Part shown: in pieces, positions 1 to 64,000 of the stretch
Position numbering within the stretch: the first letter of the stretch is position 1
Layout: every line of letters starts with the position of its first letter
From: Bispira polyomma
Taxonomy: Eukaryota
Reading direction: 5' to 3'
Assembly (NCBI GenBank): GCA_965649765.1
Contig: OZ287748.1
Location: 46,314,001-46,378,000, forward strand
DNA: 64,000 nucleotides
Program-made: the position numbers and the translations under genes
Notes under the pieces: model-generated
The model's input: only the letters and a program-made list of their open reading frames with translations
What the model was told of the DNA's origin: nothing
Database searches by the model: none

Positions 1-510
1 GAAGCAATTGCAAGGATTACAGTAATGGCAAAACCTATGTTAGACAGAGAAAAAGCTTCAGCATGCAGATATAAGGCAGGCAGAATCCACAATGACACAT
101 GAAGCTGATTACAGGCTGCTTTGGGAGGTGCAGGGACAGAGGACCTAGAGATGCTATGTCTCTGCTTGTCACTTGCTATTTATCCTGCCTTGCATAGAAT
201 ACTAAGTGTGTGTCTGCTTTGGAGGAGGGGGGAGCTATCTGTTCAATAGAATGTAAAGTTTGGCACACAGCATTATTATACATGAAACACCAGCTTATGT
301 CACCCCTTCAGTTTTTCTTCTTTTTATTTTGTCGATTTTGTTTTTTGAACTAACACCAAAGAAGTCAATGAAATGGACTCTCTGTGACATAAAATGGTGA
401 AGCATGAAGTAAAAAGGTATTTTCTAAGCACAAGTGCGAATATTGAATTGTGATATCTTTCCTTATATGCATATTTTAAAGACTTTTTTCCTTTAAAAGC
501 CCTGTGAAAT

Positions 511-763
511 GGCGGTATTCTCCCAAAAATCTCAAGTTCAAATCAGACTCAAGCTCAACTGCCAACGTCTCCATATGTCTGGCTGGGGTGAACTTACATA
601 CAATCTGACTACATATTTAAATTAAGGGCTGAATACTCTCATTAAAAGAATGGTTCAAATGTACATAAAAGTTCTTTTCGCAATATATAAATGACTTCAA
701 CATAGCTTTCACTAAGTGAGTTAAATCTGAGTTTGAGCTAGAGGTTTTGGGAGAACTATGGCA
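511..763. mobile_element. PIF/Harbinger-like MITE
   Basis: GGCGGTATTCTCCCAAAAATCTCAAGTTCAAATCAGA is inverted to TCTGAGTTTGAGCTAGAGGTTTTGGGAGAACTATGGC. Confidence 0.55.
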
Positions 764-3291
764 TATATATTCAAACTAAAGCAAAAGGAAGAAGTTGATG
801 GGGTTAGCTTTCTAAGACATACTTCAATCAATATGACCTTTTCTCTTATGACGGTCTGAGAACCATTAAAGAACTTAAAGAAAACTTGCAAAACATCATC
901 CCTTTTATGTATCCCATTACGGCCGAAAACGGAGGAAAACACTAGCTGAGTAACTTCCAGAATGTTGACATAAATCTTGAAAAATGACTCCCAGTAAAGA
1001 TCACTGTACAAGTAGAAGGGAAGAAGGTAAATCTTATTTCTCCAGAGTATATGGTGGTATTTCAGCAGTATAGAGGGAGAGAGAGAGAAAAAATACCCTT
1101 CTTTATGGCAATTGCTCCTTTACAGTCCATGGCACAAGGCCTGATATAGGTGACACTCATCAGACATAGGCTTGAAATACACCAGTCAGGGATTCACATC
1201 TCTACACCCGTATTGGTGTCACCGCATGTTGCCCACAACAAATAGACTGTATACAAGTCAAACGTCCAACATCAGCAGGATTAGCTTCTAGTAATTATGC
1301 TAACTTCTACTTACACCTAATCTAAAACTAGTATTTTTAAATGCTGGGACCGGAAAACTGGTTCTAGTTAAAACTTTTCAGATAAATTTAACTCACACTG
1401 GTTATAGTGACTGAGAATCTACTGTACAAGTAAAAACTAGTGCTCACATGAACTTGCTCATGGTCTTGCTTCATTAAGTCAGGTGATTAAAAGGCAAGTG
1501 ACTTAAAGGCATGATTCTATTTTTGACAAAGCTATACATAATAAACTGCAAATACATGTACAGTATAACATGTACTTTATAAATTTGTTGGAAACGAAAG
1601 ATGTTTGTATAATGAAGGTTCCCACTGTATTGACTAATATTATCAGAATTATAGCAGTAGCATACACCAATATAATTATATGTATACGATACGGACACTA
1701 ACTCAAGAAATGTGTAATTCCAGGCTATATGCAATAGCCTTCCTAGAAATTGTCTTCACCTTCTCAAGGCAATATGTCACCTCGATTACCCACACAATAT
1801 CAAACCCTCATTTCTAAAGCCACTAAACCTTGAAAATTGAGACCCCAAGTTATTTTCGTAGCTCAGATTAAAAGCACAGGGTAAACTTACTCCGCCTCCC
1901 CCTCACTTTTCAAGAACATATCTATAAAAACAAGTTCAGCCATTTTCTCTGCTGTGTTGGAGGTGGAGTAGTTAGACTCCTTGCCAGAGAACTATTCCGG
2001 GGGTTTCATTAATGCTCAGACTTTCATTACCACATTATTCCCAGAGGTATGATAAAGCCATCATGGCCTGCCTGAATTTTTCATAAGACAGGGCTATTAC
2101 TGGTTAAGTGTCTCTGTTTATCATTAAGTAGCAAACCCAACAATTACTGCAGTAATTCTGCACTGTGTCCAAAAACGTACTCAGCACTTATCCTATTTCT
2201 GCTGATCAGTCAGCCCCTGCGTGAACATTCTCTGTTCACTCAGATGACAGTAATCAAATCAGATCTGTGCCTGCGAGTGAATTATATCGTCAAGGCTGTC
2301 TCCGTGTGTAGAGAGTCAGCATTCTCTACGGGAAACAACTGACCATATATATATGTCTACGGCTCTGACTTCACACCCAAAATAATCTGGTTGACAATAA
2401 TAATAATGGTCTAAAAAAACCCTGCTATAACAGCTACAGTTTGTTCTTGTGTTTCCACATTAACAAAAGCGCCGGCAAACACCCATTATAGAAACCAAGT
2501 GGTTTTTAGTGTTAGCATATTTCTACAGGGAAAAAGTATATTTCATTGGGTCACTTAAGTCATTTAGTATTGATACTATTATTACAGGAAGTACATGTAT
2601 ATATGTAAGGAAGTGGTGTATACCTAAATTATATATATGATACTGCTGGATCGAAAATCCTGGGTCAGCAAAATGTGCTTGTTTATTGAGCTTTTCTATT
2701 TATATCTTGTTTGATGACAAAAAGACTATATAACTAATATATGTGACTGTATCTTATTTGAATTATTGTTAGTTCAAGATTGTCCAATTACGACACCTGT
2801 GGACATCATGTGACACATATATATATATATATATATATTATATACTCTCTTTAATTAGAACTAGTACAAGTCAAATTTCCCTATAGCCAGAACCTTTATT
2901 TGGGTACCAATATTTATTAATGTTTTAAATTAGCAGAAGTTACCCATAATACACATCATGTAGATAGGGGGCATTTGATGAAAAACCTAAATATAATTCA
3001 TGTAACTATATGCTTGAGTTTAAACCTGTTTGAAGTATAAATGCATTATGTTGTTCAAGGAAGCTTATCAATATATTGAAGAAGCAAGTCGAGCAATAAA
3101 TGACATAGTGACAGCTGGCCAAACGATATTGAGATCACATGGCATCACATCAAATCTCTGTCAAAATCATTATGGTATCTATACCATAAATCAAGCCAGA
3201 ACAAAAGCATCTATATTATTCAATGCTACCTTTGAAAAGTTCAGGATAAAATCAACAACAGTGTTAACTGATTACATGCCCTGTTTATATA

Positions 3292-3463
3292 CAGTACAAC
3301 CTCTGTTATCCGAACATGTTGGGAGAGCAAGATTTTGTTTGGATAAGAGAAGGTTCATAAAATAGAAAAGGCCTTTAAGTGTAAAACAAGAGGAAAATAT
3401 AAGCTTGGGAGATTGAAAATATGTTCATAAAATTGAATATTCAGATAATAGAAGGTTTTACTG
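3292..3463. mobile_element. Family-B MITE copy
   Basis: TA|CAGTACAACCTCTGTTATCCGAAC ... AGATAATAGAAGGTTTTACTG. Confidence 0.8.
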
Positions 3464-5592
3464 GACTCTTATCTACAAACTTATCCCACTGGGCCAATAT
3501 ACTGTATATACATGTAGTTGGTAATTGTAATACTGTCACTGTAACATATTACCTAAAGTGGTAACTAATTTAAGCTAGCTGACTGAAGAGTTATGAGGCA
3601 GGAATTGTAACTTTCTCAAAATGTGATCTATTAGAACACTGGCATTTCTGTATTGAAAGGTAACGTTATAAGAGAACAATAATGCTGAACAAAATTTAAT
3701 TTTTCATTCACTGATCAATATGTATATGCCAATATGATAGTGGAGGAGCTATAAATATTGTTGATTAAATATGGCCACATGATAATATGTCAACTCTGGT
3801 TTGAAACTGTATATCAATATAATAACCACTAAGATAACCTTGAAGACATGGAAATTCTGATAGATCGAGGCTTTTCATATTCAAGCAATGCAAATTTCCA
3901 TTGTAGAAATTTCTACAAGTAAATGTTATACAATATAACCCTATTGTCTGAACATGTTTGGCCATAATTCCATATTGATCATAGTAAGACAATTATATAA
4001 CAAAGCAGCATTATAAAAGTTAACGAAAATATAAGATTGGAACGATGAAGTTCATATGGGCAACATGATCCAGAAGATATGTTCAGATCAAGTTCAGCTA
4101 ATAGAGGTTCTGCCTTATTGATTCACACTTTTTCAACTGTTCTCTTTTAAAATATTATTTATCCTGAGATTTGGTATTAATACCACAATGACAATGGCAA
4201 CGATTACTCACATAATATTGTTTGATTTTGACACTGCAGTAATTCTAATTACAGTGAACTCGTTGTAACTAAAACCAGTTGTAAGTTGAATTTCCCTATA
4301 ACTAGAACCAATGGTCAAAAATACTGACATTTAATTAATTATATGTAAAAGTTACCCACAAGTAGAACCAAATCCTGTGGATATTGGACATTCGAATTGT
4401 ACAGAGTCTACTGTATTACTATTACAAACGCCTACAGCAAATACTTGGCATAACAGAAATAGAATGTTTTTACAGGTGAAAAAAACAATTTCCAATCAAA
4501 TCTAGAAAGTAGTTAATAATGAAATTGTTTACATTTAACTTTATAAAGCTGAAGAAAAATAGATTGAGGTTGAAAGTGTGATAAATTTTTTTTATATCAT
4601 TGTCTAAAAAAATGGTAACGGTAACACTCTATTGTAAAATACAAAACCCCCCAAATACATGGGGTTTCACTCACTGAAATTACTTTTCTCGCCCGATGAA
4701 CCAGGTTAGGAAGCACAAAGCATGATGGATAGACTTGATTTGGGAACAATGTTTTCCCCCTGTCCATTAAGACAATTGGGGTACATGGGCTACGTAAGTA
4801 GCTGGCTTTTTAGAGCAACCTTGTCCAGATTTAATGAGTTAGCGTAAAGAGGGTAATGTCAAAAGGCGGGGTAGTCCATCAGAGGAATCTCCCATCCATC
4901 ATAGGCTGAAATCAGGAGTTACACACGACAACTACGCCCCTGGTCTATCTCCATATAAATAACACTGGCCCAATGATCTCAAACTTAGAGCATCTCTCAA
5001 AATAGAATAAAAGAAGGATATCAAATTGATACAGAGTAAGATGGCATATTATACCTTACTACTTATAGTTTACAATTAAAAGCTTCCAGTGCTGAGGTTA
5101 AACATAGAAGCAGATTTAGTAATGGTTGATCGCAGACGGGACGAATTTTTGAGCTGTAGTTTCAGTGTAGGAAAGTACTTCAAAAATGAAAAGTTCTCAT
5201 AATTGCAACTTCACAAGGTTATGATTTGTGACCTTGGTATTCGTCCCTTAACAAGGTTCCTATTTTCAACCGTTGTAATTTTGACTGACTGGAGACTAAA
5301 AAGCTTATAGCCTCATATCCTAGAGATTAATTGTTAATTGTTGCTAAGGAGAATAAATTCTGAATGAAAACATTAATTGCATTAACAAAATTACTTGTTT
5401 TCATATCCAATAACAATATCTGTGCTAGCCAATGTATAGCTATAATCAACAGAAAAATGATTAAAGAGAGAAAAAGCCCCCAAAAAGATAAAGAAGGTTG
5501 TTAACCTAACGATACTCCAACTGGTAAGGTTCAAACTAAGATGATCACAACCTTGCCAAACAAGTACAATTAAAGTTTCCTTTTGGACAGTG

Positions 5593-6166
5593 ATATTTTC
5601 TCGCGTCATTTCGACACCAGGCGCCGAATCGGCACCCCCTAGAATGGGTGCTGTTTCGACACCCAATCCCAGTGCTTACTTGGCGTGACCATTTTGACAC
5701 CCAAAGCATAAATGTTTAATATTTATTCTAATAAAATCACTATTTGTTGTTTGATTTTAACCAATGAGGTATCATTTTAAAATGTACAACACAAGGAACT
5801 GAAATATGTCATACTTACAACTGATGGATCCAACAAATACACAGAAAATCGCAATTAAAATGAATTTAATGAAATATAAATTAAATTTTTTTAGCTAGTT
5901 ATTAACATAAGTTTAACATCAATTTAGATAATAAACCAGCTATAATTATGTACTATTGAAATTTCTGTGTTTTAAGCTTCAAAATGATCTTTTATTGTTA
6001 ATATCAAGCAAGAAATTATGATTATATCAAATAAACCTGAAACATTTATTCTTTGGGTGTCAAAATGGCCACGCCAATTTAGCACCAATGCAAATATATG
6101 AGGGTGTCAAAACGGCCCCCTGGACGATTCGAAACGGTGAGGGTGTCGAAATGGCCCTCTAAAATA
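5593..6166. mobile_element. Foldback/Mutator-like palindromic non-autonomous element
   Basis: CATTTCGACACC / GGTGTCGAAATG ends. TTGGCGTGACCATTTTGACACCCAAAGCATAAATGTTT (5679-5717) is inverted to AAACATTTATTCTTTGGGTGTCAAAATGGCCACGCCAA (6039-6077). Inner arms are also complementary. TSD not resolved. Confidence 0.75.
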
Positions 6167-8574
6167 TTATGAAGGCAATATATGTATCATATTGCACAGT
6201 ATGCTAGATGTTATAGGTGGAAATTTTACAAAAGTGACCTGTGAATATGTGTTTGGATGTCAAATTGACTTTTGGAATACCTTATCTTACTCTGCCCAGA
6301 GAAACATATCAAATAGCAAGGTAACCATTACAGGCAAAAAACATCCCAATCCACCTTTTTTCATCTATTCACCTTTAAATTAAAATAGAGATGACCCTGC
6401 TAAAACCTAAAGTATGTAAACTATGATCACCGTAAACTAAACATCAGCATTGTGTGAGAGCCCACCGCAGTGTAAAGTACACAAATGTATCCCACACCTA
6501 GTGTACATAGAATATCGTTCCTTTGGGGTTTCTCTGCAAATTCCCTGAAAAAGTAATTTGATTGCTTAGTCAAGCAGAAACCCTTGAATGCTGGAGTGGA
6601 TCGAGTTCAATGGGATGATTCAACAAAGTGTTAAATATCACTACTTTCATATTTCTAACAGAAACAAGGATCAATTAATAACACCTTCAAGACACTGTGC
6701 TTCCAACTATCTTCGTTGATTCAAAAGAAATGGCAAGTTTTTTTTTGAAAGATCTATATATTCTATACTCTAATTACTAGCGTGTCTTAAATCAAGTGCA
6801 TATTATTCTTTCTGAAAAGTTGAGGTAATTGATTAAAAAATCATACAGATTCTACATTTAAACTCTCATTTACGTTTGTATGCTGTTCAGAAAATTAATA
6901 AAAGAAATCTATTCAGAAAAGACAAGTTAATTATGGCAATACAAAGTATGGGACACAAAGGAATATGTTTGATTTTTTGAAAACTTTGAATATGTGTCTT
7001 CTATTTTATGAAACAAGAGATGGGTGAACTCCCTACAAATTACAAACTAATTTATCAAGTATATATGATGCACATGTTTGCTTTTTTCAGCATAATTTAC
7101 AAAGGCGCTTATGATTCATCATGAAAGGCTTTAATAAAGCACCACAAACCACTTAAATTTAAAAAAAACAAACAGAATCTATATGCATCCTCTCTAAACA
7201 CATTTGTTTTCTGTGGTTGTTTAAAAAAAATGTTGTGAGAAATTTATAATAGGGGCTATGTGATTTTCCTTTTTCCATATTCTAGACCTAATTATCCATA
7301 TTTAAATAAAACCCGTACATTAGTCAGCACTATTATATTTCACCTCAGGGTACGATACTGATTCTGTTACATTAATATTCCAAAATATGACACCACAAAT
7401 ATTGTCTAACCAGTGTGTGCCATTTGCTGTTCCTCAATTTCAAAAACTGCCTATAATTTCCCCTAGGAAGTTAATGTCCAGGGTCCAAAACTGTGAAGTA
7501 ACCAAACCATTGCTGGCTATAATGTTCACAAATGCTGCCATATCTCAATTTAAGATTATCATTTACCATCATATGATGCTAGTTCTTTAATTTTAAACAT
7601 ATTACAAACTGCAATTAACTGTAACTAAATAAAGATATGAGAATATTTAATTTTACTGCGCAAACTGTACATTTTGCTGCAGGGTTTTTCACACCTTAAA
7701 CTCAATTTGGCCTTTTTTATATTTGACTTTATGCTCAACGGCTACATTTTGTAGCTTTAATAAACAATATGGTACATGTAACTTACAATTGAATACCCTG
7801 GGCTTTTATTTTGACTAATACAACATCACTACTAATTTTTATAAACCTTTCATGTCTAATTATTAGTGATAAAATTTTAAAAAGAAAAGTTTTTAATTCC
7901 TTAACTATTCATTTTTTTCTTTCATTGTCTGAAATAATGCTTTAAAGCCACAACCTTAACACAACCAGAAAAAATAATCTGACACAGCATATGTATGGGT
8001 TCAGGTGCCTGATATTTACATTCAGAACCCACATAAAGTATTATTATTATACCACAATCTCACATTTCAACAAAAAAAAATTGTACTCCACTGTGGGCCT
8101 GGGGCTAGGGATGTCAGAATAAATGCAAACATATGAGTTCACTTGTACCATGCACTGTGTATTTAAAAGGAGACTAGGATATAAACTCTGCTGAATAGAT
8201 AGTTTTTAAATGTATTAAATTGACAAAATTCTGTAAATTCGAAAAAAACGCATCCACAAAAAGTTCCATGCCAAAAATGAATGACACAGACTTCCTTATT
8301 TTTTCAGGTATACACTTCTGGCAGCAGAAAGTGGAAACTAAAAAAGCTACATGTACAAAACTTTCTACAGAAACACATACCTCTTATTTGCAAAAACAAT
8401 TGTCCTTACAAAAATTGTGACACTCTCAACAGTTTATGGGTGTGGTACAATCACCAGCTGTGTCATGCACTGAATCTAAAATTTACCCCATTTGGAAATA
8501 CATTGGGACTCCACTTAGTTTTGTGGAACAAAATACAATACAAATATATACAGTTAAATCCCTTTAAAAAGAAT

Positions 8575-8775
8575 GGGCCATGGTGGCCGCGTGGTTAAAA
8601 GTGCTTGCTTCAAAATCACTAGTCTCTCACCAATGTGGGTTCGAATCCTGTTCATGTGACAAAGTTTGTCAGGTACTTGATGTAGGTTGGTGGTTTACAG
8701 TGCTTCAGCACTGGTCTGTTCCACTTCTAAAATCTGGCCATCATCATATGACCTAAGCTTTTATAAGATCCAACT
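8575..8775 (+). mobile_element. tRNA-derived SINE, family 1 (inserted in a family-A MITE)
   Basis: Pol III A box TGGCCGCGTGG (8584-8594) and B box GGTTCGAATCC (8638-8648), followed by the body AAGTTTGTCAGG...GTAGGTTGGTGGTTT...CTGGCCATCATCATATGACC. Confidence 0.8.
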
Positions 8776-9504
8776 AAGTTTAACTAAATTTCTTTTGACA
8801 AGAACTCAATTTCACTTTTATGTGGAGAAAAATTTGTAGTTTTCTTCCTTGCAGTCTATCCTGGTATGTAGAAATCTTGCTTATGAGGTAGAGGTATTTC
8901 TCTTGTTCCCTTGGTACAAATATGATATAATGACTCTCACCTCAAAATTGTAACTTTGTGTTTGGGAGCTTTGGTTCCAAATGTTATGTAATGTTGTATT
9001 ATATGTCTGGCCATTAATGTATTATATGCAATTATGCATGCTTTGAATTTTGTTTTAAAGCACTTGAAAATTTCAACTCTAACAGCGATTTATTGAACAA
9101 AATTTCGCCATTTTGAATTTACAGTTGATACTGCTAAAGTCGAATTGCCCTTATTATGTTCCGGTGTCTATGTAGTGTTTACCTGGATTTGGATGGTGAG
9201 GAATGTCTTGGTGATCCCTGTTCACTAAGTGAAGTGTGTCGACTGCTTTGAGAAGGCTGAAACACACAAACACAAGCATAGAGATTAAAAAATTTATTTC
9301 TGTTGATTTTTTAATATTTTATTTTCACTAATCACATATGATTCTATTTTTAACTACACAAACACATAGGCATTCAGTGGAGTGCACACCTCTGCTTCTC
9401 AACATTTTAATGGACCCTTTATTGCCACATGCTCCACCAAATTGTGTAATCATGGTGGCAAACAAATGCACTAACCAATTAATGAATATATGTGACAAGT
9501 GTTG

Positions 9505-9668
9505 TGTTAAAAGAAAGACACAGGCGCGCAGTGTGAAATACACTAGCGTTGATATGGCTACTATATACTCAGGTCCTAAGCAGTGCATGATAACAATAAA
9601 TCTGACACACCTCAGTTGGTCTGGGTTGATTGCTTCCAACCAATCCATGAAGGCTTTACACATTTTAT
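9505..9668 (+). repeat. Unclassified dispersed repeat, three copies (9505-9668 on +; 15405-15575 and 18370-18535 inverted)
   Basis: CAGTGTGAAATACACTA.CGTTGATATGG..ACTATATA.TCAGG and GGTTGATTGCTT.CAACCAATCCA are shared by all three. Confidence 0.75.
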
Positions 9669-9889
9669 CAGATTAAAACATAATTAGCCTCCTTGACAGA
9701 GGTAATAACTTATAATCCCTGTATAAAGCAATGGTATGTAAAGTACATCTAGCCCAGTAAGCTACATAACCCCATAAATTAACTGGTATATCCTTAACTT
9801 TTATATCTCTAATTCCCAGTTTACAAAGAAAACTAGTGTACTGCTTTGCAAATGAAAGGAAATTGTTTTTGCACATCCCAATAAGACAT

Positions 9890-10443
9890 TGAGCAATTTT
9901 CTGCAGATACACTCCAAGCCCAAAATGCTGTCAAAATTGCTCTATCTGGCACCGTTTCCGAGACAAACGCAGAAATTCAAGTTGGCGGCCAAAAATGGCA
10001 AGAGAGCGATTTTTTAAAAAACTTAAAAAAAAAAAAAATTGCAAAAAAATACAAAAAAAAAAAAAATTGACTTTTTTGAAAATTTCAAGATTTTTTTTGA
10101 AAAATTGACTTTTTGAAAAATTTTAGAATTTTTCAAATTTTTTGACTTTTTAAAAAATTTTGACTCTTTTGAAAATTTTAGAGGTTTTTGGAAAATTTTA
10201 AAAATTTTGACTTTTCTGAAAATTTCTGAATTTTTTAAAAAATTTTCAGAAAAGTCAAAATTTTTAAAATTTTCCAAAAACGTAATGTGGATTCTCTTCA
10301 AATGTGGCACATGTATCCAGTAGCCCTTGGGCAAATCTTCAATATAGTGTCATCACATTTCGACCAATCAAATAAGTCGTATGACCGAAAATGCGTAAAT
10401 TTTTCTCCTATATAAAAACAAGCGCCCTTACGGAACGCTTAAT
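9890..10443 (+). mobile_element. Probable HINE/Helentron-type element with an A/T-tract low-complexity core
   Basis: AATTCAAGTTGGCGGCCAAAAATGGC motif, degenerate AAAATTTTGACTTTT repeats at 10010-10280, terminal AAGCG...CGCTT-AAT hairpin at 10420-10443. The left boundary is uncertain. Confidence 0.45.
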
Positions 10444-11986
10444 TACTTAATATTTTCTCTGAAAGAATAGCTCCATTTTAACTTTACTGACCAAGTTATT
10501 TAAATAAATTCTGTTGTCTTTTTTTTGGCATATATTTAAATTATTCAGGATAAAGCAGGGACTATGAAGAGAAGTTAGTCCCTCTCTTAAAGTTTAAAGG
10601 GGAAATGAGGCATATCAATAGACCATATATAGTCAACCCCCTTTAAGTAGAGCTCTGTGATAAGTGGAATTACCTGTTAAGTGGAAGTTATAAAGGTCAC
10701 ATTGCTATATTTCTTATTAAAATTTACTACCCTGTAAAGTAGAATTTTTGTTTAAGTGGATCACACTTTTATTCAAGATTCAAGTATACAGGATTCAACT
10801 GTACATGACACAAAACTGCTCACCAAATAGTAGTTTTAATGCTCATGAGTAACATACAATGTATAGGAAATTTCATTTTTTCCACTAGTGAGCAAGGGAA
10901 AAAGAATTTAGATTGCCCAAAAAAGTCTCTTTATGAGGAGTAGTATCCCTGTGTAACAATATAGTAGTTCTACTGACCTTGGTGAATATTACATTTCTTA
11001 CTTCACTTCCATAACATAAAGAGACACAATTTATTGTTTTATTATCACATGGAATATGCTACAGAGCTCTTGGGATTCACTTAATTGCTATTGCTTTATC
11101 TGGCTAAATATCCAGGAACTAGATCTGTTTGTGGAACTGTGTAATATGTTCATTTGGAATTTATTTTAGATTGCTTTTTTTGGTAAACGATTTGGACGGT
11201 GTGAATATTAATGTCAAGCACAAAATTTCAATTCTTTAAGTATTTAACAAATGGTAAAAAATTAAACTTAATTCCATTAAATTATAAAGAAAGGGTATAT
11301 TTGTTTATGAATATTTCAGTTAAATGTTCCACTGAGGCACTGACAGTAAACCAGTATTCTATTATGGTATTTATACTTGACACATTTCAAAATAAAGAAT
11401 TACTCATTGCCAAGTGTAAATTAGTTAATCAACAACTGATTACTTCAGAAATTAAACACCTTGATATTCATTTCATTTTAATAATGAGGAACGGCTGATT
11501 TTCAAAAGGAAAAGAAAATGGTCTAGGTACTTTTTGTTTAATGTGACTCATAAAAGTTTGATTTTAATATCCTTAAATAAAGATGTTATATGAACTACAT
11601 ATCTACAACAGATACTTCAAGTACAAGTATTTAAATTAAAGTCCTGATCATTTAGATATATATGTAAACATAAACCAGATAATACAGTAACCATATTCAT
11701 TTTCCCTGTATATCTACTGGGAGACCACACAGCAACAAAACCACAGGACTTGACTTTATAAAAGAGGTCATATGTTATCTAAAAATGGTTCTCATAGATC
11801 TCCACCAATACTTTTATACCTGATCTAGTCTGTGACGAGTTAGTTGTCAGAAGTATAAACCTTCTGGTTTGAGATAACCAATGTTCCTCTTTTAACAAAC
11901 AGATGTACATAGCCCAAAGGAAGAGACCACCTGTTGGTCTTTTTAGAGAGGTGATCTTTTAACACAACATAACATATGATATACAC

Positions 11987-12260
11987 AGGGTCATTTAAAT
12001 GCGCTTCCTCATGGACAGCCACTATGGGCACCGAGGCTTGAGGATGATCATTTATCAATGTCCCCAAGGACTTTAACCTTCCACTGGAGAAAGAAGTCAG
12101 TAACAGTTAGGTGGTAATCCAAGCCACTGGGCAAATATGTGTTTACATCTTGCACAAGGATGTTTTACCGCTAAATGAAACTAGCGGCCAGTACCAGGAG
12201 TCAAACCTGAGACTTTCTGATCACCAGACCAACTCCCTAAAACTACTAGACCACGGGGTC
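11987..12260 (-). mobile_element. tRNA-derived SINE, family 2
   Basis: Reverse complement GACCCCGTGGTCTAGTAG...GTTGGTCTGGTGATCAGAAAGTCTCAGGTTTGACTCCTGG followed by CORE-like CATCCTTGTGCAAGATGTAAACA. Homolog at 48130-48500. Confidence 0.7.
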
Positions 12261-12289
12261 GGTGGGGGGGGGGGGGGGGGATTTCAGGA

Positions 12290-12575
12290 TTTAATATTCC
12301 ATGAATGGAATAAACTTCCACTTTACATCAGATAGAAAGAGTCACTAAAAGATTTTAAAAAGGAACTCAACACTCACCTATTCAGAAAGTCCTATTAAAA
12401 ATTTTATGGGTTTTTTTTATTGCCCTACAGTAGAGTCCTGTAACTGATATGTTTTATATTTCATATTTAACCTATGATTAATACTGTTAAATAGTTTGAA
12501 TCGTAAAGCGCATAGAGCATGGTGTTTCATGGTTTTGCGCTATGTAAATTTTCCTACATACACACATACAATACA
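12290..12575 (+). mobile_element. 3' end of an L2/CR1-group LINE
   Basis: Reads WNKLPLYIR*KESLKDFKKELNTHLFRKSY*, the typical ORF2 C-terminus. Followed by the GTAAAGCGCATAGAGC...GCGCTATGTAAAT stem-loop and a CATA-type tail. Confidence 0.75.
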
Positions 12576-14272
12576 GGCAAACTGAAGCAATTCTTAGCCA
12601 GGCGATTTTTAAATGTGTAATCTGTATAGAAACATAATGTTTCTTCATTTGTATCAAGAATTATCTTGTGTCACATTAGTATCAAGGTATCATTGTTGAA
12701 GTCAATTAGTATCAATAGTGCTACATATTAGAGACTATGGGTTAAAAACAAGTGAACATGATGGAAGTATTGATGGATTTGTTCACAAAAATATTGGTTT
12801 AAAAGAAAAAAAATTCTTTAGGATATTCTATCACATTTGTTTTTAAGATTTAACTATTTCTTTGGCAGGTGGAGTTAGCAACACATTTACAGTGGTGGTA
12901 AAACGAATAAGTAGGTGCTTTGTGTTCAGTTTACAAGCTTTCACTGCTAAAACAGGAGGGTCACATATTTTGTACTAATGGCGTTATAACTTATGGCCAC
13001 ATACAGTTCTGGCTAGCTTTTATGTGAAGGACAAATGGCACTGCAGATGTATAGCTAATCATAACAAGAAACAATCCAGAACATGACAATTATATCAGGT
13101 CAAATGGGTGTAGCAATGTCAAGTCAGTGCAGACAGTATGTGATAAAAAATTTCCAATGTCATAAATCCTATTTTTCAATACGATATAGCATTTTAAACT
13201 GTTAGTTTTTTTTTTAAATAACAGACCAACAAATTGATTAACTGATTATAGTTAAATTTTTTCAAATTATTATGAATAACGCAGCTTTTTCATTAACAAA
13301 AGCACTGGCTCCATGAAACTGAACTTAATTAATTTCAAGTCCAATACACTAATGACAAAACTGTTTTTAACAAGTCATGTGTTGCATGACTTATTATTAT
13401 TATTATCAACTGATAATTTATACCACTGCTATAGGTACATTGTGTATATATTACACTGCTCTACAAAAGTTTGTTAGCACTTTGCTCAACAGGTGCTTTC
13501 AATCATTTTTTGTGGTTCGTATCGTATGACAGTCACAAACTGATACATGGATAAATAGGTTAATATTGTTCTCACTTCTATAGAAAAACACTTCCATAAC
13601 TGCATGAGCAAAAAACATTATTGGAATACAATATTCCTGTTCAAAAATTGTCTCCAAATCTGTGAAAAACAAATATGGAACTGCCACTATGCCAACATAA
13701 TATTGAAAGATTTCTTCTTAAATTTTATTTGAGTTGAGTAAAAAAAGAGAAGCATTCTGTTGTAACTAGGAGCTCGCATTTACAAAATCCATCTGGCACT
13801 TTAGTTTAGTAAACTCCAAAGGAAGTCAATAGACAACAATATGAACAGGTTATCCAATGACTGCCAGATATATTTAGTACAGCTTTTAACCAGACGTTTA
13901 AAACAACATATACTGACAGCCTTATTAACATGACTTGTATGACATCACAGTAAACTCAACAGTACGATATACTGTTACTCAATGTTAATTAAGTTAGAGT
14001 AAGCCCTTATTTCCATATAGCCAATTCGACAAAGATCGGTCGTTGGGTATCGGCAGTCTGCTGAATGGAAACATAGGATAAATTATCTTTGCAAACTAGC
14101 ACAAGGCAAGTAAGTGCAAGACGGGTTTACTTTTGAAAAACTGAAGTATATGTTCTGAAGTATATGTTCCATATTACAAGAGGTAAGTTAAAGTACATAT
14201 AGAGACGAAAGCAGCGAATATGTTCAAATAAAATTTCTTGTTCTGGCCTTGCAAACCATCATACTATATATA

Positions 14273-14431
14273 CAGTTGAACCCATTTTAAGTTAAACCTC
14301 AAGGTACCAAGAGAAATAGCTCCACTTAACAGGGTCGATTTTAAAGGAGAATACATTTGTGGGATTACAAATTTTTCTCTACATAAAGGGGAAATCGACT
14401 TAAGAGAGATTTACTTAAAGGGGCTTGACTG
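14273..14431. mobile_element. MITE family A (TA|CAGTYRAACCCCTTTAAG...CTTAAAGGGGTTYRACTG|TA, ~160-180 bp), representative copy
   Basis: Other copies at about 8551-8920, 10630-10801, 17747-18239, 23384-23552, 24745-24885, 24886-25053, 25926-26089, 34545-34723, 38628-38794, 41093-41250, 45629-45805, 46776-47023, 52045-52220. TIRs plus TA flanks are of Tc1/mariner-pogo type. Confidence 0.85.
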
Positions 14432-14519
14432 CAGGAAATATGTATGTGCATATTATACTTATGTGTGTATATCATAACAGTGTGTCGATTTGCCTCCCCT
14501 ATGCTCGCCTCTTACAGGT

Positions 14520-15040
14520 TTGCAAAGATCTTAACATTTTAAGAGCTGGGTAAGTGCAATAAGTGTAGAAATATAAGGCCTAACACTAGTGTGGTCTGTC
14601 ATCTTTGTTCAGGTTTTTTGCGGAGGAGCAGGTTCATTGTTATGCCAAAGCATATGGCCACCTTGGTTGTGCTTCCCATTAATTATCTCTGTACAACTTT
14701 TCTCAATCAACCACAAAGATTCTTAACATTGATGCTGACTTCTTCTGACCGCTAATGACTTTGTTGCCAAGTGCTTAAAGTATACTTTAGTTTGTCTTAT
14801 AGATTGGGTTGCATCTCAAAGCTTTTGTCTGTCTGCTTCAGAATAACAATTGCCTTAGGTCAAGTCAGATGGTACATTGATATGCATATAGGTCAGATCT
14901 TTCTGTATGTGCGTATGTACAGCAAGATATTTATACAACAATACAATATGTTCTGAAGAATGAAACTCCTTCTGTTGTTTTTGATGTATTGCTGTTACAA
15001 TTATGGTATACTTTGCCTTGACAGTGATGGTTGCACTAAG
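14520..15040 (-). pseudogene. Decayed THAP-domain / P-element-like transposase fragment
   Basis: Broken frames give HNCNSNTSKTTEGVSFFR (THAP N-terminal half), RSDL, RQKL*DATQSI (AVPTIF-box like), then HTSVRPY / FLHLLHLPSS / MLRS (P-transposase S.kaY.fL...LPS..TLR motif), in the expected order. Confidence 0.5.
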
Positions 15041-17763
15041 TACACACACCTATCTATGTATATAAAAGATAGACTAAATATTTGTACACTAGATGCTCCT
15101 GAGAAGATACATTTGGGAAAAAATAATAAAGATGGATGGTTAACAGTTGGATAAGTTGGAACAATACTGCAATTACCTTCCTATCCTAGATAGCACTTTC
15201 CCATAATTATGAGGAGGAATTCATACCAATGAATTTTTACTTCCAAAATTTGAAATAGAAAACTGAGAGACATATTTATTGTGGGAGACATGCCCAGTTT
15301 CCAGAGGAACATTTTGCTGAGGTAAAAAATTATAAAAAGACTAAACTTTTTTATCAGGCGTAGTCTGATATTTTTAATTCTAAAAAGGGTGCCAACCTTT
15401 GGGAAAATATGTGAGGCCTTTTTGGATTGATTGGTTTGGAGCGATCAACCTGGCCAAACTGAAAGATGTCACATTTATTGTTATCAGACACAGTCTGGGG
15501 CCTGAGTATATAGTGTCCATATCAACGTTAGTGTATTTTACACTGTGCCCCGGTGTCTTTTTTTTAAAAAAAAACAACTCTTGTTTTGTCTGACAATTTT
15601 TAAACAGTCAACAGTACCTCTCCTAGCAGTAAGTTTATATTACAATTTGGATTACAGCTTCAATATTTCTTTAGCAGGACATGATTTACTTGGTTTAATG
15701 GTTCAGGGTAACTTACCAAATGGATAGATCAAACCATTAGTCTATGTTTCATGTATGTGACATTCAAAGAGAAATCTTAAAATTTTGAGTGTTTCCCTGT
15801 AGGCAATTTTGAAGGTTAATCATTTAAAAACAGGAACTATGAATGATATTATCATCTTACTTTGAGAAATACATTGTCAAAAGGGGGTAGGGGATAATTA
15901 TCTGGTCACTGCAAAAAAATAGGCTAAATTTGTCTCCATTACTAAAATCATTCAACTGGGAAACTGGTCTCATTTACAAAGTGAAAGAACAGACTTATCT
16001 TCTCAACTAGTCCAGTAATTAACCTGTAGTAATTCTTGTTTATGCCACACATCCATTGCTTTCATATCTTTATATGCAAAAAAGGCAATTCATGAAATCG
16101 TCATACAATATTCAAAGGTAATCATAGAATTCTGTTCAGAATTGCAACAAAATATTCCTCAAGTGACTACATGAGCCACATGGCTTTGACATGACATTCA
16201 TCTGCAAACCTTAACATACTAACTAAAGGTAATTATTTAAACTGCAGTAACATTTTCCCTAATTAACAATATTTACCACCTAAAACATGAAGCTTAAATA
16301 GCAATTTAATAGTTTTAAGAACATAAATGTTTTACTCATTATGTTCTGCTCAATAATTTGTTAATTCTACCAAAAATTAGAGCTTCAAGAAAGTCTTATA
16401 TGATAATCTTATCTTTAGATCATGTTGGGTTCTTTCCTTACTGATTTAGGCTTGGTTTAGAGATTCATCTGTTGCAAGTTGCTAGGTCTTTTATGCTACC
16501 ATTATTCTTTCTACCTATTTCAGCTTCAGCCACCTTCAGTTCTAATCTTTCTGAAACCCTAGATTCTTCTGTTTCTCTGGTTATCATAATAATGTGCTAT
16601 CTGCCCCACAAACTAACAAATATTTACTAATTTAATAATAGAAAGGGTTCTACAATTTCAAAAGCTTCTGCCAGTGCTCCAAACACACACTATATTTTAT
16701 TGCTCTAAACGGGAAAACTACAATTTGTTATCGTTATTGGGTCAGTTTTGTCGATTGACACTTTCAGCTTCCTATACTTAACTATGAATTCCAATTTAAA
16801 TGATAAGGTTCTTAGCTTTTGGCTGAACTTAAGTTTCAATACTGTCACACTGAGTAGTAACGTATGACACTGTTGTAAGTCCATTCTTCTGCTTGGTGGT
16901 ATACAACACCAGTAGTTCTAATAATGTGTCCACATTTATTAAATTAGATTGCGATCAGACAGGTAGATAACAGAATGTTATCCAATCAGATATTACGCCA
17001 CATATTACAAACAAAATACATAAAAATTCTGAAGTGACAGAGATTTTGTTTTACAAAAAATGCAATTGGTTGAGAGTTAATATGTGAGAAAGGTTAATAA
17101 CCTGACATAGGAGACCATGTCTTTTTTTTAAGGATCCTTCATGTGGTTACAATTTATTTCTGGGTCAAAGATATGCAGAGTACACATTAAACCAAAGAAG
17201 TCCAATTTACTGCATGGATGAGGGTGGAAATTAGACCAAAGAATTGAACAAATTGGACAGTTTTGTCTTCTGAGGACCACCCGTCACCTAGGAACTGAAG
17301 CTGAAGGTGATATATGATGGAATTACAGTCTAGATACATTACCCTAAGGTCTAGCAATCTAGACCTCATATTTATCAAGTTCCCAAATTTAGTAGAGAGT
17401 GATTATAGTTTAGTAGTAGTTTAATCCAGTAGTTTAAGCCATATATGTTTTTCTTCTAAATCATTTTTAAAATTCTGTGGAATTCCCTTAATCTGAACAT
17501 TGGAACTATAGTTGACATCACCTCAGTATTTTCAGAAGAGACTCTTAGTCATTTCTATACTTGCTAAGTTTTCATTTGACCGCAGATGTCTAGGATATAT
17601 ACTAAGCTATTTTACTTTTTTCCTAATTTGTCTCCGGGCTACGATTTTGAAACATAAAAAGTATTGTCAGTGCTTTGAGTCACACATTATGTGGGAGATA
17701 TATAGCACCAGCAGAGTAGAATAGAATAGCATAAAATACATGTATACAGTTGAACCCCTTTAA

Positions 17764-18079
17764 ATGTATGTCTTTACAAGTACCATCTGGTGATGTACGA
17801 TGGTACCATTTGCGATACATATTTGTGCTTTGTGTCTCTAAAATGTGATTTGATACAGGGATTACATGACTTTTAATTATTTTAATTTTGTTTATGACAC
17901 CACTTCTGTGCGATTTTTCTGTCCAATGTGAAAATATCAGCTTCAAGAGCAAAAACTTTTATCGCAATCGCAAACAGTGGGTTTGTATGGGTGGAGACAG
18001 TTCTATATTACTTAGAAGGAGGAAACAAATCGCCATCGCACATGGTTTGGCGAAAATAGTACTTGTGGAGACGTACACT
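17764..18079. mobile_element. Kolobok-like non-autonomous element nested in a family-A MITE
   Basis: TIR ATGTATGTCTTTACAAGTAC / GTACTTGTGGAGACGTACACT. Inserted at the TTAA of the host MITE (17747-18239). Inverted homolog at 39982-40290. Confidence 0.62.
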
Positions 18080-19649
18080 TAGTCAAACCTAAAGGGACAA
18101 GAAGAAATACCTCTATTTAAGCATGATTTCTTCTTAACAGGGTAGACTGTAAAGAAAAATTAGTTTCAGTGACCACAAATTGTACTCCATACAAAAGAAA
18201 AAATGACCTAACAGAGTTTTACTTAATTGGGTTGAACTGCAGTACAACTATTATGTGTAAATTGACACATTACTAGTTCCTTCAAATGATCCACAAAAAC
18301 AGTATGTTCATGTTTTTTTCTGAAACGGGCGCCACCTTATTTGAAAAGGGTGCTGCCATCTTAGAAATAAGATGTAAGATTTTCATGGATTGGTTGAAAG
18401 CAATCAACCCGTCCAGACAGAAGGGGGTCAGTTTAATATTTATACAGTAGGGGTGTCTAGCTGGCCTGATTATATAGTGGCCATATGAATGTTAGTGTAT
18501 TTCACACTGTGCACTCTTGTGTTTTTAAAAAGATAACTCTTGTTTCTATGTCTTACTTACAGGTGGACATAAGGGCAAGGGTGGTGGCACACTGCGAGAA
18601 CACTGGCCACCTACACTGTACAGTGAAAAGTCCTCTCTTTTGCCGTCCTTCTCACTGGCTTTGTCCTACAAAACATTGACAAGAATATACTGTAGTAAAT
18701 CTATGTGTAAACTCAAGGCTTATAAGCTGAACAGGCAATGATGACAAACTAAATACATAGTATGGTAGAACCTCTATCTTTCAAACTTCTAAAATAATAA
18801 CAACTGGTGCATTTCTAGAGCACCAAATTGATGGGAACATCCTCTAAAAGGTGCTGAAAAAAGCATTCAACCAGGGAATAAACTAATGAAGTGGTATGTT
18901 TTGAGTTGGCTTCTGAAACCAATCTGTGCAAGCTCGTTCCATTTAACAGAAGCCGAGACAGCAAAGTGATAGTCTTGCCATATTTGACTCTTGACTTATT
19001 AGTGTGACCTTCATTGTAAAAACCTCAATGAAGACTATTCAGTAACATGCTTTCTTATCCAGTTTATCATTCACTTATTTACAGTGATACTATTTCAGCC
19101 AATATCTGATGGGAACTTTTCTGGGAGGACACCTTTCTTAAAGAGGGCACCTTTCTACCTTTCTTGATATGGGGATCGGAGTCTCTGATATTCGTTTTTT
19201 ATACAATGGTACAATGGATTGTGATAGTATGTCATTAGACCTCACTTATTTAAGAAATTTTAATGAAACAGAACTTTACCACAAGTCATACAAATATGAT
19301 TCTTAAGAGTTCATATCAAAATTATACTTATTTGCAATCACTTTGAATGACATCACACATTAACAGCCTCAGAACTGGTAGAATTATTAGCAACTTAGTG
19401 TGCAGGTAAAGTGTGAACTGATTATTTTTTACAACAAGACATCCATCAGATGTAGACATGAGAAACAAAGTTGTGATGGCTGTATGTTGGCGGATAGCCT
19501 TGTCAAAGGCTCTGTGGGTCACTTGGAACAATAATGACACTTGTTAGAAAGTCAATAGTTACCGCCTGGCTAACATAACATTAGGACTTTTATCTTTCAG
19601 CAAAGTACAGTGCAGTAATAAAAAAAAAAAATCATGGTATAATCAAATG

Positions 19650-19870
19650 TTTATACAGAGACCACCTGTGTATAAAGACCACACTTTCAAAAACTATTGC
19701 TCAATAATAATCAACCTCCATATAATGACCACCTGTCAATTAAGACCACTTATCAGGGTTCCCTTGTGTGGTCTTTATATACAACCTCTAATCCTCTATA
19801 TAATGACCACCTGTCAATTAAGACCACTTATCAGAGTTCCCTCGTGTGGTCTTTATATACAACCTGTCTG
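19650..19870. mobile_element. GACCAC-type Tc1-like MITE remnant with a 78-bp internal tandem duplication
   Basis: TATAATGACCACCTGTCAATTAAGACCACTTATCAG.GTTCCCT.GTGTGGTCTTTATATACAACCT at 19721 and 19799. Confidence 0.7.
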
Positions 19871-21714
19871 TGTCTATTAATAACACTGATAACTTTAAAC
19901 AAAAATTTCCAATTGAAAAATTACGTTCTGACAAATCCTATGTTTCTTTTAGCAAGGCTAGTAGCACAGTAACTTTCAAAGTTTTGTTAGGCAATGTTTG
20001 TATGGAAGTCTGCAAGTGTATGTTTTGTTAACAAAAAAAAAGTTATGTGATTTTCTCCTATTTTTTTTTTTCGTTTTTTTGGTTCACAAAACTGCCAACA
20101 CTTTTGTGGTCCATACAAGCCACAGTTTATAACCACTTATCACGAAAAAATAAATCTTAGTAACCTAAAAACTAGACTTAGATTTGTCCAGATATCTAAT
20201 ATTGTTCTACAACAAAACATGAAAACAGCAAAGATGTATTATCACTGTGCATACCCTGTTGTGTAGGCTGACTCAAAGTAAGACTTAAGTTTGGATAAAA
20301 ACCTAAAAAATTTTGTATGGATTGTACCTTTTCTTTTGTATGGATAAAGACTTTCAATTACCATCCATACAATTAGCATGACCCTTTGATTTGAATTCAA
20401 GCAAGTCATCTATAAATCACTGAATAATCAGTTTTGTTACTTACTGCCAACAGAACATAGTCTCAGATCAGTTTGAGTATCAGAGTAACTTTGATATTAT
20501 CTTTTGAGTTTTAAGTAAAAGCTGTAAAACATCACTATAGCTGAACTAAAAAGTCCCCATCTCAGTCAATCGGTACCACTCTCTATGTCATTTCTTTAGC
20601 ACAAGTGACTTTATAGCTGAACAACAAAATGAAAAATTGTATAATATTCTTTATCAAGCACAAATATTTTTAATGGCTTATTCTTTAAAATGTACACATT
20701 TTTAGAGAACATTCACTGCTTCATCTTTTATACTGTTTCGTTCACAGAGTGTTCTTTAATTGAACTAGATATTGTGTTTTGAAACCTTGGATTAGAATTT
20801 AAAATGATCCTGATTTAGCGACATTAGACTCAGTCATCACATTTAAACTGCTTTAGGGAAGGATATTCAGTTTTATTCTTTGTTGAATTATAAATTAGCA
20901 GTGGATCCTTTCTTTTAATTTAATAAACACAAAAATTGATAACCAAGTGTATGTAAATCAATTATTTCTGGAATATTAAAATTCACAAATGTATATGTAC
21001 TTGTAAAGGTAATCACATCTTTAAAAAGGTCAGCTTGATCAGTTAGTAATCAGTAATATTCTGATCATAGACAATATTTTAACATCTGAGACTGCACAGA
21101 AAAATCTATTCATTGTGCCTGTATTGCACTTTTTTTATCATATTGCACACCCTCTTGAAGTTATGTTATTTGTCAATGGTAGGAACTTAAAGACATATAA
21201 ATGGCAAATGTATTCCCAATTGGAATGATGATACATCTATGTTGTGGATAGTTACATATTCATATTAGCCTTGTGACCATTCCCATTTTTTGTAGAGTTT
21301 TACACAGCAAAACATAAAGTCAGATTTTATATACAGTTTTTAGTAGAACCTCTATCATCTAAACTTTAATTACCTGAATATTTGAGTTTTTGAACTCATT
21401 TTCACTCTCCCAAACTTCTATTGTTCTTACTAAAATGCCTCTTATATTTTATGAATCTTCTATTATCCGAACAAAATCTTCTTTTTCCAACATGTTTGGA
21501 CAACAGTGATTCTGCTGTACAGTACATAGCTAGCATGCTTACTTGAATCAACTTATTCAGTTGAGATCATAGATTAGAAGCTAGTATTTAATAAATATCA
21601 TGTAAACTAGTGATTTATTTGAAAACATTTAAGATGCAATAATTTACAACTACATAACATTTAAAACTTATTTCATCTCTTCTACTTTACAAACCGACTA
21701 AATAAGAAATAAAA

Positions 21715-21850
21715 TCGGTGTGAATTTTATACGAACCGGATTGGCAGATCCGGATCAGTCTTCTGTGTGAATGCTTACACTGTTTTATTTGTATCAAAAT
21801 TATACGGATCCGCGATACAGATCCGGATCTGGCCTGTGTGAATTGACCTT
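21715..21850. mobile_element. Right end of a PIF/Harbinger-like MITE
   Basis: Repeated GATCCGGATC palindromes and GTGTGAA motifs ending in GTGTGAATTGACC|TTA. Confidence 0.55.
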
Positions 21851-22432
21851 AACTTTCTTCTAGCATTCTGTGAAAGCACTTACACTCAAAAGAAAAAAAA
21901 TCTCTGCTTGGAGAAAAGAAAGAAAGAAAAAAAAGAATGAAAACTGTTACATCACATGATGGATTGTGCTGCTTTAACTGAGAATATTAAACAGAGATGG
22001 ATAAAAATATACAGAACTGAGTATTCTCGATCTCAAAGGGGTAGCAATTTACTGGGTTCTGACCTAAGAAAATACAGTCTTGCCATCACTCTTTTTTTTT
22101 TGCTCTCCGTGAAAATTTAGCTAATCATTCTTAGCTGGAGATACAAATGACGTGCTGACGTGTTATACCTTGAGAAAAGAGACTCCTATTGGGGGGAGTT
22201 AATTTACTCGTTCAGGAAAAGGCTAATATTTGACAGCCTTTTATGAAACAAATCGATTTTCTGATTATACAAAAAAGTGGCGGCAAATTGATATCATGAA
22301 ATGGTGACAACTGTTTATAAAATCCAATGGATTTCTCTATTGACCTTAAATTTTAGAAGAAAAAAAAAAACGAATCTCACTAAAGTCACTGCTAAAATAG
22401 AACTCTTTTTTTTAAATGAGACTAAAGAGGTG

Positions 22433-22655
22433 GAGTAAGTAATCTAAAATTTGCCACTGTATCTGAATTTCTCTGCCAACCATAAAATTTACCCTAAATC
22501 AACAAAAAGTGTGGCAAAAAATAACTGAAATTTAGGTAAGTAAGGCAAAATAGTCACAAAAATCTCAGAAAATATTACCCACAATTGTACCAAAAACTTA
22601 ACATTTTATAGGTGGCGAATTTCAGATACAGTGGCAAATTTTAAAATCCTTACTC
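22433..22655. mobile_element. MITE with ~55-bp TIRs and GAG...CTC termini (Mutator- or Sola-like)
   Basis: GAGTAAGTAATCTAAAATTTGCCACTGTATCTGAA is inverted to TTCAGATACAGTGGCAAATTTTAAAATCCTTACTC. Confidence 0.75.
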
Positions 22656-24012
22656 TAATACCACATTTCCTGTAGCATTAAGTGGCATTCATATATAGGC
22701 CATCAAAATAGTATTACCGAAAATCAAACTATCATAATATTAACAACTATGTGCTTTTTTTACAATAAAATAGCAAAAACTATGAAGTGAGGCTTTGTTG
22801 AATGGGGCAAACAAATTCAAGTGGCTACCAGTGACAATGCCCATCCTCATTAAATGTAGTTAATCTCCACCATTGTATCAGAAAAGCTGGGAATATGTGC
22901 ATCTGTCCAAGTTTTGCAAAATGGCCACTTGATCTCATTTTGGCCTTTATGCAGTAAAAACCCCACTACAAGTACAAGGCATTAAAGGTCAATATTCTCT
23001 GCATTGACACACTTCATCTGCAGTTTGTGTGTGCACAACAGTTTTCCTCATCATATTACTCTGCTAACTAATGCTTACATCAGGTGTCCCACTGACCTTC
23101 GGTAACAAATGTGCATTTACAATGAGACTTCTGTTCAAGATAACTTACTGGTGGTGCGGAACAATAGTGCAACATCCTTTTTCTTCCTGTTTGGGTAAAT
23201 TGTATTAAATCCTTTAAAGTTTACATTTGTGTTTATGATGTGTAGTGGGACAAGATGTACAATGAGATTAATTCTTCTAATCTCTGTAATACAGCGGAAG
23301 CTCCATTATCTGAACATATTGGAACAGCAAAATTTTGTTTGGATAAAAAAAAGAGGTACTTGTATACAGAAAAGATAAAAATACAGTCAAACCCCTTTGA
23401 GTAGAACTCTAGTAAGTGGAATTACCTGTTAAGCAGAGTTTATTTGAATGTCCCATTGCTATATACTAATTAAAAGTCACCCTGTTAAGTAGAATTTCTG
23501 TTAAGTAGAACAAAGTTTCAAGGTCCCTTTAGACTTAACGGGGTTCCACGTTACAATGATTAGAGAGTGAATGAGTTAATACAGTTAAATATTCCGATAA
23601 TAAACAAAGAATCAAGTAGTTTTTAACCTCAAGGCCTGTTGTCTCCAAGCTCCAACTGGAACTCAACAACCCAAATGAAGAATAGTAACTGTCTCTATTC
23701 GGAAAGAGAAAGCGCTAAGAAGGAGCCAAACCTACTTATATTACTCCCAACAGTTGTACTTATATCACATCCCTTTTGAGGTCCTTTTTTATGACATGAA
23801 TAAGTGTACACTTTTTAAAAAATGAGACAGTGGACCCACTGGCCCAAATATATTTTAAATTTGCTGAATTCAAATATGTTGTCAGATTTCACATGAACTT
23901 CACTCTGGACACAGACATGGGCACCTTTAGACTTTAGAGCTTCAGTCTAAGTTGAGATATCTAGAGACTATATGACCAATAGATCACAAGACTAGCTGAT
24001 AAGGACACATAC

Positions 24013-24147
24013 CTGTTCCTCAGACTGTATAGATGCCATATCTAGGAACTGGTGAAGCCTGTCCAGTACATCTTTAGGGTGGGTCTTTAGTTCACCTGCA
24101 TACTGCTGGGCAAGCTTCTCCAGGTGTTCTGTGTTTACTGTACCATC
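24013..24147 (-). CDS. SASH1: Internal coding exon (45 aa) similar to vertebrate SASH1 exon 2; probable exon 2 of the SAMD5/SASH1-like gene
   Basis: Acceptor ttgatttttcag|GAT, donor CAG|GTATGT, 135 nt, phase 0-0, no stop. Peptide DGTVNTEHLEKLAQQYAGELKTHPKDVLDRLHQFLDMASIQSEEQ versus recalled human SASH1 [34 protein letters not shown]. Confidence 0.85.
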
Positions 24148-25925
24148 CTGAAAAATCAAGTCAAGCTTTGCACATTAATACTACAGTATCGCAGCAAATG
24201 ATTTGTTATATAGCTTTATATATTAATATATGTGATTGATCAAAATAATTTTTGACATGTACAGATCTTGTGTACTTTTGTATATGTGGAATTAAGTTAA
24301 AGCATTAAATTGGAACATCTTGATATTGAATAGTACACCATCTTAAGGTGTTTTACTGTTTTAGATCAATTAAACTTTCACTCCTTATTGGAAAGACAGC
24401 TTCATTTGAAAGCTGACCTAATTTCCTTATTTCTTTGTAAAGGTGTTGAACAAGAATCAAGAGAGTTCACTCAATACATTCAACTATTAGCCAAGTAGCC
24501 CTTTTATGGAGATTGTTACCTGTACCAAGACGGTTATGTTTATTGCCTGTGTGCATTGGTGTGTTTGTCACCAGGATTACACAAAAACTACTGAACTCAT
24601 TTATATGAAAGATACAGGAATGTTTGGACACTGTGGCCTTGGGGCTAGTTACTGTGTATACTAGACTATAGAACTGATACAATTAAAAACACATGAATAG
24701 CTGTCTTTATATATGGTAAAATTTTAAAGAAATCGGAAAAAATACCAGTACCTCTAGTTTAAGCAAGAATTGAATTAACGTAGGAGGTTTTTAAAAGATA
24801 AAATGCCTCAGTGGGAGACACACTTTTCATTGAAATAACAGCGAAAATGAATTAATAGAGTTCTACTTAAAGGAGTTTGATCACACAGTTGAAACATTTA
24901 AGTGGAACCTCAAAGGACCAGGAAAAATACCTCTACTTAAGCAGGACTTAGCAGGGTAGATTTTAAAAGTCAGTCCTTGAGGAACTGCAAATTATTCTGT
25001 ACAAAAAAGAGAAATCAACTTAACCGAGTTCTACTTAAAGAGGTTTGAGTGTATTTTATTGGCTGTACAAGACCTAAATGAAAGGACTACTTCTATAGAG
25101 ACCAATGTATCCTTGAATCCAATATTAGGAGATGAACTTTCTATATATAAATAACATGTTATCATGTTATGGCCCGATTTATATGCAGTCTCTGTATGCA
25201 TTCAGTTTTGGCTGTAAATCAGTCAAATGCTTTCTCTGGTTCAGCTGATTTTAGAAGAAATCTAGACAAGAATGGACAACATTAATCTTCTAATGAGCAC
25301 ATACAGTGCCACATATATCTGTTTTTATCCTTTTTTTTCTTACAATAGATTTATCATTGCTAGAGTCAGACATTATCTCAAAAGTGATAACAGCAGATTA
25401 CTTTTATTTGGAGAAAAACTACTTTGTGTTTCTTCTCAGTCACACAAATCTTCGGGGAGAAAAAGTAGTAGTGAATGATTGGATAAAGAAGAACAATAAA
25501 TGAGGCGCATACACCGGAAAACGGTTGTGGCGTCAATAAAGTATCTGGGTGGTCCAGATCTAACACACAGGATAATAAATAATAGAATGGAAAGCAAGGA
25601 TTTGGCCAGAAACAACTTAACTAAAAGAAAAGTATATTTTAAACTTAATTGCCCTGAATGTGTTTTTAAAAGAAGTACAAAGCTTGGACATGTCCCAGAG
25701 TCTTGTTTGTTGTTAATAATGAGAAGTCACCAAATAATGCTTATACGTGTATACAGTAGAACTTCTATTATTCAAACATTAAAAGGTTATAAAATAGAAC
25801 AGGTATTTATTTGTTTAAAGAAATCACAGAATGTTCATTAAATTTAATAAAATTTAATATTACTACTAATTTAATATGACTATTAATATTATAGTCTGGA
25901 TAATTGAGGTTCTACACTGTACATA

Positions 25926-26230
25926 CAGTTAAACCTCTTTAAGTAGAACCCTGATAAGTGGAAATACCTACTAGAAGTCATTTTAAGATGACATTGCTAT
26001 ATTTCTAATTAAAATTTACCTTGATAAGTAGAATTTCTGTTAAGTAGAACGTTTTTCCCCTTCAGATTCAATTTAACAGGGTTTCACTGTCTATAAATAG
26101 AGAGTTTGTGCTATATTTCTAATAAAAATTTACCTTGATAAGTAGAATTTCTGTTACGTACAACAAAATTTTATTGTCCCTTCAGATTCAACTTAATAAG
26201 GTTCCACTGTATATAAAATACAGAGTTTGC
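25926..26230. mobile_element. Family-A MITE with tandem duplication of its right half plus flank
   Basis: GCTATATTTCTAAT...CCCTTCAGATTCAA...CACTGT..ATAAA..GAGTTTG occurs twice (25996-26109 and 26110-26230). Confidence 0.75.
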
Positions 26231-29200
26231 ACTTGTAGAAAAGTACAATTTCCTTTATAAAACAAAACTCTGACCACTAATAACCTCCACACAAAAACAA
26301 ACTACTCTTTTTTTTACTGAGAACAGTTCAACATTAATATAATCACAACTGCAGTCCCTGCGAGTGTTCCCTAGGTAACTTAAAAATATGCAGCGATTAC
26401 TCTTCATATTTGTTTCTTCAGACTGGCGCCAAGTCTTCTGAGCCGGTGCTATACACTTGCTCAGATCCAGTGAAGAATAAATTGAATTGAGCACAGGAGG
26501 CTACAATGGTGTGATGAAAGGGCAGTACGATGGAGGACCGTAGGAGGAAGAGAGGGGGAGGGGGGGGGGGGGGGAGGACAAGGGGTGGGCTGGGGAGAGG
26601 GGTTATGGTAGTGTTACTGGTGCCTTTTAAAAGTGCATGAATCCTGATGAAGCCCTGTGGGGAATCTACAGCTACAGAACTCCGGGCTTAAAAAACAGAG
26701 CCTTGGCCAATTTACAGTCACCAATTAACAGTCACCAAAAATGTGAAGAGACCAGTGATGAAGTAAAGACTAAAAAGAGGTGGCGAGGGGGTGGGGGTGG
26801 GTGTACAGAGAATTATGGAATGGGAGGGGGTGGGTTGTTACTGCACAAAATAAAGGTTCCAAGGACTGCCTGAAAATGAACAAGGGTTTTAAATTAAAGC
26901 AACAAAAAAAAATCTTTGTCAGCAATTAAAATTGATGTCTTTGCTTTGGTTGTCTCTCTTTTTTAATGTCGTTCTTTTTCTTTTGATTTATGTCTTCAGA
27001 AATATGTTTTAAATAATGACTTCAGAAGTTTTGCTTTAGTGTGACAATTAAGTGCTATACAAGTACACCCATATGCTGCTTCCTGATCACAGATACTTTT
27101 TTGCATGGGTCATAATATACATGCCTATAGTTAATTACCTATTATCATGAGTTGGAAATACATGTACACGTGAATCTTAAAATTGTATGCAGATATATTC
27201 CTTTCCTCAATCAAAGATATGAGCCAAGCCATTAGGTCACCTTTTAAACTGTAGTTAATGGGACTTGATGGCGTGTGGTGAACATATCATTTATCTTCCA
27301 TTACAATTTTTCATGCTTTCAAACCCCTTGAAATGACAGAAACTGAACAGAAATAGTATTTACTGCAACATACCACTTATACATCATGCATATGACAGTT
27401 TTGCTTGGCCCTTAATTCATTACTGGATCATTACAATTGCAAATTTAATGTGATAAACCCCTCATTTATCAATCCCTTTGCCAACGGTTTATAAAACAAA
27501 TAGATGTTCTGAAGAAACAAATGAGTTTCGACCAACTGGTGTGTGCATTTACTTCTTTATAAGGGAAGTACAATTTGAAGCCACCTCCTGAGAAAAAAAA
27601 AAAGCAGAAATATGTTTTTATACATTTCCATTAGGTTTTGTAATTTAGATTCTGGACACCTTTTAGATTCATAACGTTGATAGGGTTTTAAATGAAACGG
27701 CATCAAAATGTAAAAAATCACCAAACCCATCACCTGAAAGTGTACAAATATAACTGTATGCAACTGTTATTTCAGTATATTGAACATTATCATTTGTTGT
27801 TATGATTAAGGGACAAAACTGAGCTTTTATTAAAGTGTGGTATGGACATTGATTATATTGACATCTACAATAATGCAGAAGAAAGCTAATCTGCCAAGCT
27901 CAAGGGGTTAATCAATTAAATGCTATTGTTGAACAACGCTGTGGAAATCTTTGAAATCAGATATGGTATTTACATAATAATTACAACTGCTGCTGTTTTT
28001 AAATTATTGTGTAAACTATATTTTATGTAACCACAATAACTAATTTACTATATTACACAACCGCATTAGTTTGTAAAAGAGTGAAAAAAAAATGGATAAA
28101 AAATGAATTGCAGCTCAATTTTAAATAACGATAAACAATTTTGGGAGAATAAAAGTGGGTTCAGAAGATAAAATATTTGATTAAATTTATCCAATATTTT
28201 TACTATAATTGTATTAACATGTACTTCCATAGTCAATATTTTTCTGTTTAAGGACAGTGAGCTATGGCTAGGAATATATAAACAATATAGCCATTTTCCC
28301 AGTTACGGGAGAAACATTTATTAGAAAAATAAGATGAATGTTTCTTTTTTTTGTCAGAGAACATAGACTTATGATATCCTAAAGACTTCAGATTACTGCT
28401 GTTTACAGACTGAAGGCTTCGTGTCAAGGTAGAAGTTGATCACAGAAAATCCCCAAGTAAGCTGAAGCTGTAAAGCTGGTTATCGCCCACGGCAATCGAC
28501 AGACTGTCTCTGTCCTTGTTTGGTGAAAAAAGAGAAGAAGACACAGCCCTTATAGTCACTCTAGGGTGTAGTTCAGCTGCAGCTCCACATTTCTACTGTA
28601 AAACTGTGTAAATAGGTGGCATTTTATAGCATGTTGTGACAGCTTCTACTTCAACTAAAACTTTCCATCAAAGAGCATGAAATCGGATATGTGTGGTTGA
28701 GAACCAAACAATTACCATTCTGAGCATATATAAGATTTTACTTGCTTTAATTTAATATGAGATCATTTAAAACTTATGTTTTGAGGTAAAATAAAAGGAA
28801 ATTGCAAATAGCCTACCTATCTTATCTAAACTTCTATTATCTGAATATTCAATTTTATGAACTCCAATTTATTCTCCCATTTATCATTTTGCTATTGTTT
28901 TATAATAAATTGCCTATTCTATTTTATGAACCTTCTATTAGCCGAAGAAATTCTTGCTCTCCTATCATGTTTGGAAGATAGGAGCCTCTACTTTATTTAA
29001 ATTGGAAGAAATCGAGGTTCATGTATAAATGTTAACCTTTTACTCTTGACAACAATTTGCTCATTTAAGCTGACAACTATAAAAGAATAAAAAGCCACAT
29101 TTATTTACATTCTATTGCTGCTTACTTTATTTTCTAATCAGTCAATCTCGGTTAAGTTGTCTTTGAATACACTTGGCAAAATAAAAGCCAGGAATTCATG

Positions 29201-30829
29201 GAAATAAAGGAGGGCAGCTTCTGGGTTTTTTTCTCCATAGTCTGCCCAGTTAATCTGAATTCATACAAGGTTACTTTTTGTTGGGATACCTTTGGACCCC
29301 AAAAGTTAGAAAAAAGGGCACAAAGGTATTTGGGAAGAAGTGGTAAATGCCAACAGCGTGGAAAAGAGCCTTATTAGGTGGGATGTGACAGGAATGAAAG
29401 ACAGCAAATTAGTAGGGGTTTGTTCTGCAGGAATTTAGCCTTACATTTGGCTGAAACGAGTATATGTTCCTAGACAATGATAGTACATATACATATATAT
29501 ATACATGAACTGAAAGCATGTAAAACAAAGTGAAGTCATTCAAGTTCAAGGTTATTAAGTGAAAGGTTTTTTCAGTTTAAAATAATGATTAGTTTTTATG
29601 ACTTAATAGAGCACAGTAACATAGACATAGGTACATCCAGATTTTCGAAGAATCAGAATTTGAGCAAAATACAATGTATTAGAAATAATGTATTAAACAG
29701 GAAGTAATACTGTATGCAGTCAAATGCAGTAAGGCTAGTTATAATCCTTTGTATCACCCTTATTCTAGCAAAAGGTTAGCAGAAGTCACATCACTCAATT
29801 CATATCTAACATTAATATTCACTTAAAGTCCCTATTGATAAGCATGTTTAATTAACAGACCATTCTTAGTATTTTCTAACTGGGGTTGATCAAATGTGAT
29901 AACGCAATGTAAATATTAAACAAAAACTCCAGTATAGAAGGAAGAATCTTTATAAATGTATATTCTGCCGATACGAGCGGTTAATCGATACGAGCAAGGC
30001 CAATGATAAATAAAATTTTAAAGTGACAAAATGATCTTTTTTCTTCTCCTTGATCTGTTGGAGTAAAATATAGCACAAAATTAGTTAGAGAAAAGAAACT
30101 TTTTTTAAATTACACACTCACAGCTTCAAATACAGTAAATATTCTTTTTTAAGTTCCAGGCTTACATTGTTAAAATGCAGCTCCGACTTTCACTATTTCT
30201 TGAGGTTTCTCAGTGTTTGTCCACATTAAAACCACCACATGTCCACAATAATATTGTATGTCTTGTCCAATATTACAACTCCTCACCAGTAAGTTTGCCA
30301 TTTGACTGAGCCGGGATGTCAGCTGCAGTACCTGTTCATCCATCCATAGTCATTCATGCAGTGCAGACCACTAAATCACCCAGTACTTATCCAGTAAATC
30401 ATACCACCTCTCACAGTATGCACTGTATATAATTCACACTTAATGACCTCATGATTTTCTATTTGCTTTACATTACATACCAGTGCCACAAAAAAGTCTC
30501 TCAACATATCTGATCCTACCTGGAAAACTACTGTTATACAGTATAAACACTTGCTTTTTATTTTGATTGTTTGATGATAACTTATCATATCAATAAATCT
30601 AATATATTAAGAAAGGATAGTAAATAAATAAAGCTATAAAACTAGTGTCAGACAGACCAACTAGGTTATAACCATCTCCACTGCATCACAGCTCAGCAGA
30701 ATAAGGACTTGTTTGACTTAAGCATGAAATGCTTCATAAAACCAAAGCTACTGAGGTTCAATAGGTTAAATGGAGCTTTAGGAGGGTACAGTTGGGGACT
30801 ATGCATACAATATAAAAATTTTGATAATA

Positions 30830-31220
30830 CAGTACAACCTCTATAATCTGAACTCCAATTATCAAAAGAATCAATTTTATAAACTCATTTCCACTTTCCC
30901 AAATCTACATTTCCTTATTGATTTATACCCAAATGCCTCTTTTACTTGATGAACCTTCTATTTTTTTCTGAATTAAACCTTGCTCTCCCAACAAGTTTGG
31001 ATAATAGGAGTTCTACTGTGGTTCTAAGGTAGAGTAGAACCTCTAATCTTCTAATTTCTGTCATCTAAATATTGATTTTATTAACTCCTTAATACTCACC
31101 CAAAGTTACATTGACCTTCTGTTATAAATACTAAAATACCTCTTTTGTTTTATGAACCTTGTGTTATCCAAACCAACATCTTGCTTTACCAACATGATTG
31201 GATAATAGATGTTACACTAT
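30830..31220. mobile_element. Two adjacent family-B MITE copies
   Basis: 30830-31018 and 31032-31220, same orientation, each with both TIRs. Confidence 0.75.
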
Positions 31221-33144
31221 AGTTTGTAGTGTGCTAACTGCTACACTATATACAGAACATATCAGCAGTGTGAACTTAACTCAATGGGTGGACACTAGAT
31301 TATGAAAGCTGTGCAGGTATGTCTGACATTTACAAATCCCTATGTACTGATGAAGAGATGAGAAAAATACATTGGTGTTTATGTTCATCTTAAATGTCAG
31401 ATACTAAAAGAGAGATAATGCCACATGGTTACACTAAGTATCAAAGGATTACCTTCTACTGATACAGCCAGCCCGCCAGCTTTGTTTTAATACCTTTTTT
31501 GTGCAGAAAATTTCATCTACAAGAGACTACAAGCCATTCTTGTATTAAAAAAAATGACAAATATATTAAACCTAATGCTGCCAGATAGTACCATATCTTA
31601 AACAAAAGCTCCTGCTCTTGGGTATTTGTAACTTGCGCCAGCTTGGTTCATGCACTGACCAGATTTGTTGCCTGCACATCCCTGCAGAGTACTAAATGAT
31701 CTACCCCAGTGATCCATCAACAGAGCCACCAGGAAGTATAGTCTGAATTGACAGCTGTACACCAGTAACTTAACTAATTAGCACCCCTTCCTGGATACTC
31801 ATTGATTGATCATATTACAATCTTACTGGGGAGAACTTGCTTCATTAGATGCCAGTCTGGCTGCTTAAGGGCACACACATCTACTGCATGTACAATGTAT
31901 GTGTGGTTTTGTTTGTCTGTGCACTGAGAGTGGACTAGGGCTTATTTTCAAAGCAGTTGAATGAAATAACAAAACCTCAATTATACAGGTAATAAAAAGA
32001 GCACCCACAAGAATTACACTTAACTGCAAGGCAATGAACTTTGAGTAAACCCAAACTGAACAGTCAAACACTAATCTCAGCATCTTATGAATGATGTAAT
32101 TTATTTTCTAAAATAATGCTTTTTCAATAGTGTTACTACAGTGGAATCTTCATTATATAAATTTACTGGGAGAGTTAGACTTCGTATGGATAATAGGAGG
32201 TTCATAAATAGAAGTCATTTTAGTATAAAACAATTGGGGAAACGGAAATTTTAGACCCTAAAATGGTTTTTGTACAATAATAATATTTGGATAACAGAAA
32301 TTCGATTAACAGAGGTTCTACTGTAATATAGACGTTAGACAGGCAATAATTATTGTGGGCATGTAACCTTTATTTATCACAGACAGTTTCCCTGTTTCGG
32401 AGTATTGCAAAACATTACATACATTTTATATCCACTTTACCACTGGCATGGTAGAATCACTTTATTCCTAATTAATGTTGAGAAAAAAAGATATAAATTA
32501 CTGAACAAAAAGGTCACCTAGAATAGACAAGTATTACGCAGATGACTTTCAGATGAATGTTTGATGAAACAAGCCCATCTGAAAAATGTCATTAAAAGTA
32601 ATAGTAAGCAATAAACATCAAAATCTTTCAAGAAGCTTTACCGTATATGATTGCCTGACAGAGACCTATATTTTAATCTTCAGTGGTATTACTTCCTCTT
32701 AGATTATCTTGTAAAAATAACTATAACTGCTTCATTTCATGAGTTTCTGTTACCGCCAAATTACAAGAAACACTGTAAAATAAATGGCGTCTGTAAACAA
32801 GGATAGCATCTGCATGACTGTCCCCAGCATATCATAACCACGAGGCCCTAATCTGGAAAAAGTGGACGACAAATTTTTCCACTTCCCTAGATGAGAAACA
32901 AGTCCCTAGGATGCATGCAAACAAGTCATATATCTGTCCTTTAATTTAATTAGGTTTCATGAATCCAATGAGAACTGATGAAAAGCTTGCATGCCTGAGC
33001 ATATTCCCTGCCAGACTTGCAACTGAGGGATGTAGATCAAAGCCTTTACTGCAGTGTAGTTGTACAGCTGACTGTCTGTATGATGACAGGACTATATACA
33101 AGTCATGAGAGGTGGGTAAGATAGAGAAAGTCTGAGCAGTTTTA

Positions 33145-33406
33145 GCCTATGTTTTCATGTAGCAGAACGCAAATTGCCAACAGATAACAACCGAGTTTAG
33201 TTTTTACCATAAAGCCGATTTTACAGGGCCGATTTTATGAGGTAAAAAGACATCATGATCATCAGGATTTGGACAAACCCTGCTAATTTTGTGTTAATTT
33301 TATTCACTATTTACAGGGTTGACAGCCAATATAAGACTTTTTCTTATCTTAGAAGCAACAAAAATCGGCTATGTCATTTGGCAGTATCTGGTATATGGAA
33401 ACACAT
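33145..33406. mobile_element. Harbinger-like MITE (CCTATGTTTCCAT-type TIR); shorter relative at 14003-14077
   Basis: GCCTATGTTTTCAT ... ATGGAAACACAT, with internal GCCGATTTT / AAAATCGGC. Confidence 0.45.
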
Positions 33407-33636
33407 CAAGATAAAATATAAGTAATGACAGAATCCATGTCCACTGCTTGTCCTCAGCTACATCATGGAAATGGGGGCTTACTTCTTTTAAGTTGGTGTA
33501 CGCAGTCTGTGAGTAGCACACACAAGTGTATATTTAGCTTCTTTGTCAAGTGAATTTATTGTATATACAATGTATTGTACACTTGTATTCATGTATTGTT
33601 CATATAATCTTGTATGTAAAAACAAAATATAATAAA

Positions 33637-34424
33637 AACTAGACCTAGTGTATCAGAGAACCAATGTATATTTGTATCCACCAGAACGACAGACCACCCT
33701 AGGTAGGAAGCACCCAAGCTTGGGCTACCCTCTTCTGACCTTGAAGGAGGGGCCCAAGGTCAAATCTGACCACATCAGAAGATTCTCAGCCCATGATTAC
33801 CTATAAGTTGGTTTCACATTGGAAAGCTGTACGACCAATAATAAGCGAGTTTTTAGCACTTTTAAGTTTGGCTATTGTCATTTGACCTTGACGGAGGGGC
33901 CCAAGGTCAAACCTGATCACATCAGAAGACTCCCAGCCCATAATTTCTTATAGGTTGGTTTTGCATCTCAAAACTGTAGGACCAATAATAAGCGAGTGAT
34001 AAGCACTTTTAAGTTTGGATACCTTGTTTGACCTTGAATGAGGGGCCCAAGGTCAAACCTGACCACATCAGAAGATTCCTAGCCCATGATTTCCTATAGG
34101 TAGGCCTCACATGCCAAACCTCTAGGACCAATAATAATGGAGATATAGGCACTTTCAAAGTTCGCTATAGGGGTACTTTGGCACTCCGTAGATGACCTTG
34201 ATTTTCAAAGAAATGCCGATGGCGGCCATCTTGTTTTTCAGAATGAGACTAATTTCAGTCGCAGAGAAGCTTACCTCCCAATGAAGATATCCTGTAAATT
34301 TTGTGAAGCTAGCTGGTCTAGTTTTCCGCTGAGAGTGTTAACGGTGAAAATCTCTCTGTGGTGGCAGTGGAGGCGGCGTAGCGAACGCTAAACCAAAGTA
34401 TCCACCGGATCGGTGGATACAAAT
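33637..34424 (+). mobile_element. Non-autonomous Helentron/HINE-type element with internal ~146-bp tandem array (about 3 monomers)
   Basis: Starts AACTAGACCTAGTG, 5' subterminal GTATCCACC, 3' hairpin GTATCCACCG-GAT-CGGTGGATAC (34398-34420). Monomers start at ~33734, 33881, 34027. No TSD, A-rich flanks. Second copy at 61678. Confidence 0.78.
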
Positions 34425-34544
34425 ATCAATCTGAAAAAATCTATTGAATACTTATATCACAGAGAACCTACTTTTTAAAGCACATCAGCCATTAACGGTA
34501 GAGGAATAAAAACGTCTAATTATTAACCAAGTGTTAAGTATTTA

Positions 34545-34723
34545 CAGTTAAACCCCTTTGCAGTAGAACTACATTTGTATGTAAAGTCGATTTCTTTTAA
34601 GAGACAAAAATGTAGTACTACCAAAGCCTTCTCTTTTAAAATTTACCCTGTCAAGTTGAAATCCTGCCTAGGCAAAAGTATTTTTTCTAGTCCCCTGAGG
34701 TTCGACTTGAAGGGGTTCAACTG
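34545..34723. mobile_element. Family-A MITE copy
   Basis: TA|CAGTTAAACCCCTTT ... AAGGGGTTCAACTG|TA. Confidence 0.8.
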
Positions 34724-36019
34724 TACTTATAGTTACTGTTAACAATGGTCTTTTATAAAATTATCAGAGGATAAAGTATGGTTTTAACTTAGGGCTACAT
34801 TATACACTGTCACATTATTAAGTAGAAAGAAAATGCCAGTTTCATTAATTCAAGGACCTGATTTATTCACAGGATTCTAAAATTGTTTGAATAGCTCAAA
34901 TGAAGACATAAAGAATCTTAGACATATACATGTATGTATATATATGTATATGAACAGTATTCACACTCTTATTGTAAATACCCTAAACAAGTCCACCAAA
35001 ATTTCAGAAATCATACCCAACCGGCTGCCTCACAATGTTTTAAAGTCTTGTCATGATGTGCCCAATATCCCCTCACATTTACCCATCAGCTTATGTCACC
35101 CCATACCAATAACTTATGCAAGGGTGTTGACTTATTCAGACGCTTCCCAGGTCCAATGTCTTAAACATGGGTTAATAGCGCTCAATTGAATTACTCCAAG
35201 AGCGAAAAGATCAGCTGGAATAATAAGCAAATAAGCATGAGACCTTTAAGTAAAAAATAAAAATCTCTCCATATTCCATATTTGTAGCTTTCGGAGGTAA
35301 AGAAAATATTGAAGTTATGCACCAATAGCACCATAGTCTTTACTTCTATGTGTATCTTTTGCAATAACAGAAACAGATTAACTTCACAGAAAGTGGATCT
35401 GTTCATTAAATATGGAGGACAACAAACTTGAAAAGCATGCTGACAAAAGAAGGTATTTTGATAACTTATTAGACACAAACAGAACCCTGAAAAGCCATTG
35501 AATCACCATTCTGAGTGAGGAATTTAGTCAGCACACATATATGGAGCTCCACACTCTCACATGTTTATCATAAATAAAAGAAAATAATTTCAAAAAGAGA
35601 TCTTTTCTACTCATATAATGGTAAGCCAATGAAGTTTGTCTGGATTTTTGCATTAAACTGTATAACTGTATCATTCTAGACTGTGGACATAAGCATCATA
35701 TTTCACTGTTAAATGTACAAAAAGTTTTTAAAAGCATTGAGCAACGAAAAGTGGCATTAATCTTTCTTGTTTATTTGGCCTGAATCTTCCTTGCCACTTA
35801 TACAATTGTAAAAGATTTAGTTTGTGTACATGGTATGATATGCTATCTATTTTGTCGGTAATTGCAGTGTATTCAGGTTTTAACTTGTAAACAAGATGAC
35901 ATGCTTTTTATTGTAACAAATTAAAGAGCCATACAGGCACTAAAAGCACAATTTATCTTAGTATAAATTTATATTTACCAAATTGTAATGTATTTTGCAT
36001 TTTTTACATGTCTTACTGA

Positions 36020-36249
36020 TATGAGGCATCTTCTGGAGCACAACAGAATCGCTTAACCAAACGAGAAGTCCAAAAATATACCCAGGTTGTAAGCAAATAT
36101 GTGGGAGTGTGCAGATAGAGAACTAAGGGGTATGCGAGTGTGAACAGATAGGTTTTGAGTTTTCTTCTAAACCCAGAAAGTGTTTCCAGTGATCTAAGCT
36201 CAACTGGCAGACTATTCTATAACATTGGGGCAGTGATTGACAAAGCTCA
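36020..36249 (-). mobile_element. 3' end of an L2/CR1-group LINE
   Basis: Minus strand reads ALSITAPML*NSLPVELRSLETLSGFRRKLKTYLFTLAYP*. Confidence 0.75.
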
Positions 36250-37698
36250 AAAAAAAAAGGAAAGCCTCTCACAGATAATATATCTTAGAATAAAGTGGAG
36301 TAAATTCCAGTTATTTCAAATTGTACATCAACCCACAATTACATCAAACTGATGATAATCTTTAAAAGTTCTGTTTCTTTCAAATAGTCTGAATAGCCAA
36401 ATCACTGTTTTGGTGGTTTGTTGTGGTCAGGCTCACTTATATAAAGACATTGGTCACTAAATTATCCCTGCAGGCACGAGTCTTTCACATGTCACTATGT
36501 CCAGTAATTCGACTGAATTGACAGCTAAAGGAACTGTCAATAGTAATTATAGCACGACATGTTTATCTTCTGCTGAACCAATTGGGACAAACATGGGAGT
36601 GTTTCCCTTTAGGAATCAGCAGCATTGGAGGAAACATTATACTTTGTGAAAACCATTATTCTCATGATAATTCTGCATGTATTTTGTTTTTCACAACCGC
36701 CTCTCTTTCCCAATGCAGGATATAAATGACATTTTTAAAATATGAATAATAAAGAAAAGAAGATGACAAAAGTATATGCAAATTTAAATCTCTTTATTAA
36801 CTAAAAAAAAAAAAAAGAAAAAATCCTTCTTAACTTTAACTAATGTCACTAAAAAACAAGATTTCCTTTGCAACATATCAACCATTACAGTAACAAGTTG
36901 TTACTGACAGAAAGGCAAGTTTAGCATCGCTTAGCATATACATAGGAGGGCCCATATTATCAAGTAGATCAAGCTCAAACTCCAAATAAACTCAAATTGG
37001 CAGAGAGCTCCATCTCTTTCTAAAGAAAATTTACATAAAATCTCACAGCCAATTTTAAGCTTGACTGCTAAAATAAGTGGGCAAAAGTATACACAAACTC
37101 AAACTTTTTTGTGCTTAGGAGATATAAAGTGTGAGACTGAGTTTATTTGGAGAAATACACACGCCTTATTGTCTAGCATTTTCCTCTAAAATTTCTCCTG
37201 TGAAGTAAAAAATATACCACACACAACAATAGGCTGCTGAGTCCAAAACGTATAACTATTGTCACATACAAAAAGACCTTGGCTTCTTTCATCAAAAAAA
37301 AAAAAAAAAAAGAAATGGTGAAACTCCCCAGAGTGCTGCCTTAAATTACCGGAATGTTTTACCTCCCACTTCCCTGCCGCAATTGTAGCCTCTCTCAAGC
37401 TCAACTATCTATATGACAGTGACATTAACTCTAATCTAATCTTATAGATAGCCCACTGATGAAAGAATAGTTATAATAAATATTAATAATCCAAATTTCT
37501 TAGCTGAAAGCTAAAGGCATGTTGAAAGGAAATGAAAGCACAGGCCGAGTAGGAGCTATATGGTTAAGTGAAAGTTTAATTGAATAAAATAACGAAGAGT
37601 CATTCACAGAAAACTAGAGCAGATGTAAATTTTTTCACCGATACTGAGATTTGGAGAAAGGGAATCCAAAGGAATGTTACAAAATCAGGAAAATAAAA

Positions 37699-37700
37699 TT

Positions 37701-37731
<31 letters not shown>

Positions 37732-37736
37732 GGGGG
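37699..37736. repeat. poly-T followed by a 26-nt poly-G run
   Basis: Direct observation. Other G-runs at 12264-12280, 26550-26575 and 63734-63749. Confidence 0.9.
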
Positions 37737-39981
37737 AATTCATAGTTTGTAAAATTCTACACAACCAGAATACTTACAACACCTTAAAACAAATGGACAA
37801 CATGTATTTCCTTTTATCAATATTAAGTTTATATCCCTAGTTGTAACTTTAACAATAAAACCTGCATGTAGTGTTTGTTGATTCTACACATACTAGAGTC
37901 TAGAGGTAGTGGGAATGCATTCACTAGTAATCACTACCAGTTATAAACTACTTTAAAACATGTTAAAATAGCTTTTATTGCAGATTTTCTTCCAAGCTTA
38001 AAACATGTATGGTCAGAGGGTCTACAATTCCTGCATAGTGTCTTGTTATATCATATTATAAACTCAGCGTTACTGTAATCCATAAATGTCAGCCTGGGCA
38101 AGACTAAACTGTTGCTCACCCTTATTTTTAAAGGGCCACAACTTCTTTTGGTATCGGGTCTTCTGCTCATTATGGAACAATCCATTTTATGCATCTTCAT
38201 TTGTATGTCTGCAGGCAGGCACCATTAGGGACAGGACTGCACCACTAGATTGAGCTGCAAGGCACACTTGTATTCAATCGAGCACAACTCAATTTGTCAA
38301 CTGCTCGATAGAGAGAACAAAAAATGTCACCTTTGTTTCTAAATTAAGAAAAAAAAAATCATTGTTAAGTAGAGGGTAACAGGGTAAGAGCAAATGAAGG
38401 TGCTTGTTGTGGAGGTTTTCATGGAAAATGGACCTTTAGCTTTGCCATATTTAAATGATGAAATGTTCTAAAATCTAAATATTTGGTTTTCTAAACTCAT
38501 TTCTGTTCTCCCACTAATTATTTGATATATAAATAGATGCATCTCTTTCATTTTGTAAATGTTATATTATGTAAGCAAAAACCTTCCATTTGAAAGTATT
38601 GGTATTCCAACATTCTACTAGTACCATAGTCACAGCCTTTTTAATGGAACTCTGTTAAGTCAATTTCCTTTCACGCAGAAATATCTTATGTTCTACATAG
38701 TGTTTTTCTTTTAAAATCTACCCTAATGGAGATCCTGTTCAAGTAGAGGTATTTCCCTTGGTACCGTCAGGTTTGACTTTAAGGGGTTCAACTGCATTTA
38801 AAAGCTTAAAGTTTTAGAGTTCTGTGTGAAATGTACCAGCATAGAAGTAAGTAAATTATAGGCGTTATAATTATACTCCTTTATAAAAAACAGAATAGGC
38901 AATATGTGACTTTAATATAACTGTAAAACTAAATCAACACAACTGTAAGAAAAGAAGAATGGCTCAAGAATAATATCATCTGGGAAATTAATTAGTATCA
39001 GTTTACTGACAAACTATCCATTTTATGACATTTTTTACTTACTTGGGTATGACTCCTGTTTATCATTTCCAATTGAAGATGACTAATTTTAAACATTTTA
39101 CTTAATGCCAACAACTATTTGAAAGCTTTAGAATATTATCATGATAATAAATTGATGTAAGGTTCGGTTTCACCTTTCAATTTATGCTGTAAAATTAATA
39201 ATATTCTGTTTCCTGCCATTACATCACTGTACCTTAAAGAGACGACACTTTTGCAGTTTTAGATTAGCAAAATGATCCAAATATAAGAACATATTTAATC
39301 TACATACAAGCATGATTTTTGTCTCTCAAAAGCAACTAGCTGTAGAATTCAACAGTAGCTTCCTTTGGTTATATAACATGATTTCAAAAACTTCTTATCT
39401 GGTATACATGTATAAACATGATCTATTTGAGGACCTATGAGAGTAGAGTGATGGGGTTACATTGAAGAAATCGTGGGCAACTGGAGTTTGTGTAAATGGC
39501 AACCTTAAAGTTAACGTTGTTGACTTGTACACAATTAGTCCTCAAGATGGCATCTGACGTCCTCAAGCCTCTCCCTCAAGTAACGGGAGACAAGCAACAA
39601 GAGGGGACTGTCAGCATTAAAAAGCAACCCAAACAGAAATAAAAACTATGCAAGTGGCTCAACACGGCCAATTTCACAAGTGTTGTACTTTAAATATCTT
39701 GCTCTGGCCTGTCACAGAATACAGAGGAAAGCAATCCTACTCATTTAGTCAATTTCCTTTTCGCTATTTAAACAGGAAAAGGGGGTTTTTAGCCTAGAAA
39801 TAACTAGCCAGAAACATCACGGCTGTGATGTTTTACGAACTCATCACTGATTTTTTTTCATATACCTTTGTAAAATCTGTAAATTACCCATGACTGATAT
39901 TCTGTTATTTTTTTGTTTTGTCAAACTAAAACAAAATAGTATGCGCAAAAAGCCAGAGGTACAGCAATACAGTTATTGGTA

Positions 39982-40290
39982 TAAGTCTATGTCTCCACAA
40001 GTACCATTTTCAGCTGTACCATGATGTACGATCCGTTTGTTTCATCTTTATAAATTACATATACCTCTCTCTATACACATGAATCCACTGTAGTAATTGG
40101 GACTGCTATAAAACTTTTCACTTTCTGGAGCAGAAATTTTCACATCGCACAGAAATGTTGTCATGACAATATTAAATCAAAATTAAATTTTTGCGCCAAT
40201 AATGTAATCCCTGTTTGAAATCGCATTCGTGGAGACACAAACCCCAAGTTTTTATCGCAAAATGTATATTGCCAGATGGTAGTTGTGCAG
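39982..40290. mobile_element. Second, oppositely oriented copy of the Kolobok-like element
   Basis: AAGTCTATGTCTCCACAAGTACC start. ATCGCACAGAAATGTTGTCAT and ATGTAATCCCTGT are complementary to 17855-17915. Confidence 0.6.
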
Positions 40291-42065
40291 GCATGGCCTT
40301 ATTCAAAGAAAGTAGAACTTGCATTATCTGAACACCTTGGGAGTCTGTTCAGATAATCGAATAATGTTCATAATATAAGAGAGTGTTTGACAAATTTATT
40401 TTTTTGAAACTAAGTGTGCATTATATATCATTTTTCCAGAAGATATATCAGTAATCTGTTGAACCTTATTGCAACCAAAGAGAAGCATGTTTCAAAAAGG
40501 TTTAGGACTTAGTTCTAGCACAGGCCAACCTATTTATTTATAGCTAGTATTGTTGAATCTTGGGGCCCTAAAATTGGTTCAGGTTCTAGATAAATTCAAC
40601 TTATACTGGTTCCAGTTACAGGGACTTACTTTAACTGATAAAATGGATACATTGCATTAGTATTGTGTATTGTGGTTGTAATGAGATCACAGGACGTGTG
40701 CAAAAGACTGAAATTTCTTCCCCCCTGAGCAAATATTATCTGCATTCAAAAAAAAAAATACTGTTGCTGATCTACCTACACGTTTTTAAACCAGTCTGAT
40801 GTGCAGAGAGAAAATATTACAAAAACATAACACAAAAGAAGAAATTCATATGAAAAGAAAGCCATCGTGTTTAGAAAAAACAATAACATTTTATCTGGCA
40901 AAAATGAGAAAAGCAGAGGCAAATATCTTCTTATCAGCATGAAAATACACTATGTACATAGAAAATGAAAATCTCAGCTTTTTTCTGAGCCACAGCTGCT
41001 AAAAGTAAAGGATGTAAAATCTGCCACCTATCATAATTTCGAAACATTAATACCTAATAGAATGTAAATATTTCCTGAACAAAATTTAATTACAGCCGAA
41101 CCCCTTTAAGTGGAACTCTGTTAAGTCAATTTCCCTTTTATGTGGAGAAAATATTGTACATGTAGTCCCAAAACGACATTTTTTTTCTGTAAAATCTGCC
41201 CTGTTAAGTGAAAACCTTGCTTAAGTAGAGGTATTTCTCCTGGTCCCTAGAGCTTTTTCTATGAAAAACATTCATCAACATTATTGTTGTACAATATTTG
41301 GGTTTTAAGTTTTCATTTCTTAATTTATTATTTGTTTCTGTTATTTAAAATAAAGTGTAACACTATTACTCTGTATATCATATGTAAAATTCATATCAAC
41401 TCTAAGACTCACAAATACATGTACAATCAGAAGTTTCATCCCGAGTATTAAATGCATTCCTGAGAATGAAGAAAAAAGATTAAACAAAACCACTGAAAGG
41501 TTGGGTCATGTCTTATAAACAGGCACATTTTTTGTCTTCAAACTTTATAGCGTACAAACCAAGAGGCTCCTACAGAAAGAAACCACACAGGCCAAGAAAA
41601 GTGACAAAAGTGACACAACTAGAAATAGTGTTAGTCTGTTGGAACAGATAATTATACCATGAACTCCATCTTGACAAAAGCCCAGGCAACAAATAAAAGG
41701 TGGAATATATCAAAATCCATGCACTATAAATTTAAAGTCACCAGAACCGCCCACATGTACTTTTTTACTGAACACATAAAACTTCAAATTCCCACAAAAA
41801 ACATCCCTTGTTGCATAATAAATACAACCAGCAGCACTCTAATCACTGAGCAAGTCATCAGTGGATTATCTACACATAGAACCTTTTAGCCGCTCTGTAG
41901 AGACATAGAGATGAGCTTCTAATACTTGATTTGACCAGTCCTCCAGATTTATGACCTCCCCTATAGCTGGTGGACAGAGACAACTGAATTGCGGCTGGTT
42001 TTCATACACCCATATAAGCCGTCTGTACACGTCACATGTATACGTCAACATTTTAGCTCCTTATA

Positions 42066-42243
42066 CAGTAGAACCTCTATTATCCAAACTTCTATTGTAG
42101 TAATATTCTATTTTTTTAAACTAATTTTCACTTTCCCAACTTTATATTTATATACAGAAAGGCCTCTTTCTATGTTATGAACCTTCTATTATCCAAACAA
42201 AATCTTGCACTTCCAACACGTTCGGATAATAGAGTTTTCACTG
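42066..42243. mobile_element. Family-B MITE copy
   Basis: TA|CAGTAGAACCTCTATTATCCAAAC ... GTTCGGATAATAGAGTTTTCACTG|TA. Confidence 0.85.
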
Positions 42244-43461
42244 TATATGTATATTTCTTTTGAGTGTGTTCCTATATTTGCGTGAATGTCAGGTGTATGA
42301 TTTTTGACCGATGTGGATGGCAGGAGTTGTTTAAAGCGAGTACTTTCTTTGTAGGTTATTTTACATGCCTAAAGTTTTAGCCTCAAGATTCTAACAAATT
42401 AGTGAAAGAATAACAAAAATCGGACCGTAAATAAATAAAAGCTATGTCTTTTCAAAACTGTATGTTATAAAATAAATAATCTAGCCTTATTGATGTGTAC
42501 AGATGACTTGAACGGATGACGTATTTGCCTGTATGGAAACGGTACTTAATCGAAAGACAGTTTTTGAAGCTGGCTGGCTAGTCAGGCTACTACTATTGGC
42601 CATTTACGGGGTCAGTCCCCTGGGTAACACTGAGAGTTTTGCACCAGTAGCTCTGCTTTTAATACTAATCTATGGAGGGCGTGATTAGAAATGACAATAC
42701 AGTTCATCAGTTCTTCTGGCAGTGTCCATTACCCCATGATGCAATTAGAGGTTAGGAAACTGGAAATTAGGCAGATAAAAAAAACCTAAAAAGGGGAGGG
42801 AGGGGGAGCACTGAGTTCGCAGCTGTGATTCTATTTCTGGTATAATACTGGATGTAGGAATATTTTGCCTATCAAGGGATTTATACAAACCTAGCAGTCT
42901 GATACTTTTTGTGAAGATTTCAGTGGGTTTCTTTTGTGTTTATAACAATACCAGCTTAAATCTAAGGCAATAAGAATATACCCATTCGAAAAACGTTTCC
43001 CCTATTTTCTTGTGTGAAATAGCTAATTAACTGCAAAAGCACTGGTTTACTTTTTGTAGCTTCTTATATATTTCAGTTTTCTAACCATGTTTCAGTTCCC
43101 GGCATTTATTTTTTTTTTCAACGTAAAAATATCTAGGAAAACCTTTCTATATTGAAGATGCAAGATAGGCAAGTTTTGTAGGGTTTTTGCTGAATAATGT
43201 GTAAATCTAAAAGGTTGGTGGTAAACCCACAGCTGGGAGGAAAACATTACCCAAAAATAGGATTTCATTTCAGGAGTCTACCTTCACCAAATACGGTTAA
43301 TAATACAGGCAAATATGGCAGTATGGTTTTCTATGTATCATTACTGGAAGAAAATGATACTAATACCATTTTCTATGTGTAAAAATATCACTTCCAAGAA
43401 TTATGCTCAAAAGCATAGTACACACATAGAATATCTGATGGGGCTACAAAATACTACAAAC

Positions 43462-43953
43462 CTCATTTACAAAGGGTGTCTCGGTCAGTTTCACTTGGTG
43501 CTTCACTAATTTATCCCTGACTATTGCACTGAGGTGCAACTTTGGGAAAGTTTTAAAAGCCTGTCTGCCCTCAGCATATTCATCGGTGGTTTTCTCTATA
43601 ATATTATCCTCCTCCTGCTTTATCACCTCTGTTTCGCCTCCATTGGCCAGCCCTGGGCTCTGCCCAGCGTCATAAAAACTGTCTCTCTCCCGTGGACTCT
43701 CTGGTGTTTCCAGTATAAAATACACATGGTGACTACCCTGTCGCCTCAATGCTTCCACCGCGTTTAAAATATCCCGTCGGTGCTCTCCCTTAGTGACACC
43801 GATGGCATCCAAGTCAGGATGACCAATCTGTTTACAGATTTCTAGGTCATCGTATCCGTTATCCAGGAAGGCTTGGGTGTAGTGGACGAGGTTTAGGGTG
43901 CGTAACCACTCTTCTATGAAGCACGAACTGTTGCCTTCTTGGCCTCCTTCCAT
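43462..43953 (-). CDS. SAMD5: SAMD5-type SAM-domain first coding exon (164 codons) of a SAMD5/SASH1(SKIP)-like gene
   Basis: Translation MEGGQEGNSSCFIEEWLRTLNLVHYTQAFLDNGYDDLEICKQIGHPDLDAIGVTKGEHRRDILNAVEALRRQG..VYFILE matches the SAMD5 SAM signature (EWL..L.L..Y...F.DNGYDDLE.CKQIG.PDLDAIGV). The C-terminal FPKLHLSAIVRDKLVKHQVKLTETPF resembles SAMD5 [22 protein letters not shown]. ATG at 43953 is in strong context (ATCATGG). Donor GAG|GTTTGT after 43462 is phase 0. Confidence 0.93.
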
Positions 43954-44559
43954 GATGAACAACTAATATGTGTACAACCTTTTCATCACTTGTGTGTATT
44001 TAATCTCTACATTCACAGAGACACTACCTTCATCATCAAACCCATCACAAACAGTGAACTACTGGGTTTTAAAAATTTAAAACTTTCCCTTTTTTCTATA
44101 CAATTACATGTACCACAATATACTATAATAAGCCCCTCTCTTGAGATTGCATAAAATAAGCTAAACAAAATAAACTACATATGTCACTATATAAATAAAA
44201 TTTATTTTTTAAAATTTCTCTTTATATCATTTTATTTGGTACTTCCTCACTGTTCAATACAGCACATATCACTATTTTTGTTCATATTGTACAGAACTGA
44301 ACACAATTTATTTCTTTTTTCTAGTTGATACAACACATATCACCATTTTTGGGTTCAAATTGTACAAACTGTTACAATAGAGAAACTATAGAACAATAAA
44401 TAAATCCATTGTTCTGTGTTTAGAAGTGTTACACAATTCCTGACCATTCCATTACACTTGAGCTGTCAAATGCACTGCCTCTGGTAAATACACATACACA
44501 CACACATGTAGAGAGAGGCACATTTAACACCACCACACTCTCTCACACACATACACACA

Positions 44560-44630
44560 GTGTTTGACTGACTCAGTGAGTGCGTGAGCTGAGACAGACC
44601 TGGGCCAGTCTATTATAAAGGCGGGTGTGC
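44560..44630 (-). promoter_or_regulatory. Putative core promoter of the SAMD5-like gene
   Basis: On the minus strand: GC-box-like CCCGCC directly before TATAATA (44617-44611), a TCA initiator-like site ~32 nt downstream (44585), then TGAGTCA (AP-1, 44569-44575) overlapping TCAGTC (Inr consensus). About 630 bp upstream of the ATG and flanked by CA/GA microsatellites. Confidence 0.5.
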
Positions 44631-46522
44631 TAGGCGTACTGTGTACAACTCTTGATACAATCTGGCACACTTATAATAACTTTCCAGAGAGACAGAGAAA
44701 GAGAGAGAGTTATTTTTCTGTTATTGATTGCAGACTGAGCTATTCAATATGCACACATACACACACACAACCCACAAAAAAACAGACAAGCATTTTCTCA
44801 CTTTGTTGTGTTGATGTTTTGACTTAATCAGGTTCTTCTCCAAAACTCTCAAAAATATTGTCTCAGGCGGGGAGTGTATTAATTTGCCATATATGTCAAG
44901 TGGTAGGGATTTAATGTTCAATGGTTATCATTGTATATGGCTAAAGGGCCAGATATAAATATATATATATATATAAATCGCAAGGCTATATGTACTTACT
45001 TGAATAAGTGCTCTATTGTCAAAGGGGATTTTTTTTTACCATTAACTTATGATGAACCCTGAACAGATATAGAAGTGAAGTGCTTCCATTTCAATTACTG
45101 TAACAATACTCAATTCAACAATGAATTCCTCTGACAATAAGGAGCATTAAACATACCCTGAAAGTATAAAAATCTATCTATATATATATATCGAGGGATA
45201 TTAATATAAGTTAATTCAATCAAAGTCTTTTATCAAGATAAGACCAAGAACAAACAGTATATATATCTGACCTGGCTGTCCTTTATTTTATTAAGGGGGT
45301 AGTTTGTTTGTCTTTGTTGATACACCTGGAGATGTTTGAATTTACATATTGCCTGCTTTTACGTAAACAGTGATTTATTTACAGGCACTGAGGAAATCAT
45401 TGGGCTTCTTTTTCTACAATAGACAGCGTCTGACAAGTAACAAAGTGAAAATAAAAACACTTCAGTAACACCTGCTCCCACATGCCCCACACTCTAAATC
45501 AGCCGCTAATTAGTCTGGTTCCCCCAACACTTTCGGTTACTTTTAAAATATGGATCCCATCCTACACAATTCAAATGAGCAGTCTCTCCATTATCCACAA
45601 AATGTTTAAAATGTCAATAAGATATATACAGTTAAACCCCTTTAAGTTGAACCTCGAGGCACTAGGACACATGCATCTACTTGAGCAGGATTTCCAGTTA
45701 GCAGGGTAGATTTATTTAAGATAGAAAGCTTTTGTGGGACTACATACTTTTTTTTTATCCACATAAAAGTTAACTGACTTCACAAAATTCTACTTACAGG
45801 GGTATACATAATTTTAACATAAATGTTAGGTATTTCATATATCAGTAACATTTAGCAAAGTCCATAACATACCACTATATAATGTATGACTTGAAATAAA
45901 CAGACTGTGTCGTTTACATAAATCAAAATACAGAAGTCATTACTGTACATAAATGTACACAAAATGCAAATTCTGACCTACTACTATGGTATACTCCCAT
46001 ATACATTAATATTACATACATCAATGTATCCATATAGAGACACAAGTGCTTATAGAATGGGTGTAAACTGACACAGATGCTTTGACCACCAGCTGCAATA
46101 CTGCATCCATTCCATTACTGGCTTTCATATACATCTTCATTAAGACATTGGCAAAACATTGGTCCAATTACACAGTCTGTATGTGCTATTTTTTTATCCA
46201 TTTTTCTGTCCATCCTAAATTGTTGACTGTCATTCAGAAATTTAGATATACTACTGAAACCACCTGAGTGTGACAGTTTAAATCAGTTTTTGGAAACGTC
46301 AGATGTAAGATGACCTTAATTTTGTTGTTTGATCACATGACCCTAATGAGACACACTATGACCTTCATTCAGAGATATGACCTCCCGTCAATCATACATC
46401 TGCTTCCTAATCTGGAATAAAACTTGTGCACCACAGTTTTGATCAGTTTTTTAGAACCCTCCCTCAGGCCAGATGTGAGATGACCTTAACTCTGACAAGA
46501 TGACCTTTACAATGACCATGAT

Positions 46523-46719
46523 TCAGTCATACATCTGTTGATACATCTCCTGACCCACTCGTATATATTCCTCTTTCTCCATTGGTGTCATCTGTTCCAC
46601 CATCTCTGGCGTGACATCATGATATGGTATTTGTCTGCCACCCATGGTTACCATGGCATTACCATCTTCATCATCATCGCTCTCCATTTCCTCTACAGCT
46701 GCCGTACTGGTGGCACCAC
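46523..46719 (-). CDS. GTF2E1: Terminal coding exon of general transcription factor IIE subunit alpha (acidic C-terminal domain)
   Basis: Acceptor tttcttacattgtag|GT (phase 1). Peptide GATSTAAVEEMESDDDEDGNAMVTMGGRQIPYHDVTPEMVEQMTPMEKEEYIRVGQEMYQQMYD* matches the recalled TFIIE-alpha C-terminus (V.VAGRPFSYSEV...[28 protein letters not shown]). TGA at 46525-46523. Confidence 0.92.
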
Positions 46720-48129
46720 CTACAATGTAAGAAACAAGACTATATTTATTTGCTTAAAAGACTAAGATATAAATACAGTCAAGCTCTATAAGTAAAATTT
46801 TCATAAATCAATTTCCCTTACATGTGGAGAAAAATATTAAGTGCCATAAAGGCTTTTCCTGGTAAAATTTACTCTGTTAAGTGGAAACCCTCCTTAAGTA
46901 CGGGCATGTAGAGAAGCACCTGTAGTCTCAAACAGCATTTTCTTTTGAAATCTATTTGGTAAAGTGGAAATCCCGCTCAAGGTATTTTACCTGGTCGCTT
47001 GAAGTTCATCTCAAATTCAACTGTATATAGTGCTTACTCTGAACAAGTTGAAAGAGCAAGATTTTGTTTGGAATAGTTCATATAATAGAAAAGGCATTTT
47101 AGTATGAAACAATAGGAAAATGAAAATATGGGACAGTATAATTATGTTCATAAAACTAAATATTTGGATACAGGAAGTTTGGATGATAGAAGTTACAATG
47201 AATCTATAAAGACTCCTCATGGAATTACTTAGTAATGTTTTTTACAGTGTTTATAGACATATATAAAACACAGAGATAACATAATTTTTGTACATGTTTT
47301 CATAAGAACTTTGCAGACAGTTGTTTGCCTCATTTAACTGTTCTCCTGGAAAAATTATAGGAATGAATGTGTCCACCACTTTTCCAAAGTGTGCTAACTT
47401 GAAAAAAATCATACTGTAATATAGTTCAAGTTACACAGGAGATTTATTACTTAGTAATTAGAAAACCTTAAACTATTACAACTTGTATAATATCTTTTCA
47501 GGCCACTTGTGAGTCATGCTGTACATGAAAGCACTACACTATATAAGAAAAGTACAAATATCTAATGCAATAATCACAATATTTAAATTCAGTCCTTTCT
47601 GCTTAATGTGCCGTGTCAGATGTCAAAGGTGGGTAGTCCCTATGAAGTTGTGTAGGTCAGTCAGCAGGAGTAATTGTACAACTAATTAACACTGCATACA
47701 ATGGCCAAGTGAACTGAGAATTATTGCTGGATTATTCCATGTTACATGAGCAGCTCTCACTTGCTCCATTTGATCAGTAATTTAGGAGTTAGCCTTCCCC
47801 AGGCCTTACATTTGTGGCAAGAATATAATCTGCTGATGATATCATCTTTATTACCATTTCTTCAAAAATATAAACATTTGAAAATTTAACTGAAAATTTT
47901 ACATGTACATGGTTTTGGAGTACTCTGCTTAGAGTTTGATCAGTTCAACCTATTGTTGGATTTGTTGATTATTTTCAATTTCAACTTGCTTTCCATAACT
48001 GTGTCTTACATCATCACAGGCAGTTTTTATTGGTGGATGAAATGAGTATAGCGCAGTTGGTCAGGGGTTTCTGCACTAGAAACCACCAGCCTTATGCAAG
48101 TCTTAAAGGTCAAAGTAATTAGTTAACAT

Positions 48130-48500
48130 TGATAAAGGGTCATCCTCAAGCCCCTCTCTAGACTTAGGGGAATGACAGTAACTGGTGCTTGTTGGCTGTT
48201 CTTGAGATGTCAAGTCAATTATTATTATTATAATTGTGGACTTACTGATATATCATCCTCTGCGGCACTGATTTTCTTAAAGGATAGTCTTACAAATTAC
48301 AACATAGCCTGGATTGACATGAGTAAGCAATGGCATGTTTACATCCCGCTCAAGGATGTTATCCCCCAATTAATCAAGCGGAATAAGCGGGAGTCGAACC
48401 AGAGACCTTTCAATCACCAGACCAACTCTCCAAAACTTGAGTTCAAACCAGGGAATTTCTGATCATCAGACCAAGTTCCTAACCACTAGGCCATGGGAGT
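48130..48500 (-). mobile_element. tRNA-derived SINE, family 2, with duplicated tRNA-like head
   Basis: GAGTCGAACCAGAGACCTTTCAATCACCAGACCAACT and GAGTTCAAACCAGGGAATTTCTGATCATCAGACCAAGT in tandem. The body shares TGTTTACATC..CAAGGATGTT with 11987-12260. Confidence 0.65.
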
Positions 48501-50960
48501 CAATTGGCATTTTAAATATGAGATAAAGTTGAAAAGAATGCACTGATACTGTAGATGAATTGATGTCACAAAGAGCCTACAGAAAGACTATGAGGAAGCA
48601 TATGGAGGAGACTGGGTATATTTACTCAGTACACACTTTGTACCAGCTGATTCAAAGCTCTGCTCATGTCAATTCACTCCTGGTGTTTATGAAACATGTT
48701 ACCACAGTTCAATGGTTAGTAGATTACATTGAAGGCTGTTTTACTGCATATACATTGTGTATTAAACATGTACATAGTGTATGAAAATATATATTTATCT
48801 ATATATATATATTCATTTTCTCATTACATCTCATGAGCTTCAGACACATGTACATGTAGTTCCTATCCCTCCCATCAATATAAAGTCTTTGTTCATGTGG
48901 AAAGGTCTTTAACAATTTGACATTTAATATCATTAACAATTTATCATGATAGTAACTGGATATCCAATGAGTAATTTCTATATACAGAGAAAATATGACA
49001 ATTTTAGTTGCATGAACCACTCAAATTAACAGATGACTTTGATCAGAGTTCTGAAATTGTCATGAAAATGTGTAGATTATGTACAAGGCTTAATAAAAAA
49101 AATATTTAAGAAATGATGAGGCAAATGGGAAGAAGATAAATGTACATGGTATTAATGTATGAATCAGGCACAATGATATAATCACTGTGGTTAATTTTTC
49201 AGTGAAATGACTAAAAAAATGATGCCATTATATAAATTTACCTCACGTGATAATCTTATTTTTGATAGCTCTTTATAATAGTTTTCCTACTGAATTTGTG
49301 GTTAAATTAAAATAAGTGCCAGATATTGACAAAGGACTTCTTATTCTGAAATGGGTCCAACTACACATGCTAACAAATGTGAGAAATAGTTACTACATTT
49401 TACAGTTTAGATATTTATGCATTAAAACATCAGACACTACTGCATAATAGACACTAAATATTAGAAGGTTTGCTTTTAATACATAATCAAAGCACAAATA
49501 CAATCAACTTATAAATTATAGATTCCATGCTAATAAATTGCCCCTATTGGTATTTATTGTAATGTATTGATTTATGTCCCCTGCTTTTGTCTCCGGACCC
49601 AATTAAAGTGAGTGTCACACTGTCACCAGGCATCCTGCGGTATCTCCACCACTTGAGCTGGACAGAGGACTAATGGGCCAGAATGAACCACTTAAAGTCC
49701 GGGGCGTTTCCTCTCTCTATATCGGCGCCCCTTGTATGCATGACTAGGCAAGCCAGGCCAGCTTGCATGATGGATGTCACCACTGAGCAATAGGTTCACC
49801 GAATTTAAATAAATAAAGCAAAAAATGCCGCAAATTACGTTATTGTGATGCTGCATGGGGGAGAATTTTAACACCTCACAGCTGAAAACATGACGCCATT
49901 AGGAGTTCCTTTTTTTAGCCTTGAAAAATTTGATAATTATGTTAATTAGTATTGATTGCACTCCTCTTTTTTGGTTTCAGTGAGCATAGATTCATTAAAC
50001 CACAGCAAACTCCCGAGATCATATTTCTGGTGTTCACCATTCAAAAGATACAGGTGCTGAATCATCGCTCCTGAGGTTTAAACATTTTAACATTTGGTTC
50101 AACCCAGAATTAGGTTTCCTTGCACAGAATTATATTCAGAGCAACAGTGTCACAACAAAATCATTGCATGTTTTCGGGGTACAATGCCAACTGTAGTTTT
50201 TATGTTGTTAATAATTAAAGCACAAATGTGTATTTTTTTGGTTAATTACTTGTATCCACAGTATCATTCTTTATTTTTATACTTCTGAATTGAACAGTGG
50301 TTTGACAAATTAATTAAAATCCCAGGTGGAAAAATTAAAAAATCCCCTTTTAAGATGCAATTTCTTGCAGACTAAACCCAAGATGCCATTAATTGCTAAT
50401 TGTTAAAATAGCATATTACGTGTTATATCACATAACATGTATACAGTATATGCTTTGTTACTCTATCTTCATTATCCTTGAAAAAAAAAATTGCCCTATG
50501 TTTCTGAGAAACTAAAAACAATTTAAAAAGAAAATTAACAATAGATATTAAGCAACTTTTTCCCCTGATAAAATGATGATTAATTAGTTTTTTTGAAACT
50601 AAAGATCTAAAGATTATGGTCCTACACACTTGTTTCGAGTCATTTACCGGTAATTATTTACTGAAAAACCCAAACTTTAATAGAAATCTTCAACTCTGGC
50701 AAATTTTAATGAAAATCATTTCAAATATCTTTCCTCATTGTTTTCCTTTTCTCCGATTTTTTGTTTACACTGCTAATTTTTGTAGAAAATTGTTGGCAAT
50801 TGGCCTTTAAGATTTGTTATGACACTTGAATGTAATAGTTTCCTTTCTCAGCAGGAAGCCATATATTTTTGTTATATCTAGAGGAGTAAGTGCTTAGTAG
50901 TAAGTGTAGCCTTGTCTGAGGCCCCCATTTCTTTAGCGGGGTAATTGAATTTGAATATAT

Positions 50961-51160
50961 TTAGGTTTTACGTCGTTTTCAACAGCTTTGGTCATATTGC
51001 GATGGCCAGGTTTAGTGGAGGAGCAAACAATCGACCTACGACAAGTTCCTGACAAACTTCCTCACATGAAGAAGGAATCTGTGGGATTCGATGTCCAGAG
51101 GTGAGAGGCCTGCAGTGATTTTAAAACACATGCTTATAACCACTCAGCCACCGCAGCCGC
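50961..51160 (-). mobile_element. tRNA-derived SINE, family 1, second copy
   Basis: Reverse complement reads GGTGGCTGAGTGGTTA...AAAATCACT..CTCTCACC..TCGAATCCC...GAAGTTTGTCAGGAACTTG...CTGGCCATCGCAATATGACCAAAGCTGTTGAAAACGACGTAAAACC, colinear with the 8575 copy. Confidence 0.78.
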
Positions 51161-52992
51161 TCTCTCTTTTGTAATAATGAACATATTACGGTGGAACCTC
51201 TATTATCTCAACATATTAGGAAGGTTTGGACAATAGAAAAAGTTAGAAGATATTGTAATGTAAAGCAATAGGAAGTAAATATTAGAGAGTAAAAACAAAC
51301 ATTAAAATTTCAGAAGATCAGATAATAAGAGGTCTCCACTGTATTTACAATTCAGATTTACCTACATTCCTATCTAACATAATAAGCCCAATGAAATGAA
51401 CATCCAGATGTCTGTTCTTAACTAGTTGGCACACAATGCTCCAAAGTTTGACTTTCATCAAAGCACAAAGACCTTGTCACACATACTTCAGTCGAATTTG
51501 TATGATCTGAAAATCTATTATATGAATTCATTTTTACTAGGGATTGTAATTGTAATCCAAAATTTGTAATTCAGGGATCCAAAATTTATGTTTTTCCATT
51601 GTTTTGCACTAAAATTCCTCCTCTATTTTATGAACATTCTATTAACCAAACAAAATCTTGCTGATCTCTCAATATGATTGATAGATAGTACGTTCTACTC
51701 TATGCATAAAATTAGCCATTAATAACAGCTATATCCTGTCAGACTTTACAACAAAATGTTGATCCTTGACCAAGGCTACTATTTTTGTTGTATATGGTTG
51801 TGTGTAATAAGGGCTAGCCTCTTGTCTGCAGACACCAGGACACTGCTAGGAGGTGATACATACAGGTACAACCCCCATTAGTAGGAGGGAACTATCAAAT
51901 ACAATGATGCTCCTGTCATATGCCAGTAAATGTTTTTAAATAGACACTCCTTTGATGTGCCCAGTAAAATCCACAGCAGACATTTGGAATCATTGATTTT
52001 TTTTTTACACTTTTTACACCATGAATTGACATACTCAAATACATGTAAACCCCTTTAAGTAGAACACTGTTTTAAGTGGAATTCCCTTTTATATAGAGAA
52101 AGATATATTGTCTCACAAAATTATTTTCTTTTAAACTTGACCCTGATAAGTGAAAATCCTGTGAAAGTAGAGCTATTTCTCCTGGGGAATTAAGGTTTGA
52201 ATAAAATGGGTTTAACCGTAGCATCTCATTTTTCTCAAATGTGTTTTTAGTAGAATTTAAGATTAAGTTGGTCTTTAATTAATACATGTACAAGTATCAT
52301 TATTCAGATCATAACACAATTTTTTAACTGTAGGTATTCTTCTGTATCTCTAATATTCAAATTGACAGAATTTGTAAACCAAGGGTATTTCATTTACAAA
52401 TTTAAATCATCATCTCCGATAAGATTTTATACATTTACCAGCCTATATACTGAACCTATACTATGAACATATAATATTCAACACAATACTATGTTGCAAA
52501 CTTGTAGAATATACTTTAGGATTTAGACAAAAGCTTAAACCCAACAACTCTAATCAAAGAGCCCTGGTAGTGAGAGGTGGAAGGTGATCTTTGATACTTT
52601 GTTTTGGCACCAGCCCCCTAACTTAACAGGGACACCTGTGATTACCTCCTCAATACTCCCAGCACTTCAAAACACATCACCTACCCTGGGACAACCCAAC
52701 TGCTTAGCTCATTCAATATGCTAGCCTGGGCCTGGGCTTTCCTAATTAACATGATCTTCAGGAGCGGTAGTCACAAACACTCTTCTGAGTAGAATTCTTA
52801 GAATTCTTAGAATTTTCTTAATCTCAGCCAGTTAGATTATTTGAAAGAATATTTTTAGCAATTTAAAATAATAGCAAAAAAAACAAAAAACTTTGTGAAT
52901 ACCAGTGCTGATCATAATTGATGACTTCTTAGTTTCTGCTAATTATTACATTAATATTTAGCAGTTGATAAAAGGAAGAATGCAAAAGTAAG

Positions 52993-53052
52993 TAATAATT
53001 GTAGGAAACGGTGAACTGATCATAATAATTGTAGGAAATGGTGAACTCATCA
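52993..53052. repeat. 30-bp tandem duplication
   Basis: TAATAATTGTAGGAAA(C/T)GGTGAACT(G/C)ATCA x2. Confidence 0.9.
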
Positions 53053-53633
53053 AAACAATCAGAGTAAACAATTTGCATTTATAATGAGGCTATGATTAAA
53101 TAGAAGGCTAGCAAAAAAAGTTTTTGTTAAAAAATAAGGGCACCAGTCTCTTTAATGTTATATTTACTTTTTACATATGTAAAAAATATTTCAATATTTG
53201 AAATTTACCATTATATATGTGAGTGTAGAACCCACAAACTAAATTCCTCAATTTACCACTGTAACCACTAAGCTTCCTCAAATACTTCTTATTTATCTCA
53301 ATCAAGTCATCACACAACACAACATGGAGGTCATGCTTACTGAATCATGTGCCATTCAAGCATACAAAGTAACCAAGTAGAAAGAATACCATTCAAAATG
53401 ACACCATCATGTCTACAATTCATAACTTGTGTGATACATGAGCATAGGACATAAGCTGATCCGTGTCATTTTATGAACTCACTTCCACTTTTTCAAAATT
53501 ATAATTATTGGCAGTTTAAATGTAAATATTTAAAAAGACGCAACACAATTCTTGTACAAAGTCTTCGAATAACTGATGAAATACATTTTCTATCACACAA
53601 TCCAGAACGACTGTACCTCAGATATTAGCCACA

Positions 53634-53636
<3 letters not shown>

Positions 53637-53684
<48 letters not shown>
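53637..53684. repeat. (TA)24 microsatellite
   Basis: Direct observation. Confidence 0.95.
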
Positions 53685-53688
<4 letters not shown>

Positions 53689-54191
53689 TTTTAATATCAA
53701 TAAACAAGTGTGTCCAAGGGGTTGTGGATGACATGGGCCACTGTTTTGGTATTAATGGAAACGGAGAAATGCTCCAAAAACATTAATCTGACACTGTTTC
53801 TTAAGTTAGATTCCACATGTATTTTTTCTAGATAAAAATTTTTGACTTCAACTACAGTGACACAACACAGCAAACATCAAGAATTGTGTGTTTATGACAT
53901 CAGCTTCTCCCTCTCAAAAACGTGCCTTTGAATCATTTGAACAAAGTGCTTAGGTTGCTCAATCCAACCTACTCACATACAAGAAGTCCTACTAGATACT
54001 AACTAGTGCATAAATTGTTTATCGATATCAACAATATTTATTGTATGGGCTCATAAGTGCCGAAATCAAAACATATTGATGTAGTAAATGATACATATTT
54101 CACCTTTGGCCAACACTTGTACCACAAATTCCACACTGTTAATGCTATTTTTAAGTTTATACCTTTTAAATTATAACTGATGAACATTTTA

Positions 54192-54671
54192 CCGGTTCCG
54201 CTCTCCATCTCGCCCATGTTCGCGTAAACGCCCATCCCCAACTTTTCAAATATTACGGAAAACGGCCAATTAATTTTGCAAAAAATGTATCATTTTACAA
54301 GAAATAATATAAAGAAACTATCAGAAATCAATGTTTTTATATGCCAAACTTTGTAAAACATACCAGTTTAAGGTAACTTGGTCATATAAACAGCCATCAT
54401 TTGCGCTTCCTGTGTACACTAAGAATGGTGACGTTTTTTTCACCTGGGAGCACCTCTAATTTCGATACACAGGAATTGTATGGATTTGTTATTTTTTTTA
54501 TTTCACAGATAAAATAGGTGATATTGATGTAATTTATGTCATTTTATACTTTTTATACGGATCGAAACGAAAAACAAGTTCGCGTAACGGCACATTCTCG
54601 CAAACGCCCATCCCAAACTTCTTTGAATTTTCGCCGTTTTCGCCCCTGGGCGCTTTCGAGGGCGGAACCGG
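54192..54671. mobile_element. Young 480-bp non-autonomous Tc1/mariner-pogo-type DNA transposon (MITE)
   Basis: TA|CCGGTTCCGCTCTC ... GAGGGCGGAACCGG|TA: 14-bp TIR with 1 mismatch and TA duplication. Internal AAACGCCCATCCC repeated near both ends. CpG-rich. Confidence 0.85.
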
Positions 54672-56435
54672 TATATCTGTTATTTCTAACAAACAATTTT
54701 GCAATCTGGACTTCCTGTTTTATTTGAACAGATTTTTTTTCATTTGAAAAAATGTTTGGTTCCTCGGTATGTCCCGATATCGGATGATATTAAACTAATT
54801 TTGACTTTTATATTAATTTCATGAAACATAAATGATTTACCCACTGATACTATGAAGAGTGGTAAACAGCTTTACAGATATTCCTTAATTAAGAGCCTTA
54901 CTACAAGGCTGCCTTCCATTTGCTACACACATCTATACATATGTACTATACCTTTCACTGTGTTTTTGCTGCATGAACTTTTTTCGCAGAAATTTTTTTC
55001 CACTTTCACATGCAAATAATTTGTTCTTACAGACAGATACAGCAGCTTTAAACAACACAGGGGCAACAAAGATGACATACTTTGACCTAGTGCCTGTTGA
55101 AAAAAGGCAATTGTCTATATATTACCAGACATAAATTGTGTCTACTAAATGACAGACGTTTTCATAAACAATAATGCATGGTGCTTTGTGTAAAATAGAA
55201 CAAAGAGATATAAATAACTCCTCTTTATCAGAGGAAAGATTTTAGAATTTTACCACTGGATTCTTACTTCTATGATTTAAAGCACCGATTTAAATCAATT
55301 CATAAATTCAGTTTCAAAGGGGAAAGAGATCTCTACTACACCAAAGGAGGTTCACTAAAATGAACAGTCAAAGCTTTTAACAGTAATTTGTCATCGTCCT
55401 GGCACTATAACGTTGATGATAAGCAATAAAAAGACAAGCAAGATACAAATGACTATAATTGCTACAGCATTGGTGACTCATTGACAATATTATTAGATGT
55501 ATCATTGTCCTTAGGTCTATGTATGTAAAGTTTACGGAACACTTTTACACTATGGGCTCCGATGGCAAGAAGAAACTGAGTTTGACAATGATCTAAAACT
55601 TTTCATGACAAAATGAGTGAGATGCTGATAAAAGCTGGGTTTGGTAAAAATCAAAATAGGTTGATAATTTAAGAGGACAAAACCCTTTTAAAAACATTTA
55701 GAGAAGATATACATGTAGATGAATATACACAAATAGTATATTATTTCAGCAATATATTTTGACTACAATTTGAAGACTTGATCCCATCACAAAATGCATG
55801 TTTTAATACCAGAAATACCTTGTAAAGAATACTCTATATGTCTTTTATTTCACCTTGTGTGGTCTTTTTGGCCTCAAAGTAAACACAAGAAGTCTTTTTT
55901 AACACATTTAAAATTTATACTCCCCACAGCCATCTCACATGGTTTTAGTTTTAATACATTGGATAAAATTTATCACATGGAAGGACTTATAAATATACTT
56001 TTAAGTAAGTGGTGGTCTCTTGAGATTCAATAAGTTCAATGAAAGAAGCCCTTGCCAACAATGTGATGTATGGTGGTCCCTTTGAAAATGAGAAATTTGA
56101 TTGCTTCATAATGACCAGTTTCAATTTCACTGAGAGGCTAAAACTGGTGACATACCTGTGGAAATTGATTGTCACGTCTGCTGGTGACACTTTTATGTGT
56201 AAAGGAGAAAAATAACAAGAAAGTATTTGTCGTGATGACAGCTATTACCATTCATGAATCATATGTCTCACAAATTATCAATTACAACATTTGAAACATT
56301 TATTGGACAGTGTTTTTTTTCCTAAAAGCCTAAAATTCATGTAAAGTTTTTTTAACCAGTTATTAATATTTTAAAGAAAGATTTTAAGTAAACACTGCGC
56401 TCATACTTGTACTTCCAAATATATATATATAGAGA

Positions 56436-56621
56436 GAGTAGAACCTCTATTATCCGAACATGTGGGGAAGAGATACAGTTTAGATAAATACCAGGGTAAT
56501 ATAATAGAAGAGGTATTTTAGTATAGGACATGAGCAAAACATAAATTTGGGAGAGTGGAAATATGAGTTCATAAAATTGAATATTCGGATAACAGAAGTT
56601 TGGATAATAGAGGTTCTACTG
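56436..56621. mobile_element. MITE family B (TA|CAGTAGAACCTCTATTATCCGAAC...GGATAATAGAGGTTCTACTG|TA, ~170-190 bp), representative copy
   Basis: Other copies at about 3292-3463, 21342-21518, 23291-23600, 25753-25920, 28815-28992, 30830-31018, 31032-31220, 32139-32323, 40310-40380, 42066-42243, 47025-47195, 51189-51341, 51490-51700, 56632-56800. Confidence 0.87.
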
Positions 56622-57639
56622 TATATATACATTACAACCTCTAAGTATCATGTGTTGGGAGAGCATTACTTTGTTTGGCAAAATGAATAATATTTCTAAA
56701 ATAGAAGAGGCCTTTTAGTTATAAAACAAAATAGGAAAATGTAAACTTGGCAGAGTGAAAGAGAGTTAATCAAATCAAAATATTCTGAAAATAGAAGTTC
56801 GAATTTTTTATGTATAATGTTAAAGAAATGTTCAAAATTATGAAAATTTAGATAACTATCTCACAGATATGAGTGGAAACCATCCCATTATCTAAGAAAC
56901 TTTGAAAACAACTTTTCCAAAATAAACGTCTCTGTATGTCAGATATAGTTGTGAAACAGATACAAATATGTGGTTAAAAAACTTATAACCCTCCCAAGAT
57001 TTTGTTACATGCAATAAAAACACTTAAATACAGACTATATTAATTGATCATGAAATGTTACATAAGTTTTTCTCACATAATTATACAAAATGTAATATAC
57101 ACCTGGCCTTAAATAATTTTAAACAAGCCGGAAATAAGTAGAAATGTTAGACAATCTCAGAGCCAAGCTAGTAATTAGGGCTCAGTGTATCGAGAAGACG
57201 GTAATTTCCCACATGGTTAGTTTGAGATTTTATTATTGGAGATTTTATAAATCCTGTAGCACCCTATGGAAAAGTCCAAATAATTTCTTGTCCTCTGTTG
57301 TCTCAATGGTAATCAATACACATCAAGAACAAAGCTGTGTCAACAACATAGTCTCATTCCGGTTCTTTTGGTAAAATTATGCATCAAAATGAACAAAGAA
57401 TGTTAAGCAAGGAAACGGAGAAAGGCAGGGCTCATATTTATTCATGAAATTCATGCATTTTTGGCTTTTTACAGATCTAATGAGATCTTGCCATGATAAC
57501 TCCTTTTTCCTGAAGAGAATCATTTATGAGTTATAAATCTTGAATACCCATAAATTCTGACTGCCAGTTGCAATCAAATAAAAAATTCAACTCATTTCAA
57601 GGCGCCAGATTGCTCAAAAGTAAAACTAAATTTCTGAGG

Positions 57640-57795
57640 CCATCTAAAAAGTAAAAAGTCAGCTGCAAAATTTAATGGATTCTTCTTTGGCTAATCCCTA
57701 CACACAGCGTCATGTAAATTGCATCAGCAGTTTTTGCGTAATCTTGGCAACAAACAAAGATACAAACAAACTATAGCCTCCTTGGTGGAGGGAAA
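57640..57795 (+). mobile_element. 3' end of a DINE/HINE-like Helentron derivative
   Basis: AGTTTTTGCGTAATC, ACAA microsatellite, then the TAGCCTCCTTGGTGGAGG terminal hairpin typical of this class. Confidence 0.55.
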
Positions 57796-57949
57796 TGTCT
57801 CAACTCCCCAATACACTGAAAATAGTTTATTATAAGAATTTCCTTTGATGAGTATTTCCTTTGATAAGTAATTAATGAAATAGATTTTAGTAAAGTTCCC
57901 ACAACATGTGTCTGGTCAAAGTCATAACTGTGACAGCAAAGTAGAATCT

Positions 57950-58575
57950 GTGGTCAAATGATGATGTCGCTCAGCAACACGTTATTCCCTGAGTCACACA
58001 TACACCAAATATGAAATTCCTTAAGAAGTTGTTCCAAAATCAAAATGATGGTAAACAATGGTGTTGTTCATGTGTACCCCTAACAAACTGGACCAACTGA
58101 TAACTTCCTTGAACAAGTAGTTGACCAGATTTGGTTTACAAAAGGTTTCATGATCAAGGTCATTACTTCAATGTGAGGCTCCAAGTGAACCCAGACTATC
58201 ATAATAAACATAAATGGTAAACTACTCTCCAACAAATGATATACAGCAAACCTCTGATTTTTCCTGGTCCCAGTTGCCACCTTTGTAATGTACAGTACTC
58301 TCTGCATAGGAAATACTTCAAGATCAAAATAAAAGTCAGACCACCATGCTGAACATTTCTGTGAGACACAGTTGACATAGCCAGACAAGGTCATTACCCC
58401 AGGTCCAAGGTCAAAATCGGAGCAGACCACTTGAAATCTACATCAATAACAAAGGTTTGCACAAAATATAAACAACTTGTGACATGCAGGTTTTGAGAAA
58501 TATTTTGAAGACACAAAATGTAGTTAGGTTATAACACCACAGCCTAGGGTCTAATCGAGGTTGTATTATAACATT
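57950..58575 (+). mobile_element. Old degenerate HINE-like remnant
   Basis: ACCAAATATGAA and CAAGGTCA motifs, GTTTTGAGAAAT, and an imperfect terminal inverted repeat TTATAAC...GTATTATAAC. Confidence 0.35.
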
Positions 58576-60302
58576 AGACAACTAAATTCCTTGATGTGAC
58601 AAGTGACAAGTAATTTGTGAAGTCCATGTTGTTCCAAGAAGATGCTAGCTGTCCAATATAGAGGATGACAATATCTGTGAGTATAAAGATGAATGATTAG
58701 GTATCTTGACAACAAGCATTCAAAGGTCAGCCAATATCACACATCTGATACAGGTAAGAGGACCATCACATATACAACAGATCAAACCAGTATTTCAAAT
58801 GTTAGACAAAGCTTAACCTCTGTGTCCTGGCCTAAGCAGTATACCTTTAGTAAACTTGTGTAGTCTATTTGAGTCTTTGTGATATATTGGAGTCTTTGTG
58901 ATATATTAGATGGTTTATCTATAAGAGCACACTATGAAAATACACATTTCAAAGAACAACAAAGTACCATTATCATAATGTACTCCATATATTAAAAGAA
59001 ATGGGCATGTGTACTGGTCAATAGTGAAACTGTTTCTAAAGCAGAAAGGTCGAATTGGCAATTCGCATTTTAGTATTGCCTTTACCCTGTTATTACATAG
59101 ATTAAAGATATGTACAGAACCTCAGTTCCACCATGGTCTCTTCGATTTAAATATTATATTTAACATTACCAGTTGTCTATACGTGTAAATTCTCCCACAT
59201 TTTTTACTATTTTTGTACACGACACAAAAGTTACGAGTACAATAACAAAACATTGTTAACTCTTATAATATCAAAAATAAAATAAATACTTAGCTGACAT
59301 AATTCACCAAAACATTCAAAAAATAAAAATGATTTTTACCTTTTTAAAGGAAAAAAAAAATTCTTACTTTTCATTGTGTAAAGTGTGTGACATAAATATC
59401 ACAATAAAGAGGTAATAAATTGGTACATGTTGCATTTTATGCCTATTAATTCAATTTAACACTTAATATAGCTAACTTGTTTTTATTAAGCTGTAAATCA
59501 TTGATGCTATATTCGTCTTTATAATCCCATTTCCCTGTCAATCAGAAGACATCATATATTAAACATTTGCTGTACTTTTTTATCTCATAAAGCCAAGTTT
59601 AATATTTTATTTCCTATTAAGTAAATATATTATTATGCTACATCAAACATTTTAATGGATATTTTTGTTATGTGTAATTATTTTGTAGCTGCTCAAGATT
59701 TGTTCACTTGCAGGGAGATACTAATCCTTGGTTAAAGCCACAATATATATATATATATGCCTTAAATGTATCACAAATCCTTTATACTCCTTGAACTATA
59801 TATAAACCATAATGACCTCCTACATACACTCACTACAAAACAATCTTGCAAATATTACATCATAGCCTTCACAGGTTCCTTATCAAGCTAGATTCAGAAA
59901 TTTATACATAACCCAGTTATATCGGACAGGATTCATTTAACTTATATTTTCTAAATTAGGCAATATTGTTAATCCAGTAAAACCTCCAATGCTGATGTGA
60001 ACTTTTTACAATTAACACTTTTTCTTGTTGGTCCCATTTTACCATCAGTGAATTGTACAGTACCGCTGATTAGTGAACATGAACATGTCTATATGTTGAA
60101 CATTTTGGCTGGGTGTAGCGAGTGTTCACTGAATGGAAGTTATACATTACATGCAAATATAACACATATAGCTTTTACTTTTGATGCTACCACTCGTATC
60201 AACTTGATATTTAAGGAGGGAGGGGGTCTTGCCCCCAATTTTCAAACAATACTTTACTAAGTTTATATGCTTTTAATAATTCATACAATTTAGACATGTT
60301 AT

Positions 60303-60515
60303 CAGTGTGTGAACTTCGCGGAAAAAGTGTGGTGGCCCTTCGGGCCACTAGATTTTATAGCTTGGTGGCCCGGATTAGAATCAGGTGGCCCAATACTTGG
60401 TAATAAAAATTAAGCCATAAAATGTTTTTTTAGAATACGATTTAAATTTTTTAATGCATAATAAAAAATATATTGTGTAATTTAAAACAGATAAGAGTGG
60501 CCCATGGGGCCACAT
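60303..60515 (+). mobile_element. hAT-like transposon end with subterminal GTGGCCC/GGGCCAC motifs
   Basis: CAGTGTGTGAAC start followed by six GTGGCCC or GGGCCAC motifs within ~210 bp. No matching opposite end identified. Confidence 0.45.
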
Positions 60516-61677
60516 GTAGATTGTCCGTCACTAAGTACTTGTTCAATACGATGAAGGTATTATGACATGAAATGACAAATTCAAGTATATTTCTTTTACC
60601 AACCACATTTTTTTAAAGTAATAAATTTCTGTCGGCAAAATAATATGGTCAATACTCATATTTTCAGCTCATTTCACATTTTTACCAATACTAAAAAATC
60701 AATCGTGGTTTTAAAATTAATTCGTACTTCAACAAAATAACATTTAGAAAAATATACCAATGTCACTTCACAGTATCCATTCTAGGAATTTCCAAATGTA
60801 GGGGCACTCCCCTACTGTCACTGAAAAAGTAGGGCATTATAATTTTAAATGGGGGATAAAAATCAGCAATTTAGCCACTATGTAGCCATCAAATTATAAT
60901 GGCTCACATTCCTAAAAGTATATTGGAAGCAGACCACACTATATATGCCGTCTGATATAGACATCTAATGTGCAATACAAAAAAGGAAAACTTCCCTTTT
61001 ATGGTTGCTAGGGTTTGAATAAATTATACACTGCTTTTATTATGCCATGCTGGTTTTATGTGGTAACAAATCTTGCACTCACTAGGTGGCGCTTGTAATT
61101 TGCTAGAAGAAAGCTAGCCATTGATTGGTTGTCACAGGACAACTCCTCAATTTTAAATCAATGAAAATATAGCAGACAAACTGACTGTAGTTTAATATTT
61201 TAGAAGCTGTGCAGAATGAGATTTTTGGTTGTTTTGTTTATAAAATGGCAGAATCTGCGATCGAAAAAAATGTTATAAAATAAAGCTGATATAAGGTATT
61301 TCATTGCTTTAAAATGAATATTAATTATAATATAACAACAACTTTTTATTAATATGCATATTCCCTAAAAATTTAGTGAATACACACATATTCCCTGTTT
61401 TGGACAGGAAATATGTATATTCCCTACAATTACCTGAGAATATGTGTATTACCCGATAGTATTAGGTAATTCTTACACATATCCACTGAACTAATTTCAG
61501 TGAATATGTGTAAGGGATTAATTTCATTTTCACATGACATTAATGTTACACAATATGCACATAAATGGTTCATGGATTCTTGTGATGAAATTAAATAAAA
61601 TCAGATACAAGTATAAGTGTTCAGGTTCACACATTCATCATATTTATGTTAAAGGGATCAACGTCACTTTTGAATCA

Positions 61678-62750
61678 AACTAGACCTAGTGCATCGAAGA
61701 ACTGGTGCATGTTTGTATCCACCAAAAGACAAAGCACCCTCAGTAGTAAGCACTCTAGCTAGCACCCAAGCTAGAAGCCTACGATTTCCTATAGGACATT
61801 TATGCTAAAGCCTTAAATGGCACAAGTGGGTTTGACATCGCAAACCTGTGGGACCAATAATAAGTCTGTGATAGGAACTTTAAAGTTTGGCCTACCCATT
61901 TGACCTTGCACGAGGGATCCAAGGTTAAATGTGACCAAAAGATTAGGACCAATAATAAGCGAGTTATAAGCACTTATAAGTTTGGCTACCCTCATCTGAC
62001 CTTGAAGTAGGGGCCCAAGGTCAAATCTGACCACATCAGAAGAGTCCCAGCCCATGATTACCTATAAGTTAGTTTCACATTGCAAATCTCTAGAAGCAAT
62101 AATAAGCGAGTTATAAGCACTTTTAAGTTTAGTTATCCTCGTTTGACTTTAAAGGAAGGGCCCAAGGTCAAATCTGACTATATCAGAAGATTCCTAGCCC
62201 ATAATTACCTATAAGTTGGTTTCACAATGCAAACCTGTAGGACCAATAATAAGCGAGTTATAAGCACTTTTAAGTTTGGATAGCTTGTTTGACCTTGAAT
62301 GAGGGGCCCAAGGTCAAACCTGACCACATCAGAAGATTTCCAGCCCATGATTTTCAAAAGGTAGACTTCACATGCCAAACCTCTAGGACCAATAATAAGG
62401 GAGATATAGGCACTTTTAAAGTCTGCTATGTGGGGTACTTTGGCACTCCGTGGATGACCTTGAATGAAGAGCTGTATGTAGGTCAAATGTCTGTATGCTT
62501 GTAGAGGACATATATATCTGTTATACATATCACCTATGAAATGATTTAACCTTCTAGTTACGAGAACTAGCCAGTAGAAAAAGGTAGATAATTTTCAAAG
62601 AAATATCCATGGCGGCCATCTTGTTTTTCAGAATGAGGCTAATTTCAGTTGCAGAGAAACTTACCTCCCAATGAAGATATCCTGCAAAATGTGGGGAAGC
62701 TAGCTGGTCTACTTTTCCGCTGAGAGTGTTAATGGATCGGTGGATACAAT
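61678..62750 (+). mobile_element. Second copy of the same HINE-type element (about 4 monomers, 3' hairpin half deleted)
   Basis: Same AACTAGACCTAGTG start, GTATCCACC subterminal motif, TGACCTTGAAnnAGGGGCCCAAGGTCAAA monomers and GGATCGGTGGATACAA end. Confidence 0.8.
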
Positions 62751-62817
62751 TAATGTTACAATTTGCACATATTATTTTAATATGCACATATTCTTTTACT
62801 GTTTAATTTCACACATC

Positions 62818-62913
62818 ACGAAGGGATTTCGCCAACTCCTAGGCTTAAATCGGTATACTTTTGTGTTAGATTTAAGTCTAAGACTTGGCTAAGTCCCTTC
62901 GTAAATATGGGCC
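62818..62913. mobile_element. Short palindromic Harbinger-like MITE
   Basis: ACGAAGGGATTTCGCCAA...CTTAAATC is inverted to GATTTAAG...TTGGCTAAGTCCCTTCGT, ending AAATATGGGCC. Confidence 0.6.
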
Positions 62914-63014
62914 TTGATTTATGTGTACAATATTCTTAAGAGGGATCATACATATAGTGTATTAATATTCTAATTTAATATTTTTTAAAGATTTCATTTA
63001 CAACCCTCATTGGC

Positions 63015-63390
63015 TGTACGGACAAAAATAAAATGGACAAGAAAAAAAGACAAAAGGTATTTGGAAAAAGGATTTGCACAAAAAGTATCACTACTAGGAC
63101 AAAAAGTATTTTTATGGGATGAGTGTATCTTTTCATAGATACCCAGTAACTTTTGGAACGTAAAAGAATCTAAGCATTAAGTTAAGTGCAAATACACATT
63201 CCTAAGTATACTTTAAAAAATTTAAGATAAAGCCATTTAAGAAGATTATAAAAGAAAAGGACAAAGAAAGTCACTACTAAGCATCTTTTCAAAATTAAAA
63301 CTCATGTTTTATGGTTATGTGTAAAATTTCAAGAAAATAATTTTTGTCCAAATAGTGATACTTTTTGTCCAAATACTTTTTGACTGTTTT
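63015..63390. mobile_element. Foldback-like element with GGACAAAA subrepeats
   Basis: ACAAAAAGTATCACTACTAGGACAAAAA is inverted to TTTTTGTCCAAATAGTGATACTTTTTGT. Confidence 0.55.
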
Positions 63391-64000
63391 TTTTATGTTC
63401 TACAATCTAGGCTTCCCATGATAACCTAGAAATTGTTCTTAAATATTTCATTAATAAATCCAATAATTGAAAAAAGATCAAACGTAAAGCCCCTGGTCTG
63501 CCCCCCTCACAATCAATATATGGCTGAACATGACTAAGCTTTTTTCCTGGTACATAGCCAAGGGGAGAGGAGGGCATTTACTTGTATAGCAGAAAAAAGG
63601 GGGAGCCTCTTCCAGTATTCATTCACTGAGCTAATTAGTATTTCACAAGGCCCACATTAAAAAAGAGGCGGGGAAAATTGTCCACAAAGTTGTATAAGGA
63701 AAAAAACCAATCAATCATCTTTGCCTTAGTAACAGGGGGGGGGGGGGGGATTTCTCCCTGGGTTACATAAACATGGCCATAACTCCATAAAAAAAAAGAT
63801 ATAAAGCCATAAAAAAAAATTTGCTTTATCTCCAAAACATCAGCTGTATACAAGCTAAATTTTACCCCTTAATTCTTAACACTCTCTGATATTTGCTTGT
63901 CCTAAGCTAGTTGTCAGGCAAGATCATAGCTATATTAAAAGTAGATTGGCAGATGCCAATCTACTAAAAAAATTAGCTAAAAATTTATCAGCCCCTTGGC

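Follow-up and report, generated by a model that had tools for sequence, protein, structure and literature searches.

A SAMD5-type SAM exon as the probable first coding exon of a SASH1/SKIP orthologue in Bispira polyomma

Human SAMD5 and SASH1 are annotated as separate, neighbouring genes on the same strand at 6q24. Vertebrate SASH1 is placed with SAMSN1 and SASH3 in the SLy family, and a 2026 review (PMC13467429) treats this family as vertebrate, describes the N-terminus of SASH1 as undefined and does not name SAMD5. The same review leaves open whether a helical bundle before SAM2, at human residues 1092-1170, is a real domain, and predicts that this bundle packs on SAM2. The SAMD5-type and SLy-type classes of SAM domain bind the SAM domains of Eph receptors (PMC11820823, PMC13467429). 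Outside the vertebrates, Drosophila SKIP has been called a SAMD5 orthologue (bioRxiv 2025.06.12.659376).

In human, the two genes have been found joined in tumours. An in-frame fusion with breakpoints at SAMD5 exon 1 and SASH1 exon 2, about 881 kb apart, was present in four of five chordomas and confirmed by RT-PCR; copy number was unchanged and SAMD5 was highly expressed (PMC5352057). The fusion was also reported in 3 of 48 neuroblastomas, where the cases were mostly low-risk ganglioneuroblastoma (PMC7653769), in four grade I meningiomas that were benign and did not progress (PMC6489307) and in a BCOR tumour, where it was termed probably oncogenic (PMC13429291), and it is present in nearly all fusion databases (PMC11852724). 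The authors of these reports take it for a tumour fusion, possibly a driver or marker. No evolutionary, read-through or normal-tissue reading of SAMD5-SASH1 was found in the literature searched, which mostly lay outside subscription papers. The human side of the comparison made here is taken from these papers, so that the junction described below is set against a published description.

The window analysed is a 64,000-nt stretch of the B. polyomma genome (OZ287748.1 46314001-46378000, code G000:C1) and contains no N; the genome as a whole is 1.035 Gb. The first-pass annotation had proposed that a SAMD5-type open reading frame with a phase-0 donor is spliced to a 135-nt exon lying 19.3 kb downstream. 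Both exons and the donor were read directly in the sequence (Table 1), and in this species the splice between them, which we infer from the exon boundaries, is highly probable.

Table 1. Features of the SASH1/SKIP-type locus; a slash marks a splice point
Feature	Position	Strand	Basis
Exon A, first coding exon: SAMD5-type SAM, linker, first half of three-helix domain	window 43462..43953	-	492 nt, 164 codons, ATG at 43953
SAM domain, residues 8-70 of exon A	window 43744..43932	-	Pfam SAM_2 E 2e-15
Helix 1 and the loop to P-F-x-x-x, first half of SASH1_Homeodomain / NUB1-NTD-like domain, copy 1	window 43462..43557	-	hhalign 95%
Phase-0 donor GTTTGT (GAG/GTTTGT)	window 43456..43461	-	same residue in salmon, Saccoglossus, close relative
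Intron 1, 19,314 nt, GT..AG, putative	window 24148..43461	-	exon boundaries
Exon B: helices 2-3 (second half) of domain copy 1, SASH1 exon 2 counterpart	window 24013..24147	-	135 nt, phase 0-0
Exon C, 105 nt, phase 0-0, proline-rich motif	window 18561..18665	-	E 4e-4
Conserved helical motif	OZ287748.1 46297.5k	-	Octopus collinearity
Short motifs	OZ287748.1 46292.5k and 46290.3k	-	Octopus collinearity
SLy-type SAM1	OZ287748.1 46289.4k and 46288.9k	-	best solved relatives SASH3, SASH1 SAM1, SAMSN1
Second copy of three-helix domain	OZ287748.1 46279.0k and 46277.8k	-	cut by phase-0 intron
Terminal SAM	OZ287748.1 46276.4k (further exons listed to 46276.1k)	-	best solved relative SASH1 SAM2

The named relatives are annelid, mollusc and other invertebrate proteins. 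Among solved structures, the SAM domain of exon A is closest to the SAM of SAMD5 (5zrz_B, E 6e-21) and next to that of Caskin (6e-17); with the Octopus SAM as the query, it is the top match genome-wide, at 74%. The half-domain occupies the last 32 residues of the exon. If the frame is read past the donor, a stop is reached five codons on, at 43444, and it is possible that intron read-through yields a short SAMD5-like product. Intron 1 holds two more weak open candidates bounded by AG and GT, neither with homology. A 147-nt tandem repeat forms one array within this intron (33729-34155) and another at 61944-62419. The public runs found for the species, three in number, are all DNA-type in behaviour.

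Exon B has a pyrimidine-rich acceptor (ttttcag/ at 24148), 45 open codons and a donor (/gtatgt). Its peptide had been proposed to resemble the SASH1 family, and this is borne out by a profile that covers the second half of the domain and contains nothing from the window: in a search of 12,845 six-frame segments, it finds exon B at E 1.5e-8. When the whole-domain profile was run over the entire genome, the top three matches all fell within this locus, and in comparisons of exon B with seven natural half-domains six of the seven, the salmon half included, beat all 5000 shuffles. From the profile score, the genome-wide ranking and the shuffle comparison together it follows that exon B is not a chance open frame. 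Used alone as a query against all libraries, exon B retrieved only three sequences, of which two were true relatives, both short, and the third was an artefact of a repeat. The proline-rich motif of exon C is common to the Octopus, Pomacea and Lingula orthologues.

The boundary between exons A and B is predicted to split a single three-helix domain, with helix 1 in exon A and helices 2-3 in exon B. The window exons were compared singly with alignment A4, the joined form being represented by natural database proteins, and hhalign placed the tail of exon A at positions 2-32 (95%) and exon B at 38-65 (96%). Across the join, the annotation is PF26285 SASH1_Homeodomain; the match is faint for the salmonid half and reaches full strength when the joined salmon protein is considered. 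For the natural joined salmon sequence with 15 rows, the predicted fold is one three-helix unit (pLDDT 75; helices 7-21, 40-51 and 55-71), and the junction (33/34) lies in the hairpin between; a single-sequence prediction of P0016 reached pLDDT 35 and gave no usable fold.

The profile of this domain also matches NUB1, where the domain is unsplit, at residues 12-67 and across the junction (E 1e-7), and predicted NUB1 structures resemble the salmon domain fold with TM 0.76-0.80. True homeodomains gave weak fold matches only (E above 1, Z about 5), so that DNA binding by the three-helix domain is unsupported, and a feature search of the structure atlas with the isolated domain returned no match. 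In NUB1 the domain precedes a ubiquitin-like domain, unlike the SASH1 copies, and it is dispensable for FAT10 degradation. A weak match to the domain profile (E 0.03) at G000:C14:20620577-20620672, on the minus strand, may be the N-terminus of this genome's own NUB1.

Further downstream in the same gene, a second copy of the domain is interrupted, like the first and at the matching residue, by an intron in phase 0. For exon B the highest scores are with first copies; for the downstream exon the highest is with the Octopus second copy. The bundle before SAM2 is shared by vertebrate SASH1; for the question raised over residues 1092-1170, this means that the bundle is conserved in invertebrates, is duplicated, and is homologous to the N-terminal domain of NUB1.

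The donor of exon A can be followed in other animals. A valine five residues past the conserved proline, with unrelated tails after it, was seen in 94 of the 117 alignable proteins among the first 121 homologues and in 148 of the 184 first-half-only proteins among all those collected, counts that refer to related proteins, not independent events, and that span arthropods, molluscs, annelids and deuterostomes. A GTN donor, when translated through, reads as valine. The valine followed by divergence in stand-alone homologues is thus what reading into a GT donor produces, and by this pattern well over a hundred "SAMD5-like" database proteins appear to be first exons read into their intron. At the DNA level, a phase-0 GT was found at that residue in a salmonid (AAG/GTAGGC), in Saccoglossus (CAG/GTAAGT) and in the closest relative (GAG/GTTTGT). 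The Capitella donor sits 13 codons further, and an exon B counterpart follows 6.5 kb downstream, in phase 0-0. No such counterpart was found within 10 kb of the donor in Saccoglossus or the closest relative, where the introns are probably longer than that.

Both halves of the domain occur in 21 collected proteins, 16 of which continue with D-G or E-G, like exon B. The joined form is held by Octopus, Pomacea, Babylonia, Lingula, tick, thrips, bee, ant, lacewing and two salmonids, and two joined proteins were checked on intron-less contigs from public sequencing runs. Several of the joined database models end at 250-440 aa, and full-length continuity comes from one RefSeq protein and from collinearity. 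Octopus sinensis XP_029658518.1 (RefSeq SASH1 X2) is 1452 aa long and has the SAMD5-type SAM first, one SH3 and three SAMs. In Oncorhynchus nerka, the RefSeq model XP_064881095.1 joins a SAMD5 exon to a D-G-S-L-G exon across 102 kb, and an 862-aa SPIDER+SAM gene lies 3.7 kb after it on the same strand. The exon-2-like half-domain on the SASH1 side in salmon matches exon B, and what we take to be the first peptide of human SASH1 exon 2 agrees with the salmon sequence. In the Lingula P0218 model, the exon B counterpart appears three times in tandem, as either a real duplication or an assembly artefact.

On the minus strand, the locus spans about 82 kb and runs past window position 1. The Octopus 1452-aa protein (P0204) maps collinearly onto it at no fewer than seven places, and the SAMD5-type SAM, domain copy 1, the short motifs, the SLy-type SAM, copy 2 and the terminal SAM stand in the same order in both. 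By best solved relatives, the three SAMs are, in sequence, of the SAMD5 type, of the SASH3/SASH1-SAM1/SAMSN1 type and of the SASH1-SAM2 type, the last two types being shared with vertebrate SASH1. SLY, SH3 and SAM exons had been expected downstream; both kinds of SAM are present, but no SH3 was found and no SLY region was detected. No SH3 was found in the locus with two Pfam SH3 models, with the Octopus SH3 as query or by reading through the sequence ahead of SAM1, and none was seen in the interval 46289.5k-46290.3k (L004:5500-6350), where one is expected since Octopus (at 777-829 of its SASH1) and vertebrates carry one there. The absence is apparently a loss in this lineage, or the SH3 may have been missed through extreme divergence. 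The search of the locus for SPIDER/SLY (PF12485) gave no match with a positive control that was also silent, and Octopus P0204 is without PF12485. The locus is a SASH1/SKIP orthologue by descent, and not a full SLy family member by the SH3 feature.

The order of the SAMs, the collinearity with Octopus, the shared intron position, the conserved donor and the joined products all argue for one gene. The locus is very probably the single SASH1/SKIP orthologue of this invertebrate, and its first coding exon is what is called SAMD5 in vertebrates. The first-pass annotation had proposed a single SAMD5-SASH1 gene, and this holds both here and in other animals, as seen from joined proteins, collinearity and the conserved donor. 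Vertebrate SAMD5 shares with exon A the SAM, the C-terminal half-domain and, in salmon, the phase-0 donor at the same residue; it is annotated as a small separate gene, whereas here it is exon 1 of a long one. A small stand-alone SAMD5 gene should have a conserved C-terminus of its own, and the tails past the donor are unconserved. Canonical vertebrate SASH1 has SPIDER and SH3; unlike the locus, it has no SAMD5-type SAM, and its copy 1 is missing helix 1. Insect relatives carry the joined domain and an arthropod cluster carries SAM+SH3; Drosophila SKIP itself presumably combines a SAMD5-like SAM with SASH1-like domains.

The human fusion matches the locus in being in frame and in joining SAMD5 exon 1 to SASH1 exon 2, across a gap of about 0.8-0.9 Mb as against 19 kb here. 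This suggests that the "cancer fusion" does not come from a tumour rearrangement but is a natural long isoform of ancient origin. It is likely that in human the SAMD5 and SASH1 genes have remained a single transcription unit, and that normal cells, using the SAMD5 promoter, produce the "fusion" across an intron of nearly 0.9 Mb as the ancestral full-length form of SASH1. This long isoform alone would carry a third SAM and have its N-terminal three-helix domain complete; SAMD5 and canonical SASH1 would hold one half of that domain each. In vertebrates, the intron probably expanded, short SASH1 gained a new internal first exon and SAMD5 a private end, while the old splice was kept. The transcript that had been predicted for vertebrates, from SAMD5 exon 1 to SASH1 exon 2, is found in the salmon RefSeq model and in the papers on human tumour RNA. 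The joined Octopus form is already annotated, and the human junction is published as a fusion. Besides the extra N-terminal SAM that had been foreseen, the junction completes the split domain.

The joined architecture is therefore already known from automatic annotation and the human junction from the tumour literature; the link between the two, together with the split domain that supports it, was not found stated in the papers searched. Human gene annotation may already hold predicted long isoforms. If the long-isoform reading is true, an entry in cancer fusion databases is a normal, conserved isoform, to be filtered out or taken as an indication that the SAMD5 promoter is active, and SASH1, a tumour suppressor and pigmentation gene, has an unstudied longer form with three SAMs, two of them of the Eph-binding type.

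It could also be that there is one gene in invertebrates only, that the mammalian genes are separate, and that the human fusion is tumour-specific and reuses a vestigial donor. The papers found report the human junction from tumours only, and the distance between the breakpoints would also favour this reading. We nevertheless regard it as unlikely: the same reports describe unchanged copy number alongside high SAMD5 expression in most of the chordomas, and place the fusion in benign meningiomas and mostly low-risk ganglioneuroblastoma, and salmonid gene models carry the same junction.

A much less probable arrangement follows the human annotation: SAMD5 would be a gene of one exon, ending at the stop five codons past the donor, next to a SASH1-like gene that has a first exon of its own, and the joined forms would be occasional read-through. 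In human, the two are annotated as distinct genes and each protein has been studied by itself, most database homologues are stand-alone, and the frame of exon A does end in a stop. However, the tails after the donor begin with valine and are unconserved, the exon boundary cuts a folded domain, a second copy of this domain within the same gene has the same intron, and the Octopus RefSeq entry is one protein of 1452 aa. Least probable of all is a derived join, in which separate ancestral SAMD5 and SASH1-like genes fused once or several times. The species compared all lie within Bilateria, and elsewhere in this genome there is another SAMD5-type SAM exon, one that lacks the half-domain; but protostomes and a fish have the join and a hemichordate has the donor, and this reading would first require separate genes to have held the two complementary halves of a domain that is older and, in NUB1, unsplit.

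Under the one-gene reading, exon A would be spliced in phase 0 to exon B, then to exon C and to about ten more exons over the 82 kb. The product would be a scaffold with the SAMD5-type SAM, the three-helix domain, a disordered region (the SH3 apparently having been lost), the SLy-type SAM, the second three-helix domain and the terminal SAM. By analogy with the solved SAMD5-EphA5 and SASH1-EphA8 complexes, it is most likely a non-enzymatic adaptor, whose two Eph-binding-type SAMs would dock on receptor SAMs. Whether such a scaffold would bridge or cluster receptors is, on the same analogy, an even question, and there is a similar chance that the three-helix domains serve as protein-contact or packing modules beside the SAMs.

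The second SAMD5-type SAM exon, L025 (OZ287748.1 27874603-27874833, minus), has 47% identity to the Octopus SAM; its open frame is without the first half of the three-helix domain, and it is possibly a paralogue. Around SAM1, an intronic, degenerate near copy of the 3' end of the first SAM1 exon was seen at L004:5220-5340, and at L004:7700-8350 there are several decayed copies, also intronic, of the preceding exon's end. A stretch within the intron after SAM1 (46285.2k-46288.4k; L004:1200-4400) is GC-richer, has broken frames and resembles a decayed retroelement. Just beyond the 3' end of the gene, on the opposite strand, a coding stretch that by eye is HIT/HINT-like lies at OZ287748.1 46272686-46273078 (plus).
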